A DNA stretch of 64,000 nucleotides from Podarcis vaucheri. Lineage: Eukaryota. The stretch lies in the NCBI GenBank assembly GCA_965113315.1, contig OZ220364.1. One strand, given 5' to 3'. Below the pieces are notes generated by a model. The model saw nothing but the letters and a program-made list of their open reading frames with translations. It made no database searches and was not told where the DNA came from. Positions 1-64,000 of the stretch are shown here, piece after piece (position 1 is the first letter of the stretch; each line of letters opens with the position of its first letter). The position numbers were made by a program, and so were the translations under genes.

Positions 1-915
1 CAGCCAACGATAGGCAGAGCTCCATCCTCCTCACAGCTGTGTTCTGCAAGGGTAACACCGAGACTAAGGGGGAGGAAGGTGACAGCCAGGGCCACCATTT
101 GGAATGGTTGCAAGTAAAACAGGAGGCTGGCTGAAGTTGCTGAGACATTGCCCTCTTTGCACTAATAGTCTCAATTGATAAAATGTGATGCAACAGCAGG
201 ACAGGTTTCAGGAGGGGCACCATTTTCTTGCTCCCAGCCTCTCTTAGCTATGCTGTGACAATGGATTCCAGATATTTAAATGCCCAAGGACCAGGAATTG
301 GGTGAAAGTTTGGAGCCAGGGGCCAACAGCAAGGGGTAACCTCATTTCTACACAGCAAGACTTGGAGGGAAAGATCCCTCCCATTGGGTTCAGTTTGGCT
401 TATTCTCACATCACGAGTGTTTAGCGGCATCACTGCACAGGGCCCGGTTCTGTTTTGTCCTTGAGGGCTTGAGTTCCAATAATCATTATTTTAAAAGTGC
501 ACATGGTGTTTGTGTTTTGGGGTTTCCTACGAACAGGATAAAAATGGGGCATGTTGGGAGCTTGGCCCAAGGATCCAATTACCAGCTCCTTGGCATCAGG
601 CAGCAAGTCAGCACAGGCTGGTCACCCGATCCCTACCTGCCAAAACAGCCCGATAAACATGCAGCCTATTAATAACAGAGTGGCACTCAGGACAACGCTA
701 CAAACACTGGCAGAGTTGGGCCTCTCCTTTCAGAAGTCCTGTATCCCTGTCCATTGGAACGTTAATTACTACAGTGCTCACTGCCCACTCCAAAGTGGAT
801 ATCGGGTTCTTGGTCTGTGACCCATGAGGTATCACTCTCCTGCAAGGACTGGGGGATCAAAGCCAGCAATCTTGACTCCAAATGTTCCTTGCACTATTCA
901 GCTTTAGCCTAGGTT

Positions 916-1051
916 AGGTGTGGGGAAACTTTGGCCTTCCTGGTGTTGCTGAACTACAACTCCCATAATCCCTGGCCATTGGCCATGCTCATTGGGGCTG
1001 ATGGGAGTTGTAGTTTGATGGTGCCTGGAGGGCCAGATCTCCCCACTCCTG
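916..1051. mobile_element. Short palindromic MITE-like squamate repeat; related copies at about 5912-6020, 36766-36898, 44640-44776, 48705-48818, 52987-53122, 56764-56883
   Basis: Internal inverted repeat ACAACTCCCAT...ATGGGAGTTGT; the same ~135-bp unit recurs many times in the window. Confidence 0.7.
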
Positions 1052-1069
1052 GCCTAGGGAATGGGAAAG

Positions 1070-1314
1070 GGAGGAGGAGGAGTTTGGATTTGATATCCTG
1101 CTTTATCACTACCCAAAGGAGTCTCAAAGCGGCTAACATTCTCCTTTCCCTTCCTCCCCCACAACAAACACTCTGTGAGGTGAGTGAGGCTGAGAGACTT
1201 CAAAGAAGTGTGACTAGCCCAAGGTCACCCAGCAGCTGCATGTGGAGGAGCGGAGACGCAAACCCGGTTCACCAGATTACGAGTCTACCACTCTTAACCA
1301 CTACACCACACTGG
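1070..1314 (-). mobile_element. tRNA-derived SINE (MIR/CORE-like body, simple-repeat tail)
   Basis: Near-identical reverse complement of 4413-4662; Pol III A-box-like TGGTGTAGTGG head on the minus strand. Confidence 0.85.
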
Positions 1315-1876
1315 GTCGCAATAAAGGAATGGTACTTTGTACATGTTACTGTAATGGCCAGTTCAGACCGGCCCTTCCTGTTAAGGAGCAGGAAGTCTGG
1401 GTAAACCATGCTTGAAGCTTCCTCCATATGGAAGCAGCTCCACACAGAAAGCCAGTCCTGAGTGGACCAGTTTGCCATGTGGATTGACCCTCATCAATTT
1501 ATGGTGGCACCAATGGAAGTCACCTATGACAACAATCATAGTGAGCTTGTACACACAAACCAGCCATCCTCCAGAGTCGCTTTCAAGGAGTCTCCGCAGG
1601 GAGGAAACATGAGGAGCCAGCTTGGTCCATTTCCTTGATGTGTAAGCATCAATAAATTTGTTATTTTAGAACTTCTACATTCTTAGGAATGATTCCTCGC
1701 TTGCTTTCTTGAAAGGATTGTACCACACATATATATTGAGCTGCCTCTTAAGAGTTACTCACCTGGTTAAATTTAAATAAACCATGTGGGAGTGTTCTTG
1801 CTGCATGACTTCTCCTCCTTCCAGTGCTAGACAATGATACATTTTTAATTTTGCCCTTATTTGGATAAAATGACAC

Positions 1877-1919
<43 letters not shown>
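1877..1919. repeat. (TAA)n microsatellite
   Basis: Direct tandem repeat. Confidence 0.95.
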
Positions 1920-1921
<2 letters not shown>

Positions 1922-2569
1922 GCTTGTTTTGTCCCAGAACATATTTTTAGCGCTTAGCCCTGAATCATGATAATAAGTGAGTTCTTCTGAGTAGGAGCAA
2001 AGTCTTTTCCTCACTACTAAGTAAATGCAGACAGCACTAATCTGAGGCAGAGGTTATCACTCGCAGGTAGGTGTGAACGGAGCACCTTTTTGTATATGCA
2101 CTTGAGAACCTCTCTCTCCTTCTGACCAACATTCCTACCAGCAGAGGACAAGGATAGTTCCTTATGCTGAATGACTCAATTGTTTTCTTTGTTTTCTGGG
2201 TTGCATTAGCTCCTTCCGTGCCTTTGAAAAAGAGAATGGTGTTGATCTTCAGCTAGTCAGGCTCAGAGGATAAGTGGCAATTTTAAAAATGCTAATTTTT
2301 AGAAGAGCATGCTATAAAATAATTATTTTATTTCAGAGTTTGTAAGCTGCTCTACATTTAGAGGGTACTTATGTAAAAAAAAAAAAATAGTAACAGCATA
2401 GAAGGTAATGGTTAGGCTAGCATCCCTCTTCCAAATATGCTAGGTTTTTATTTGCAGGGACTGTTCTACATGGGAAGAGGAAAGGAAAGTTAATAGAAGG
2501 AAAGGCGGGTGGGAGAGAAAGAGAAAGAAAGAGGGAAGGAAGGGGGGAAGAGAAGTGGAAAGGAGGGAG

Positions 2570-2945
2570 ACCGAGGCGGGGGAGAAGCGTCTGGAGAGTT
2601 GCTCCGGAGTCTGGGGGGCCGCGGGGGTGGGCGCGCGTCCCAGGAGGCGGAGGCCAGCCCGGGCTGGGAGCCGCGCCGCGGCTCGGGGGCGGAAGGCGGA
2701 CCGCGGCTCCTAGGATGTGGAAAGGGGACGGCGGCGCAGGGGGAGGAGACCCGCACGGCTAGGGCAGCGCGCAGGGGGAGGGGAGCGGGCCGGAGGCGGG
2801 CGAGGGGGGCCGCGATCCTGCGCGCCGCGAACATGGCCTCCTTCCCCGCGGGCCCCGCCGAGCCCCCCGGCCGGGGAGAACGGCGTGCCCCCGCCGCCGG
2901 AGGAGGGCAGAGGCAGGAGGAGGAGGACGAAGGCGCTGCCCGTTG
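2570..2945. promoter_or_regulatory. CpG island; probable promoter or first exon of an unidentified gene, possibly transcribed leftwards
   Basis: Very GC- and CpG-rich block in CpG-depleted surroundings; minus-strand GAGGCCATG at 2834 and candidate donor GCC|GTGCGG after 2757. Confidence 0.6.
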
Positions 2946-4412
2946 AAATCAGACAGTGGGAAAATAACAGGAGAGGGAGAAACTAGGGGAGGGGACAGGA
3001 GGGGAGGGAAGACAAGACAAGACCATGGGCCACTGTGGCCTTTTCGTACAACTGGGGAGGACCACCGGGGAGATTCAAATCTCAGACCATTAAGCTTTCT
3101 TTGGGTCAGCCATTATCATTCAGTCTAACTGCCTCGCAGGCCTGTGGTGAGGAGGGGGAAAATGGCCACCTTGGTATGTCACTTTGAGTTTGTTGGAGGA
3201 ATTGTAGAATATAAATGTAGACAGTAAGCAAATAAAAAAGACTGCACTTGGGAATGACGATTAAGATAAACCAAATCCACAGACAAATACAAAAACTACA
3301 ACCAGGAAGGAATAATAAAGTGCCCTTAGTGAGGATAAGGTGCCATTAATATCGTAAAGTCATAATATATCCAGATGGAGAGACTGGTTTGGCACTAATT
3401 GAAGAGCAGTTTGACATAAGTCATAAAACACAGTCCGTTTCTTCTAAATGTTCCCACGCCACCCTTTCCTTCTCTGATGGGCTAATGAGCTGTCAGCTGA
3501 GCCAAGACTGCTAAGCCTCACAATTTCTCCTGCCATTTCACTTTCAAAGATCTGGCAAATTATTTTCGGTCGCTGTCATGCAGAATTCTTGCTGATGTTG
3601 TAAAAGAGCCAGTCTGCGGCATTTTAGCAACAGTGTCTTCTGGCCCTAGTGGAGTCATGAAAATGTGGAAGTAGGGGAACCTCCTCTTCTCTTGTATTTA
3701 TTTATTGTCCTGACACCCCACACTTCTTCCAAGGAGCCCAGGGATGCCTGCATCGGTGTCGGAGCTGCCCCTCAAGCAGACACAGGGTGGGATCCAGGAC
3801 TCCAAACCAGCAGATCCTGCCATTGCTCAGATCCTGCTATTGCTCAGGGCAGACCTAGAAGCCCATAGTCCAATCTTGGGGCACCTGTGGCCTTCCAGAT
3901 GCCAAGATAACCAATGAGCAGTGATGGTTGGAGTTGCCGTCCACCTGGAAGGGCTGCAAAGAGATCCTGATTCTAGCCCCAACATTTCCTGATAATGGAG
4001 TCCTATGATGAGCCAGTCAAAGGGGCCTTACCTAGAACTAGCATCTAACTGAAGACAGGAGCTCTTTTATAGGGTGGTCCTGGAGAACCCGAGCTCTGCT
4101 TCTCTGGCAGTGGTCCCTGGATCCCCTGGGGAAATAAAAAAGTATTTTTACTTTTCTTCTAGAGCAGCTGAGCATGCTGCAAAAGGCTGTGCTGGTGAGA
4201 TCCTAGCCAGCCATCATCTTAATTTACCACCAGGCATCTCTGAGTATAAATTAGCATATGCAAATATGTATCACGGGCCCTGGGTCCTTTAAGTACCTAG
4301 GAACACTCCTGCCTGCCTGATTGCATTTTAAAAGCAATCATGCTCCTGGTAGTGGAAACACACTGGAAGATGTACAGGGGCTGTGCCTGAAAAGGCTCCC
4401 TCTCTTATGGAC

Positions 4413-4662
4413 GAGAGCCAGTGTGGTGTAGTGGTTAAGAGCGGTGGACTCGTAATCTGGTGAACCAGGTTCGTGTCTCCGCTCTTCCACATGCAGCTGC
4501 TGGGTGACCTTGGGCCAGTCACACTTCTTTGAAGTCTCTCAGCCCCACTTACCTCACAGAGTGTTTGTTGTGGGGGAGGAAGGGAAAGGAGGTTGTGAGC
4601 CGCTTTGAGACTCCTTAGGGTAGTGATAAAGTGGGATATCAAATCCAAACTCTTCTTCTTCT
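4413..4662 (+). mobile_element. tRNA-derived SINE (same family as 1070-1314)
   Basis: A box TGGTGTAGTGG, B-box-like GGTTCGTGTCT, GTGACCTTGGGC core and (TCT)n tail. Confidence 0.85.
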
Positions 4663-5322
4663 GCTTTTCGAGCTAATGTTGACCCCTGTGTCTCAGCAGT
4701 GCAGACAAGGGTGGATGCACTTCAAAGTGGAGAGATCAGCAGGGATTAGTCATATGACTTGTTGCTTCCAACTTGCCCAAGCAGGAGAGCGTTCTAAGGG
4801 CAGCACTCGATTGGTTTCAGTTTCCTTCAGAGCAGAAAGAGCGCTGGAGGCTTATGGTGCTCTTGTAATATTTGGTTTGTACAAGTAGAACATAAGTGGA
4901 GGCAAGCAGCAGGTGCTCCTAACAGGCCTCAGATCCCCTGAGATGCTTCCAGTCTTCAGCTCACAACTCTCTTTCTACTACTGTGTACTCACTATACTGT
5001 ACCTTTATAGAACATTTCCCCCCTCAAATAATCCTGGGCACTGTAGGGTTACCATTCCCAGTAAGCTTTAGCAAACCAGAGTGCCCAAAGTCTGTGTCTC
5101 TTGCCTGCACCCACATCCCTGCCCCTTCTTCCCCCTCCTTTTAACTAGAGAAGGGTGGGATTTGTCACTTTCTCCAGATTCTGATGGCTGTCGCATTCCA
5201 AGCATTCCAGAGAGATTTGCATCAAGAAACCTCTCTTGATTAGCTCCCAGAAAGGAACAGGGGCTGGCCATCCTGGGACATTCAGAAAGATTCACACACT
5301 GCTGTCTATCCCAGACTCTGCT

Positions 5323-5475
5323 TGGTAAAGGTAAAGATAAAGGACAAGGACCCATGGATGGGTAAGTCCAGTCAAAGGTGACTATGGGGTGCAGTGCTCA
5401 TCTTGCTTCAAGCCAAGGGACAGGACACTGTGACAAGTGCCAGAGTGCACAGAAACACTGTTTACCTTCCCACAG
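5323..5475 (-). mobile_element. Old degenerate Sauria SINE 3' fragment
   Basis: (AAAGGT)n tail on the + strand followed by decayed similarity to the Sauria SINE body (GCTCATCTTGCTT, TTTACCTTCCC). Confidence 0.55.
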
Positions 5476-5506
5476 GTAGTAGGGCTTGGGGGGGGGCTAA
5501 AGGTAA

Positions 5507-5860
5507 GGGACACGGGTGGCGCTGTGGGTTAAACCACAGAGCCTAGGACTTGCTGATCAGAAGGTCGGCGGTTCGAATCCCCGCGATGGGGTGAGCTCCC
5601 GTTGCTTGGTCCCAGCTCCTGCCAACCTAGCAGTTCGAAAGCACCTCAAAGTGCAAGTAGATAAATAGGTACCGCTCTGGCAGGAAGGTAAACGGCGTTT
5701 CCGTGCGCTGCTCTGGTTCACCAGAAGCGGCTTAGTCATGCTGGCCACATGACCCGGAAGCTGTACGCCGGCTCCCTCGGCCAATAAAGCGAGATGAGCG
5801 CCACAACCCCAGAGTCGGTCATGACTGGACCTAATGGTCAGGGGTCCCTTTACCTTTACT
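5507..5860 (+). mobile_element. Full-length Sauria SINE with target-site duplication
   Basis: tRNA-like head (TGGCGCTGTGG, GGTTCGAATCC), ACCTTT-type tail, TSD TAAAGGTAAGG at 5498-5508 and 5861-5871. Confidence 0.92.
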
Positions 5861-6659
5861 TAAAGGTAAGGCAGGGTTCCCTGACTCACTTTAGTGAACA
5901 ATAGCTACATAAGGGATAGGGAACCTGTGGTTTTCTGGGACAACTCCCATTGCCCCTGACCATTCACTCTAATGACTGGAGTGGATGGGAGTTGTAGTTT
6001 AGCAACATCTGAAGGGTGACATAAGGGATCTGAGGACACACATATCAGTTTAGCAATAAATACATTTTCAGGGAGCTGTTCCTTCCTCCACCTTGGTCGG
6101 ATGTGGTTTATAGATAAAAGGAGGATTTTTGGAGACTATTTCTGAGGGAGAGGAGTGCAAGACTCAGGCGTGTTCCCTTGTGAACAGTAGCAGTCTGAGA
6201 CCAAGACTGCTGCTGACCTTTCTCCAACCCTGGCTTTCTGGTGTGCTGTTGTTTCCAACAGTAATTCTTTGAACAATGATATCAAAGCATTTTTTATTTT
6301 GTTATCGCCAGAGCTTAGAGCTGCAACAAGAAATCGTGCCTGGCAGTGGTGCCGAGTGTGGAAGTCAGATCTAGATGGTTACTGGCAAATGTCCAGCGTG
6401 GCCTTTAGGCTGCAATCCTATAATCACTTTCCTAGGAGTAAGTTCCATTGAACACAATGGCACTTCCTTCTGCGTAGAGATGCATCCTGAGCCTGATCTC
6501 CTCTGTAGAAAACAGCAGTAAAAAGAGCCACTGCTGGTTTCTCAGAAGATAAAAAATAGCGCCTCTGCAACCCAGAGACAGCTAGTCATTCACTGGACTG
6601 CTTTAGTTGATTGAATCAGCTTTCCTTTCTCTGGACTATTTCAGTTGATTGATTGAATC

Positions 6660-6677
6660 AGCCAATCAAGCAGTCAG

Positions 6678-6708
<31 letters not shown>
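6660..6708. repeat. (ATCA)n microsatellite
   Basis: Direct tandem repeat. Confidence 0.85.
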
Positions 6709-8416
6709 CATGCTTTAAAGGGCCTCAAAAACAGGACAATCTTGATAAAATAGTTTTAAGATAAAGAGCATAAATACAGCAGGGGGGCTTTGAGGGGTGG
6801 GTAGGCTGCCAGGGAAGGCTGAATGCTGTGTTTTTTCTACTGCCATGAAGTGCTGTGCTCGCGGCTTTTGTTTTTGCAGCACTTTTATTTTTGCTTATCT
6901 GTTATGCTGTTGTTTGTTGTACTTTCTATTTTTGGTGTTAGCTGCTTGGATTTCTTCAAAGGAAAAAAAAAGATGCCAATTTCAAGCAAGCAAACAAACA
7001 AACACTGTGCAAGAAGCAGACAAATCCAATGTGGACTGAGGTTACCAAAGGATTTGTGACTGTGGTTAGGCTAGGCCTGCTCAGAGCAAAGTAGGGGAGG
7101 CCAACTTCAAATGCACCCCACCGCCCCCAGTAATGAAGGAGTGTGTATTAAGCCCTGCTAATCTCTTTGTATGTTCTATGGTCTCTGTCCCAGGGCAGCT
7201 GTTCAGCCATACTCTTTCAGTAGCTGGATTGGACAGGGTGTGCCCGTCCTTTCACAAATGTGGGAAACCTCACACAGAAGGGGCAGCGGAAGAGGGTAGC
7301 CACTTAGATCAATCTGAGACATACAAATGAAGCTCCCTCACAACAGTCTGGACTATTGGTCCACCAAGCTGTCAAGAGCTAGAGTTAGGAGTAGTTCAGC
7401 AACAAAACATCTGGTACCTGTTAACTCTTTATCCAAAGAAACCAAAACAGTGCAGGCCTAGTAATCACAGCAATTCTTCCCAGTAGGTCTTGCCCCAACG
7501 AGGCAATTGTGAGGACTGAACTCCTGTCAGAAACTGTGGCATACTGTCGTTAGTTAAAGTAGACAATACTGAACAAGATGTGCCATTGGTCTGACTAGGT
7601 ACTGTATATAAGACCACTTGTTATGCTCCTAAACCTGCTAATGTGGCTGGAGACATGCGACAATGGATGGCAGTGACCTGCAGGTTTTTCCCCGGAACAG
7701 GGACAGTCTGTCTGAGCTGTTGGAAATTTGGAAGCTCAGCTGCAATGTCCCCTAAAAGTCCATAGTGTTTCTTAACTTGTCCTGGTGCCAGTTCCTGGTG
7801 TGTAGGCCTGAGAACTTGCCCCAGGCTTAGAAATTACTACCTACAACAACACTGTTTATCAGCTTGGAGTCTGCAGGCTAAGCAGACAGTCTTTGGGCAA
7901 AGGCAAGTGTGTTGGCAAGATCCGTCTGTTGTGTAACTGAAACCAACCAGGGGGAGATGAATGAAGACTTCAAGAGGCCAGTGGAGGGTCAAACAAAGGA
8001 CCAAAACAAATGAAGTGCTGGAGATCCTTGACTGAGTCTCCCAGCATTTCCCCTTTGCTTACCTCAAAGCAGTTACAGAGTGTACTGGAGGAGTTAATCC
8101 TTCCCCCATGCCATTTCCTAGATCTAAGTGCCCCCATCCCAAAGCTGTGCAGCAGGAGAGCGAAAGAGAGGCACATGCAAGTGTCCCTTCTTTTCCCTCT
8201 ACAAAGCGAAGAGCATTGTGGGAAGGTAATTTTGATTAGGGAAGCGCAAGGGGCAGATTTAAGCTGCTCTCTCCCACCATCACTGCTCCAATCAAATTTG
8301 GACCCACCTCTTTTTAGGTAAAAAAATGAATAAATTAGGAGGCTCAGATCATGCATCTCCTGCATCTCATCACTTGCTGTCCCAAAGAGGCCTGTCACTG
8401 GAGCATGCATTCACCT

Positions 8417-8743
8417 GTAAAGCTAAAGGGACCCCTGACCATTAGGTCCAGTTGTGGCTGACTCTGGGGTTGCAGCGCTCATCTCGCTTTATTGGCCGAG
8501 GGAGCCCGCGTACAGCTTTTGGGTCATGTGGCCAGCATGACTAAGCTGCTTCTGGCGAACCAGAGCAGCCCACAGAAACGCCGTTTACCTTCCCTATTTA
8601 TCTACTTGCACTTTGACGTGCTTTCGAACTGCTAGGTTAGTAGGAGCTGGGACTGAGCAACGGGAACTCACCCCATCGTGGCAGTTCGAACCAATGACCT
8701 TCTCATCAGCAAGTCCTAGGCTCTGTGGTTTAACCCACAGTGC
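8417..8743 (-). mobile_element. Sauria SINE with a small internal deletion
   Basis: Reverse complement closely matches 5507-5860. Confidence 0.9.
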
Positions 8744-9442
8744 TGAGTTTGTAGTTAAGGATGCCCAGGTTGCCCCCGGCAAACCTTGCCTATATCGTTG
8801 GGAAAGGGTGAATGGCTGTCGTTCCTTCTCCTGACTTTCAGCCACAGTTATGGCAATCAAGACCAGAGATCTTGAGGCATGTGACTTTGGTATCAGTTGT
8901 ATTTATGACCTACCCCCCAGCTGTCCTGCTTCCCACTTCAAGTGCTTTTGCCCATCTAGGATATGTCATTGAATTCTGATAATGGCTCTTGCTTGCCTGG
9001 GTGGAGGACAAAGAAAGGCATAGGATTGTGAGTAGAAACTAGCCTGCCGTACAGAGGGAAATGTTACATTGGTGGCTCTGCCCCATTTTGCCCCTGGCCC
9101 CACCCACCGCTGGCATGTGGTCCCTGGAAGGTTGCCCAGGCAGGAATGCAGCCCTTGGGCTTAGCAGGGTTCCCCACCCCTTTGTGAAATTAATTTCTGG
9201 TGATGGACATATAGATAGTTCTTGGCAAGTGCTTGTCATTCAGAAAAAAATGGTACTTCTGGCAAGTGCTCAGTATTGGGTCAACGTATGCCTGCCCAAT
9301 GTGACCCATCCTTTTCCATCAGAATTGTTCTTGGCATATTGGCATGTTGCTTTGATGGCTGCTGTCGCTAATGGTGTGATATGTAATGGTTTCTGGGCGA
9401 AGCTTATAACCTCCAGCCTTTAGTTTCCACCCCACTCCAATA

Positions 9443-9668
9443 CAGTGGTCCCTCGGGTTAAGAACTTAATTTGTGCTAGAGGTCCGTTCTTAACCTGAAA
9501 CTGTTCTTAACCTGAGGCACCACGTTAGCTAATGGGGCCTCCTGCTGCCGCCGCACCACTGCTGCGCGATTTCTGTTCTCATCCTGAAGCAAAGTTCTTA
9601 ACCCGAGGTACTATTTCTGGGTTAGCCGAGTCTGTAACCTGAAGCATCTGTAACCCGAGGTACCACTG
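9443..9668. mobile_element. Tc1/mariner (pogo/Tigger-like) MITE
   Basis: TA-flanked terminal inverted repeats CAGTGGT(C)CCTCGGGTTA ... TAACCCGAGGTACCACTG; sister copy at 26823-27040. Confidence 0.88.
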
Positions 9669-12450
9669 TATGTGGAATACAAGCACCAAACAGAGATGCC
9701 CTTGCTTTGGGCAGCCCCATAAAGGAGGTAGCCAGGAAGGAATGGACAAAAATGGAAATGGATGCCTGGACGATGCAAAATTTGTGACGTCTTAGCCCTA
9801 GCCAGGGGGTTGGGCATCTGGGCTGTGCTTCAGGCAACAAAGTGCTTAGGCACTTGCTGCAGCTACAACACACTCAGATTTTTCCTGGAGAAGGTTTGGG
9901 AACGCTGATGCAATGGATCTTGTTAATCTCCTTGTTAAATAAATGCTAATTCCACGCTGCAATAAAGTGAGGCCCCAATCTTATGTACTCACTTACTAAA
10001 GAATAAACATCACCAAACACACGCACAGGGTTGCACTGCCAGGCTCCCCTCCTCCACCCACTTACTATTGAACTCAGGTTGCAATCCTATGCACATTTAC
10101 CTACTCAAATCCCATGGAACTGAATGAGACTTCCTTCCGAATAAACATGCATACAGGCTTGTTCTGCCAATAGGACTCCCTTATTACGAAACCTGCATAA
10201 GGTCTAGCTGCATGTCCCAAATTGGTAAGAATGTAAGAAGTTGCTTTATTCCAAGTCAGACTGATCTATTTAATTTAGTACTGTCCACACTGACTGGCAG
10301 CAGCTCTCAAGGGTTTCAGTCAGGGGCATGGCCAGCATGGGCTCTGCTGCTGAGCTATGATCCTTCCCCTCAAAATAAATAAAGTAAGTTTCTAGTCCTC
10401 GTAGAGCTAAATAAAGGGTGTAATAATTAGATAGGTACGTAGAAATCTGGAAATGTGGCAGACCTTCATTTTGGGTGCTCCTTGACAACCAGTAATAAAG
10501 TCTGGGTAACCACTGTTATCTTCTTCAATGGTATTGCTCCACAACAGATCACTAGTTATTTATTTAACTACTACATCTCAGATTTTGATTAAAATTGCTG
10601 TTATCTCACATGTCGAAGTCACATGTTTCCTATGCCTTGTAGTTTTTGAGTTATGTGGGGGGATTAAAAATAGGGAAATGTTATATACATGCACGAATAA
10701 GGTCGCTTATGGGGCCCCTCCAGGATTAGGGGGCCCCTGAAGCTTAAACTTCATTAAGTTTCATAGTAGATATGCCCCTGCTTATACCAAATCTGGCCAC
10801 TGGTCCATCCAGGGTGGTGGATTTATGCCAGACCCATAGGAACTCTCAGACTTAGCAGGGAAAATTACCCAGTGCTAAACTTCTCCTTGGGAAAATGATC
10901 AGCATCATACAAGAGGCAAGGTAATTCCAAAGCCAAACAGAAGGAGCGAGGAAGCAGAAACAAGCTGCCACATTTCTCCATGTTCTGGAGCTTTGGTGCC
11001 TGGCTGGCTTCCTTTCATTTACCTGCCAGTTGCTTCCGGGCTCTGGGATCCAGGCCTTCATACACAGCTGCACTGTTTAGACTCTTGTGAGGGGAAAATT
11101 GGCAACAACACAGGGCCCAGCTCCCCAGCCCACACACATATTGCTGTCAAGAAGAAATGGTCTATTCCAACCAGAGCTGCAAAACACCACAGACAACCTG
11201 AGTAGGTCTGTTTAGAGGTAGATCAGGGTCGGTTGAATTTCCCCCCAGACAATGAAAGGCTTTGAGCCCATTCAGAGTCCTAACGATCAGCTTTCTTGAG
11301 AACATAATAACCGCCTTTTATAGGCTGCTTTCCTCCACTCACCAAAGGGCAGAATTTAGCACAGGGTTTGTCTACAAGCTTGCCACAAACATTTTACGTA
11401 AGGGCTGGAGAGGGGATTATTTTTCCTTGCCTCCCACTTGGACATTGGCTGAAGCGGAGGAGCCTGACCCCAGAGGCAGCTGCATTTTTCAGAAGCACCG
11501 AATGATCTCTGGGTAGCCCCCGCCACAGACTGTGTCCAGAATGACTCAATGGCTGGTGCCTTTGTATGCTAAGGGACAGCACCTTGCTCCAGGGGAGGGA
11601 AAGGCTGCTGGCACTGAATGAGAAGGCTTTTTGTCCAAGCACAAAAAGACCTGCAGAGATATGAGACAGAGATCCATATCATCACAGGTGTGTAAAAGCA
11701 CCTCCAGCCTGGGGCTAAGAAGCACAGGCAGACACCAAGGGCCTGGTTTTAAATGGTGACAGGGCTTAAAATGGTGTGATCACTGGGGCCTTTTTGACGA
11801 GCTCTGCATGGAAACAGCACATGTCCCAGCTGGGAAACTGAAGGCTAGATTCGTACAATCATTTGTCCCACCAAAAAGAGAACTCTCAACATCCAAGGTC
11901 TTCCATCACAGTTGTGGGCCAGCACTAGTTTGGTTCTGCCCTGATTGTGGAGATTTGCAAAGAATGCACCATCTAGGTTTTTTGCAACAGCAATACCTAC
12001 ATGGATCTCTAGTGCAAGGCGACTCCTCCAAAGCTTCACCTCATGACAGGGAGAAAGGGATCACAGCAGAGAAAAGGGATTGTATGCATCTGCTGTGAAG
12101 CCACATTCATCACACAATCACATGGAAAGTCCTTCAACTACCGCAGAGGTGGTACAAAACTTGCTTTTTGTATGTGTGTGTGTGAACCCTGGGCTGGGGG
12201 GGGGTGCACACGCTTTTTTGGCCAAAAGGCAGAACAGAAATAAACTCTAACAATGACAACACATTTTCATCACCTCCGAGTGATTTCAGTTTAGTTCGTC
12301 ACTTGGTGAGGGCAGCATAGGATGATGAGCTTTGTTCATGACTCAGGCACTGCAGATCAGACAACACTGGCAGCCGCCACTGCATCAGCACAACTGCAAT
12401 ATTCTTTAGTGGGAATGGTTAACTTGCTCGGTACTCCTGGTCACACTTTC

Positions 12451-12800
12451 TTTTTTTGAGTTTTATTTATTTATTAATGTTCTTATGTTACATTGGTAAA
12501 CATTATCATATTACATAACAAGGCTTATTATAATTTAATTTTCAACATGTATACAAAGTTTATATACCTAAAGAAAAGCAACAAGGACAAAAAAACTATT
12601 CCAAAATCATATATGTACCAACACTTTGGACTTCCTGTCTATCCCGTTTTATATAACTTTTTTACAAATGAATGTACTCTTATTATTGTATATTTCTTTA
12701 CATTTTATCTAATACATTCCTATATCAATATGTACCCTTTCAGGGGCTTGGTCTTATTTCTCAACTCAGTCTTTCTCCAACGTCAATCGAATGCTAGCAT
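12451..12800 (-). mobile_element. 5'-truncated poly(A)-tailed non-LTR retroelement insertion (L1/Tx1-like 3' end)
   Basis: Begins with a T-rich tract on +, is AT-rich, and is flanked by a 16-bp TSD TCCT(G/A)GTCACACTTTC at 12435-12450 and 12801-12816. Confidence 0.7.
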
Positions 12801-13009
12801 TCCTAGTCACACTTTCAGGGGCCTGGTCATCCAGCCACGAGAGGCTGAGCGACACAGGTGCTCTTACACTCCTGTGTGTCCAGCACAGCAATCCCAGATG
12901 TGTTCACTCAGGGTAGCCCAAAATATTTTGGTACCTGAGGCAAACCACAAAATGGCATGCCTCCTCCCCCAAGGGAACAAGAAGTGGACATTGACAAGGA
13001 TGAGAATTG

Positions 13010-13130
13010 ACTAGAGCATGGTGCTGGTAACACCAAGGTTACAGGTTTAATCCCGTAAGAAACAGCTGCATATTCCTGCATTGCAGGGGGTGGACTACAT
13101 GTTCCTCAGGGTCCCTGTCAACTCTATGAT
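13010..13130 (+). mobile_element. SINE or CR1 fragment with CR1-type 3' tail; related pieces at about 21089-21220(-), 35625-35713(+), 37941-38070(-), 47219-47335(-)
   Basis: Shared TTCCTGCATTGCAGGGGGT(T)GGACTA...GTCCCT..CAACTCTATGAT tail motif. Confidence 0.65.
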
Positions 13131-13744
13131 GAGAATAAAGATCTACATCAGGAACATCAGGAAAAGGCCACTATAGGTGTGCTATTGTTGGGGAGTCTGC
13201 AGTTCTATCCTCCAAGGAGTGCACCACAGCGGTTGATGCCACTGTGGCAGCAGCAGCGGGCAATGCATTTTTTGGAGGCCAGGTCTGCTGCCTGTGGATC
13301 CTTGCCTCATGGGTGGGCGAGCCCTGTGTTCATTCCAAAAGAAGTTCTGCTACGTTTAATGTGACTTAATCTCAGTAAGGTTGTGACGGGTGTGTGTGTG
13401 GTTAGGATTGCAGTCTTACAGTGGTTTGAGATAAACAGAGAAGGGCAAAGCCACCACCACAAGTGGTGACCAGGCTGATGCACTTTGGATCTTGCTGAGA
13501 TGCCATCTCACTTCCTCCTGATATAGCTCCAAACTGTGGAAGGAGTCAAGAGGCGTGGAGTTAGCCAACCCTTTTGTTGCATTTTGCCACATCCACATGA
13601 ATGTCGGCCACCACTTGGGGTCATCAGAATCCACCAGTCCCAACACAGCCCCCCCCATCTGCTTCAGACGTCCAGCGATCTTTGAGGGAGGTTCCAAGGC
13701 AGCGTGAGAGGAGTTGGAAATGGCAACTCTCCAGTGGGTGGTTC

Positions 13745-14640
13745 CCGGCCTGGGCCCGTCTCGGGCTGCTCTTCCTCGCTTCGCGTGGGCCGTCGGGGCG
13801 GATTCCTCTCGCTGGGTGCTTGGCTGGGCGGCGGCGCCCTGCGCGAGGTTCCCTCCCTTCCCCAAGCCAGCTCAAGGGAATGGGCAGGGAGGCGGGAGCG
13901 CCGGGCGCCTGGGGAGGGACGGGCCCGGCACTGGAGGAGGGCGCCACTTGGACCGGCCGACACCGCCGCCGGCGCCGGAGAAGCCAGCAAGGGCCGCTGC
14001 CTCCTAGCGCAGGTGGCCACAAGGAAGCCGGCTCAGGTGCTTCCGGGCGGCCGGGGCAGCCAGCGAGAGCCTACAAACTCCAGGCAAGCAGCTGCGGGGA
14101 ACCGTCGGTGAGTGTGCGCGTCTTTACGCAGGCCGGGACGTCGGTTTTAGGGAGAGGCGGGATCGACCCATAAAGGGACCGAAGCGTGTCCCATTCACTT
14201 CCTCGAAAGTGTGGCTGCGGAGGGGGACTATAGATCCGGGCCAGAGCCGGCGTGTTTACCTGGAAGGATCCCCACATGGCTCCTCGTGGAACTTCCTAGG
14301 CAGCGCGCTTACGGCGGGCGGCCCACCCTGACTTTGCCGCTAGAGGTATTGCCCCCCCCACCTTGGGAGCAGGAAAGCGAGCATGTAGCCTTACCTCGGC
14401 CCGGCCCGTTCCCAGAATGTGGATGAGGTCCCGACGAGGTGATGCCCGAGCCTAGACCCCCGACAGCAACGGGAGCCTGGCACGCGCACCGACGGTGCCT
14501 GGAGATGCTGTGCATTTATGGCTACCCTGTGAGCGCGCGTTTTGCCCTCGGGTAAACTGTGGGGGCAAGATTAGCAGGCGGTGGGGTCTCCCCTTTGTCC
14601 GATGGAGTGGGAAAGTGCGGAGGGGGCGCTAGCGGGATCT
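13745..14640 (+). promoter_or_regulatory. LRRC8E: CpG-island promoter and non-coding exon 1 of LRRC8E; candidate donor after 14107
   Basis: CpG island about 6.5 kb upstream of the first coding exon; strong donor TCG|GTGAGT at 14107/14108; several ETS-like GGAA/TTCC motifs. Assignment to LRRC8E is an inference. Confidence 0.65.
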
Positions 14641-16134
14641 ACTCCTCAAAAATGAAGGAACGTTGGGTGAAGAGATCTTCTCAACTTGCTCAGTTTAGGA
14701 AGCTCTTCCTCCAAAAAACTCCATTTGGTCCGGCTGGAATGGCACCCTGCGCATGCACAAGGGGGCCTTCCTTCCTTCCTTAATATTGCATCACAGCCCC
14801 CAGGGATGAGCCCTGGCGCTGGAAATGGGCTTGGTGAGCCTGGGTGGATGGTGGTAGCCATCGCTGAAGGCAAGGGATTGAGCAAGGGTGAGGGGGGGGG
14901 TATTGAGACCAGCTCCTGTTGGTGGGCTTCCCATGGGCATCTGGTTGGCAGTGAGAACAGGACGCTGGACCAGATGGACTTTTAGTGTGATCCAGTTGTG
15001 TTGAACTAGACGACAATTCTATGCTTCTTTAATTGTATGCACTGTTTTGGCCCCACCATACTTTTAAAGCACACGGCTTCTTGGGAACTGTAGCTTGTTA
15101 AGAGGTAAACAACAGTCAGGATTATTCAGGGGAAGCCGTGTTCTTTAAATATGCTATGGTGCATCTCTACCCAAATGTAACCATTGCAAATAGGCTGCCT
15201 GTGGTGGGGAACTTTTAGAACTACCACGGCTTAAAGTAACTGCTAGAGTTTTCCAATATCTTTAAATACAGGAGCCCTTTCTCTGTGTGTCTCTCAAACT
15301 GCAGGGGTAAGGGGAGGACTAGGTACCACCAACTCCGACTAAATGTTGTGCTCCTTGGGTGAAAAATAGTCTTGGACTTTCAAGTGTTCTAAAGCAGGTA
15401 CTCATTGCTTTGTCTCTACTTACAGGCTGGTTTTTCCAAGGAATGTATGGGGAGAACAGCAAGGAAAACTAGTTGATAGGAAAGATAAACAATTGCAGGG
15501 GGAAGTTGGCTAGCAGTTCCTGCTCCCTGATTCCTTTCAATGTTATCTGCCTATTTCTGGGAGACTCTTCAGCTTATTTGACAGAGTTTGGGAGCTGCTT
15601 ATTCACACACAGTTGTGTATTCAAAGGCTGCAAACACATTTACACACTGCACATTTAAAGCACCCCTACAAAAAAGAACCATGGGAAATGTAGCTTACAC
15701 AGAGCTACATTTCCTAGCACCTTTAGCAAACTATTATACAGTTCCTAGGATTCTCTGGGTGGGTGTGCTTTAAATGTATGGCATGTCTGCAGCTTGAGAC
15801 AATGAAACCACAGCTTGATATACCTCCTGTTTTGTTTCCACTTTGACGAAGATAATACGTAGACACACAGCCGCTGGAGTGACTGTAATTTAGAAAGTAT
15901 TTAGTCTGGACGTCTCCCGTGATTTTTCATTTCTACAGAAGTAGGGGGATAAGGACAGTCAGTCTGGCACAGAATCTCCCTAATTATAACGCATCTTGAT
16001 TTACTCTCGCTCTCTAGGCACCTGCAGACCCTTCCTTCCTCCCTCCCTCCAGTCCTTCCTTTTATCCAGACAGGCAGGAGGCATTACCAGAGTTCAAGGA
16101 CACATTCCAGCTGGGCAAAACCCCTCAAAGTGTG

Positions 16135-16510
16135 ATTTATTTGTTTCTTTATTCAATTTGTATACCTCCCTTCATCAAAAGATCTCAGAGTGGTAATAAA
16201 ATACAAGATAATACATAGTAAAAAAAAATTAAACCAAAACAACCCCCTTCCCACAGATACATTTGAAAGGCTATAGGATATTAATCAGCCAAAGGCCTGG
16301 CTGAAAAGTATCGTTTTCTCCTGGCGCCTAAAAATATGTAATAAAGGCCCAGGCGATCCTCCCTGGGGAGAGTATTCCACAAATGGGGAGCCACTGCAGA
16401 AAAGGCCTGCTCTTGTGTTGCCACCTTCTGGACCTCATGTGGATGAGGTGTACGAAGAAGGGCCTCAGATGATGAACACAGAGTCTGGGATGGTTTAATA
16501 TGGGGAGAGG
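16135..16510 (-). mobile_element. L2-type LINE 3' fragment
   Basis: Minus frame encodes AFSAVAPHLWNTLP, a typical L2 ORF2 C-terminal motif, followed by an A-rich tail. Confidence 0.7.
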
Positions 16511-18106
16511 CCGTTCCTGTGAAGAAAGGATAGTGAGAAGTGTGGTCTGGATAGAGTCCCAAGGGCCCTATAGAAAGGGTTGCATTTGGCCTGCAGGCAT
16601 GAGGTTTCCCACCCCTGCTTTACGCCAAGGGGCTTTTTTAAAAAAGGTGAAATGAAATAAATAATGGGGTGTATTTTAGTGGAGAGAGGATGAAAGGTGT
16701 CGTGTGAAAGCAGAAGGAGGAGGCAGAGGGATTAGCAGGTGTGGGAAATGATTTGGAAGGCAGAATTCCTGGGTGCTCCACTCTTTCTTTCTTTTTTGGA
16801 AGGTATACGCCATCTAAGATTAGAATGGAAGGCAGGTAGTTTGGGAACCAAAGCATATTGTTGTTTTAAAAAAACTTATTTTCTTTAATCTGGGCGGAGA
16901 CAGGAGCAGAAGAGCTGGTAGCCAGGATGCCCTGGAGCTATTTCTGTTCCAAGAGATCTTTCTATGGAAAATTACTACTCATAACATTAACTTTTATATA
17001 AGTTCCATTACTTTCAGAACATTTTACAAGTCCCATTAAAAGCTTGATTATTCAAATTGCTGGATTTGCCCTCTGTTCACCCCCTCCCCCTTCTTTTTCC
17101 CTTGGCTGCTTCCTCTGAATGGTAACCTTCAGAGATAATTACCCGGCTGGTTTGGTGCTCATAGAAACCAGAACCTTATGCAGACAGTGTCTGTTTCAGC
17201 TGTTCAGACATGTTCTTATGGAAGAAGCTAAGAAAGGGCATGAGCCAGCTCTTAGCAACAGGAGACAAATTGACGTTGGGGAACAGCACCAATGATCTAC
17301 CATGGAGGGATATTGGTTCTGGCCAAAGATTCATCTTGCCCAGCATCACATTGGCCAACCAGATGCCCATGGGAATCCTGCAAGAGAACTTCCCTGCCTG
17401 TGTTTCCCACAAACAAGTATGCAGAGGCATGTTGACGCCAACAGAGGAGGCGGAATATCCACAAATTTGCCTATCCAAGTTGGTGGCCAACCCTCAGTCT
17501 TGTGGGAGCAAATTCTACAGTTTAGCTGCGCACTGTGTGAAGAAGGGCTTTCCTTTGTTCTGAATCTTCTGACATTCAGCTTCATTGAATGTCTCTGGGT
17601 TCTATTATATGTGAGAGGGAGGAATAACTTATTTCTATTTTCTCGACTCCATACCTAATTCTATCTAGCACGTCTCCTGCTTACTTGACCTTTTTTGAAA
17701 CCAGAAAGCCTCAAATCTTGTAAGCTTTTTTCATGTGGAAGTTGCTCCAAGCCACTTGGTCATCCTGGTTCCCCTTCCTTGGGGGTGTCTCCCCTGGTGC
17801 AATGAATAACAACACCCCTCTTGTTAATCATTGGACTTGCACTTGAGGAGCGTCTTAGTAAATTGCACCCAATGATCTTTTGTAACAGGTTAGTAGTGGT
17901 GAGAAAACAAGTTCTACAACTCTTGGAAGGCTGGGAAGGATAATGGAAACCAACACCTTTTTTCGCTTTCAATAGTCTCTTTGTGGAAGTGCCTTTCCAC
18001 CATCAAAATTGACTTTGATCTGGAGGACTCTCTTGCCAGTTGCTGCCAGGCCTGTCTCAGTTAAACCATTTGGCTGACTCTGAAGAGTCAAAGCGAGTCT
18101 ACCACG

Positions 18107-18650
18107 TTTATTTATTCATTTCCATTTTTTGTTTCCTATAAAATCTCTTAAGTGATTTCACAGTAAAAAAAAAAAACAGCAAGAAAAATGATTTCAAGTC
18201 TAATACAAAAGATCTCCACTTAAAAGGCTTGTTAATAAAAGGAAGGTCTGCAATGGACGCTGCAAATACCATAGAGACAGTGCCTGCCTGATGTGTAAAT
18301 GGGAGGGAATTCCAAAGAGCAGGTACCTCCATACTAAAAGCCAAATTCCTGTATCATATGGAGCAGCCCATCCCTTTCAGAGTGCAATGACCAGCTGGGT
18401 ATACAAGAGGTGAGAGTATCATTTAGGTATCCTAGTCTCAACCTGTATACCCAAACCAACAGTTTGAATTTAGCTTGGTAACTAATCAGCAGCCAGTGCA
18501 ATTCTTTCTGCAGTAGCGTAACATGATGGCGATAGTCTTAGTCCCAGTGAACAGTCGAGCCCTCCAGAGACTGTATTGCAGCAATCCAGGGGGGTGGGGT
18601 GGAGAGGGTTACCAGTACATGGATGACAGTAGTCAATCTATCCTGGTCCA
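18107..18650 (-). mobile_element. L2-type LINE 3' fragment
   Basis: AFSMEVPALWNSLP motif; AATAAATAA tail on the minus strand. Confidence 0.6.
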
Positions 18651-19059
18651 ATTTGATATCTCTTAAAACACATAGTTTTGGGAGTCTGAATTAGATTAAG
18701 GAAATGTTGGCATGGGGTGAGTCTAGAGAGAAGTGTATTTTTCACACTTTTTCTAAAGTGTTATTTACTTTGGAACTATAACTTCATCAGTCAAGTTGGA
18801 TGAATCCTGCTTGATGAAGATGAGATGGTGATAAAATCAAACATTTGAGGCATATGTATCAATGTACAGTAGTGCAATGTTTCAGAACTGGCGATGGAGG
18901 TAGAAACATCAGTTGGCTGCTTTTAGCTCTGTATTTGTTTTCATCATTGATGTAATTCTGTTGTTTATCCTTTGTTGTGCATCACTCTGGGCTCTGTTGG
19001 AGGAAGAGTGATTCGCAACACAATTAATTACTATTGTTATGAAAAAAATAATATAGAAA

Positions 19060-19600
19060 ATCTCTGTACTGTACTAAGCACAGTATATTTTCCCTGCATG
19101 GTTCCCCCGCCCCCAGTTAACCAACACCTAAACTTCATGCTGACCTTTCATATTTACACATTTCACTGTTTGCACATTGTTGGGAACCTGCAATTGTACT
19201 GAGAAGCCACAGCCATCTACACACAGTTCATGTGTGGTGAAACTGATGAAGCCATTCAGGGACCACCAGATTCCATGGATGCTCAGTCTGCTGCCATGCT
19301 GCCCTCTGCTGTTCTGAATTTTGCCCATGCAGTTTCCTCTTCGATAGAATGACTAGCACAGAGCAATCCAGGACCATCAGAGGCAGATCCTGCATGCCTA
19401 CCAAGAGAAGAGAAGTCCATGTTGGGGGTCATTAGATAATCAGAAAGGGAGATGAAAACAGATCGCACCCTCTGATCATACTGCTAAAGAGTATCTTCCT
19501 TCTGGATTTTGGTAGGGCTGAGGCAACACTAGACTTTAGAGGCAGGATTAACATTCCCCCCTCCTTGGTTCTCCTTGGCACATTCCATGCTGCTCCTCCA
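19060..19600 (+). mobile_element. Possible highly decayed DIRS-type tyrosine-recombinase remnant
   Basis: By-eye resemblance only: VNQHLNF..F...HCLHIVGNLQLY*EAT and a later ..AHS versus the DIRS YR pattern HLNQ.I.LP.F...LH.LDV.RAL..Y..RT...AHSTR. Confidence 0.3.
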
Positions 19601-20900
19601 ACATCTTTGGCCAGGCCAGTGTAGCGAGAGCACTACTATAGCAACCAGAATCTCAGAGACTGCTCTGTTCTATGGTGCCAGAGTCTAGGTGCTGGGCAGG
19701 AATGTAGCTGTGAAGGTTGCTCTTTTAGGGTTTCTGCAGAAGGTGTCATCCAGAGGACAGATACACATGTAACTTGTGATTCTGCCATCCCATCCTAAAC
19801 CAAAGGAGAGGAGACAAAGGAATTTTGCATAAGCTATAGCAAGGAGATTGCCATACCTACACCAGTCTATTCAAAGATTAGATTTTCTCCTGGTGGTGTT
19901 GGAAGCCAGATCCATCTTCACCATGAGTACTCTATTTGGGTGAGTGAGTAGGTCTTGGCCTCCTCGATGAAGAAGGCATGGCTGCACATTTACATCTCTG
20001 AGAATCTTGCATAGAAGGCAGTATAATTGGTAGCATAGTGGGATCATCTGAATAGACAACACTGATCCCGTTATTCCAGTGTGACACTATTGGGCATTAT
20101 ATTCCCAGTGGCATCATATACCAGGCAGATTCATGTGGCCCTGAGTCTCGTCCTTCCATCCCCAAGGCCAGGGTCCAAACTATGAATATACCTCTCTTGT
20201 TCAACTCTCAATACCAGACCCTACAAAAAAATAACTGTCCTAAAAATAAAAATTTGCTTCCACATAGGCTTGTACTTCAAACTACCACAATAAAATCTAT
20301 AAGCATCATCACTTTGGGGGGCTGTTAGGTTGCCAGCGTTGCTATCTGTATTTTTCTATTTTCCCTGTGTATTTAAATATGTTAGCAAACACAAGCGAGG
20401 AATGGCAGTTTCTTGAATTCTTGCGTGAGTCCCCTCTGCAGCAATGTTGCTGACCAGATAGCCCTGCCTTGCCCTGCCTTGGTGCTGGGTGTGGCAGCCA
20501 TATAAAAACAGTGGGTTTTCTTGGTCTTTGAAATAAGCTGCCTCACTGTGAGATGTGGATGCTGGCCCATGAAAGAGGAAGTAGCATGTCAAAGCACTGC
20601 AAGGGGTCCTTATGGGCCTAGAGATGCTACTGCAGTAGATGCCAGAGTCTGCCTAATTTGGCTATGTTTTCTGCCAGGTGTAAACACTGGCTATTAAAGT
20701 GTTTTAGGGCAGGCACCAATCTAGAAGGCAGCTCCCTCTTCATGTGCATGGTATTGTCCCAGTGGTGTATGTATGTCGGACAAAGGACACCTAGGTTGTG
20801 CAAGAACAGGAAGAGATTATAGGCCCTGCAGCCAGCCCATGAGTATTGCTAAAAGTGAGAGCTGACTGTTCTAATCCTTCACTGTCTTTTGGCAGGCAGT

Positions 20901-21038
20901 ATGATCCCGGTGGCCGAATTCAAGCAGTTCACAGACCAGCAGCCTGCTTTCAAGGTTCTCAAGCCATGGTGGGATGTGTTGGCCGAGTACATCACCATAG
21001 CCATGCTGATGATAGGAGTTTTTGGCTGCACTTTGCAG
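20901..21038 (+). CDS. LRRC8E: LRRC8E coding exon 1 (aa 1-46), volume-regulated anion channel subunit
   Basis: [46 protein letters not shown] matches the LRRC8E N-terminus; acceptor TTTTGGCAG ending 20895, donor CAG|GTGAGT; 138 nt, phase 0. Confidence 0.95.
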
Positions 21039-22219
21039 GTGAGTGCGTATGGGGGGAGCCCACGCAGTGCCTAGATGCCGCCATGGTGTCATAGAATCAG
21101 AGGATTGTAGAGTTGGAAAGGACCCTCGCAATGCAGGCGTCGCAGCTAGAGCATCCGTGAAAGATGGCCGTCCAACGTCTGCTTGAAAACCTCCAAGGAA
21201 GGAGAATTGGAATCATTGGAATCTTGGGGTGATGTTCCACTGCCCGTGGAAGAAGAGGCTCTAAATGTTTGGGGGCAGTCTGGACAAGGGTGGAACTGAC
21301 CCTAGCACAGAAATGGTCAACTTCTACAGCCTGGGGGGTTGGATTCTCTGCAGCCCACCACTTGTAAGGGGTGGCGGCCTAGCACTGTGCAGCCTCAGTA
21401 ACTTAGGCAGGGAGGCTCTGTTCTCCAAACGTTGAAGACCGACTTCTCTCCTACATGGCAGAGATGAGAGATTGAGTATTGAGTTTACTGTATTCATGCA
21501 GCCTTAGTACAGAGAAGAAGGTATGGGAGCCACAACTTTTAAGATTCTATCCCATGTTACAGAAAGGGCATGAAGTATTAGGTGATATATACCAAAGCAG
21601 GCCTGGGAAGGACCTCTGTGCCATGACTTCACCTTCTCTTGCCAATGCTTTATCATAAGACTCCTCAGATCCAAAGAAGCCTACAGAGCGTTAGATCCTT
21701 GGGAAGGAAAGATAAGACATGTCTCATATAACCCCTCATTCTGTAATCAGTATGGAAAACGCAGCCCTATAGCTGACACAGCATAGAAAATGCATGCAGA
21801 CAAGTTATTAGCAGATTTATACAGGGGCAGATTTCCCCTTGGTCCCTTTAGTATTAAGACTAGATTATCAGTTCATTTAAATTAGCTCCATTTTGACTAC
21901 ACATGAAGCAGTATTAGATATTAGACTTTGTCATTTCAGACAACAGTTGGGGGAGGATCCTTTTTTAATAACACGTAGCACAAAACTCCTTAAAAGTGAA
22001 ACCAGCACATCAGAAAGAGCTGTTCTAGACCAGCCCACTCCTTGCTATGCTAGTTTTCTACCTGCAGAGACTTTTTAAAAAACATATGAAGAGGTACAGT
22101 CCATTCAGCCACTTCAAGGCTTTCCTTGTTCATCCCCACCTGATATAAACTGTTGCGTTCTACCACCAGCCTGTTTTCTATCATGTTCCTCTCTTCTCTT
22201 TCCTAACCTGATGTGACAG

Positions 22220-24472
22220 GTGACACAAGATAAGATTATCTGCCTTCCCAACCATGTGCCTGATGGCACAACCTTCACTGGTGCATCTTGTGAAGATTTC
22301 ACGAAGAAGAGAGCCAATGCCTCTGAGCCAATAGGACCCTCTGCCAACCAGCGAATGAATGGATTGAAGAACAACCTAGACCTCCAACAGTACAGCTACA
22401 TCAATCAGATGTGCTATGAGACGGCCCTCCATTGGTATGCCAAATACTTCCCATACCTCGTGGTTATCCACACCCTCATCTTCATGGCGTGCACCTCGTT
22501 CTGGTTCAAGTTTCCTGGGACCAGTTCCAAGATTGAGCATTTTATCTCCATCCTGAGCAAGTGCTTTGACTCGCCCTGGACTACTCGAGCCATCTCTGAA
22601 GTCTCTGGGGATAACCAGGAAAATGCATTCTTAGAGAAGGGGTACCGGAGGAGGAAAAGCAGTGCTCCCAGCGAGACAGCTGAACTCAACCCCCCCGGGG
22701 GATCGGTGTCAGAAAAGAAGGTTTCAGAGTCCTCCCCGGTTAGCCTATTGGACAAGAAGGAAGGGGAGCAGGCCAAGGCTCTCTTTGAAAAGGTGAAGAA
22801 GTTCCGGCTCCACGTTGAAAAAGGAGACATCCTTTACACCATGTATATCCGCCAAACCGTTCTCAAAGTCTTCAAGTTTCTCGTCATCATTGCCTACAAT
22901 GCAGCCTTGGTTTCCAATATCAGCTTCATTGTGCCATGCACTGTCAGGATGGAGGACATGACAGGCTATGACCATTTCTGCTGCAATCACACCAAAGCCC
23001 ACCTCTTCTCCAAACTGGCCATCTGCTACATCTGCTTCCTTGGCATATATGGCATGACGTGTCTCTACACCCTCTACTGGCTGTTTCACCGGCCACTGAA
23101 AGAGTACTCCTTTCAATTTGCACGCAACGAGACAGGCATCAGCGACATTCCTGACGTCAAGAACGACTTTGCTTTCATGCTCCACCTCATTGACCAGTAT
23201 GATTCCCTCTACTCCAAGCGCTTTGCTGTCTTCCTTTCCGAGGTCAGCGAGTTCAGACTCAAGCAGATCAACCTCAGTCATGAGTGGACGGTGGACAAAC
23301 TGCGGCAGAAGCTGCAAACCAACGCGCAAGGCCGGCTGGAGCTCCATCTCTTCATGCTACCAGGGTTGCCTGACACCACCTTTGAGCTGAATGAGCTGCA
23401 GTCCCTGAAGCTGGAGCTCCTCAAAGATGTGACATTCCCACCCTCAGTGACTCAGCTGGCCCAGCTCCAGGAGCTCACACTGATCAACTCTCCCGTCAAG
23501 CTCTCTTTCACCTCTCTTATGTTCTTCCGTGAGCAGCTGAAGGTAATGACTGTGAAGTTTGATGACATCAAAGATATACCACTATGGACCTACAACTTGA
23601 GAGGCTTGGAAGAGCTGCACATCTCAGGACTTTTCAGTCCAGAGATGGGCCGGGCAGGGACTCTGGAGAACCTGCGTGAGCTGAGGAATCTGAAGACCTT
23701 GACTCTGCACAGCAACATCTCAAAACTGCCACCTAGCGTGTCTGACGTTGCCGCCCATCTGCAGAAGCTCAGGATCTACAATGATGGGACTAAGCTAGTG
23801 ACCCTCAACAACCTCAAGAAGCTCTTCTCTGTGCAAGAAGTGGAGCTGATAAACTGCAACCTGGAACGCATCCCCCATGCTGTCTTCAGCCTGGTGAACA
23901 TGCAGCAGTTGGACCTCAAAGATAACCAGCTGCAGTCCATTGCAGAGATCATCAGCTTCCAGCATTGCCGCAAGCTGGTGTGCCTCAAACTTTGGCACAA
24001 CCACATTTCCAGCATTCCTGAACACTTCCGCAAGCTCAAGACCTTAGAGCAGCTTGACCTCAGCCATAACCGCATTGAGGTCCTCCCTTCCCAACTATTC
24101 CAGTGTTCTAGGCTGCACACTTTGGACCTTTCCTATAACAATATCCAGGTCATTCCCCCTGGGATGGGAGTCCTGCAGAGCCTTCAGCATTTTGCCATTT
24201 CTCACAACTCCTTAGAGGCACTGCCAAATGAAATCTTCTTCTGCAAGCAACTCCGGGTTCTCAAAGTGGGACACAACAAACTGCATCGCCTCTCTGACCG
24301 CGTGAGTTGGCTGCCTTCGCTCTCCACGCTAGACTTGAGAGGAAATCCCCTTCAGGCCCTTCCCTTGGAGATTGGCCAGTGCCCAGTGCTCAAACGGAAT
24401 GGCCTGCTGGTGGAGAGCAGTCTTTATGAGGCGTTGCCTATGGAAATTAGGGAGAAAATGGAGGATCAGTGA
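22220..24472 (+). CDS. LRRC8E: LRRC8E coding exon 2 (aa 47-796): TM2-4 and complete LRR domain
   Basis: Acceptor GACAG|GTGACA; LRRC8 motifs [48 protein letters not shown]; many LxxLxLxxNxL repeats; joined CDS 2391 nt = 796 aa; lies upstream of MAP2K7 as in mammals. Confidence 0.95.
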
Positions 24473-24639
24473 TGAGGAGAATGATAAAGGGGACAGGGGT
24501 GTCCTCTCATGTGTTGGCCCCTTTGAGTCCAAGCATGGACTGAATGGGGGAGCTGGCTGGACTTCTATCTTCGGCTGGAACCAAGGAGGGAATGGGAACT
24601 TTTCACCCTAATAAGGGAGCAAAGGAATTGAAAAGACAC

Positions 24640-24645
24640 AATAAA
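24640..24645 (+). other. Candidate proximal polyadenylation signal for LRRC8E (alternative ATTAAA at 25864-25869)
   Basis: AATAAA about 170 nt after the stop codon; usage unknown. Confidence 0.3.
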
Positions 24646-25937
24646 GAGCAAAAGTAGAAAGTGACTTTTAAAAAAATAACCCTGTTTTCTGAATGGATAA
24701 GACCACAGGAATTGTCCATTGGGGCGGGGGCGGAAGCACAGCTACACCTGACCAAATCATCATTATAGCTATTTTTGTACATGTGTTGTGTACTGGTGTA
24801 TCTTTGTGAAATGCCCTGGGGCTTTGCGGGATTGTTCTGTTCAAAACTCCTATCTCTGCTCCCTTCTCCTCATCAATGTGTTCAGCTCGCAGGCCTGTAG
24901 CTTACAAAGCCCATCTTTTGAGCTTATTAGAAAACTTTCTTTTCTGCAGTTTCAAATTCCTATATATCATGGGGTGGGGAATCAGGGACAGGCAACTCTT
25001 CAACAGGGAAATAGCCTAATTCCTTTTACTTCTTTGTTCAAAGAAGGGCTGTGTTCCTTAGCACTGGACAGACAGAGCACAATGCCTTCACATACCACTG
25101 ACTGTAAGGAATCTTCTTATGTTTGTGTGTGTCTGTGTACATATGCATGTATACCTTAATCCCTTCTGGTTTCTGTTTTTGTCACATTCTAATCAGGGTG
25201 ACATTAGTTTATCAGTTCTTCTTGAGTGCTAGAGCTGAACTTTCTGGCTGTTCAGATCTCTTCCCTCTTCAGGCTAGGAGAGCCTAGCACCACAGATCCT
25301 CTTCAGAACTCACTTCCTCTCTCATTACCTTCTCACGTAATTTCAGTGAGCACCACACATGGAAGAGAGGAGGAATCCTGCACTGTGAAAACCCATCCTC
25401 ACTACCACTTATGAAAAGCCACCTTATTTCCCCCTGGAGCCTTTAATCAGTTCTCCACATATTCCAATCCCAGCATAGGTTGAAGTCGCTTTCTCACTCC
25501 TCCTATAAGCACAGACATTCTTTCTACCCATTTTCTGTAATCAAGGCAGGTAAGTGCCTTTTGCTTAGCACATGAAGGGAGATGTGGGACTTCCCAGGTG
25601 GCTTGGGCTTGCTTCTGTTTCATCCCTTTGGGTCTCAGCTCTCTTACGGCCTCTTGAGACGCAAGCAGACTCTTCTGGGCCTGCCGTAACCTGGCCTTCT
25701 CTTCCTGCTTTACCTGATTGCAGAGCACTTTGGGGCATGTAAAAGCCATTGGAAAAGGGACCCTGCTTCCTCAATGGCAAAGCAACTCAAAGCTGGTCTC
25801 AGAATCCTACCTGTTGGCAGCAGACTCCTTCATATCCAGTTAAAGTATGTTTAGAAAAAGTTTATTAAAAATAAGAGAAAGCTGAAATGCATGGCATTAA
25901 GAAACAATAGTGCACACTTTTAGCAGATGCTATGCTA

Positions 25938-25940
<3 letters not shown>

Positions 25941-25981
<41 letters not shown>

Positions 25982-25999
25982 GGGTGTGTGTGTGTGTGT
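25941..25999. repeat. Compound (CT)n/(GT)n microsatellite
   Basis: Direct tandem repeats. Confidence 0.9.
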
Positions 26000-26822
26000 A
26001 ATGTTCCTAACCCCTACTTGTCTTTGCTCATAGAGTTGCTTTGTCCTTAGAAACCTCACAATCTGGTCCGAAATAGTTTAGTTCATATGTCTTCTGCCAG
26101 ATTCAATACACAGAGGTGGTTGGATAATGATTTCACCTTCCATTTGTTGAGAACTAGTTGCTTGAGGGAACTTTCACAATAAGGGAGAGGTTGCAGTAGT
26201 CCCTGGTAATTATTGTTTTGGTTAATGAAGTCCTAAATTCAGAGCCTGCTGAACAACGAAGGCTGAAGTCCTGTGCACACATAACGGGAATAAATCCCAC
26301 TTGCACTTGAGTCAGCATTCATAAGACCAAATAGAAAGGTGGCAAGGAGACAGCCATATCTATTTGCACTCTTACCAGCAGTCCTTGGGACTCAGCTGCT
26401 GAGCCTTGCTTTTGACAGGAGCAAGCTGTGCCCTACACTGGGGCAACCAGGCAACCAGCCAGCCAATGCTTCATACCTGGGAATGGCACAATAGGCCTCA
26501 TTCCTCATGCCCTGGTGGTTGAAGGGGGAGGAGGAGATGGGTGGGAATGTGAAGCAATGGGTGGGAAGGAGAACCTGCTATGTGACTCACTGAGAGAAAC
26601 CAACCAACATAGCTGCATTTTGGGAGTGCTTCTGAGGCCATAAAATTGGAAGAGGCTGTTCTGCAGCAAGGTTGTAAAACAGGCCTGTTGTGCAGGAACA
26701 TGCTTTAGTAGCATGAATAACACTGATGGTGTTAACACTGTGGTGGGTGGCCTGGTGTTTACATGAGCATGCACCAAAGTAATTATTTGGCAGTTCACAC
26801 AGTTCCTGGCAAAATGCATTTA

Positions 26823-27040
26823 CAGTGGTACCTCAGGTTAAGAACTTAATTCGTTTCAGAGGTCCGTTCTTAACCTGAAACTGTTCTTAACCTGAAGCAC
26901 CACTTTAGCTAATGGGGCTTCCCGCTGCCGCCGTGCCACGATTTCTGTTCTCAACCTGAAGCAAAGTTCTTAACTCAAGGTACTATTTCTGGGGTAGCGG
27001 AGTCTGTAACCTGAAGCGTCTTTAACCTGAGGTACCACTG
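26823..27040. mobile_element. Tc1/mariner MITE (same family as 9443-9668)
   Basis: TA TSD; TIR CAGTGGTACCTCAGGTTAA ... TTAACCTGAGGTACCACTG. Confidence 0.9.
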
Positions 27041-27337
27041 TACTTAAAAGACTTAAATAACTTTGGGGGGGGGGGGGTAGAAGAAACGCCAGCAGAATTA
27101 AAACAGATGTAAAACATTGTAAAAGGCCAGAGTCAATGTAAGAGATCTTCAGTTAATTGGGTAGGAGGCGTAACTTAGTGGTAAAGCACATGCAAAAGGC
27201 CACCTCAGTCTCCAGGTGAAGGATAACAGGGGATAGCTAATATTCACCTACTTGAGCCGCTGCTCAGAGTAAACATTACTGAGCTAGATGGACCAAGAGC
27301 CCTACCTGGTATAAGGTAGAATCCTATGTTCCCATGT

Positions 27338-27700
27338 AAAAGGTAAAGGTAAAGGTACCCCTGCCCGAACGGGCCAGTCTTGACAGACTGTGGGGTTTGT
27401 GCGCCCATCTCACATTTATTGGCCGGGGGCCAGCGCTGTCCGGGGACACTTCCGGGTCACGTGGCCAGCGTGACATCGCTGCTCTGGCGAGCCAGAGCCG
27501 CACACGGAACGCCGTTTACCTTCCCGCTGGTAAGCGGTACCTATTTACCTACTTGCACCCGGGGGAGCTTTCGAACTGCTAGGTGGGCAGGCGCTGGGAC
27601 CGAACAGCGGGAGTGCACCCCGCCGCGGGGATTCGAACCGCCGACCTTTCGATCGGCAAGCCCTAGGCGTTGAGGCTTTAGCCCACAGCGCCACCCGCGT
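27338..27700 (-). mobile_element. Sauria SINE, different and CpG-rich subfamily
   Basis: (AAAGGT)n tail, GGATTCGAACC (B box on minus), many intact CpGs. Confidence 0.9.
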
Positions 27701-28802
27701 GTACTTGGTACTAAAAGGATATAAAGTGCCAGCTGGGCTTCCTGGAGAGGACATTCCATAAATGTGGTGCCACCACTGAAAAGTCCCTTTCTCTGATCTC
27801 CCCCCCCCCGTCTAACCTAAATAGGTTGAAACACTTAGAGATGGGCCTCGGAAGATGACCTATGCATTTGAGCAGAGACCATGAGGCTGCAATCCTAACC
27901 CCAGCACCTGGGAGTAAGCCAGGCAAGCGAGAAGCACAGTTCAAGGCCACATTCCAAGGAGACACCTGAGGGCCAATGAAGGGTGTGGCCTCAGGAGGAG
28001 GCGTGGCCTAGGGAGAGGTGTGAAGGGCCTGCATCTCTCCCTCCCTGCCCAGGTCTGAAGTTCCCCAGGGAGGTTCAACTGGTGCCTTCATTATACACCT
28101 TTAGATGCCAAGCAAAAATGTTCCTCTTCAACCAGACCTTGGGCTGATTGACATCTTATACCCCTTTAAAAATTGTGTGTGGGAGGGGGTGAGCGGGGTT
28201 ATTGGTCTGTGGTTTTTTTTGTTCTTGTTTTTATCATGTGCTTTTATATTGTATTTTTAGGTTGTGAACTGCCCTGAGATATGTGGGCAAAGGACAGTAT
28301 ACAAATGTAATAAATTATCGTCTAAGCAGTACACCACTTTAGGTTTCAGGCAAGGAGTTTGGGAAAACACTGCACCGCACCACAGAGGAGTCTGTCAGAA
28401 ATAGTTGGGATTGTCACTATGTACATCCACTGCCTTTGATATGGGCAGTGACTGAAAGGGTCCAGACATGATGGATTAGATGTCGGGCTGGATCATTTGC
28501 TCCAGTAGCTACTTATGCCAGTCTTGGATACCCGACAGATTTATATTCTCTCTTCGATCAGAGGCCTTCAACTGGTGGATTGGGGACTCACTACCAGGTT
28601 GCCTGATCTAAGGTGGGTCACAACAGCAGCACTACCACCATACAAATGTATGGAATGAATGAATGAATGAATGAATGAATAGGTCCCCAAATACTTGTTT
28701 GGATTACATAGGGGTCCTGTGTATGAAACCGCAGAATATTGTTGCAGTTTAAACATTTATGTGCTATGTCACTAGGTTCATTGGCTGTGTGTTGGAGCCT
28801 AA

Positions 28803-28815
28803 TGCCACCTAGTGG
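28803..28815 (-). promoter_or_regulatory. Candidate CTCF site between the two LRRC8 genes
   Basis: TGCCACCTAGTGG reads CCACTAGGTGGCA on minus, a close match to the CTCF core consensus. Confidence 0.45.
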
Positions 28816-30099
28816 TTAAAATTATTCAAGCACCTCAAAGAGCAATCATAAAATGCACTTTTATTTGTGGTGGGTGTTCAAACTCTACTAGTCAAGGCTT
28901 TTCAGGTATAAGGCAAATAGCCGATTCTTCAAACCCCACTGAAGACTCAGCCTACGCACCACTGTGATTTGCTCTCCTATGTGATCAATTAGCTGCAGAC
29001 TTCCTTTTGGAAGGGAAGGTTATACATTTTTAAAGGGAATAAATAAATAGGTGGCCACTTTCTATTCCTAATATGGAATTAAGCCTCCTTACCAGTCTTC
29101 ACAGCATACAGATTTCTGGGATCACAACCAACCACATTGTTCGGCTGAGTCAGGTCTTACAAGACTGTATGTGGATAGAGTGGGTGATTATGTTCCTGTA
29201 TTGCACAAGTGAAAAATAATGCAACTTTAAGGAGAGATTTTGCAAAACTGAATCAAGGAATACAGTACATAAAACCTTGACCAAAATATATTGCATCTGT
29301 GCCAACTCTGACCACACATCAGAAAGGGAGGGACCTACCAGCTGATACATGCAAAAGACATGAGTCAGTCAGGTTTCAGGTCTTGTTATGGGACCTAGAG
29401 AAGCTGAGGGAGCTGAGAAAGAACAGGTGGGTGGTCCAAAACAGGGACAGTAGCTTAGGGTGCAGGCATCACAACAGAGAAGAGTCCCTCAGACTGGGGC
29501 TAAGGCTTTATTGGGCCTAGTGGACAGGGATTGGCCTTTGAGGGTCACATGACTGAATGCTCAGGTAGACCAGTATTACATGTCGTTGAAGCAGAGTTCA
29601 GCCTGCCAAACATGCAGTTAAAGCAGAGTCCTGGTGCTGCAGAGATTAAGACACCAGTCTGCTGGGAGTCCTGGTTTGTGCACACACAGTGGGTGCCATG
29701 TAACAGGCCTCTGCCTCCAGGGAGCTTGCAGTCTACAAGAGCCAGTATGCTGTGATGGCTATCATGTTGGTATTATACCAGGATCTTCAAACTGACCTGT
29801 ATCAACTTGCGTGCCCTTCCCTTTCTCCTGTGTGGCTAGAATTTCCATGTGCGTCACATTCTTCAAAGTTTCAATTAGTCCTTGATTCATTCTGAAAATC
29901 TTTTAGCCTCGTTATTTCAAAGTTGTGTAATGCAGGAACAGAATTCTTGCTCAAGCCACTCCACCCATCCCTGATGACCTTATGGCTGTTATTATCAGCC
30001 TTCCCTACCTCAAAGGGTTGTTATGAAGAGCAAATGAAGGCAGGGAACTATGTTTTGTGGGTGAGGAGTTCTCTAGTGGTTTAGTGGTCTTAGCTTAGC

Positions 30100-30162
30100 C
30101 CCTTCCTTCCTTCCTTCCTTCCTTCCTTCCTTCCTTCCTTCCTTCCTTCCTTCCTTCCTTCC
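30100..30162. repeat. (CTTC)n microsatellite
   Basis: Direct tandem repeat. Confidence 0.95.
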
Positions 30163-32919
30163 CTCCCCCCTCTCTCACATTTTTCCACTGTGAGTTACAG
30201 AAGACAGAATAAGAAGTGTGAGTGTGGGAGTTTGTCACAACTGGTAGCAATCCCTTTGCAAGCAAATGAATTCCGAGCAACGAGTTTTGCTTCCCTCCTC
30301 CTTCCTCCAGTCCTTTCGTCCTGCCTGGAGCTGCCATGGAAACGGAATAAAGCCTCTTGCACTGAGTACAGTGTGGTGTGCAGGCTTAACGCACAAGCAA
30401 AGGAGAGGGTCTGGGAGAGAAAGATCCTTGCAGACGGGAGAGAAAAGAGCAGAGGTTGTGCATGAAGAGTTCTAGAACCGCCTGCAGGTGAGGAATTGAT
30501 GCCAAATGGGATAAGGAAGTCAGAGAGGGGCAGAAGGTTGGCATGTAACCCTTCCAGTGTTATAACCACAGCCAAAAAAATGCTTGTGTCTATGCATGCT
30601 AAAACCACCCTTCTAAATGATATTTAAGGACAGCCTGCTGCAGATCTAGCAACAGTGAAGTGGTTCTGTTTCAAGGCTAAGTGTCTGGGAGTGCATGTTT
30701 TGTTGGTGGATGTTTTAGGGTGCCCCCAAACTGTTGATATTTTGTGGGAGGAATACACACACATACTGGAACTTTAGGTTTGCACAATTAAAGTGGATTG
30801 CAACCCTCTGTCATCCTAGTGTCACAAATCCACTTTAAATAAACAACATTGGACTTTTCGCAGTTTGAAAAGTGATGGGGAAATGCATTCAAAAGTGTGG
30901 GATGAGTGAATTATTATTATTATTATTTATTAAATTTGTATAACACCCTATTCTTGCAGGTCTAAGGGTGGTTCAATGACACGTAAACACCCTGCATGCA
31001 AATAAGGGTAAATGTAAGATAAATACTCTTTGTCATATAACTACCCCATAAACAAATCAGAACAAACGCTCAATGAAGATCAGACATTGACCAACTATTG
31101 TGTAAGCTTATCAGGATCATAGCTGTCAACGTTTTCCTTTTTTTAAGGGAAATTCCCTTATTCCGAATAGCAAGAAAAGGGAAAAGTTGACAGCTATGAT
31201 CAGGATGAATGTTGAATAAACAGGTTGTCTGGAGGAACCCCGAGTATCGTGAACAAACAACAACATTTTCAGCAGCAACAGCCAAAAGGAATTGGAATCT
31301 AAAGCAACAGCTGCTTTCAGAGACACCAGGATTAGATCCTCTCACAAACAACTTTTAGCACAAATGTGCAAATCACTTATTGGTATCTCTGCTTTTCAAC
31401 TTCAGGTAACAGTAATTCTTCCATCTACTCAGAGTAAGATATCATTAAGCCTAGGCCATTTCCCACTTGCCTGATCCACTGTAGGACGTGGAAAACAAAG
31501 ATGGGGAAATGGAAAGTTGCCTAAACGCCACAGAGTAAACCACCCTCTGTACAGCCTTAAGGCATTTTTCCATCTTTCCGCTTTCCACAAAGCGAAGTCT
31601 AGTTATAGGATCTAAGGAGAAACTGTGAGTAAGGAAGTGTTGTTGCTATTTATGACTTGGAGAGCATCTTGGCAGATGGCTATATGAATTATAGTCTTAG
31701 AATTTTTTAAAAAAACACATATTGAATCTTTTTCAAGCCACTCCATCTCATTGCAATTATTCTTATTATTCAATTAGGTATTTATATCCTGCTCTTCTGC
31801 GCCAAAAGCATAATCAAGACAGCATGCAGGATAAAATAATAACAAAAACAAACTAAAATGCAATGTTAAAAACAATAACAAGGAAGCCACAATAGCAGTA
31901 AAAAAAGCAGGGTTATTTTTTTAAAAAAAGTGTCCATAGGTCAGGGGTGGGAAACCTGTGGCTCTCCAGATGTTGTTGCAGACTCCTCAGTGGCAAGGGT
32001 TGATAGGAGCTTGAGGACTCATCTACATTAGTACGGAAAAGGTGTTTTATATGTGTTATAACACTGTGACACCAGATAGCACTGTGGAATTCCGTTTTTA
32101 GCCAACATGCTTTCCCACTATGTTGTTTACAACATGTTTTCCTGAAACACTTTTTTAATGTATCTAGATCCAGCCTAAGACCAGTGACAACTGGAGGGCT
32201 ACAAGTCCTTCCCTGCCCTAGATTATTTATTTTTTTTACATTTGGAATGGCAGTTGCCAACTCAGCATCCACAGATGCCCTGCTGCCCACATTGGTGCCC
32301 CTGGGTGGGGGAGGACAAATTATGAGCTTTCATCTTTTTCTTTTTTTAAAAAAAATAAGGCTCTAGCCTTCCAGGAAAGTTATGAAGCAAAACATACAGG
32401 TACCCTTCTAAGTGATTTTTGCAAGATGGGGGCTGCTGCCTGTCAATGCTTTTAACCAGCGGATGAAGCTGTGATTGATAAATGTGTTGTTTAGACACCA
32501 GGCATTAGGAATCCCTGGGATCCTAAAGAGCTACTGTTTCCCCCTGTCCTTTAGCGCACTTTTCCTGTTTCTGTCTGTCTTATTTATAGTCTTTGGATTC
32601 TCTTTAGTTTGCCCTTCTTTTCCCCGTAGCAGCCAGGATGCATCTTCCCTAAGGTCTCTTAGTGTTTACTAGGGCTTATTCCCAGGTAAGTGAGTGCAGG
32701 ATGGCAGCCTAGACTTTGGTTTATGGTTGACACTCAGGAAACAGGAGGTTCTTGTGTCTTTGGCAGCTGTATGGCAGGCAGAAACTCAACAGGTTAAGGC
32801 AAGCCTTTCCTAGTATGGAAAGCCTCGCCATAACTGTTCTGTCTCTAAGTTTGGGTTATGCCTGACCACTTTGTTCATCAATGACGGCGCTATCAATAGT
32901 GCCACACAATGCCCGCTGT

Positions 32920-33130
32920 ACCAGGAGAGGAGCATTCAGTGTGGCAGCATCAAAACGATGGAACTCCCTCCCAATGTGCATTATGCAAGCGCCTTCTGTT
33001 TTATAATTTCAAACACATTTCTGTTTAACCAAGCCTTCCTTGAAGTGTGACCAGTTCTGTATTTTAGTCATTTATCGCTGAACAGTTTTAATGTTTAACT
33101 TTTTATATTGTTCTGAGTAACTTTGTATTG
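32920..33130 (+). mobile_element. L2-type LINE 3' fragment
   Basis: AGAGCATTCAGTGTGGCAGCA...TGGAACTCCCTCCC (RAFSVAA..WNSLP-like). Confidence 0.55.
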
Positions 33131-33144
33131 CTCACAGTTTAGGG

Positions 33145-33175
<31 letters not shown>

Positions 33176-33266
33176 GCACTAGCTAAATGTGCTAAACATG
33201 CAGACTTTGTTTCAGTGCAATAGCCAAGGATGTTACTCAATTCCCACTTACCATTTGCTTCTAGTG

Positions 33267-34430
33267 ATGTTTAACCTGACAGAAGTGACCTTCCTCGGTG
33301 ACGCCCACGCTCGGTTCCAGACTCTAAAGCCTTGGTGGGATGTCCTGATGGACTACTTGGTAGTAGCGATGCTGATGGTCTCTCTCCTCTCAGGTACTCT
33401 GCTGATTTCTGTTGACCATATGACCTGCTTGCCTCTGAATTACAAGCTAAATGAGACCACAGCAGCTATGCTCAAGCCTGGAGCTATGAACAGTGCCACC
33501 AGTGAAGAGTTTTCTGCTGAGAACAGTGGACGCCCAATCAACCTTGACTACCAGCAGTACCTGTACATAAACCATGTCTGCTATCAGAATGCTTTGCCTT
33601 GGTTCTCCAAGTATTTTCCTTACCTAGCACTTGTCAACTCACTGATTTTAATAGCAAGCAGCAACTTCTGGTTCAGGTACCCTAAGACGTCCTCAAAGAT
33701 CGAACACTTCTTATCCATCCTCATGAAATGCTTCGAGTCACCTTGGACCATCAAGGCCGTCTCTGAAATGGTCTACCAGAATTTCCTAGACCTACCCCAA
33801 ACCACGGATACTAGAGGGTGTCAAGAACAATTTATTTCCCCTTCATCCTCTCCTATCCTTGACTGGAAGGAGAGGGAGCAGGGCCGGGCACTCTTTGAGA
33901 AGATCTGCAGATTCAGGGCACATGCTGAAGGTGCCAGCTTGATTTATATGGTCTACATGGGACAATCAATCTTCAGAGTCGCCAAGATCCTAACTGTGCT
34001 GGGCTACACCTCCAACTGCATAGGAGCCATCTCCTTTGAACATGTTTGCTGGCTGGACACAGAGAACCTCACCGGCTACTCTGTTTTCCTCTGTAACCAC
34101 AGCTTGGCTTTCATTCTGCAGAAGTTGATGGTGACCTACCTGTTCCTGGTATTCCTCTATGGGGTGGTGGGGGCTTACCCACTGTTGTGGCTGCTGCGGC
34201 AGCCGCTGCAGAAGTATTCCTTTAAGCAAATGCGAGAAGACAGTCACTTTCTTGGCATCCCAGATGTCTACAACGACTTTGCTTTCCTCCTGCACATGGC
34301 TGATCAGTGCGACCAGCTATACTCCTGGCGGTTTGCCATCTTCCTCTCAGCCATGAGCAAGAGCTCTTTGCTGGATGTGGGCCTTGAACACAAGGCAAGT
34401 ATTGAAGGGCTGCAGCTGCATGTGCATTGA
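33267..34430 (+). CDS. LRRC8D-like paralogue, 387 aa: four-TM pannexin-like domain with no LRR domain (functional truncated gene or young pseudogene)
   Basis: Acceptor TTTGCTTCTAG ending 33264, then TG-ATG; MFNLTEV...[15 protein letters not shown] (Cys54), NLDYQQY, ALPWFSKYFPYLAL, SSNFWFRYPKT, CFESPWT, AISFEHVC, DFAFLLHM are LRRC8D-type motifs; no stop or frameshift until TGA at 34428-34430. Confidence 0.85.
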   Translation: MFNLTEVTFLGDAHARFQTLKPWWDVLMDYLVVAMLMVSLLSGTLLISVDHMTCLPLNYKLNETTAAMLKPGAMNSATSEEFSAENSGRPINLDYQQYLYINHVCYQNALPWFSKYFPYLALVNSLILIASSNFWFRYPKTSSKIEHFLSILMKCFESPWTIKAVSEMVYQNFLDLPQTTDTRGCQEQFISPSSSPILDWKEREQGRALFEKICRFRAHAEGASLIYMVYMGQSIFRVAKILTVLGYTSNCIGAISFEHVCWLDTENLTGYSVFLCNHSLAFILQKLMVTYLFLVFLYGVVGAYPLLWLLRQPLQKYSFKQMREDSHFLGIPDVYNDFAFLLHMADQCDQLYSWRFAIFLSAMSKSSLLDVGLEHKASIEGLQLHVH

Positions 34431-34640
34431 GACTCAAGGGCATCAGAGAATTAAGGCTTCACAAGGCTGCCAGGCTACCTAGGGCCCTCTTCTGTGAAAT
34501 GGAAGTCCTGAAGCTTGCAAACAGTCCCAGACTAAAGCACCCAGAAAAATAGGTATACTAACCTTTCTTAATCCTCATTGGTCAAGATGGGCCCCACTGA
34601 CCTAGGAAGGCCCACAGTATTCCACATCACATTTCCTGAC
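34431..34640 (+). pseudogene. Frameshifted remnant of the first LRRs of the LRRC8D-like gene
   Basis: Shifted frame 34448-34552 reads ELRLHKAARLPRALFCEMEVLKLANSPRLKHPEK* (compare LRRC8D ELHLFMLSGVPDAVFDLTDLDVLKLELIPEAKIPAK); further shifted pieces GILTFLN and VKMGPT...VFHITFPD (compare SQMTNLQ and AKVEQT...CLHVKFTD). Confidence 0.7.
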
Positions 34641-34751
34641 AGGTCTCCACCAGTATCTCTCTAGCAACTTTGGCAAGATGAAAGATGCACTGTTCAGACC
34701 TGTCCTTGTTGGGCTGGGATTATGAATATGGATTTCATATGGATATGGAAG

Positions 34752-34935
34752 AAGGGGTACAGCTCAGTAGTTAAGCATGGGGTTTGTATGCAAAAGATCC
34801 TGGGTTCAATCGTTGGCATCTCCAGTTAGGGCTAGGAAAGGCTCCTGTCTGAAACCATGGAGAACTGCAGCCGGTCAGTAATACTGATCTAGACAGACCA
34901 AGAGTCTGATCCAGTTTCAGGAGCCTCTGATATTC
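34752..34935 (+). mobile_element. tRNA-derived SINE; related decayed copies at about 27165-27332(+), 10230-10370(-), 7525-7630(+)
   Basis: AGCTCAGTAGTT A box, GGTTCAATC B box, GGCATCTCCAG..AGGGCT.GGAAAG body. Confidence 0.65.
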
Positions 34936-35030
34936 TGATTAACTGAGGGCTGAAGATAAGGCAAATTCACAACTGGATCCTTTAACTTTCTTTTCTATTT
35001 TAATGCAGTACTTTTTATTAGCTGCTCTGC

Positions 35031-35036
35031 AATAAA
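35031..35036 (+). other. Candidate polyadenylation signal of the LRRC8D-like gene
   Basis: AATAAA about 600 nt downstream of the stop, preceded by a T-rich tract. Confidence 0.35.
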
Positions 35037-35093
35037 AACAACAGGTACCTGCATTGCCTGTGAACTTTCCTCCCTGGGGTTAACAACAGTGCG

Positions 35094-35128
<35 letters not shown>

Positions 35129-37129
35129 TGTGTTGGGGGGGAGGGATCAAGGAATTGGTACCAATAATTGGAAAACTTCAATAGAAACCAAAGCCTCTTC
35201 TGTATTTCTGCTTAAAACAGCAACAAAACAACAACAAATAATACACTGACCTGGGAATAAGTCCAATAGGGGCATACTTTTGAGTAAATATGCATAGGAT
35301 TTCTGTAGCATTTATTACATCTGTTTTAGCCCTGAGATATTAACAGAGAAGCAGATTTGAGCTGGCATGATTTTCCTGAGCTATGCTGAAAGTAAACACA
35401 CGAGCACATACAAATTAATGTATAAAACTGTAACATTTTCTCCAAATGATCTTTTCAATGTTTGTTTGTTTGTAAAAAAAGAATTGCAGGACTCTACAGT
35501 TTCAGTTTAAGAGTGTAAGGAGTTGTAGGTAGTGAAATGATCCACTTTCTGAAACCAAAGGAGAATATTAGTCATATGATGGCACAATGGGCCATCAGTG
35601 TCCCTGGCTGTTAGCCAGAAGGTTGGGACGGCTGTGAGCAGGATTCCTGCATTGCGGGAGGTTGGACTAGATGACCCTTGGGGTCCCTTCCAACCGTATA
35701 ATTCTATGATTCTGTTTCCAAGCCGTTCATATGTTAATGAAACAAGTGTGGGTTCAACAAGCCCGTCTGCCAAAACAAAGAAGATATGTCCTCCTGCATC
35801 TCCCTTTCCTGCCTGTCTTACAGGAATGACACTTTAAGGATATATGAAAAATGTGTCAATGAGACACTGACGTAAGAGGTGTTTCTTACAGCAAGAATGA
35901 AAAATCACCATAACCTGGGGAGGCCTTGTAGCCCTGCAGTCAGAAACAATGATTTACAGTACAATCCTATACATGCCTATCCAGAAGTTCTATTGTGGTT
36001 AATGGGGCTTCCTAAAGTAAGTGGATATAGGATTGCAGTCTTCTTAACTGTTAAGCAGATTGACAAAGGGCTAGTCCACACTTTCACTTATGCCATGCAT
36101 AGAAAGCATGGGTCCAAGCAGTTTCCTGCAGATTTCTGCATGACCCACACTTTCAAGGCATGGGTCCAAGCAGTTTCCCCCTTGCCCCACTCCTTTCCAA
36201 TTGAAAATCTGCTCTTTAGCAGCAGGATGAGAGGAAGTGTGGATAAGCTGGGAGAGCGAGCTCACAAAGTAACCTTAGTACTGTAGTCTCTAGTTAAATG
36301 AGACAGCTCTGTGGTGTCCCCAGTTCCAAAAACAATTCAGGACAATGTCCCTTATTTTAAACACAAACAAGGAAGAATGCCAAAAACAGAAAGGAGCAAC
36401 ATAGTGGAACTCAGAAGACAAAAAGTACTGTACTCCCATAGAAATGAAATGGCCTGTTATGGTTTGCATTTTGCTGGAAGAAACCTATATTATTATCAGA
36501 ATGTTCTGGCTGAAGGCAAAACATACTTAACTGTAGCTAAAGTCACACAGGTGATGTTATCTGAATTAGAGCTGACAGACCATGGCAGGAAAGTCAAAGG
36601 ACAACCAGTACGTAAAACTAATTAATGCATCTCCCCCTCCCCCTCCCCCCCGCCAGCATTGCACCTTCCACAGAAAAATTCTAGGAGTCTGTAAGGATTC
36701 AACATTTCCTTCTGATACAATCTGTAAATGTATTTTTATGTAGGTAAGAATCAAGTAGGTAAGGTGTGGGGAACCCATGGTCCTTCTCCACACATTTCTA
36801 GACTACATGTCCTATCATCCTTGATCCTTAGTAATGTCAGCTGATGGTGATGGGAGTTGGAATCCATCATCTGGAGGGTCCGAGGGTTCCCACCCCTGAA
36901 GTAGAAGGCATATATTTAAAATTAAAGATGTGTGTGTCTTAGGATGGAGGCGTGTGCACACGTATATACACATGCAGTTTTCTTCTTAAACCCTAACTTG
37001 ATCACCATCTAAGAGAATGTAATAAAGGCTTGCTTTGCTCTGTACTTTGGTAGCTGTTATCTCATAACATGCTTTCCCATGTACTTCTTCATGCAGCGCA
37101 TAGTTAAACTATGAAACAGGAGGCAGTGA

Positions 37130-37382
37130 TGGACAAAATGTTGGACAGCTTTTGAAGAGGATTAGACAGATTCATGGAGGATGCTGTCAGTGGCTACCAG
37201 CTGTGATGGCTACTAGCTCTGCCTCCACTGCTGGAGACAAAATGCTTCTGAATACCAGCTGCTGGAAGCCACAGGCAGGGAGAGTGCCCTTGTCCTCCTT
37301 GTGAGTTTCCAACAGGCGTCTGGGTGGCCACTGTGAGAACAGGATGTTGGATTAGATGGGCCAGAAGGCTCTTCTTATGTTC
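37130..37382 (+). mobile_element. CR1 LINE 3' end
   Basis: GGATTAGACAGATTCATGGAGGAT...CTGTGAGAACAGGATGTTGGA...CTTCTTATGTTC resembles squamate CR1 3' ends; partial related pieces at about 14870-15030 and 17300-17430. Confidence 0.65.
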
Positions 37383-38089
37383 GCACCACACCCTTAAAAG
37401 TCCACAGTTCACATTTTAGATGGGAAACAGATCCGCAGCAACTCTAAGGAATATACTGTACCGGTAAGCCCAGCTCTTTCGACTCCCAGACCTGTACTCT
37501 GTTACACTGGATGTCCCAGCAAACATTCTATCATGGGTACTCCACAATACCAAGAAATAGACAACCTTATAAAAAACCTAGCAAAATGTGGTTCCCAGCG
37601 ACCTTTCATGAGGTTGTAGCTGGTTCCATTGGTTCCCTATCTGCGCTTCCTAGTTTCCTATTTGATTCAACAGGTCGGACCTAGCAGAAGCCAGTGCGAC
37701 AGCTCCCACTAGTGCAATTCCCTGCAGTGCAATGCATCCTGCTCCGGAGTGTGGGGAGAACCCCCAGAACAGTGCAGGCAGGGGGTTGGGGAGACGCGAG
37801 AAAAGGCGGCATATAAATGCAACAAGTACACAAATTCTAAAGAAGCACAAAGGAAACCCAAGCGCAGGCAGGAAAAAATGCTCTTCCGTATTTGGAGCAG
37901 TTCAGCTCCGGCTGGTCTTCAAGTGTGAGAGGTACGTGCCATAGAATCACAGAACTGTAGAGTTGGACTCAGAGGGTCATCTACTCCAACCCCTGCAGTA
38001 ATATTTTGCTCCCCGCGGAACTTGCACCCAGGACCCTGAGTTTAAGAGCCTCAGGTTCTATTGACTGAGCAGCATCTTCTAACACCCCT

Positions 38090-38930
38090 CCGACCCCGTC
38101 ATGACTCCCGGACATGCTCCCTAGTCCCCATCAAAACTGAGTGGAGATGCACGAATAGGGAACGTCCGAAATATCATTGACGGCCGGGCGGTGCGGATAC
38201 TGAGCTCGGGCAGCGCTTTGGTGCCCTCGCGCATGCGCGAGCAAGGAAAAGCCGCGAGGCAAAACAAGCACAGCGGGCAAAAGCGGAGCCGTGTCTTTGC
38301 GGTGGGCGGAGGAGGAGGACGATAATATGGTGGCCTGGTTGGTCCTTTCGGCGCGTGCGCACTGCGGTGTTTGTGTATTCTGGCTGCGCGGTGGCGGCAG
38401 CGTCGGCGGCTCCGGGGGAGGGGGGGAAGATGGCGGCGTCCTCGCTGGAGCAGAAACTGTCCCGCTTGGAGGCCAAGCTGAAGCAGGAGAACAGGGAGGC
38501 CCGGAGGCGCATCGACCTCAACTTGGACATCAGTCCGGCCCGGACTCGGCCTAGTAAGGGAGGCTTTGAGGGGGGAAACGGGGGCGGCGGCGGCGGCAGG
38601 GGAGGCTCCGCGGCAGGGCCCCCCCCTGCTTGGGCGACTGACACGGGCCCGCCTGGGCAGGAGCCCCGGGGCCGGAGGGATGCGGGGCGGGGATGGGAAG
38701 AGCCGAGCTGCCCCGGAGAGGGGCCGGTAGAGAAAGGTCCTCCCGGAGAAGCGAAGGGGTCGGGAAACCCGGGGCGGGGAAACAAGGGGGCTCTTGTTTA
38801 CCACGGAGCCTGGGGGAGGCGGAGGCCCAAGGCACACCGGGGCCGGGAGAAAGAAGACCGAGGGGAAAGGTAAAGAATCCAGTGGGGAAGGGACTTGGAG
38901 GAAGGCGTGGGCGTGGGGGGCGGGGAAGAG
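38090..38930 (+). promoter_or_regulatory. MAP2K7: MAP2K7 CpG-island promoter with NRF1 palindrome and YY1-like motif
   Basis: TCGCGCATGCGCGA at 38227-38240; AAGATGGCGGC overlapping the start codon; CpG-rich. Confidence 0.8.
38430..38553 (+). CDS. MAP2K7: MAP2K7 (MKK7) exon 1
   Basis: MAASSLEQKLSRLEAKLKQENREARRRIDLNLDISPARTRP; donor CTA|GTAAGG; 124 nt, phase 1. Confidence 0.96.
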
Positions 38931-41900
38931 TTTGAGAAGGAAGAAACGTGTAGGGAACAGAGTTGGGACCTAGTGCCCGGGCTATGATCTGCGTGTGGGT
39001 TTTTATAGGAGGACTCAGGGTAGAAGGAGAAGAAATGAGTGTAGCAGTAGGGGGCACCGACAGGAGGTCATTGGGAACCTTAGGTTAATCGATCTTCCTG
39101 GGGGTGGGAAACCACCTGTGTCTTGAGCTTATGATGTGATGGCGTTAGTGGACCGTGGTTCTTTGAGATTTTCTTTAAAACTGAGGACAGTACTTAGAGC
39201 TCAGAGTTGCTTTACTGGGGCCAAGAGGAGTTCCCATGCACTGTATTCTGATTAGAAAAATTGATATACGAGGAGTTATGCTGTAACTGTTATACTGAAG
39301 GATGTAAAAGTGGATTTAGGACCCCCCAATTGCCACATTATAACTATGTTTTTAAAGTTAGGGAAGTCTAAGCAACTGCTCACACCCTGCAGTGGAGAGG
39401 GAGGAGGGGTGGGTTAGGAATACCATGAAATAGCGATATGCTGGGCTCAGAAATGTCCCCAAGTGTATGCTTCTCTAGATCAGGTTCCTGTCATTTGCTG
39501 GACTAGTATCTTTTTGTAAACGAAGAAGTTCACAAGAGCTCTTTATTTAAGTTCTAACTTAAATACAGGAAAGTTCCATATTGTGTATATAGCAGTGCTT
39601 CCAAAACTGATATGGTTTCCCCACCCCATATTGGATTAAAATTGAATGCATCTTTCACCCTTTACTCAGATGTGTGTCAGAAATCCTTCTTGTGTCATAG
39701 TCTAGTTAATAGTGCATCTTGGTTTACTGTTTCTGTTTAGTTATCTTCATTGGTGTTTCTAGGAAGACCAAGCACTTGCCAATTGTACCATGGACTATGG
39801 CAAGGACTTACCTGTAGCCTCCATATGCTGAGGGTGTATAGACAGGTGTATATAGACAGGTGTAGGCATCCAATATGGTGAATTAATTTTTTCAAGACAC
39901 ACTTCAGCCTCTCTCATGACACATTAGATGCTCCAGCATGCAGTTTGGGAATCACTGATGGCAAGATGTGAATATATTCACTTGAGAAGAGAGCTGAGGG
40001 AGGAACTTACTTATTTGGCATATTTATAGGCCTCCCTTTAATAAAGTTGCCAGGGTTGTTCACAGCCAGAAAAGCTCAGTCAGTAGAGTATGGGTCAAAA
40101 CCTACAAACTTGAGCTACTGGTTTTGAACAGACTAAAAATTTCATGATCAACCAACAGCCCAAGTTTTTATGCTTACTATACCTGTTTGACCCATATTTT
40201 GAGATACAGAGCTGAAATTTAACATGAAGTTAATAATTTTTTGTACCACTGAAGGATTTCCCCCTGTAATTGTATTGTATTGTTACTAGTTTACTTGGCA
40301 CACAGGACAAAATCTTAGAAAGTGTGTTGATAACATGTATAAGTTTGTCATAAGCAACATAGAATGTATATTACAATGATAGTGACATTGAAAAGATTTA
40401 GAATATTTTAAAGTCTGATTTCTAATTGTTTGGCAGTAGATTATTCTAACTGTATAGTCTGTCTCTGTGAATAAGGCACTTACCTGTGTGGCCAAGGTGA
40501 AATTGCCAGGGCAAGAGTGAAATGAACAACAAATCTAAATCATAATTTTTTTCTGACAAGCCAATGGATTAATATGTTGATCAGAGTACCTCTGATAGTC
40601 ATTCTATGGTTGGAGCAAATCTCCAATTATAACAACTGAGACTTAAGCATGCACGGCTCAAAGTTTTGGTGCAGACACAGGGCTCTTACCAGTGCAGGTA
40701 GGTACACTCTACCCCATTCAGTATAGTGCCTGGGATGTCTCTGTCCCTACATTTGCCTCTACTGCATGCATTTGCCTGCTGCTGGAGCAGAATCCAGAAG
40801 TAGCTATGTCACTGAGAAAAGGAGAAGATTCCCCTTTAAAGTCAGTTAGAGGAGGAAAAATGTGAAGCTCATCTGTTCCTCACTGCTTTTAAAGTTGAAT
40901 TACCTCTGGAGCATGGGAGCTATTTCAACACTGTCTGGACCTCCAGTGCCGTGATAATGTGCACAAACAAACATCATGTGAGTGGATGCTTATTTATTAA
41001 TTTTGATGGTTTATGTCCCACCTTTCAATCAAACAATTTTCAAGGCAACTTACAAGCAGGAGGTAACAATACAACCCCCACCCCCAATTCACACATACAA
41101 TCTAGCAGCTGCTGGATGGGACCAGAGCTTGCTTTTCATCAGCTCTCTAGTCTCAGGGCAACTGGCAATTGAAGTTGAGTGTTCTTTCTAGAAGCAAGGG
41201 GGAGGGAGGAAGCAAATTCCGGCAGCTGCTCATTCTTTGGCTGATGAATGGGGCCAGACTGGTCTCCCTTTTGCCTTACTTCCTGTGAGGCAGGGGGTGC
41301 AGGTTCCCAGTGGCCCTGCTGTCCTGGCCAGAGACAGAATGGGATTCTCTTCTGTTTTCTGGTCCTTGTATTACATGATCTCTGCTGAGATTGAAATTGG
41401 AATGTGGTTGTTTCTTATCCTGGTGGTGTGGGAAGTAATTATATTATCCCATGCACCCACGTGGTTCTTGTATCTACATAGTACTGGGGTTTTCTGAATC
41501 CAGGATATAGATGAGCAGTTCCAATAGTGTAATGCTAATATTTGAATTGTTCTTTAATATCCAATAAAGAACAAAGAGCAGATTCAGTTTTGTGCCACTT
41601 TTCAAATCAGCTCACCTGGTGTAAGATGTCGGGGGCGGGGGATGGGAAGGGATGCTTTAGCTCCTACAACTAGTTGTGGGTTTAATGTGAGTGTAAAGCT
41701 TTCTGGTTCCACTTTCCATTGTGGTTTTGTGGCTTGGATGTAGCTTCTTTCAATCCTGAGTCTAGAAGCTGGAAGTGGAGATTACACTGTGTATGTTACT
41801 ATAGGTTAGTAGGTTATGTGTGTGTAATTAGTTAGGGGAGGTTTCTGATAACCCTTCCATGTATTCAGGGACTATGTGAGGAGGATTGTGGGGCTGCATG

Positions 41901-41977
41901 AGCTAATCCTGGCTCTATTGCAGCATCTAGCAGCCCTGTACCCCACACTTTATTATGTGAAAAGAGGCTTGCTATGC

Positions 41978-41978
<1 letters not shown>

Positions 41979-42022
<44 letters not shown>
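41979..42022. repeat. (TAA)n microsatellite (another at 48843-48886)
   Basis: Direct tandem repeat. Confidence 0.95.
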
Positions 42023-42024
<2 letters not shown>

Positions 42025-43872
42025 TTATTTATTTGCTACCCATCTCACTGGGTTACCCAACACTGTGGGAGGCTTCCAACAAAATAGGGAACCACGATAA
42101 AACATCAGTCGTGTGCATCAAGGTTCTCCACATAAGTTGGGATCTTGATGCACAGATGTTGGTATATTTGTAGAGCCCCTTCTCCTGTGTGCTAATTGCA
42201 GGTGAGTGGGCCTTCCTGCTGTGTAAGTGGCAAGAGGCAATTCCTGCTCATGTGGTTCTGCAAACCCCTTAACTTTGAACACATGGGGAGAGTCATTGAA
42301 CTAACCCCCCCATCCAATTGAATAGCCATTTCTGATCTAGGCTTTCTAAATATTTATTCAATGTACTTCTGTTTAGGTCACATTCTGTCTTTCTGAAATC
42401 TTGTATGCTTACTTTTCACACATTTGTGTGAGGGAGATAGTGTTCATGAATGCCTAATAATGTACCCCATTAACCTTAAGAATGTTTACAAAATATTTCA
42501 CAAGAGTGACAGAGTCATGGTCCTTCCCTAATTAAGAAGCATTTCTTCAGTAAGAATAGATGTGACCTTCTTATATGGTATAGTGGAACTAGAACCAAGG
42601 TCTGTATCCTTTCTACTTTGTCGTATGATCCACAGCTATTTAACAGAGAAAGTCTAATTTACCAGATCGTAGAGGTAGAGGAGCTTTTGTATTCATTTAA
42701 AAAGGACAAGACACTTGGTTTCTCTAGTGGAACGAGACAAGGGTAGTGGAGGTGAGAGATTAAAAGGAGAAACAAAAGTTCAAATATGCTTTATGGAGAA
42801 TCCAGATGCACCTCCAGGATTTTTGTTTTACACACTAGCCTCAAACTTAAGTGTAATGTGAGTCTTTCAGTATGCTTTATGCAGAATAAAAAGTTTTTAT
42901 TGAAGGTGACTTTTATGGATTTCAACTCTTTTTATTTTGTTCTGGGTAGTCCACAAAGGCAACAAAAAGCTATTATGTACTTGATGTTTTTTGCCGTACT
43001 CTCAAGCTTCTGATATAAAATTCCTGAATTCTACACTGCACTTTGATTCACATTTCAGGCTATCACATCTCATTTTGCATGTAGGTATCCTTTTAGAGAA
43101 TGAAATTTGAGAATGACTTATGTGGCCATGTCTTCATAATTGCAGGCTTTTTGTAAGAATATGTTAATAGTAGTTTCTTGTAGAATATGTGTGACTTTTG
43201 GTTTGTGCTGTTGGGTGCTTATATGCCAGATGTAAATGAACATGATGAAAATGGAGTGTTCGAAAGTTGCCTTGCTGAAATTCTCTCTTTTAAAGCAGAT
43301 CAGGTTAATCCATTTTAACTTAATAATGACAATTTAAGACACCTTTAAAAATTATTAGCATGAGGCAAGTAGAATTTTGTCAAGTTGCTACATTGGTATA
43401 GACTTCTCATACTTATAATTCTTGTAACAATGCTCTTGTGTAAAAACACTTTTCAGTGATAATGTGATCATAGCAACTCTATAAAGTTGTATGTACCACT
43501 TTTAAGAAAGGGGCTGTAGTTTAGAGAGATTTGCTTCCCAGTTTCTCTTAGTGAACCCATGACAAAAATGAGGGGGAAAGTAAAATGATGACTGAGACAT
43601 GGCTTCTTGATTTATTTTATTAAGATGGTGAGGATCAGTTCTTGTTTATTCAGGCTCTTACTTGCAAAAAACGGAGTGGAAATTGGGATTTCTTATACAT
43701 TTACAATTAATATTCACAATAAATGGTGGCTTGAACTGGTTTTGAAGAGTATAAAAGTCCAAGAGAATATATTTGGAAGTACAACTAGTTTTTTAATGTG
43801 AATGATGCCATCATTGGTAGGTTATAAAATTGATTTCATTGTGACATAAGTCCTACCAAGTAATCCTTATGG

Positions 43873-44351
43873 CACAGTTTTTCAACCATTTGGGGTCCAT
43901 GGCTCCCTTGACCAACTACATTCTTTGTGCGATACCCCTGTGGGGCTCAGGAGCCCAGTTATGTCACCCCTTGCCTGCCGAGCTGGCAGCTCCCTTGTGG
44001 AGGGCTCCCTCAGCCTCCTCTCTTCTCCCCATGGGAGTCCTCTGGGCATCTGCAGCTGCTGCCCCTGGTCTCTGAGCTGCCTCCCCTGCCCCAAAGAGAG
44101 CTGCCTCCTCTCACTGCCCCACAGGGGCCTGGGAAGCACGCCCTGGTCAGCTCCAGACACACCATTCACCTGGGAGCTTGTAGCCAAGGCTGCCGCAACA
44201 AACAACTGTTCAGACCTTTTGGAGGCAGAGATGTGAGAAAGCATCAGATGAAGGGAGGGAAAGAGGGACAGAGGCCAGTATTGCCCATGGCACTCCTGAA
44301 CATCATTCAAGGCACCCCAGGGTGCCGTGGCACACTGATTGAAAACCACTG
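43873..44351. mobile_element. Non-autonomous hAT-type DNA transposon
   Basis: Imperfect TIRs CACAGTTTTTCAA / TTGAAAACCACTG with 8-bp TSD CCTTATG(G/C) at 43865-43872 and 44352-44359. Confidence 0.7.
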
Positions 44352-45850
44352 CCTTATGCCTCAGTCTGCAAGAAGCAATACCAGAGAGCTTTTCATTGTA
44401 TATATATGATTTGATGTTATGAGCAGGTGTACTTTGTTTGCTGTTCATATTGCTTATAACATTATTTAGATCAGTAAGCCAGTTAATTAACCTCCATGTG
44501 TTATCATGAAGCAAAGCAAGGAGTTCATATCCTATTTCAGATCTTGTTTCCTTTCAGGGCATGTAGTGGTGGTCCAACAGAATGAAAGAAGAAATAAGGT
44601 GATGGTTCAGAGATGGTTTTCTTTTGATAAGCTAGAGTATGGGTGGGGAACCTAAGGCCCTACAGAGGTTGTTGAAATACAGTTCCCATCATCCCTAACA
44701 ATTGGCAGTGCTGTCTGGGTCTCATGGGAGTTGGAAGTCTGTTAACTTCTGGAGGACCCCAGGTCCTTCATCCCTGAGGTAGAGGCTGTTAGAGAAGATA
44801 CTGTTTTTATCAGTTGTTTTTTAATCTCATTAGCTCTCAAAACCAGGAGCAATCATTTCTACTTCTTGGGGATCAACTAAAAACTTTGTGAATTTTTCTT
44901 ACCTTTTATTTTTTCTTAGAGAATGGGCATATTTTATAACAAAAAAGAAATTACTTATGTGCATCAGTTGGGGTGGAAATCTTTTAGAAAGCAATTTTCA
45001 AGGGGAAATGAAGAGAAGTTATTAGCATCTGAGCACTTGGTTAAAAACTAGAACGCTTTGATATCTTAAAGTAGAAAATATTTTATAAGTTGCAGGGGCA
45101 TAAGGTTTTGAATAAGGTGAGATGTTGCTTGTGAGAGGTCTGTTTAACATAAATAGAATCAAGGAGCATAATTTATGTTATCGTCTTTAGATTATCCTAG
45201 TCACCTCTTATGGTTCAAAATGCCGTTAGTAAACATCACTTTGAGAGTATAGCAAGATCATGGCCTTTAAAGCAAGTCTTTATACTGTGATCAGACCTTG
45301 GAACATCACAGGTAAAAGGTTTCCTAGGCATCTAGGAATATGAGATATTTGAACGGCATTGGTGCTGAAAAGAAGTGGAGTTTGCTGCACATAATATAGT
45401 CAGCCAGGTGCAATCTTGGAACATAGACATTTGATGCTGGCTTTGAAAAACTGGAGCTTTGCCCCGGGTACTTTAAGTACATTTCATGTATATCTATGAT
45501 TGTGAAGCACTGGGCTAGATTGTTGATGAAGCCATAGTGAATGGGTTTTGCTTTCTGGAAGGAAGGAAGGCCATTGACCAGAACACTGCTGTGCAAGGGA
45601 ATTGTTGACCAACAGAACAAGAACCATAGCCTTTTTTTCATGTTACAAGCGCTAGGGATGTGAAACCTGTGGAATTGATTCGTTACTGTTTGATGCATCA
45701 CATTTTCACTTTGTCTGTCCCCTTTGTTGGTTTCTTGCCACCTCCACTCTTTATCCTGAAATTGATTTGAATATGAGTTATTTTCATTTTGATGATTTGA
45801 TTGTTTCTGTTGTGATTTATCGTGTTTTTTTCTTCCTTTTCCCAATCCAG

Positions 45851-45898
45851 TTATTGTGATCACTCTAAGCCCTGCTCCCGCTCCATCCCAACGTGCAG
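45851..45898 (+). CDS. MAP2K7: MAP2K7 cassette exon 2 (48 nt, gamma-isoform insert)
   Basis: Encodes (I)IVITLSPAPAPSQRA(A); long U-rich acceptor ending CCAG, donor CAG|GTACCA; frame-preserving, phase 1-1. Confidence 0.92.
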
Positions 45899-48842
45899 GT
45901 ACCAGAACTTTTTATCATCGCAGCTTGGATTTCTTGCATCATTTATTTAATGCTTCCTTCAACTGCATAGAATTGCCACTTGTCTGCTTCTCTTCCAAGT
46001 GTGTGTCTGACCCTGCTTCCTTCCCCACTTTCGTATTCTCCTTTACTATTGATCTAGCCTTACTTGCCAAGACTGGCTAGGCAAAGCGTATGTAAGGCCA
46101 TGCATGAAAACATGTTTTGATTGTCCACAGCTGCAGTAGTTGCTTAGCACCTTCCTTTCCTGATGATGTCAAAGCACTTTCTGAAGACAGGTAACCATTA
46201 AATTTTCACACTGGTATTTTCCGCCTTCTATCTTCCACCTTCCACTTTAACATGCCAGAGTCCTCAAGTGGCAAATGGCAGAAATTCATATTGCCATACA
46301 TTTCCTTAGATTTTCCTGAGTGGAAAGGCAATGTTGAAATGTCAACCTGCATACAGCAAAATTAAGTAGGCTCTGCTTTTTGTGATGTGCAGTTGCCTCT
46401 GAGGTAGAACCCAGTAGCAGACTGTCAGTGCTGTTGCACACTAGTTTGCTTTAGGGCAGAAAGTCAAGACTGTCCTTTTAGTCAAGGGCAGCTGCTGTAG
46501 GGATTTTAAGATGGGAACAGAGTAGCCTTCCTTAGAGTTGAGCAGGGCTCAGATTTCTATGAAGCTCCTAGTAGTGTCTGCTGCATCCCACAACGGTGCC
46601 AGACTTTGTTTCTGATATAATCTCAGGAGGGCATATATTTATATGTATTTGTTACCTTTGTATGCCTCTTTCCCCCAAAAGAATTTTGATTACTATTAAC
46701 AGGTTTTCCATGCAGATTCCTGTCTACGTATCATTTGGTCCCAAATATGCTAAGCTTCAGAGATGGACCTAAATGATCTATTTCAGACAATTCTCTGGAC
46801 CAGTGTTATTCACTGGGGCTTTTATTGTACATGGTGTGCAGTAAATATATAATTGCTACCTAAATAAGCTGTAATTGGATAAAATAAGGTCAGGTGAGAG
46901 ATAGCTTTATTTTATTGTTGAAGAACATCCCTTAAACAGTTAATAAAATTCAGTGAAGCCCAGATCTAATGCCATACCCTACATGGTATGGGGTGGGAGT
47001 CTACAGCAGAAATAAAGCTAATTCCTCATTTTTTTGTTATTTGCTGTTGTTGCATGGTGCTGGAATCTTCCCTGCCTCTTACAGAGAGCTGTCCTTGATC
47101 TTCTGGATGTTAAAATTATGCTCTGGAAGTTAAAAGGATGCTGTACTATTAATATTGCTGTAGTGATGTCTCCTATTAAGATTAATGAATTAATTAGGTT
47201 CTGGGCATATTGGTGCTTATAGAATCATAGGATCAAAAACTGTAGAGTTGGAAAGGACCCTGAGGGTTATCTCGTTCAACCCCTTGCAATGCAGGAATCT
47301 CAACCAAAGCATCCATGGCAGATTGGACGAGTCCATGGTAGTACATGAAGAGGGTTGCACTGTAAATGTTAAAGTCACAGTCTTGGCATAGCCTATCATG
47401 CCAAGTGTTTTCTTTAGTTTATGCAAATGGGTTTCTTCACCTTCTACCCTGAGCTACTTTAGCTGTGCATTGTGAAATAGCTACTGCATTGTTTTTCTAC
47501 CCTAGAGGCAGCCGTCTTTGAGTATAGAAAGTACAGAGACCAGTCTGCCATTTTATCTAGTGGGTGCTTGCCTTACAGTGCTTTGAAGCCTTTCAGGATG
47601 GGAATGTGTTTCATTAGATTACCTTCCAATGCTTTCCAGTCTTGCCTACCACTAGCTCTTACCTGTGCTTTTGTGCTATGCCACTTGTTCTTTGCAGCTG
47701 CCATCCAGCAGAATTTCTTACCCTTCCATTTTCAAGTAGTTATTATTCTAACACTTTCTTCTGAAAGCAGCAAATTGATAGTTTGTATGATTATTAGGTT
47801 TAAGCATGTGTTACTCTTGACTTGCCAATTCATGGTAGCCATCTGAAGTGCACATGGTACAGGCAACTCATTATTCACCAAGGTTAACTATGCAACCAGA
47901 GCAGCTTGCGAGCAAGGTGGGTTAGTTTTACTTGAGTCTGCACACCTGATCAGGTACTGCCACAAAATCCCATCTCAGCTCCAACTTTTTGGCTTCATTT
48001 TTTTCAATTATTTATTGGAAAACTTAATTTTAGTTAATTTCTCTTATATTTGAGTGAATGGAAATATTCCAGCTTTAACTTTGAATTGTTTTTTTCTATT
48101 GTGGCTGTATAGAAAGTTTAAAATATGACCACTGTGTCTTTTATTGCCTAAAAGTCTAATGGCAAAGAACAATCCCACAAACATTATTTTGTAAGCTGTC
48201 TATTGAATTGGCAGATAGAGAAACTTAGGTGACACTTGCAAATATATAGGATTGGCAACTACCCGTATAAAATACATTAGCTGTGTCTCAAAAAACATGT
48301 TGCTACCTGAAATTCTACATGTGAGAGACCACTGGGACTTTAAAAGTAGACGTGCCTAGGATTTTTCTGTAAATGGTTCACTTCCATGTCTTCTTTCTGG
48401 GTAAATGTAGTCAAAGAGGAACATGGCAGCTTGCTGCTTGAATTCCAAAGGAATTCATGGATCATATTGCTGGATAGTGAGTGAGACATTTTGCAATTTA
48501 AATGGTGGAGTGCCACTTTTCCTCTCTGGTATACTTCTCCAATGATGGATGGACTGTTTGTTTTTAAATGGATATTCAGAATCTTTATTCTTTTCATTAA
48601 GGTAGAAGTGAAAACGCATATAAGCTATATGCATTTTGGGTTGCAGGCAACAATATAGGCTTGAGTTATTTCACTAAGTACTGCTGTACAACCACTTTCT
48701 AAGCCAGGGTTGCGGGATCGTGTTGGATTCTAACGAGCCCCAACCAGCATGGCCAGTGGTGAGGGATGATGGTTGTTGTGGTCCAGGAACATCTGGAGAG
48801 CCACAAGTTCTGCATCCTCTTCTGTGGGACAGCATGCTGCAT

Positions 48843-48887
<45 letters not shown>

Positions 48888-50154
48888 TTTATACCCCACC
48901 CATCTGGCTGAGTTTCCCCAGCCATTTCATTTGGAATAGGTAGTAGAATGCTTGGTGTTAAAAATGACCAGGTTTTGGAGGATGGGGAGATTAGGAAGAT
49001 AGAATGCAGCTGCTAGAATTAAAATAAAACCATTTTTGTGCTTCATTATGGAAGGAAAGTTTCCAGAGCACAAAGACGCAGGCCCACATTTTTCAGCTTG
49101 CAGTTTCTGCAACCTGAAACTGCTCTTATCCCTCTACAGATGATTCTGTGTCATGCTCTAGTTAGCCTTTTCATTCAAATGCTGTCTTGGCCTTTGCCTG
49201 CTTAGCTTGTCTTCCCAATCACAAGAGGCCTGAGTTATGAAAGGCCTATAGATTGTTGTCTTGGGGGGGAAAAGATAGAGAAGCACTTGCAGTCCAGCAG
49301 CGGAACGGCAGGTTGGAGGTAGACATTATTAAAATGGCCCTTCTAGGCAATACTGTTTTTAAAGTCTCCTTGTGTGAAAAGAACCTTTTCCTCCCATTGT
49401 TATGGAAGTCCTGCCTACTGTCCGCATCACAACCATTGGAGAATAAACAATTTCAAATATCCCCAAATGGAAAAAAAAATCCATACAAATTGAGCAACGA
49501 TGACAAATTATGCCACTTGATTTTATTTGCATACATTATTTCACAGGGATGAACTGTAGATTGTATTTTTTAAAGAAAATTAAGCACAGAATTCAAGATT
49601 GCTTGCTTATATAGAGACCAGCTTGGCCTTATATAGCAAAAAATCACTCCTTCGCAGAAATGTAACAGACCAATGATGCTTCAGTGTATTTGTGACTCTG
49701 GAATGCTGCCACGTGAAGGCTGTTTCAGTCACTAGAAGTAAAAAAAACCCCTTGAGATAACATGCTTTCTTCCTTTTGTCACTTCCATTGCCAGGCCTAT
49801 TGGTCTTTGTAAAAGTTTTTTTTTTTTTAAATACACATTCAAATAGAAAGCTAAAAGGAAGTGTTAAGTCTAGTCTTCATTCTCATTCCCTGTGTGGATG
49901 GTTGGCGTTCCTTGAACCTCACTCATAATCATATCTGTAATTTGCTTGGCACAGGATTAACTCAGTATATGCCAGGAAGAAACAGGATCAAGTGATGGAA
50001 TTTTATCCATTTACTTAGAACCATTGAAATTGGTCACATTAAGTTGGTCAAGTCCATTAATTTCAGTGATATGACTAACATTGGATATAAATCACTGTCT
50101 CTAAAGCACCTTCCATAAAAAGGCAGCCTATCTCCATGGCCCATGAAGAATGTA

Positions 50155-50399
50155 CAGTGGTGCCTCGCAAGACGAAATTAATCCGTTCCGCGAGTCTCTT
50201 CGTCTTGCGAAGCACGGCTATTAGCGGCTTAGCGGCTATTAACGGCTTAGCGGCTTTAAGAAAAAGGAAACAAACTCGCAAGAACTCGCAAGACGTTTCA
50301 TCTTGCGAAGCAAGCCCATAGGAAATTCGTTTTGCGAAGCACCTCCAAAACGGAAAACTCTTTTGTCCTGCGCGTTTTTCGTCTTGCGAGGCACCACTG
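50155..50399. mobile_element. Tc1/mariner MITE, CpG-rich
   Basis: TA TSD; perfect 23-bp TIR CAGTGGTGCCTCGCAAGACGAAA; internal GCGGCT(A)TTA repeats. Confidence 0.9.
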
Positions 50400-53300
50400 T
50401 ATGTTCAGAAGAATGCCAGTTTGTCTGGACAGGTGAAATAGATTTGTATGTGCCTTCATTTCATCATCTCTTGAGAGGAGGTGATCTTAGAAGTGACTAC
50501 ATGGTTTGCGAGCCTTGAACATCCAGGGTAATGATAATATTTGGTGTAACTTCAGATTTTGAGCAAGTGCTAAACCTATGGATATTGACTGGGTTTTTAA
50601 AATTAAAGGCATGGGGACTGACACAGAGCATAATTAAATATAACCAAATATTTTTGGAAATATGAAGGATTCACAGTTATCTTTCTAATACTTTTGAAGG
50701 TCAGATATATTTTTCCCACCTAACCCAGCAGGATTGTGGCTTTAGAAATTTGACTTCCATTAGTTTCGATTTTTCATGGAAAACTCTTTGCTAAAATGCA
50801 GGACTTTTTATTTATTATTGCATAGATAGACATATTGCACTGAGAACATATCAGTAATGCTGACTTTGTAACTCATTCTCTAGAAGCATCAGGGACTTAA
50901 TTTCCTGGTTTATGACGATTTAATTTTAACCCTTTATCCCATGTGTGGTTATTTCATGCATTCTTAATCAGAATATTAAATCACATTAAATCCACCGCTT
51001 CCTGGTTTAAAGTAACTAGTGGCTTACAAGCAGAGACAATATGGAACTATTTGAACTGGCTTTAGGGGAATGCCTTAAAGCTGCAATGTGGGAAGTTTAA
51101 ACAAAATAAAACATTATTATGCCATGAAACTCCAGGTGCCTTTCCTGAGCAGTCAGGTATATAAGCTCTATCAGCAGTCTCAGTTTAGAGGTGATTTGCA
51201 AGAAAAATAATTTCCATGACTTAAAATAATAAGTTGGGAATTTGCCCTTAACACAAGAGATCTTTTTTTCAAATACATCTGGTGCAAGTTTCTATCACAT
51301 TTAATATGATTGGTACATTGAGCCTGGTTTCAACTCTGGTTAAACTGCTGGTTTAAAGAAAAGCCTTGTATGGGCATGCCAGCAGCTGGAACTAGGTTGT
51401 CCTTTTAGCTTGGCTATCACCATTACAGTAATTTAAGCTGATTTATGAAGCTTGCAAAATGTGTAAGTCTGCTCTGCCTGCACTTCTGCCTCCCTGTTCC
51501 TAGCCATTGCCGTTCAAAGTAGAGTTCATGTTGAATTCCGTCAGTGCTGGCCTGAAATGGCCATGTAGGGTTATGCCCCATAGCTGGCAAACCACATCAT
51601 CTGAAGTATCTGGTGAATACTCCAATGTCAGCAGCCTAACTAGTGTTTCTCTTTTCCTCTGCTTCCATTCTGTGTGCAGTACCTGCTTATGCCCATCAAC
51701 TGAACCTTCCTGCTTTGCTCTGCTTCTGTTTTGGCTTTCTTCCATGTCCTGTTCTTCCCACTACAACCGTCTTCTTCCCCTTTAATGTAACCTTTTCCAG
51801 TATTGTACTGGATTGATTGACCATTTCTGCAGCATGATTTTCTCCTTTGCTGTGGTTCTCCTTTTGGCAGACAGAGGCTGACAGGTTTGCATGATCAAGC
51901 TGTAGTGTAGCATGCAGGCTTCTTCGATTGAGAGCTTGAGCGGGGAGCGTGTTATAAGAATGGATTTCTCCTTTACAGATTATTACTATATTTGGATGCA
52001 AGGGGGAGGTGTGCAGTGCAGTAGGGTGTGATGGGGAGAATACCAGCTAGATTTGCCATACAGTATTTTCACCAGCATTAATGTTTCTGGGTTTCTGAAT
52101 TGGTATATTGATATCTAGGATTAAGAGAGTATACCCTTTATCCTGTTCGGTGCAGCATGATTGATAATCCTCTACTTTCTTCATGCCCATCAGCTTCCAG
52201 GCAGAATTCTCTGCTGCTCTCCAGAGGGTCCCCATCCAATGGGACCATGCTAGTCTGGACAGTTCAGTTGAAACTTTGGTTCATATGCTCACCTTTCAAA
52301 CGGCACATCAAAGAAAGCACGTGCTTAACCCAAGAAGATCAAGCCCTTTTCTGTTTGCAGAAGCATCCTGACTGTTCTTGTGTTGGAGGGTACCGTAGCT
52401 CCATTAAAGATGGCGAAACCAGAGAGAAGCCGGTGTCCTTTCATGATATCTGCCTCTCTTTCTTCTTCAACAAATGTGATTCTGCTACTGGTTCTGAAAA
52501 CTCTTTCTTATGTTATAAAGAAGGGTATAAGAAGAAGTTCAAGACTTCATTAATGTGGAACCTGCAGATCTCAGAGATAAACAAATCCCAAGTTACAGTT
52601 GAATTGGGGGGAAAGTGAAAGCTGCCACTTCTGTCTGTCTTACAACATATGAATGAGCCCTGAGATTAATATAAGCCACTCCTCTTGCATCAATCAGGAG
52701 AGGCATATCACATAGTTCAGACCCACTACCAGGGGCCAAGCAAGCACAGTTGCATTGTGCTAGATATGGCACATATGATTCGGATATAAGCCAGCCTGGT
52801 ACAAAAACTCGTATCTGCCTAGATAATTGTTTGTGTGTCAAGGCAGCTGAAATGCAGTTTTTTGGCAAACCATATTCCCAAATAGAATTACTCACTGCCA
52901 AACTGGTTTGGTCCCATGAGACTGACTGTATAAGAAACATTATGTTCCTAAGGAGGCAGGAGAAAACAGCAATGAGTTCTGTAGAGCAGGGGTACCCAAC
53001 ATGTTGCCCTCCATATGTTGCTGGACTTGAATTCCCATCTTACCTGACCATTCGCCAAGCCAGCTGGGCTGATGGGAGTTTGAGTCCAACAGCATTTGGA
53101 GAGCACTGTGTTTGCTTCCGCTGCTGTAGAGGCTTCTGGAACACATTTTTAAATGGCAAAACTGCTACTTCTTTGCCAATAAACTTTGCAGTGTTTGTCC
53201 ATCACAATACTCTTATTAAGGTATTATTTTCACTTTGTAAGTTTCACTCCCTCCAGGGTTAAATTATACTGCTTCATTGGTCACTGGTTTGCTTTTGTTA

Positions 53301-55983
53301 ATAGAGATTCTTAAGCAACTTTAATCTACTGCTTGAAGTTTGCTATAGGCACAATCCTATCTGTGCTTGACAAATCAAAGTGTCCCCAATAGTAGAAAGC
53401 CCCAAACCACTTCTATAAGAGCATGCAATAGAGAGGCATTGGAGAGGTAAGACTGAATGTTTTATAAGAGAGATAATTTTTTTAAAAAAAAAACCAAGTG
53501 AAGCCAGAAGAAAACTTTTGAGATTGTAGCTCAGTTCACTTGTAAATGTCTGCTCAGTGTGGGACTTGGTAAAATGATGATTTTCTGTCCAGAAAAATCT
53601 ATGAAAATTATCATTTGCTTATAACTGCAGTCATTTTTGTTGTAGACATAATCCTGACTCACCCTCTTGGTATTTTGGCCCCTGGATCCCTTGCTCTTTC
53701 AGAACCCTAAGGTACTCATAATAAAATGTTGTAGTAAAAGAAACAGATACAAAATGTAGCTCTAAATCAAAAAATTGTCCCTGATTCTTTAACTTATAAA
53801 CAGAATATTGCCCGAAACTATCTACAGAAATGGTGTACATATTAAGATGGCAGTCAAAAGTGTTTGACAGATTTGAACTGCAGAGGCTTAAAATACTATA
53901 GTGATATGGACCTATGTCCAACCCAGAGTCCATTTATTTGAGGTCTGTTCTGAGCATGACTAATGTTGAATATCAGCATATGTTCCAAGAAAAATTTGAA
54001 ATGACATGGATCCTACCAGATGGGTTTTTGATGAGCTTAAGACCAATCTCTGTTAATTTTTGTAGTGTTGATTTTGAAAATGGATGGGCTGTCCCCTCAA
54101 TCCAGAATTCTGTTAACTTCACTAAGTGCTGTAGTGCTTTGCTTTTGAAGTCACTTGCAAAGTCATATACCCTTTCTTTAACCTATGTACTCTGGTGTGG
54201 GAAGAAAAGCCAAATTATAAAAAGAATGAAAAAGCCAGTTAAAGGAACAAATGTATGGCTCATAATGAGTTTTTATTCTTTACATTGTTTCTGAGCAAAC
54301 TCTTCCATAGTTCTCCCAAGACACCACAAAGATACATTATGGTGCTCAAAAAGATTTTTTGAATTTCTCTGTGTGGCTCCTTTAAATCTAAAACCTATGC
54401 CATTGAAAACTTTATGAATTTTTTTTGCCAAACCTAAGCTATACAACATAGCTGTTTCATGAGCAAGACTGCAGTGTTTCTGAAAACTATGGGAGACCAG
54501 GAAGGAATATCACATTAAATCATGGTTTCTTAAATTAATGTAATTCAATAGTGTTTGAGACTTCATCAGAGTTGAATCTCCCATTTTTGCAGCAATAACA
54601 TTTCCACCTCTTTTAAATAGTTTTTATCCCCTAAAATAAGCAAATAGGTTAATGCTTTTCATTACATGCCAGGTGGAGACAACCTGGAGAGCAGATGTTT
54701 GTATGATGACACTTATATTTCTACCATTGATCTGCCAGACTTGATCTGCTATTTGTGAAAACTAGGCCTCAGCTAGTTAGCTGCTTATAAGATTAGTCAC
54801 TTAGCTAGTCAGGACCCACCCATATACCCCAGTCCTTTGATGGAAATTGAAGCACCTTTAGATTCTTCTGCTCCTTAGCCCACAGAACCAATCCTACCAA
54901 CACATCCTCCAAACTTCTCATTAGAAATTTGTTTACACTGTTGCAACAGAAAACCTTAATAAAACCCATACTATTTCCTCTATGTTGTATTTATAGCATA
55001 CATTGTAATTAATGCTTTAATCTTTGCCTTTCTGGTAATTGAGTAAGTTTAGAGAAATTCAAGGTAGCGCTGAGGAGATTGCTCTATCGGTGCAAGCAGT
55101 TCTGCTTGTTTGATGGAACAACCTCTACACTCCCCTTGTGTCATTCTGGGAAGTCTCTAAAACACCCAAGCCACTGGGTGGGCATTGGGGGGAAAACTGT
55201 TGTGTGGTGGAAGCATTTGCATGGACTTGCTAGTGAGACCATTTAGCTGAATCTGGCGCCTTGTGCTTTTTGTCAACCTGGACTGCAGAAATTTTCATCC
55301 ATTTCCTCTATTTTCTTTCTTTGCTTTCAGGTTATACTAGAAGCTCCTTTTCGGGGAATTTAAAAATCCTGCACTGGCCATTTTAGAGTTCTCTTGTCCT
55401 TAGCAATAAAAATGATTATGCCTTTAAATATATATATATACACATTTCAGAAATAGTCAGCTCTCCTTAATTCATTTTCTAGCTGAGGAAGCTTCCTTTT
55501 TGGAGTTGAATTCAGAGGACCTGTACTCCATTGGTTTGCTCCTATCCTCTTCCCCAAAGGATTATGTACAAGCATTTTGTGGTCACTTGCAAGAGAAGCA
55601 AGCATCACCTTTAGTAGTTTTCATGAACTGGTACTAATTGAGATGAACCATGATTTTAAAATCCCTTACTCTTCTGTTGGGGGTCTGTCTCACGTCCTCC
55701 ATGGTGTTGTCATCCTATAAATCTTTGTAGCGTGGACCGCACTGCACATTAAAATGACACATATCAAGAATAAGCTGATCTGAGTGTTAAGACATCCCTT
55801 GTTACAATATCACTTCATGACCTCTTTTGGCTAGCCTCAGTATCCCTTTCTGCACCTGTTATACTGATCTACCTTACACAACAGTTGTCAGGATTATGGA
55901 TGCAATATAAAGGGAGCTCTTTTAGCAGAAGATGTACATTTTGCTACCGTAATAGAGCTTCATTGTTTATATTTTAAAAAGTA

Positions 55984-56235
55984 CAGTCATACCTCGGGTT
56001 AAATATGCTTCAGGTCGAGCATTTTCAGGTTACGCTCTGCGGCAACCTGGAAGTAACGGAACACGTTACTTCCAGGTTTCACCGCTTGCGCATGCGCAGA
56101 CGCCCAAAACGACGTCACGCGCATGCACGGAAGCGGGGAATCGTGACCCGTGCATGCGCAGACGCGGGTTGCGTTCACTTCAGGATGCAAACAGGGCTCC
56201 GGAACAGATCCCATTCGCATCCAGAGGTACCACTG
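55984..56235. mobile_element. Tc1/mariner MITE
   Basis: TA-flanked CAGTCATACCTC ... GAGGTACCACTG ends; internal GCGCATGCGC motifs. Confidence 0.85.
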
Positions 56236-58078
56236 TATACCTCTTTAGATCCCAGGACAGAATTCTAGCTAGCATGTTGAATTGCACTTTGATCTGTTAT
56301 TCATGGCTGCTCTCAAAGTGGAAGTTGGGGGCTGCCCAAGCATTGAGAGTGGGCTCACTTGTTAAGTATTTTGTATAGAACCTGGCACAATTCTTCTGAA
56401 CCATAATTCCTGCTTGAAATCATCACTTCTGCCCAAGTATCAGGAAACTGGTACTTGAGAATCCACTTTAGTAGCGGCAACCTATCATAACTAACTGACA
56501 GTAGCAGCACTTCTCTCTCTGCCTCTCCCACCTTAATATTTGCAACCTTGGGGGGTGGGATAGAAGTGTTTCAGAAATTAAAATTAAAAAAAAAACGTTG
56601 TTACTGAGTTCCATTGAGCAACCTTGTCATTGTTAATGGTGAGATTGCGATATGGAAGCCAGTATTTCTACTTTAGCCAAGGGCTATTGTTGAGGTTGAT
56701 GAAGGAAATTGTGTGTGGCTGAGCTTTTTATTTTTCAAATGAGCAAGCAAATCCACTGGGGCCGGGGTGGGGAACTTGTGTCCTGCCATACGTTGAATTC
56801 CCACCTCCCACCAGCATGGCCATTGATCAAGGATGATGCAGGTTGGATTCCGGCTTTTGGAGGGTCACAGCTTCCCCACCCCAGCACTACGACTTATTCA
56901 CTGGTTGATTTAAGGGATGCTCCTGTTCCCATTTTTAGAAATAAGCCATGACACCAAGAATATGAGTTGCAGCTTTGCTTGATCTAATGATGCACTGCTT
57001 AGCCTCTGAGCTAAGTGGAGGTGAGTTGGGATGTCTATGTAGAATTGTTGTACTCTGGCTGTGTGCCTCGCTGTGTCTTCCTGTTTTTGGATTAAAACCT
57101 GTGTAGACACAGGAAACCAGGTAAAATATGAAAGGTTATGGGAAGAATTGCAGTATCAAATAATTGTACTGGAAAGATTAGATCTAACCATTCAGCTACT
57201 AACAGATGTTGCTAAAACCTGTGCAGCATGACTTCTGCTTGCCTGTGCTATTCCCAGGATACTGCAGTTTCTTGATCTAGGTGCCCTGAAGGGTCCCCTC
57301 TTTTAGATTGGTTCAAAAATGGATAGTTGCCCTGAGAATGCTCTCTTCAGGCTTAGCAGAGACCTCTGTCTAAATATGCTTGTGCTAAGACCAAGCAGGA
57401 AGAAAGTTCTTGGTGCTATCTCACATCACACTCACTGCACAAGCCCCTGGGCAAAGAAACTAGGCAAGATGGGCAGCTTTATCTGTAGTTCCAGAAGCAG
57501 GTTCTTTCTAAAAATGGATTTAATTTTAAACCACACATACTCTCCCTCCTGGTCCTAGGCCCAGATTAAGCCTGCAAAAAACTTGCCAGTATAATATCCA
57601 CACAGTCATTGATCTGCCTACCCCAATGTAACATGAATATGCCAGTTTATGGCTTATTCCCAGTCAACAGATGCCTACTGTTTTAATATATGCATAGGCA
57701 CCAACAATCCAGTTTAACTTGCTGCATGGATCCTCATATGAGTGAAGCCTGACCACCCTCTCAGGAAAACAGGGGAAGACCTATTTATTGTGCCCAGACA
57801 GAGCTATCCCCAGGATGGTACAGTTAAAAGCTGTGGCTTCCACACAGATTTGAGAAGGTGGGATTTTAGAACACCTTGGGAGTACAGTAGGGCTAAGCTG
57901 ACATCTCGGAAGTCAAGGTAACAGCTGACTTTTTATTGGAACCACAGGCTGGTTTTCTAGCACCTCTGCCTTCAAGACTAGAAACATTGTGGGCTTGGGC
58001 TGCAAAGGAACCTAGCTTGAACCAGGAGCCCATGCATTGAAGCCTCCCTGCCTGACTTCTCCTCTCCTCTCCTCTCAG

Positions 58079-58229
58079 CATTGCAGCTTCCCTTAGCCAA
58101 CGATGGAAGTAGCCGCTCCACCTCTTTGGACAGCTCGCCCCAGCATCATCATCCTCATCCGTCACGCCCCCGAAACTTTCTGGGCCTGCCTCCTCAGCCC
58201 CCCTTCCACATGAACAAGAGCATGGAGAG
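58079..58229 (+). CDS. MAP2K7: MAP2K7 exon 3
   Basis: LQLPLANDGSSRSTSLDSSPQHHHPHPSRPRNFLGLPPQPPFHMNKSME; AG/GT boundaries; 151 nt. Confidence 0.93.
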
Positions 58230-59101
58230 GTAAGCAGAACTAGAGCAAATGAGGCAGGTTTTGGGGTGCTGTGCTCGTCTTCTCTGCTGTATTGAGACAG
58301 GAGGGACCAGCTTGTTTTGAGAAAGGGAAGCAGTTTGGAGCAAAGGTTTTATGTTGTGCTTGCCATTTGATCAGACAGGTCTGCGCACAATACATGAAGC
58401 GTTTGCTGTCCTTGTGCCTGTACAGCCGTGGATAATAGCGTGTTGGGGAACTGAATGTTCTCTAGGCACTTTAATCTTGTTGCTTATTGCTATTGCCACA
58501 GTCTTAAAAGCTGCTTCACACTGTTCTTTTGATGTAAGAGGCAGAGCTTTTGAAAAGGGCTCCTGTCTCAAACCATCTTTGCTAGGTAGATACGGAACTT
58601 TCATAACCCCTAGTTGCCTTGAGTTGCATTATTTTTTTGTAATATCATGTAATATCAGTAGCAGCCCATGCAAAGTTTAAACTGTCCTGTTTGTGAATTA
58701 ACGGGCTAAGCTTGTCTGCTAAATGAGTGATTTATAGCATTCACACAAAAATATACAGTAATGGCCCTGGGAGTTAGTAGAGGACCTGCTGCTTTTTGGG
58801 GTTTCACCAGGTAATAAAAACTCATGATTTAACCTGCACTGCTCTGATCTGCAGATTGAGGTGTCTTGTTATGTAAGTGACTTGTGAGTTGCTGGCTTTG
58901 AATTCATATTAGAAATTCTCTCATGATGGAGATCTACTAGTTCATAGGGTTCTCTAGATGCCCATGTTGAGAAGAGGAATGTGTGGTTCTCCACAGAGAT
59001 GGAGCCTGTTTCTGCAGAGAGAAGGGTTCTGAGATTTTCGTATGCCATGGCTAAATGGAAGCAAACACAATATTTTTCCTTTTTTCTCTTTCCCTTTCTA
59101 G

Positions 59102-59168
59102 TATAGAGATTGATCAGAAACTGCAGGAAATCATGAAGCAAACGGGTTACTTGACCATCGGAGGGCAG
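59102..59168 (+). CDS. MAP2K7: MAP2K7 exon 4
   Basis: IEIDQKLQEIMKQTGYLTIGGQ; 67 nt; canonical splice sites. Confidence 0.95.
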
Positions 59169-59309
59169 GTGAGCTGGCTTGAGAGGTGCAGCAGTTCCAA
59201 ATATATTGAAGCCTGATGTATATTAAGAATTAACCGAAAGCAACTCCCCACCCTTTTCAATATAAAATGGATTGATGAGTAGCTTCTCTATGTGCTCATC
59301 TTCTCACAG

Positions 59310-59423
59310 AGATACCAAGCAGAAATCAATGACCTAGAAAATCTGGGTGAGATTGGAAGTGGGACGTGTGGACAGGTGTGGAAAATGCGTTTCAAGAAGA
59401 CTGGACACATCATAGCTGTGAAG
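59310..59423 (+). CDS. MAP2K7: MAP2K7 exon 5 (G-loop, catalytic Lys)
   Basis: RYQAEINDLENLGEIGSGTCGQVWKMRFKKTGHIIAVK; 114 nt. Confidence 0.96.
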
Positions 59424-59747
59424 GTGAGGTAGATCTACTGGGTGTTGAGTGGAAGATACCTTAAGATGAAAGGAAATGGCAGAGTTGGACTTCTAGAGGG
59501 TTCATTGCTGGTGAAACTCTTAGGTGCCACAGATTATTTGGTTCCTGTGTCAGCTGTTGAGAGAGAATCCAATTGGGCAGGATTAAGTGGGCCTTAACTT
59601 ACTTTGATGGAAAGTAGTGACGCTCTGTGAATTAATCATAAAGCAGTTAAGGGCCATGAGGCCCTTTGTGGGTCAAAGCATGATCACGCACGACTCTTTT
59701 GGCTCTTTCCACTTCTGCTCCTAATTCCCATTCTCTTCTCTGTTCAG

Positions 59748-59867
59748 CAAATGCGTCGTTCTGGTAACAAAGAGGAGAACAAGAGGATTCTGATGGACCT
59801 GGATGTGGTGCTGAAGAGTCATGACTGTCCTTACATTGTTCAGTGCTTTGGAACTTTCATCACAAAT
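59748..59867 (+). CDS. MAP2K7: MAP2K7 exon 6
   Basis: QMRRSGNKEENKRILMDLDVVLKSHDCPYIVQCFGTFITN; 120 nt. Confidence 0.96.
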
Positions 59868-59989
59868 GTAAATGAAGGCGATGCTACTGTTTTCTCAAGT
59901 CCATCTGTATTTTTCAATGTATTTAGAACAGCCACATCATAATAACCTTAACTTTTACTTTTTTATTTTATTTCCCCCCCATCCTTTAG

Positions 59990-60097
59990 ACTGATGTTTT
60001 TATAGCCATGGAGCTAATGGGCACATGTGCAGAGAAGCTGAAAAAACGAATCCAAGGGCCAATCCCTGAGAGGATCTTGGGAAAGATGACTGTGGCG
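59990..60097 (+). CDS. MAP2K7: MAP2K7 exon 7
   Basis: TDVFIAMELMGTCAEKLKKRIQGPIPERILGKMTVA; 108 nt. Confidence 0.96.
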
Positions 60098-61328
60098 GTG
60101 AGGGTTGTTTTTGTTTTTGCTTTTTTCATTTAGATCCCACATTTCCCCCATCTAGACATTGGCCCAGTTCACATGTCATGCTAAGCATAGAACGAATAGC
60201 ATGCTGGTATAGACTACTTAATAGTACTCCTTCCTTGCTTCAGCTGTGGCAGCTTCACAGATAAAACAAGCCATATATCTGGCCTGTCATGTTGCCTGGA
60301 CTTGGGCTCATGGCTTGTTTCCTCCAAACTGATGAGTGGTAACAAAGGTTTATTCTTGGGTTACCACTTGAGGTTTGTTTGGAGCAAACAAGCCATGAGT
60401 CCAGGTCCACACAACATGGCAAGCTAGAATCTGGCTTCTTTGTCTGTGACACAGAGGAGCCATTAATTGCTTCCAAGTTTCCATGATCATGGCTTTTAAG
60501 GAGATGCGTTGTGCTTCAAACTCCTTCCTGCATATGGCATCCAGGTATTTTTCTTTTTCAGCTGCGTTTTCTGCTGTTTTTGAAGGGAAAACAACCATTC
60601 TCCACTTGTTATTTGTTATTTTACATACCATTCTCTTCCATTTACTTGAGCCTCACACGTCTGTTTCTCTTTTGGCTCACAGAAATGAGCTAAGCTTCCC
60701 TGCTTGGAGCAAAGTGCTGTTATGGACAGCAGAGGGAGTAAGATTTTTTAAATAATGACTACACTGTTGGGTGGATTTTGGCAAAATTTGGAACCCAGGA
60801 CTGGGCGCTCTGTTCTGTGTGGTTGTTTTCATTTCCTTTTGGCCATCTGCCCCCCCCCCCTTGATGCTGCATAATGAGATGTGGTAAAATCTAGGGCTCG
60901 GTTGAAGAGTCAAGTATTATCACACCCCACTGAAAACTATGAAGCCCAAGATCTCACCTTCGGATCCCAAGAATAGTAACAGCATTTCAATAGTAACAAC
61001 AGTTCATGAACATGCCACCTTTCTTTCTCCCCAGTGGTATCCCTGAAAACTGCTTGGTAATCTGCATGACTGAAGGGCTGTGCTGTAACGCTGTCTCCCC
61101 ACAAGTTGTTGTGTATACAAGACGTTTTGCCCCAGATAGCTGAAACTATCTCTTCCAAGTATCACGAAAGCCTCAGACTGATTGCTGAGTGCATAACCTT
61201 TGTTCTCTTAAGCAGCACATGTTTTTACAGGCATGTTGATAAAAGGGTATCATGAGTTCTAGACTAGTTCTGAGTTGTTTTCCTTATAGGGAGCAAGGGT
61301 TAATTCTTCTGCATTGTGTTGCTTTCAG

Positions 61329-61508
61329 ATTGTCAAAGCACTCTACTACCTGAAAGAGAAGCATGGTGTCATCCATAGAGATGTGAAGCCTTCAAATATC
61401 TTGTTGGATGAGAGGGGGCAAATCAAATTGTGTGACTTCGGGATCAGTGGGAGGCTGGTGGACTCGAAAGCCAAAACCCGGAGCGCTGGTTGCGCAGCAT
61501 ATATGGCG
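61329..61508 (+). CDS. MAP2K7: MAP2K7 exon 8 (HRD, DFG, SKAKT activation loop)
   Basis: [60 protein letters not shown]; 180 nt. Confidence 0.97.
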
Positions 61509-62126
61509 GTAAGAGATGGGCAGATGGCGAGAGAACAGCAGCAGGGATCTTGCTGTGCTGGGATGGAACCGAGTAAAAAAAAAGAAAAGTGACATTGTAT
61601 GTTGCTCTTCCTACAAATTGCTCAGAATAGCTTGTGTATGATTTAATTAAATACTCTTTATTTGTTAAACTTTTATGTCATACTTCCTCCAAGCTGCTTT
61701 GCATGGGTTGGGTATGATCCCTAGCAGTCTCTCATCCTAGCAGTGCTCTAGGCCCGACCTGCTTCACTGCAGCCGTTGAAATGCACCATGTGTCTCGATA
61801 ACTTCTCTCCAGGACTAAGAATTCTATCGCTTGCATTTTACTACAGAAAGTTGTCACTAGATTTGGCCTGAGCTTTTGGGAAACTGTATGGCAGCTATTA
61901 CGCAGATGCTGTTACGGTATCAAAACAGCCTGCATTTTGTCTTAGCAACATCCAGTGGGATTCAGCTAAGTTTTTGTTTGCACGGAACAAGGCCCACTCA
62001 TGCAGTGAGACTCTCCCTCCTCTCCCCATGTGCTTCCCCCTAAATCTGCTCTGGAAGGCTGAGGGAACCCCCAGAACAGGTTTAGGAGGATGGGGGAAGT
62101 CTTGTTGTGAGGGTGGCGTTCATTCT

Positions 62127-62128
<2 letters not shown>

Positions 62129-62158
<30 letters not shown>
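62129..62158. repeat. (CA)n microsatellite
   Basis: Direct tandem repeat. Confidence 0.9.
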
Positions 62159-62160
<2 letters not shown>

Positions 62161-62289
62161 CGTGCTACATTCAATTCCACCCATGGTTTGGCTTCTGTAA
62201 TCACTGGAATCTTGCTAGGTGCAGGTAAGAGACCAGTAGCAAAGAGGTTTTATTTTTGACTGAATTTGTAATAATCTTTTTGTTTCCAG

Positions 62290-62370
62290 CCTGAGAGAAT
62301 AGATCCCCCTGATCCCTCAAAACCAGATTATGATATACGTGCAGATGTTTGGAGCCTCGGCATCTCTCTG
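62290..62370 (+). CDS. MAP2K7: MAP2K7 exon 9
   Basis: PERIDPPDPSKPDYDIRADVWSLGISL; 81 nt. Confidence 0.96.
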
Positions 62371-62867
62371 GTAAGTAAAACCTGCTCCCCATTTTTAAGG
62401 AAATTTGTGTACCCTTGTTGGGCTCTTCAGGTTCTGGATCATAGCTCAATCATCCTTTAATGTATGCAGTCTTTAATACATGACATAAACAGCAATAAGC
62501 TTTGGGGTGAGTTTTTCTTCTCTTTTCTTCAATTTTTTTAATGGAGTTAACTGATTCAAAGGAGGCTGAATTCTGGCTATCCTGAACCCTATTTTTGTCG
62601 CTGCTGTTGAGGCTGGATAAGCCAAGTGATCATTCTGTTCCACATTTCTTCCCTTTCTTGCTCTCGTCTCTTTCTGTACAGTCATTTAGAATTGTGTTGT
62701 TTGTATGGATTTTTATCTGTTTGCTTTTGTTGTAAATTGCCCTGCGGCTTATATGCAAATATACATCACTGAAGCATCATTGAAGAGATGCTGATGATAA
62801 TACTGCTTTTTAGATTATTCCCATTTTTAAGCACTTATTCTTCATTTCTCTGCCACCCCTAATGCAG

Positions 62868-63010
62868 GTTGAGCTGGCTACAGGTCAGTTCCCCTACAAG
62901 AACTGTAAAACAGATTTTGAAGTCCTCACCAAGGTGTTGCAGGAAGATCCTCCGCTTCTCCCAAACAACATGGGATTTTCTGTGGATTTCCAGTCCTTTG
63001 TGAAAGACTG
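62868..63010 (+). CDS. MAP2K7: MAP2K7 exon 10
   Basis: VELATGQFPYKNCKTDFEVLTKVLQEDPPLLPNNMGFSVDFQSFVKD; 143 nt. Confidence 0.96.
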
Positions 63011-63942
63011 GTGAGTGAAGTGCCTTAAATTCATGTTATGTAGAGCGGCTGCTTCAGCATTTCTTACATAGACAGGAAGCCCTGCAGTTCCAGCTGGTTC
63101 CTCACTTTCCTGCTGAACTCTTGCACACCATTTGCTTTCTCAGATATTGGCTAATGTTCATTCTAGGGCACCCTATCTTCAAGACCATTAATAGTGTATG
63201 CAAAAGAATTGGAACTGTTCTGCTTGTTCAAACTGGTACCATGCTCTTCTAAAGACTGAACTCAACCTGTGCTGGTGATTTCCACCTAGAAAGGAAATCC
63301 CATATCTGCCTCCATGACAGCTGTGCTTAAATTCTGGGCTAGCACATCTTTGTGTATGACCTCTTCTTGTCTACACATTCCTGGCTCTTATCTCTTTTCT
63401 GTGTCTGATGTACCGATTCTAAAGGTGTAGGAAGTCCTTCATTGCCGTGGAAATAAAAAGTAACATGTCGTAAGTTAGTTACATTTCCCCATCTTTCCTT
63501 GTTTCCATTCACTCCAACAATTAGGCAGCTGTATCTGCAGCTGTAAATGAATTGCACTCCTTGCAACTGGCATTGACAATTCCACAAATGGTCAAACAGA
63601 AAATCTACTTCTGATAGTGATTGTTTTGTTCCAGTTAACTTTGAGCTTATGTGTCCAACTTGCCACTCCTGGATTCCATCAAACAACTTCATGTAAGATT
63701 GTTGCAAACTGCCGTGGGATACTGGGCAGAGGAAGTTGACCCTGAAAGATTATTGGTATGGAAGGATAATGGACTTCATCCTGTTTAGCTGAGAGAGTTT
63801 TAAACTTAGAGTAGACCTATGTCAATATGAGCTCTGTTTGCAAGGATTCATTATGTATCATGTAGTGGAAACATGCCGTGTTGGTTGCTCCATAAAACAA
63901 ATTTGATCCTGTGTTTTGAATGTGTGTTTCTGTTATTTCTAG

Positions 63943-63988
63943 CCTTACTAAAGATCACAGGAAGAGACCAAAGTACAACAAGCTACTT
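63943..63988 (+). CDS. MAP2K7: MAP2K7 exon 11; gene continues beyond the window
   Basis: (C)LTKDHRKRPKYNKLL; 46 nt; donor CTT|GTGAGT. Confidence 0.95.
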
Positions 63989-64000
63989 GTGAGTATTGGT

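Follow-up and report, generated by a model that had tools for sequence, protein, structure and literature searches.

The field of volume-regulated anion channels (VRAC) works with five subunits, LRRC8A to LRRC8E. In human, one exon carries the whole coding sequence of LRRC8D, and LRRC8E directly adjoins MAP2K7. The window analyzed here, a stretch of 64,000 nucleotides from Podarcis vaucheri, holds a second LRRC8 reading frame between LRRC8E and MAP2K7 (gene 2). An earlier note, made from the letters of this DNA, had read it as an ancient sixth member of the family. Is it one, and what does it encode?

LRRC8E, gene 2 and MAP2K7 in the window

The order on one strand is LRRC8E, gene 2 and MAP2K7. 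The features are the following.

13501..14500, no strand: CpG island 5' of LRRC8E, a possible promoter with the first non-coding exon (CpG scan; presumed link to LRRC8E)
20901..21038, + strand: LRRC8E coding exon 1, codons 1-46 (translation, GT donor at 21039, orthology)
21039..22219, + strand: phase-0 GT-AG intron of LRRC8E after codon 46 (sequence; the spliced product is open)
22220..24472, + strand: LRRC8E coding exon 2, with the remaining pore domain, the complete LRR domain and the stop (PF12534, LRR families)
32630..32685, + strand: candidate non-coding upstream exon of gene 2, from sequence alone (polypyrimidine-AG acceptor, CAG/GTAAGT donor)
33236..33264, + strand: splice acceptor, ending 2 nt 5' of the gene 2 ATG (sequence)
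33267..34430, + strand: gene 2, single-exon ORF of 387 aa, LRRC8D-sister paralogue (sequence, Pfam, trees, model)
34433..34549, + strand: frame-shifted relic of the LRR domain start, directly 3' of the gene 2 stop (tblastn)
35031..35036, + strand: first AATAAA 3' of gene 2, candidate polyadenylation signal (pattern scan)
38430..38553, + strand: MAP2K7 first coding exon, within a CpG island; downstream bound of the locus (translation, CpG)
61329..61505, + strand: MAP2K7 kinase exon (MKK7 match across all 59 residues)

The exon at 38430-38553 is presumably the first of MAP2K7; the identity of the gene comes from the kinase exon. A further CpG island lies near 2.5-3 kb of the window.

The spliced LRRC8E product has 796 aa and falls in the LRRC8E group of the tree. 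It matches both the pore family PF12534 and LRR families (Pfam). Its identity is 99% with the 'LRRC8E-like' protein of Podarcis lilfordi and 90% with LRRC8E of Rhineura.

The gene structures described in the earlier note stand. Both LRRC8 genes are on the + strand, LRRC8E before the LRRC8D-like ORF. The first has an intron after codon 46 (GT donor at 21039, AG acceptor ending at 22219). The second has one coding exon, an acceptor ending at 33264, just 5' of the ATG at 33267, and D-type motifs (a D-type N-terminus and extracellular motifs). Its size had been missed: the ORF has 387 aa, not about 800, with the stop at 34428-34430 (codon 388).

The gene 2 protein matches the LRRC8-specific, pannexin-like transmembrane (TM) domain PF12534 (Pfam, E=1.4e-108), and Pfam gave no match to an LRR family in it. 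Its best relatives among solved structures are those of LRRC8D (393-398 bits), against 333-341 bits for LRRC8A (287 for one construct) and 315-316 for LRRC8C. A Podarcis raffonei 'LRRC8D-like' protein of the same length is 97% identical. The predicted structure, of moderate quality (pLDDT 63, pTM 0.53), has four long helices. Its best fold matches are LRRC8 chains; isolated pore-domain structures exist (6g8z). Hydropathy at a threshold of 1.6 picked out TM1 and TM4 alone; the evidence for four helices thus comes from homology and from the model.

The extracellular cysteines C54, C105, C261 and C276 are invariant in 12/12 squamate sequences and align to cysteines of LRRC8A, C, D and E. Four such cysteines are common to all five LRRC8 subtypes (PMC12333906). 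GC at third codon positions of gene 2 is 0.63, against 0.42-0.43 in the flanks, which is weakly consistent with coding DNA. Because the C-terminal cytoplasmic LRR domain is absent, gene 2 is an LRR-less derivative and not a canonical LRRC8/VRAC subunit.

A sister clade of LRRC8D linked to LRRC8E

We placed gene 2 among its relatives with four trees, taking the relatives' names from the truncated source names in protein databases. Unnamed matches (44/284) and unnamed representatives entered none of the analyses. Among the unnamed matches, four are short, 70-76% identical and squamate in look; LRRC8B is possibly among the rest. The trees hold no sampled LRRC8B, and two fish fragments alone represent LRRC8A.

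Gene 2 belongs to a D-like clade that runs from sharks to squamates in all four trees and is sister to true LRRC8D. The clade has 41 of the 115 rows and a support of 100 in the first tree, 98 under a mixture model (a quick tree), 97/96 in a 27-row tree and 99/98 on the full length. True LRRC8D is weak as one clade (89, unresolved, unresolved and 83/93 across the four trees). LRRC8C and LRRC8E are sister clades of the same taxonomic span. The whole D-like clade has long branches in amniotes, and long branches meet at the turtle-squamate join (a warning in three trees). The single lamprey fragment is unplaced in two trees and has a support of 86/55 in the full-length tree.

Heptranchias, Heterodontus and Mustelus have one copy each in both the D and the D-like clades. 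A shark-specific duplication was rejected (p=7.5e-5, full-length tree). On these trees, the D-like duplication is older than the shark/bony vertebrate split, which bears out an ancient family member instead of a recent local duplicate.

Gene 2 could also derive from LRRC8D by a retrocopy or translocation recent within squamates, or be the only LRRC8D of its genome. Its single coding exon, its best solved relative (LRRC8D) and the automated names 'LRRC8D-like' would fit this origin. However, a tree constrained to group the short squamate proteins with squamate LRRC8D was rejected (AU p=1.2e-7, 27 rows), and the orthologues are linked to LRRC8E back to sharks. Likewise, relatives hold a separate true LRRC8D. 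The one from the congener Podarcis muralis (P0047) has 859 aa and 49% identity to gene 2 over 367 core columns; Rhineura and Hemicordylus have LRRC8D and the D-like gene on different contigs. We consider this origin extremely improbable.

Linkage was followed with a proxy, the identical size of the longest contig carrying each gene in a species, which reflects gene order indirectly. LRRC8E and the D-like gene agree in 15/16 species, with Rhinatrema as the sole exception. LRRC8C agrees with LRRC8D in 8/11 species. In contrast, the D-like gene agrees with LRRC8D in 0/10 and with LRRC8C in 0/4, and LRRC8E with LRRC8D in 0/13.

Since the D-like gene goes with LRRC8E in 15/16 species and with LRRC8D in 0/10, an ancient block duplication (C-D and E-D-like) is well supported, and we hold it with high confidence. 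A C-type gene and a D-type gene lying in tandem would have been duplicated as a block before the shark/bony vertebrate split, probably when the genome of jawed vertebrates was duplicated. LRRC8C-LRRC8D would descend from one copy, and LRRC8E with the D-sister gene from the other. The note had called gene 2 a probable whole-genome-duplication paralogue. The ancient parallel duplication of the block stands, through the trees and the linkage proxy; a whole-genome cause, rather than a segmental one, is probable from two gene pairs alone. The supplements examined for two ohnologue papers have no LRRC8 rows.

Full-length D-like copies occur in sharks, bichir, sturgeon, coelacanth, lungfish, amphibians and most turtles. 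In protein databases, we found no member of the clade in mammals or birds. With a sixth ancient subunit, the history of the family changes, and C-D mirrors E-D-like as a block.

Loss of the LRR domain and probable selection on the short protein

The gene 2 protein ends where LRRC8C has its residue 419. All 13 named squamate D-like proteins are without the LRR domain and end at LRRC8C-equivalent positions 413-464; 34/36 non-squamate D-like proteins have 701-857 aa. A Crotalus gene model joins LRRC8E to the short D-like ORF. A sequencing error as source of the stop was rejected, because the P. raffonei and Rhineura proteins stop at this position as well.

We searched the interval from the stop to MAP2K7 for a downstream LRR exon, using tblastn with the C-terminal 430 aa of full-length '-like' proteins and an HMM. 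There was none, apart from a relic of about 37 codons. This relic has 38-52% identity over 29-41 aa to full-length orthologues (tblastn). In a position-restricted test, its local score is 55.0 and 0/782 control windows reach it (maximum 29.9). In the search with a whole-domain HMM built from 32 D-like LRR domains, it scores -1.0 bits, inside the background (controls up to 0.5). So only the position-restricted test separates it from the background.

The retained frame has no disabling lesions, and the LRR part alone is degenerate. Between Podarcis and snakes, the D-like protein has 70% identity, compared with 83% for LRRC8E and 96% for LRRC8D. This faster divergence of the short form is consistent with relaxed selection. 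Gene 2 might then be a slowly decaying pseudogene, heading for loss as in mammals and birds, with its open frame as a leftover. Half of the protein is gone and a decayed relic remains, and the clade shows the long amniote branches described above. Three sea-turtle models also appear damaged at the same pore/LRR boundary; sea turtles may be losing the same LRR domain independently. Moreover, databases favor intact copies: dead squamate copies would be invisible, because protein databases show intact ORFs alone.

Nevertheless, the frame is open in 14 squamate sequences from geckos, skinks, cordylids, lacertids, amphisbaenians, iguanians, anguimorphs and snakes. Neutral change would mostly add stops; in a neutral simulation, the frame stays open in 4/300 runs at 79% identity and in 1/300 at 70%. 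The substitutions spare family-conserved sites. In 12 squamate sequences, 82/103 family-conserved columns are invariant, against 34/139 family-variable columns (odds ratio 12, p=5e-18). We regard a pseudogene as quite improbable, and on these comparisons the short form is very probably a selected protein.

At the protein level, our reading is that the LRR half is lost in the squamate lineage and the pore half is retained under purifying selection. This loss, missed by the earlier note, is a more striking feature than the status of sixth member. In the link region of the squamate D-like proteins, strong conservation stops near residue 395. A leucine at the place of LRRC8C L400 persists in 6/14 squamates, including the window protein, against 36/36 others. 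Two substitutions are squamate-specific, Y380C (14/14) and K386W (13/14).

A possible LRRC8A partner and its known counterparts

The short protein would fold as an LRRC8 pore domain and, as the other non-A subunits, would co-assemble with LRRC8A, the obligatory subunit (PMC12333906), to form volume-regulated anion channels. The short subunit would supply a D-type pore wall, without a cytoplasmic LRR domain and with a loosened link helix. Most likely, the LRR domains would control such a channel less tightly, so that it opens at a lower threshold or has basal activity, and it would pass chloride and organic osmolytes. Human LRRC8C that has lost its LRR domain (frameshift at L400) can still assemble with LRRC8A, and currents flow under isotonic conditions (PMC11729881); a change of L402 in LRRC8A opens the channel (PMC13586329). 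By analogy, the short protein quite likely works as an LRRC8A partner. The overall explanation, a block duplicate that became an LRR-less LRRC8A partner altering gating, seems to us the best one and modestly probable.

That the short subunit raises rather than dampens activity is a tentative proposal. Either direction has a precedent: human LRRC8C cut at 400 gives constitutive currents and cut at 419 weak ones. LRRC8C-t419 assembles as a homomer, but its currents together with LRRC8A are very low; the effects of human truncations separated by a few residues are opposite (PMC11729881). The t419-equivalent end and the retained L400 leucine of the window protein count against raised activity.

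The short protein might therefore be a dampening subunit, which joins LRRC8A with low activity or poor surface delivery and tunes VRAC down. The Podarcis protein ends at LRRC8C-equivalent 419 with the ancestral sequence recognizable up to the stop, like the weak LRRC8C-t419. In addition, the ebouriffe truncation of LRRC8A lowers activity (PMC12182595, PMC11729881), and mouse LRRC8A with an LRR truncation loses it (PMC12182595). However, the t419 data come from a C-type and not a D-type subunit. Since the end points range over 413-464 and the helix past residue 395 is poorly conserved in squamates, a t419-like tail is not what selection keeps. Dampening appears unlikely.

The protein could also act without LRRC8A, as a homomeric pannexin-like large-pore or intracellular channel, returning to the LRR-less architecture that preceded LRRC8. 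It consists of the pore domain alone, as in the isolated structures (6g8z); a pannexin fused to an LRR domain gave rise to LRRC8 (as cited in PMC12182595), and LRR-less LRRC8C makes homomeric heptamers (PMC11729881). Nonetheless, homomeric LRRC8C and LRRC8D fail to reach the cell surface (PMC12333906), and nothing in our data points to a new trafficking signal. We find this improbable, and retain the LRRC8A partner as the preferred reading.

In its widest form, which is doubtful and drawn by analogy, squamates since their early radiation would carry a naturally LRR-less VRAC subunit whose channels open already at rest or need only a low threshold. It would be a fixed, tolerated counterpart of the human LRRC8C truncation behind a multisystem disease, and a partial return to pannexin architecture. 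The way in which LRR domains link swelling to the opening of the pore is not settled in the field (PMC13586329). If the proposal is true, the full-length turtle, amphibian and shark orthologues form a natural with/without pair for the role of a non-A LRR domain in gating. Clade-wide truncation, full-length controls and variable lizard ends would make the coupling question directly testable.

Our literature search gave no account of the D-like clade as a sixth paralogue or of the squamate truncation. Abascal and Zardoya (2012), the main paper on LRRC8 family evolution, reportedly mentions extra fish paralogues. The name 'LRRC8D-like' occurs in two papers on seabream. As the note had suspected, automated 'LRRC8D-like' models in RefSeq/UniRef already represent this gene or orthologues of it, for example P0121 of Podarcis raffonei and P0023 of the coelacanth, the latter under a UniRef name that starts with 'Si:ch211-106h11'. 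This unreviewed label mixes true LRRC8D with the D-like clade, and two same-named Heptranchias proteins fall in different clades. The distinction matters for work with amphibian, reptile and fish models, in which the paralogues go under mixed automated names.

Gene 2 shares with pannexins the four-helix large-pore fold without an LRR domain. However, it descends from within LRRC8 (trees, LRR relic), and its only Pfam match is PF12534. The human LRRC8C variants p.Leu400IlefsTer8, t379 and t419 (PMC11729881) keep the pore domain and lose the LRR domain at the same boundary as the squamate proteins. These are rare C-type alleles, one a pathogenic gain of function and two weak, whereas the squamate truncation is D-type and fixed clade-wide. 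Unlike the human cases, the squamate proteins carry lineage-specific substitutions beside the boundary. LRRC8D is the closest named paralogue, with the top solved-structure scores and the sister position in all trees. Nevertheless, it has been a separate clade since before the shark split, and it is linked to LRRC8C and not to LRRC8E. Gene 2, at 49% identity to lacertid LRRC8D, evolves much faster and, in squamates, is without the LRR domain.

Locus and gene models

Two same-strand LRRC8 genes are present and MAP2K7 follows them. This agrees, as far as it went, with the earlier note. The features are as follows:

20901-21038, + strand: gene 1 (LRRC8E), coding exon 1, 46 codons
22220-24472, + strand: gene 1, coding exon 2, 2,253 bases
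33267-34430, + strand: gene 2 (LRRC8D-like) ORF, with an AG acceptor two bases before the start
34433-34549: relic of the first leucine-rich repeat (LRR), directly after the gene 2 stop, in a different frame
61329-61505: MAP2K7 kinase exon, with an MKK7 match along the whole exon

The gene 1 intron is GT-AG, and the spliced product has 796 aa, as does human LRRC8E in the accessible text of PMC9573974. Its large exon shares 99% identity with Podarcis lilfordi 'LRRC8E-like' and 90% with Rhineura LRRC8E, which makes a Podarcis wall lizard the very probable source of the window. For gene 2, four LRRC8D entries rank at the top among 26 matches to solved sequences.

In MAP2K7 (38430-62370), a long stretch separates exon 1 from a group of kinase exons at about 59.3-62.4 kb, and the gene continues past the window end. 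At 2501-3000 lies a strong CpG island (GC 0.72) that may include a first exon on the + strand; from there to 13.5 kb, no other exon was recognised. Repeat-like insertions occupy 27340-27700 and 26821-27050, between both LRRC8 genes. One presumably resembles a squamate SINE; inverted arms of 25 bases give the other the look of a small DNA transposon. An inverted repeat (31110-31206; 35 bases, 86% complementary, 27-base spacing) lies some 2 kb upstream from gene 2.

Relatives and linkage of the LRRC8D-like gene

Searches with gene 2 gave 881 matches among longer proteins (best 120 of 881 listed) and 45 among similar-length proteins (all listed). Gene 1 gave 1,099 (best 120 of 1,099 listed). From 284 distinct proteins, we analysed the 240 with a source name, assigning clades by tree or by best match to the tree's clades. 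The gene 2 clade has 49 members among the matches listed: 13 squamates, 10 turtles, 12 amphibians, 9 cartilaginous fish, lungfish, coelacanth, bichir, sturgeon and gar. Mammals, birds, crocodilians, tuatara and teleosts contribute no member among the matches listed, which is only suggestive of absence. Teleosts probably have the gene, because UniRef names the coelacanth orthologue after a zebrafish clone. In the library of 50% clusters, a squamate protein (78%) matches gene 2 best, followed by a match at 55%.

The gene is already in databases as an automated 'LRRC8D-like', as the earlier note suspected; such names also include true LRRC8D. Extra fish paralogues may reportedly figure in Abascal and Zardoya 2012, the main paper on LRRC8 evolution; the paralogue may therefore have appeared in print before. 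Our literature search found no description of a sixth LRRC8 paralogue or an LRR-less squamate form. In the accessible part of a zebrafish paper (PMC6994961), the genes given are lrrc8aa, ab, c, da and db, and no others.

The trees were built without LRRC8B and with LRRC8A represented by two fish fragments. The FastTree of the TM region (115 rows) places gene 2 in a clade of 41 rows that spans sharks to squamates (support 100). Its sister is LRRC8D (36 rows, support 89), and the mirror pair is LRRC8E (22 rows, 99) and LRRC8C (13 rows, 96). The clade is kept under a mixture model (98; 50 rows, quick search), under LG+G4 with bootstraps (97/96; 27 rows) and from full-length sequences (99/98; 28 rows). 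Where turtles and squamates join, the tree tool gave a long-branch warning. Trees constrained to unite the short squamate forms with LRRC8D of squamates are rejected by the AU test (p=1.2e-7). Likewise, a shark-specific duplication as the source is rejected (p=7.5e-5). True LRRC8D as a single clade has weak support or is not resolved, depending on the tree, and one lamprey fragment has no firm placement.

Some proteins named 'LRRC8C' or 'LRRC8C-like' (database matches P0185, P0187, P0230, P0235, P0256 and P0151, from lungfish, bichir, shark and croaker) cluster with LRRC8E. LRRC8E thus dates back to sharks. True LRRC8C is also present in sharks, contrary to a figure legend giving it as absent outside bony vertebrates (PMC11729881). 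A turtle (Platysternon) LRRC8E, P0179, bears the NCBI name 'histone-lysine N-methyltransferase EHMT2', an evident misannotation.

As a proxy for linkage, we took equal longest-contig size for two paralogues in one species (33 species with at least 2 listed paralogues; E-C pairs not exhaustive). LRRC8E and the D-like gene agree in 15/16 species, Rhinatrema being the exception; the 15 include 17-32 Mb chromosomes of one turtle and three sharks. D-like and LRRC8D agree in 0/10, LRRC8E and LRRC8D in 0/13, and LRRC8C and LRRC8D in 8/11, the three misses being teleosts, a group with extra duplicates. The Crotalus horridus 'hypothetical protein' P0001 (1,209 aa) is a fused model in which LRRC8E leads directly into the short ORF of the D-like gene. 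Therefore, the two genes are adjacent in a snake. The mirror fusion, LRRC8C with LRRC8D, occurs in P0002 (Caranx).

Together, the proxy and the trees support a block duplication that would predate the shark split. The earlier proposal of an ancient paralogue mirroring LRRC8C-LRRC8D holds in this respect. Its whole-genome origin is one of two readings, since two gene pairs fit whole-genome and segmental duplication alike. The timing fits a jawed-vertebrate allotetraploidy with asymmetric gene retention, as outlined in the accessible text of PMC7269912. The accessible supplements of two published ohnologue papers contain no LRRC8 rows.

Loss of the LRR domain and constraint

The gene 2 ORF has 387 aa, a truncation that the earlier note missed. 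Its Pfam content is the pannexin-like TM domain only, whereas gene 1 and a turtle orthologue of gene 2 match many LRR families. No LRR-coding exon was found from the gene 2 stop to MAP2K7. The relic shares 38-52% identity with full-length orthologues across 29-41 residues. A test restricted by position gives it a score of 55.0, reached by 0/782 control windows (maximum 29.9); its score in an HMM search with the whole domain is within background. This relic behind the stop indicates, at the sequence level, that gene 2 once carried an LRR domain and lost it.

The LRR domain is missing in 13/13 named squamate members (the models from Varanus and Lerista lack part of the N-terminus). Measured against pig LRRC8C, the C-termini of these members and of the window copy correspond to LRRC8C positions 413-464. 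Among non-squamate members, 34/36 have 701-857 aa, the exceptions being Caretta (459) and gar (487).

Across 12 squamate sequences, 82/103 columns with conservation of 95% or more in 96 full-length LRRC8 proteins show no variation, against 34/139 variable columns (odds ratio 12, p=5e-18). All 12 keep the four extracellular cysteines. When the window ORF was randomly substituted, without indels, down to 88.5%, 79% or 70% identity, an open frame survived in 30/300, 4/300 and 1/300 runs, respectively. Two points count against constraint: the short form diverges faster between Podarcis and snakes (70% identity, against 83% for LRRC8E and 96% for LRRC8D), and the database squamate copies are intact ones only. 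Slow decay of gene 2 is nevertheless a less likely reading. On these alignments, the remaining pore part appears constrained and the truncation squamate-wide.

Strong constraint reaches to about residue 395, with relaxed sequence beyond. The L400-equivalent leucine occurs in 6/14 squamates versus 36/36 other members; Y380C (14/14) and K386W (13/14) are squamate changes found in 0/36 others. The AlphaFold2 model of gene 2 (pLDDT 63) contains four long helices; its fold matches LRRC8 chains, LRRC8D on top.

In cheloniid sea turtles (P0136, P0010 and P0012), a separate loss of the LRR domain may be under way. The Caretta protein leaves frame just past the pore domain, the model from Eretmochelys carries a 'LOW QUALITY PROTEIN' flag, and that from Chelonia jumps from the domain boundary to mid-repeats. 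Dermochelys looks whole.

A putative short partner of LRRC8A

The accessible text of PMC12333906 states that native channels require LRRC8A and another subunit, and that LRRC8C or LRRC8D homomers fail to reach the surface. The short squamate protein would be an LRRC8A partner without the LRR domain; a homomeric pannexin-like channel is less likely. In the available parts of the cited papers, LRRC8A L402 changes open the channel (PMC13586329) and activity falls when LRRC8A carries the ebouriffe truncation (PMC12182595). A human LRRC8C cut short at L400 is still able to join LRRC8A and conducts under isotonic conditions; currents are very low when the protein ends at 379 or 419 instead (PMC11729881).

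A role in dampening the channel is a close rival: with its end at 419 and the leucine retained, the Podarcis copy matches the weak human allele. We favour channels with a lower threshold or basal activity, because squamate conservation stops at the same place as the activating L400 truncation of human LRRC8C.

Follow-up and report, generated by a model that had tools for sequence, protein, structure and literature searches.

A pore-domain-only LRRC8 protein of squamates, probably retained as a working channel subunit

Squamates carry a real and conserved gene of the LRRC8 family whose product is confined to the pore domain. We describe it here from Podarcis vaucheri, in a stretch of 64,000 nucleotides of contig OZ220364.1 (assembly GCA_965113315.1); this whole stretch is referred to as the window. 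Comparison of protein sequences indicates that the paralogue very probably lost its domain of leucine-rich repeats (LRRs) at a time when the living squamate lineages had not yet diverged, and that purifying selection has kept the pore domain ever since.

The open reading frame extends from the ATG at 33267 to the TGA at 34428-34430 and encodes 387 amino acids without an internal stop, in agreement with the preliminary description, which had seen no disablements in the 1161 nt preceding the stop. The splice acceptor AG (33263-33264) is located two bases upstream of the ATG. PF12534, the pannexin-like region of LRRC8 proteins, is the sole Pfam match (E 1.4e-108), and the layout of the protein comprises an N-terminal helix, four transmembrane (TM) helices, two extracellular disulfides, CTH1-2 and a degenerate CTH3 tail. 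An AlphaFold model based on an alignment of 123 rows has a pLDDT of 83.7 (about 65 past residue 370), and its top Foldseek match is the pore domain of LRRC8D (chain 9dx7_E, E 4e-30); the product of the truncated gene is predicted to fold as a complete LRRC8 pore domain. Its last residue, H387, corresponds to position 419 of human LRRC8C (offset +32 to 8dr8_F). On the upstream side the gene is adjoined by LRRC8E, and the gene beginning about 3.9 kb past the stop, with exons within 38300-62000, we take to be MAP2K7. A fused rattlesnake model (P0050) shows the same gene order, LRRC8E followed by the pore-only gene. A SINE had been noted behind the LRR remnant, and a tRNA-like head was indeed found there with ARAGORN at a relaxed threshold; the right end of the insert was judged by eye (Table 1).

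Table 1. Features of the pore-only gene and its surroundings, in window coordinates
Feature	Position	Strand	Evidence
Pore-domain-only LRRC8 protein, single coding exon, 387 aa	33267..34430	+	ORF, Pfam, structure
Pyrimidine tract and AG splice acceptor	33245..33264	+	Sequence; X1 contig start 33266
TGA stop on conserved-Arg position	34428..34430	+	Profile alignment
Remains of the initial LRR-domain codons, frameshifted and now in the 3' UTR	34431..34572	+	Frameshift-aware alignment
VFHITFPD, probable distal LRR remnant block, marginal after correction	34617..34640	+	Shuffles
tRNA-headed SINE-like insert in 3' UTR	34740..34930	+	Head 34740-34823, ARAGORN
AATAAA polyadenylation signal	35031..35036	+	X1 contig end 35069
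Non-coding DNA homologous to C-terminal tail of toxicoferan orthologues	35354..35425	+	Tail placement scan
Intact LRRC8E, 796 aa, exons 20901-21038 and 22220-24472	20901..24472	+	Sequence, spliced reads

LRRC8D, with which the gene had been compared initially, is not its proper comparator; a separate sister paralogue is. This follows from a tree of 86 pore-domain rows, which was built by a quick method with SH-aLRT supports only and includes no identified LRRC8A row. In this tree, the 22 squamate rows are grouped together (SH-aLRT 100) and have six full-length turtle rows as their sister group (90), and the meeting of the long turtle and squamate branches carries a long-branch warning. Both groups are nested in a clade of 51 rows (93) in which branching tracks the species tree and which also includes amphibians, lungfish, coelacanth, ray-finned fishes and cartilaginous fishes. 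The 51-row clade is set apart from the true LRRC8D of Podarcis, Rhineura, Hemicordylus and Erythrolamprus, which makes the gene a jawed-vertebrate sister paralogue of LRRC8D. Orthology with LRRC8D itself was rejected because of the separate clade, the presence of a true LRRC8D in squamates and the neighbouring LRRC8E.

[quoted passage not shown] It shares the single coding exon and the same four extracellular cysteines, and Y95 of the window protein occupies the filter position where LRRC8D has F or Y. In contrast to LRRC8D, the window protein lacks an LRR domain and adjoins LRRC8E, and it is 43% identical to the full-length LRRC8D of its own host lineage. The full-length 'LRRC8D-like' proteins of turtles, amphibians, lungfish, coelacanth (named si:ch211-106h11.1 in UniRef), ray-finned fishes and sharks are orthologous; their pore domains are 45-55% identical to that of the window protein, but they have kept about 390 LRR residues. 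Sharks, fishes, amphibians and most turtles thus possess the paralogue at full length, and we found no clade member from mammals, birds, crocodilians or tuatara among the matches listed (48 at a length of 212-678 aa, plus the best 120 from each of two sets of 883 and 476 longer ones). The squamate proteins are public and already labelled 'LRRC8D-like' in RefSeq, the window protein being 97% identical to Podarcis and Lacerta proteins. Other records are mislabelled: a pore-only protein of Crotalus adamanteus (P0188) is named lrrc8e, a turtle orthologue (P0383) integrin alpha-X, and P0050 is a fusion with LRRC8E. Abascal and Zardoya reportedly named a sixth paralogue 'LRRC8F' in 2012, which may cover the sister paralogue. 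Neither the paralogue nor its truncation in squamates was found described in listings of the open-access literature.

By descent in the quick tree the window protein belongs to LRRC8, although it is not a member of canonical architecture, as the C-terminal domain of 13-17 leucine-rich repeats that characterizes the family is absent from the squamate protein. A pannexin identity was considered in view of the shared four-TM large-pore fold without LRRs. It was rejected since PF12534 is the sole Pfam match, no pannexin occurs in the 50 fold matches listed and, in contrast to pannexins, the protein nests in LRRC8. Among the 50% representatives there are also distant LRRC8-like proteins, whole or fragmentary, of roughly the length of the pore domain (about 350-420 aa), for example P0222 with 389 aa and no LRR matches. 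The LRRC8 genes B, C and D occur in tandem, including the human C-D pair (PMC12182595, Table 1, cited in part), and the position of the sister paralogue beside LRRC8E mirrors this C-D tandem, pointing to an origin through genome duplication. Birds are reported to lack LRRC8E (PMC6679542, cited in part).

The stop codon was said to fall on an arginine of LRRC8D, and the TGA does align with the Arg of the motif VSRD/VGRD in the full-length orthologues as well as in LRRC8D. LRR similarity past 34430, which had also been claimed, was confirmed by frameshift-aware alignment of a profile of 27 full-length orthologues to 34431-34745 under three frameshift penalties. The score of 42.5 was reached by none of 150 shuffles (20.0 +/- 3.1, maximum 33.1), and 38 flanking windows aligned to the same profile scored at most 24.8. 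Of the lesions counted by eye (one nonsense change plus at least three indels), the stop, a -1 shift at about 34438 and a two-codon gap were recovered under all three penalties, whereas a +1 shift at about 34514 and a -2 shift at about 34533 were seen solely at the lowest penalty of 8. The -2 shift brings in the block KIGILTFLN, up to 34572; when three amphibian orthologues were aligned singly, this block was reached via one -1 shift. Farther downstream, VFHITFPD is collinear and matches the expected VLHIKFTD. At its fixed position no shuffle out of 3000 did as well, but with any of 60 reference positions allowed 10 of 200 did, and the match is therefore marginal. No further collinear LRR match above chance was obtained past 34549 by tblastn of four full-length relatives against the window, from which the remaining LRR codons (about 310, beyond 34640) are missing. 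The LRR half is thus shredded, as had been described, only just past the stop; its bulk is gone rather than decayed.

The asymmetry of decay between the two sides of the stop holds numerically: with four to six lesions in 209 nt, the 1161 coding nt should carry 22-33, whereas they carry none. Because the first stop itself defines the boundary, this sum is weakened, and the argument is carried by cross-species data and not by lesion density alone. The proposed CGA>TGA transition is possible at this Arg position, but since the stop is lineage-specific (lacertids and Rhineura), it is not established as the founding lesion.

All 28 squamate proteins compared, from geckos to snakes, end near the pore/LRR boundary, at window-equivalent positions 377-433, and have unrelated tails; isoforms, duplicates, a partial Varanus model (P0018) and the short records P0016, P0217 and P0182 were left out of this count. 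Together with the constraint on the pore domain described below, this supports the earlier proposal that the LRR half was lost long ago while the pore half stayed under selection, and that the truncated protein is probably functional. Squamate pore-only proteins account for 16 of the 48 matches in a search restricted to 212-678 aa, and cluster look-ups add further species. Neither the best 120 of 883 nor the best 120 of 476 long matches include a full-length squamate representative of the clade; what squamates contribute there is true LRRC8D or the fused model. LRR Pfam families, which were found in turtle and caecilian orthologues, are absent from all five squamate proteins scanned.

The exact ends differ between groups: 387 in lacertids and Rhineura, 383-386 in skinks, 377-381 in geckos and 383-433 in toxicoferans. 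Only lacertids, including five further proteins with the same end residue as the window protein, and Rhineura share the position of the TGA at the Arg; skinks and geckos end one residue before it in the aligned motif, or sooner. Expressed in LRRC8C numbering, the squamate ends span 409 to 465 (415-418 in skinks). The tail of the Elgaria protein could be placed in the window at 35354-35425 (rank 1 of 127,852 placements, 52 versus 40 for the next, stop on stop), where four other toxicoferan tails taken together rank 12. Nine tails were tested singly against the window, of which eight were at chance level, Elgaria being the sole match. The homology at 35354-35425 indicates that toxicoferans joined the pore domain to DNA about 930 nt downstream, and, judged from sequence, either a deletion or splicing to the AG at 35353-35354 could have formed this junction. 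No convincing similarity was detected between squamate tails and the LRRs of two orthologues (best cases 8 and 14 of 200 shuffles). The C-terminus of the Hemicordylus protein (P0010) seems to be back in the old LRR frame (QVEMRLCKL versus GRLELRLCAL, with 14 of 200 shuffles as high), hinting at survival of an LRR remnant in cordylids.

Constraint was analyzed at the protein level in 22 squamate proteins and 44 other relatives. The disulfide cysteines C54, C105, C261 and C276 are invariant in 22/22 and 44/44 sequences, respectively. Sites invariant in the relatives are mostly also invariant in squamates (65 of 82), compared with 10 of the 101 sites that vary in the relatives; variability per site is correlated between both groups (Spearman 0.58, 363 sites). 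Mean identity among squamates amounts to 0.91 in TM1 and TM2-IL, 0.81 at 313-363 and 0.36 at 364-387; the pore domain is thus constrained up to CTH2, and constraint stops at about LRRC8C-equivalent 395. With a squamate tree length of 2.25 changes per site, about 46-50 nonsense changes would be expected under neutrality; none of the 22 pore domains contains a stop, a count biased by the fact that protein collections contain open frames only. A pseudogene would be expected to show disablements and relaxed constraint along its entire coding region, which is not apparent from the sequences, and the squamate gene very likely encodes a functional protein under selection. It nevertheless evolves several-fold faster than LRRC8D (window versus Hemicordylus 79%, the LRRC8D pair 97%) and also faster than LRRC8E (70% versus 82% to rattlesnakes). 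Squamate-specific residues (N124, K320, C348, W354), fixed or nearly so, replace residues conserved in the family, and C348 and W354 lie in helices adjoining the lost domain. L368 of the window protein, which is equivalent to L400 of LRRC8C and L402 of LRRC8A (offsets +32 and +34), is invariant in the 44 non-squamate relatives and kept in 11 of 22 squamates. The CTH3 Trp is missing in all six turtles as well, and decay of the tail is therefore not specific to LRR loss.

A few records deviate. The gecko-like P0016 loses the frame at about residue 270 (window numbering), before TM4; P0217 (Salvator) has 155 aa, and P0182 (Anolis carolinensis) has 125 aa, though a 432-aa model exists for the same species. 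These may be model errors or true lineage losses. In sea turtles, the models of Caretta and Lepidochelys leave the frame at 'GRDA', three or four codons beyond the lacertid stop position; P0199 enters the same wrong frame, the Eretmochelys record is flagged as low quality and the Chelonia model skips the region (turtle orthologue records P0017, P0384-P0386, P0059, P0061 and P0199). Identity of sea turtles to Emys is 0.87 in the LRRs versus 0.93 in the pore domain. Going by these sequences, either an independent truncation at the squamate boundary or early decay may be under way.

Reads from four of 24 listed runs (X1, X21, X23 and X24) were inspected over 20000-36500. X1, from a relative and guessed to be RNA, yielded one contig of 1829 nt at a depth of 21.7, spanning 33266-35069 and so reaching from the splice acceptor to 33 nt beyond the AATAAA. 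The LRRC8E exon bins are empty in this run, so that neither genomic DNA nor read-through is a likely source of the contig in this sample. Among the indel rows listed, the X1 gaps in the pore-only gene are at 34465 and 34685, both past the stop. The stranded RNA runs X23 and X24, from another relative, have reads over the ORF in the sense direction only; depth is 0.3-2 there, 12-48 over LRRC8E and 0.2-3.8 at 29918-31019, and because depth over the ORF is no higher than in intergenic DNA, read-through could explain the X23/X24 signal. X21 has no reads over the ORF. Judged from read depth, the pore-only gene probably yields an independent, tissue-restricted mRNA. Sense-strand reads also extend several kb beyond the LRRC8E stop (24472-31000), which suggests a long LRRC8E 3' UTR plus weak read-through.

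What such a protein might do can be judged from human precedents. The de novo allele LRRC8C p.L400Ifs*8 of TIMES syndrome and the laboratory construct t419 likewise have the whole pore domain and no LRRs and stop a few residues at most from the squamate ends, but they concern another paralogue and have opposite effects, whereas the squamate form is a fixed wild type. L400Ifs*8 retains LRRC8A in pull-downs and passes currents in isotonic conditions; t419 assembles but shows very low currents, and t379 gives no protein (PMC11729881, cited in part). The region missing in t379 is present in all squamate forms. Changes at L402 open the channel (PMC13586329, cited in part), although these data concern the A subunit and not a non-A subunit. 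A 458-residue LRRC8D chain in PDB 9t5p was not taken as a precedent, its paper making no mention of a truncation.

We consider it likely that squamates have a sixth paralogue which lost its LRRs, kept its pore and is predicted to serve as a partner of LRRC8A with reset gating. By analogy with every other non-A subunit, the pore-only subunit would quite likely co-assemble with LRRC8A as a minor VRAC subunit. With each such subunit the cytoplasmic LRR ring would have one gap and an ordered CTH3 helix would be missing, which should uncouple gating from swelling. Given assembly with LRRC8A, the channel could well open more easily or at a basal level; a damped current is possible but doubtful, and a change in substrate or trafficking only would be unlikely. 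The end of constraint at about 395, the retention of the L400 equivalent in 11/22 squamates and the scattered ends (409-465) resemble the CTH3 loss of the gain-of-function allele, while the lacertid end at LRRC8C 419 points to damping.

In a variant that we regard as unlikely, the pore-only subunit would join LRRC8A channels or trap LRRC8A and cut the swelling-activated current. The lacertid end is that of t419, skinks end close to it, and the ebouriffe truncation of LRRC8A also lowers or abolishes activity (PMC11729881, cited in part). However, t419 has a native CTH3, whereas in squamate tails the likeness past 363 amounts to only 36% and the end positions vary, and a pure decoy would not obviously require conserved pore-lining and N-terminal residues.

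Less likely still is an LRRC8A-independent, homomeric, pannexin-like large-pore channel in the plasma membrane or an organelle. LRR-less LRRC8C forms heptamers alone (PMC11729881, cited in part; 9ezc, seven chains), a structure of the LRRC8A pore domain exists (6g8z), and the new fixed squamate residues suggest an altered role; but other paralogues need LRRC8A for surface delivery (PMC12182595, cited in part). LRRC8 has been proposed to originate from fusion of a pannexin with LRRs (PMC5064130, cited in part), and it is similarly improbable that squamates reversed this fusion to obtain an LRRC8A-independent or constitutively open channel of their own, with sea turtles repeating the truncation independently.

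A plain or slowly decaying pseudogene, whose asymmetry would be due to chance or to a boundary picked at the first stop, is very improbable. The faster evolution compared with LRRC8D, the low depth in two runs and lack of reads in a third, the three short or broken records, the fresh frameshifts of sea turtles at the same boundary and the absence of mammals, birds, crocodilians and tuatara from the matches listed would fit this explanation. Yet the pore frame is open in 22 lineages despite the nonsense changes expected, its constraint pattern fits the fold, and the lesions predicted for the 1161 nt are missing. That a full-length protein is restored because the assembly is wrong, the stop is read through or an LRR exon farther away is spliced in is extremely improbable, as five further lacertid proteins share the end residue, read-through adds seven residues before a TAA, no LRR exon is found up to the next gene, and the X1 contig is unspliced across the stop to the polyadenylation signal, its listed gaps lying past the stop.

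The pore-only gene is therefore probably not a dead gene: on sequence grounds it probably encodes a working channel subunit that lost its cytoplasmic regulatory half early in squamate history, and it adds a sixth, database-mislabelled paralogue to the usual five of the LRRC8 family. The question of how VRAC is gated by its LRR ring is being approached with disease alleles and engineered cuts, which have given opposite results only a few residues apart. A wild-type subunit without LRRs, available with many natural tails and with full-length turtle and amphibian orthologues as controls, represents a series for addressing this question, and the squamate series bears also on the human LRRC8C truncation disorder.

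Follow-up and report, generated by a model that had tools for sequence, protein, structure and literature searches.

An LRR-less LRRC8D-like gene beside LRRC8E in Podarcis vaucheri and other squamates

Gene, transcript and encoded protein

The window, a stretch of 64,000 nucleotides from contig OZ220364.1 of Podarcis vaucheri (assembly GCA_965113315.1), carries on its + strand an LRRC8-type gene that lies in tandem with LRRC8E, on its downstream side, and is followed by MAP2K7 (Table 1). The ORF of LRRC8E, whose two coding exons were searched unjoined, matched ten Pfam families including LRR_8, LRR_4 and LRR_14. The initiator methionine of MAP2K7 was located at about 38430, with exon 1 falling within a CpG island. 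The same gene order was found in Crotalus horridus, where the gene model represents a fusion of LRRC8E to the LRR-less protein. A CpG-rich patch at 27250-28000 was considered as a promoter and rejected, as it corresponds to a tRNA-derived SINE-like repeat.

Table 1 Features of the LRRC8E–MAP2K7 interval in the window
Feature	Position	Strand	Remarks
LRRC8E, upstream neighbour	20901..24472	+	Coding exons ~20901-21038 and 22220-24472; full length with LRRs
Non-coding 5' exon	30381..30487	+	Transcriptome contig X1; donor CAG/GTGAGG, GT at 30488-30489
Intron GT..AG	30488..33264	+	2777 nt; skipped by contig X1
Last exon	33265..35082	+	Entire CDS and ~650-nt 3'UTR
CDS	33267..34430	+	387 codons plus TGA; LRRC8 pore domain without LRR domain
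TM1	33333..33407	+	~Residues 23-47; AF2-model helix, LRRC8D alignment
TM2	33600..33662	+	~Residues 112-132; AF2-model helix
TM3	33960..34028	+	~Residues 232-254; C-terminal portion of AF2 helix 200-254; approximate limits
TM4	34101..34199	+	~Residues 279-311; AF2 model
Post-TM4 cytosolic helices (intracellular subdomain)	34272..34427	+	Residues 336-387; AF2 model
First-LRR vestige, out of frame	34439..34549	+	~37 codons, in the 3'UTR; colinear tblastn matches with five full-length queries
AATAAA polyadenylation signal	35031..35036	+	Match of contig X1 to the window ends at 35082
MAP2K7 coding exon 1 start, downstream neighbour	38430..38540	+	Translation opens with the MAP2K7 N-terminus

The exon structure was derived from a 1996-nt transcriptome contig of a related lacertid (X1), which joins 30381-30485/7 to 33263/5-35082 with a depth of 27.8 over 33263-35082. 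The splice joint is ambiguous by two letters, as AG fits either side. Transcripts with a junction into 33265 thus exist, and the acceptor (AG at 33263-33264) that the first-pass annotation had recognised in front of the ORF is in use as part of a GT-AG intron. Besides a (GT)n run at 33146-33172, this intron contains high-copy repeats. Since contig X1 ends at 30381, the upstream limit of the 5' exon is not fixed. The presence of an intron in the 5' leader, together with conserved synteny, demonstrates that the gene is not a retrocopy. Furthermore, the observed transcript has the entire CDS and its stop in its last exon, which upholds the argument that the mRNA should escape NMD. Stranded RNA reads from another species (X23/X24) covered the last exon at 1-3x, with the first mate always on the - strand, indicating transcription of the + strand; reads of the same runs also covered 30200-30599. 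Their low depth, 1-3x out of about 1.9 Gb per run, counts against a functional gene. Approximately half of the ORF's words occurred in 13 further small transcriptome-sized contig sets, bringing the total to 14 sets, drawn from 8 organisms and 7 studies. One DNA contig set (X19) contains 70% of the ORF's words, but its contigs leave a gap over the ORF, probably as an effect of filtering.

The ORF runs uninterrupted from the ATG at 33267 to the TGA at 34428-34430; a shorter form of 336 aa with Met52 as its start is a possible isoform. Its description as a 387-codon frame with the whole LRRC8 N-terminus was borne out by the closest solved structures, LRRC8D chains (E 4e-118) to which residues 1-386 could be aligned; the truncated solved chains 9ezc and 9t5p_E were also among the structural matches. 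A Pfam scan (E <= 0.01) returned PF12534 Pannexin_like as the sole family (E 1.4e-108, profile positions 1-346 in two stretches), while neither an LRR family nor the innexin/pannexin family was matched at this threshold. The four conserved cysteines, C54, C105, C261 and C276, were invariant in an alignment of 52 LRRC8D and D-like proteins and, as judged from the sequence, agree with the disulfide-stapled extracellular subdomain expected of the family. All three predicted N-glycosylation sequons were found (NET62, NLT267 and NHS277). An AF2 monomer model based on the 52-row alignment had low confidence (pLDDT 56.7); at this level, its order of secondary-structure elements was compatible with an LRRC8 pore domain, and the four hydrophobic segments appeared as four TM helices. 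The best-conserved part of the protein is formed by residues 134-167, just after TM2 (invariant columns F134-E167). The intracellular subdomain (residues 336-387) carries the squamate-specific residues Y348C and K354W.

LRRC8 proteins typically end in a C-terminal LRR domain of about 15-17 repeats. In the lizard protein no LRR family was matched, the stop falls at the domain boundary and only an out-of-frame vestige follows; it is thus not a canonical LRRC8 protein by architecture, although it is one by descent. Counted from the RFA(V/I)FLS motif, the lacertid C-terminus is the equivalent of residue 419 of human LRRC8C, with the numbering worked out from PMC11729881 (primer sequences and main text).

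Orthologues, loss of the LRR half and constraint

LRR-less orthologues of 359-432 aa that share one end boundary were found across Squamata, i.e., in geckos, skinks, lacertids, an amphisbaenian, iguanians, anguimorphs and snakes (Podarcis, Lacerta, Zootoca, Rhineura, Pogona, Phrynocephalus, Sceloporus, Anolis, Elgaria, Varanus, Hemicordylus, Lerista, Eublepharis, Sphaerodactylus, Python, Crotalus and Protobothrops). All of these end about 10-45 residues past one common helix and have intact pore domains, so the major squamate lineages showed none of the broken orthologues that the first-pass annotation had considered. Longer, non-homologous tails were present in the models of Anolis (432 aa), Hemicordylus (416 aa) and Elgaria (408 aa). 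Full-length orthologues, mostly of about 790-836 aa, occur in turtles (about 772-792 aa in the six genera named below), salamanders, caecilians, lungfish, coelacanth, bichir and cartilaginous fishes including sharks. Protein databases yielded no squamate D-like protein with LRRs, the only long model being the LRRC8E fusion, and no member of the lineage from archosaurs, tuatara, mammals or frogs. Two mammalian-looking, possibly human, LRRC8A fragments among ENA contigs (P0025 and P0157) were excluded.

The gene tree tracked the species tree. Squamate proteins formed a clade with 100/100 support on a long stem branch (0.57) and grouped as sister to the orthologous full-length turtle proteins (Dermochelys, Emys, Chrysemys, Gopherus, Emydura and Carettochelys) at 100/97, while LRRC8D proper, a separate ancient paralogue, split off at 100/100. 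The label LRRC8D-like, which is also the NCBI name for these genes, was thus right; judging from the tree, the lineage is a second ancient LRRC8D ohnologue distinct from LRRC8D proper, and the lizard gene is more exactly its orthologue. We found no publication on the LRRC8D-like genes of squamates in the searchable literature. Full-length D-like proteins share 52-59% pore-domain identity with the lizard protein, as well as the four cysteines and the tyrosine of the constriction; unlike it, they possess a C-terminal LRR domain (precomputed LRR Pfam families). With LRRC8D, the lizard protein has in common the fold elements of the pore domain and a CLP motif with a single cysteine. In both, the extracellular constriction is formed by an aromatic residue, Phe in LRRC8D and Tyr95 in the lizard protein. 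It differs from LRRC8D in having a much shorter first extracellular loop and intracellular loop, as seen from alignment gaps, and no LRR domain.

A tblastn search with seven full-length LRRC8 proteins against 24500-38400 revealed nothing that codes for LRRs between the ORF and exon 1 of MAP2K7, in agreement with the claim that the frame stops at the LRR boundary and that no LRR ORF precedes MAP2K7. The search added a decayed vestige of the first LRR at 34439-34549. The best of five queries, residues 432-470 of the D-like protein of Rhinatrema, matched it with 46% identity (E 0.009), and the four other full-length queries matched the same place. In organism A, the related lacertid of contig X1, the vestige has a 1-nt deletion (34465) and three substitutions. 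Such a colinear, out-of-frame vestige right after the stop shows that a frameshift or stop at the boundary first cost the gene its LRR domain, and that the remainder then decayed and underwent deletion. The stop itself is shared by four other lacertid genomes, those of Podarcis muralis, P. raffonei, Lacerta agilis and Zootoca vivipara, whose proteins also have 387 aa and align to the C-terminus without length difference; their few substitutions all lie upstream of the tail except H385R in Lacerta. On this comparison the stop is no assembly error.

To assess selection, we relied on protein-level site statistics and on nucleotide differences from a single transcriptome contig, that of organism A. 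Here, the ORF showed 13 differences, seven nonsynonymous and six synonymous (pN/pS 0.33, binomial p 0.047). The ORF was also more conserved than its own 3'UTR, with 13/1164 against 19/652 substitutions (Fisher p 0.008) and no indels against four, so the comparison with this close relative did not yield a neutral rate. A pN/pS of about 0.3, obtained from 13 differences, points to moderate constraint only. Four amino-acid changes are derived in the P. vaucheri lineage (N75, I129, Q178 and S234). When substitutions alone were simulated, a neutral ORF of 1161 nt stayed stop-free with P = 0.004 for K = 0.15 and P = 0.0008 for K = 0.2, while the ORF was open in every squamate lineage sampled. Site variability in squamates correlated with that in full-length proteins (Spearman 0.48, p 1e-23): squamates are invariant at 66 of the 93 sites that are invariant in full-length proteins, compared with 81 of 294 variable ones. 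Pore-domain identity to the caecilian orthologue was 57.8% for the lizard protein and 58.3% for the full-length turtle protein. Among sauropsids, the D-like lineage as a whole has evolved at roughly 15 times the rate of LRRC8D proper. Seven fixed squamate changes fall on sites with 90% or more conservation among full-length proteins. They could reflect a loss of canonical function instead of adaptation. The squamate-specific changes E316K, Y348C and K354W in the intracellular subdomain are candidates for adaptation to the absent LRR domain.

Truncated LRRC8 subunits and the possible role of the protein

Human LRRC8C truncations provide a close counterpart, being LRR-less subunits with the same boundary; they escape NMD since the stop is in the last exon, as the squamate mRNA should. 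The de novo, pathogenic TIMES-syndrome allele L400Ifs (LRRC8C-trunc) truncates the protein at residue 400 and gives rise to constitutively active LRRC8A/C channels; LRRC8C cut at the boundary co-assembles with LRRC8A and changes gating (PMC11729881). The construct t379 does not assemble, while t419 (last residue 418), which stops one residue short of the lacertid C-terminus equivalent, assembles robustly with very low currents and little response to swelling (PMC11729881). t419 is functionally compromised, an observation that counts against a role as a pore subunit. In the mouse, the ébouriffé allele of Lrrc8a, truncated after residue 442, is a recessive hypomorph with impaired trafficking (PMC11729881). 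It resembles the squamate gene as a natural truncation that takes away most of the LRR domain. However, ébouriffé is a laboratory mutation of the obligatory subunit and the human cases, all in paralogue C, are either pathogenic or engineered, whereas the squamate gene is fixed, old, conserved and under selection. Pannexins are likewise four-TM large-pore subunits whose termini are cytosolic and which lack an LRR domain, but this resemblance is architectural only, and unlike pannexins the squamate protein is clearly LRRC8 by descent. According to Abascal and Zardoya (2012), the LRRC8 pore domain is said to be a remote pannexin homologue, as the name of its Pfam family also conveys.

Taken together, the gene is a live, transcribed, protein-coding squamate orthologue of the ancient second LRRC8D paralogue. 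On balance we favour the assumption that its LRR-less product co-assembles with full-length LRRC8 subunits. A frame-breaking change at the pore/LRR boundary, dated to stem Squamata, removed the LRR domain. Throughout the radiation of crown squamates the gene has since been kept in a form that encodes the pore domain only, retaining the N-terminal pore helix, the four TM helices, the extracellular subdomain with two predicted disulfide pairs and the complete intracellular helical subdomain. The LRR-less subunit may join LRRC8A and its full-length partners via the pore domain, giving VRAC-type channels that would have fewer LRR domains per hexamer, an altered LRR packing, which couples swelling to gating, and an LRRC8D-type wide aromatic constriction contributed by Tyr95. 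As a precedent, isolated pore domains of LRRC8A, C and D are able to fold and oligomerise (PMC11729881; PMC13586329; truncated chains 9ezc and 9t5p_E). The observation made in the first-pass annotation is confirmed and its first interpretation supported; the joining of LRRC8A hexamers and the effect on gating are, as in that annotation, an inference.

By analogy, the human truncations may point both ways, to constitutive activity (residue 400) or to low activity (t419). It is conceivable, if doubtful, that the squamate protein is a subunit loosed from LRR gating, i.e., a constitutive or differently gated LRRC8D-type osmolyte pore tamed by E316K, Y348C and K354W. If so, an LRRC8 protein would have reverted to a pannexin-like operation, with LRRC8A or alone, and a subunit type known in humans as the cause of a severe dominant gain-of-function disorder would have been fixed in squamates for about 200 million years.

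A role as a non-conducting decoy or dominant negative, which would sequester LRRC8A or its partners or poison hexamers and thereby lower VRAC activity, overlaps with the favoured co-assembly but predicts loss of current only. We regard it as rather unlikely: t419, with nearly the same end as the lacertid protein, assembles with very low currents, and the ébouriffé product is hypomorphic and poorly trafficked (PMC11729881), but a decoy would need the interface only, whereas conservation here extends to the pore-lining N-terminus, the constriction region and the disulfide cysteines. Also unlikely is a function without LRRC8A, as a pannexin-like homomer with a large pore, perhaps intracellular, or in another role of the pore fold. 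Oligomerisation of isolated LRRC8C and LRRC8D pore domains (PMC11729881; PMC13586245) and the pannexin-type architecture are in line with this assumption, and the seven clade-specific changes at conserved sites along with the long stem branch leave room for a change of function. However, in the work consulted non-A subunits were studied as heteromers with LRRC8A, which they are said to require (PMC13586245), and the site-wise constraint still follows the canonical pattern of an LRRC8 pore domain.

That LRR loss killed the gene and left over an open frame in a transcribed unitary pseudogene appears very unlikely. The frame-breaking origin, the decaying vestige past the stop, the fast evolution relative to LRRC8D and the low depth in two RNA runs would fit, but neutral survival of the frame, open in all sampled squamate lineages ever since the crown group split, amounts to less than 1% per lineage for substitutions alone, and the indel distribution, pN/pS and a conservation like that of functional paralogues speak against decay. 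An early reading of the locus, which on the LRR remnant held a decaying pseudogene to be fairly probable, was dropped in view of the evidence from orthologues, RNA and substitutions. Least probable of all is a full-length isoform built from LRR exons elsewhere, with the LRR-less form as one isoform or an annotation artefact: the non-homologous longer tails in Anolis, Hemicordylus and Elgaria hint at alternative 3' ends, but there is no LRR-like coding sequence from the stop to MAP2K7, contig X1 is unspliced from the CDS to just beyond the poly(A) signal, and protein databases hold no LRR-bearing squamate D-like protein other than the fusion with LRRC8E.

Meaning for the LRRC8 family

The LRR domains gave the LRRC8 family its name. 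Current structural work regards rearrangement of these domains as what opens VRAC; the route to the pore is still unsettled (PMC13586329). A natural LRR-less subunit, selected across an order with over ten thousand species, offers a test of the role of the LRR half and displays which residues of the pore domain and the intracellular subdomain shift in its absence. The gene further adds a sixth LRRC8 lineage to those of vertebrates, the second LRRC8D ohnologue beside LRRC8E, and bears on the interpretation of human LRRC8 truncating variants at the pore/LRR boundary.

Domain content and transcript of the LRR-less gene

The Pfam search of the ORF between LRRC8E and MAP2K7 returned PF12534, the pannexin-like TM region of LRRC8 (E 1.4e-108), and reported no other family. 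Among solved structures, LRRC8D chains were the top matches of the encoded protein (E 4e-118), followed by LRRC8A (1e-101) and LRRC8C (1e-93). The alignment with LRRC8D started at Met1 and ended at residue 386, the counterpart of LRRC8D residue 465, where the last cytosolic helix ahead of the repeats ends. The LRRC8 pore half and the LRRC8D-like label of the first-pass annotation were thus confirmed, as were the four conserved extracellular cysteines (C54, C105, C261 and C276, invariant in an alignment of 52 LRRC8D-type proteins) and the sequons NET62, NLT267 and NHS277. Tyr95 occupies the constriction position. Identity to the adjoining LRRC8E was 40%, and the structural model of the protein was weak. 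In LRRC8E, the first 46 codons (to the end of TM1) lie on their own exon, separated from the main exon by an intron of ~1.2 kb; the LRR-less gene, in contrast, has no intron at this site. NCBI also models a 336-aa LRR-less isoform starting at Met52, just past the equivalent of the LRRC8E intron position.

Features of the LRRC8E–MAP2K7 interval (window positions)
Feature	Position	Strand or frame	Remarks
LRRC8E coding exons	20901-21038 and 22220-24472		
LRRC8E main exon ORF	22220-24472		PF12534 plus LRR_8, LRR_4, LRR_14 and others (Pfam)
LRR-less CDS	ATG 33267 to TGA 34428-34430	+	uninterrupted frame, 387 codons
First-LRR vestige	34439-34549	frame differs from ORF	tblastn; ~110 nt, now 3'UTR
AATAAA	35031-35036		
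MAP2K7 exon 1 start	~38430		

Words of the ORF occurred in 14 small contig sets (39-136 Mb) from eight lacertid organisms and seven studies, a size that fits transcriptome assemblies; genome-sized contig sets contained them as well. One small set, X1, from a related lacertid (organism A), was compared with 29200-35199. In this set, one contig of 1996 nt (depth 27.8) covered 30381-30485 and 33263-35082, and the missing sequence started with GT (30488) and ended with AG (33264). The predicted splice acceptor is therefore used, and the junction into 33265 was found. Taking X1 as RNA on the basis of this splice and the size of the set, we infer that the contig represents a spliced mRNA whose leader exon is non-coding. 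Its last exon holds the whole CDS, and the match to the window ends 46 nt beyond the AATAAA. Two stranded raw RNA-seq runs of another species (X23 and X24) gave 1-3x reads over the ORF and over 30200-30599, with first mates virtually all on the - strand, which means + strand RNA in the usual library type. RNA depth on the gene is low.

Run X24 also contained reads from + strand RNA (1.4-1.6x) at 29200-29799, upstream of the known leader exon, which could represent another 5' exon, a precursor or LRRC8E read-through. In the spliced leader, 30467-30487 and 33265-33273 together form an upstream ORF of 11 codons. It terminates at TAA 33271-33273, which overlaps the start codon of the main ORF in another frame, and this upstream ORF could lower translation from the main start. 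A CpG-rich patch at 27330-27700, which scores as a CpG island, was rejected as a promoter, being a tRNA-derived SINE-like repeat. The intron carries very high-copy dispersed repeats at 31000-31200 and 31800-32200 (contig depths adding up to as much as 276,150 in a genome run) that were abundant in RNA reads on both strands, and a (GT)n microsatellite at 33146-33172 lies ~90 nt upstream of the coding-exon splice acceptor.

Distribution, origin and loss of the LRR domain

A length-restricted protein search revealed LRR-less proteins of 359-432 aa throughout Squamata, with matches in Podarcis raffonei (97% identity), Rhineura, Pogona, Elgaria, Phrynocephalus, Sceloporus, Anolis, Hemicordylus, Sphaerodactylus, Lerista, Python, Varanus (partial) and Logan contigs. 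Cluster look-ups added P. muralis, P. lilfordi, Lacerta agilis, Zootoca, Eublepharis, Protobothrops and two Crotalus species. Because these models already bear the NCBI name 'volume-regulated anion channel subunit LRRC8D-like', the squamate gene is not undiscovered as sequence. The searchable literature, with its partial coverage, contained no description of a natural LRR-less LRRC8 paralogue or of a sixth tetrapod LRRC8 lineage, and for LRRC8 in squamates only a marker-gene mention; earlier notice, for example in subscription papers, is possible. Two ENA-derived fragments (P0025 and P0157), which carry a mammalian-type, possibly human, LRRC8A N-terminus, were excluded.

Every squamate protein stops shortly past the same helix, with a short tail that is partly homologous to the first post-helix residues and partly lineage-specific. 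The collection contained no protein identical to that of the window; the closest was that of P. muralis (6 amino-acid differences). Four other lacertid proteins have 387 aa and the same end, H385R in Lacerta being the only tail change; an assembly error at the stop was therefore ruled out. Disrupted orthologues were likewise looked for, and the frame was open in every sampled squamate lineage. In Crotalus horridus, a gene model fuses LRRC8E (residues 47-793) to the LRR-less protein (818-1209), so the tandem order of the window is common to snakes. This order of LRRC8E followed by the D-like gene mirrors the LRRC8C/LRRC8D neighbourhood; a zebrafish paper reports that lrrc8c adjoins lrrc8db and that human B, C and D lie together.

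Full-length relatives were sought with the nearest one (lungfish) and a sea-turtle model as queries. 'LRRC8D-like' proteins of ~770-836 aa were found in turtles, axolotl, caecilians, lungfish, coelacanth, bichir and cartilaginous fishes, all in species that also have an ordinary LRRC8D. Three protein searches revealed no bird, crocodilian, tuatara, mammal or frog members among annotated proteins, from which the genomes may differ; an archosaur orthologue would outrank amphibian matches in the full-length-relative search. A maximum-likelihood tree of pore-domain columns (52 rows, LG+C20; ultrafast bootstrap/SH-aLRT) recovered LRRC8D proper (100/100) and a single clade of squamate LRR-less proteins (100/100) that is sister to the full-length turtle proteins (100/97). 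Both nest in the tetrapod D-like group; the branch of the shark D-like proteins is deeper. A previous tree, in which LRRC8B/C/E served as outgroups, agreed, and the squamate part of the gene tree matches the accepted species tree. The LRRs were therefore lost once, after the turtle split and before the crown-squamate radiation, geckos included.

Orthologue models of sea turtles (P0016, P0347-P0350 and P0362) were uneven: Caretta and Lepidochelys have LRR-less-looking models of 430-459 aa, Caretta also one of 728 aa with a shortened LRR region, and the Eretmochelys model is flagged 'LOW QUALITY PROTEIN'. The models of other turtles are clean (~772-792 aa). Possible explanations are erosion of the gene in cheloniids and differences between annotations.

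As proposed in the first-pass annotation, no LRR ORF lies between the gene and MAP2K7. In a tblastn search with seven full-length LRRC8 proteins against 24500-38400, the only colinear match apart from the pore domain was the out-of-frame vestige (Rhinatrema 432-470, 46% identity, E 0.009; Protopterus 438-476, E 0.021; the same place in Ambystoma, Latimeria and Podarcis LRRC8D), and nothing LRR-like followed from 34549 on to MAP2K7. The matched residues come immediately after the pore domain in full-length proteins. The LRR domain was thus lost through a frame-breaking change at the boundary; ~110 nt of the first repeat are left, and everything else has been deleted or has decayed. In the related lacertid, the vestige shows a 1-nt deletion and three substitutions, as expected of non-coding DNA.

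Selection on the pore domain

Simulating substitutions only, we estimated the probability that a 1161-nt frame stays stop-free at 0.022, 0.004 and 0.0008 for K = 0.1, 0.15 and 0.2, respectively; indels would further reduce the odds of neutral survival. Squamate root-to-tip neutral divergence is of the order of K 0.1-0.2 or larger. Per-site variability of 20 squamate proteins correlated with that of 32 full-length relatives (Spearman 0.48, p 1e-23), and 66 of the 93 positions invariant in full-length proteins were also invariant in squamates, compared with 81 of the 294 others. Pore-domain identity to the caecilian orthologue was 57.8% for the lizard and 58.3% for the full-length turtle protein. 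The pore half was thus not released by the LRR loss.

Compared with the transcript of organism A, the ORF showed 13 substitutions (7 nonsynonymous, 6 synonymous) and no indels. The resulting pN/pS of 0.33, from 13 differences in one contig, lies below the value near 1 that would speak against the gene (binomial vs a 905:256 site ratio, p 0.047). The 652-nt 3'UTR showed 19 substitutions and 4 indels (Fisher, ORF vs 3'UTR p 0.008; nonsynonymous sites vs 3'UTR p 0.002). At 34641-34742 in the 3'UTR, the related transcript differs by two insertions (27 and 6 nt) and one deletion (7 nt). ORF survival, site pattern, turtle-like divergence and nucleotide differences agree on selection. Constraint is moderate, not strong; in the tree, the evolutionary rate of the D-like lineage in sauropsids was ~15 times that of LRRC8D proper, whether LRRs were present or absent.

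Comparison with human truncations and proposed function

Pore and LRR domains of LRRC8 fold independently and can be expressed alone (PMC11729881; PMC13586329). A human LRRC8C allele, in which Leu400 is changed and termination follows seven residues on, yields an LRR-less subunit that escapes NMD, assembles, forms strongly constitutively active channels with LRRC8A and causes a dominant multisystem disorder. A construct lacking a further 21 residues did not assemble, t419 (19 residues longer) assembled well with very low currents and little swelling response, and the ébouriffé truncation of mouse LRRC8A is hypomorphic (all PMC11729881). Counting from the common RFA(V/I)FLS motif, Ile358 and Leu368 of the LRR-less protein correspond to LRRC8C Val390 and Leu400, which puts the lacertid C-terminus at the position of LRRC8C residue 419. 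In geckos the C-terminus comes ~ten residues sooner, and unrelated tails occur in several other lineages. At sites with at least 90% conservation elsewhere, squamates share seven fixed substitutions (H124N, T168M, E174L, A206G, E316K, Y348C and K354W), most of them in cytosolic helices and K354W four residues ahead of the Val390-equivalent position. They are obvious candidates for adaptation to the missing LRR domain.

The gene is transcribed and maintained by selection, and it encodes a pore-domain-only LRRC8 protein. This protein would join LRRC8A-containing hexamers via its pore domain, adding an LRRC8D-like aromatic constriction and reducing the number of LRR domains per channel, which would alter gating; on the human data, the net effect may be either activation or damping. 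By descent this is an LRRC8 gene; by architecture it is one without the feature that names the family.
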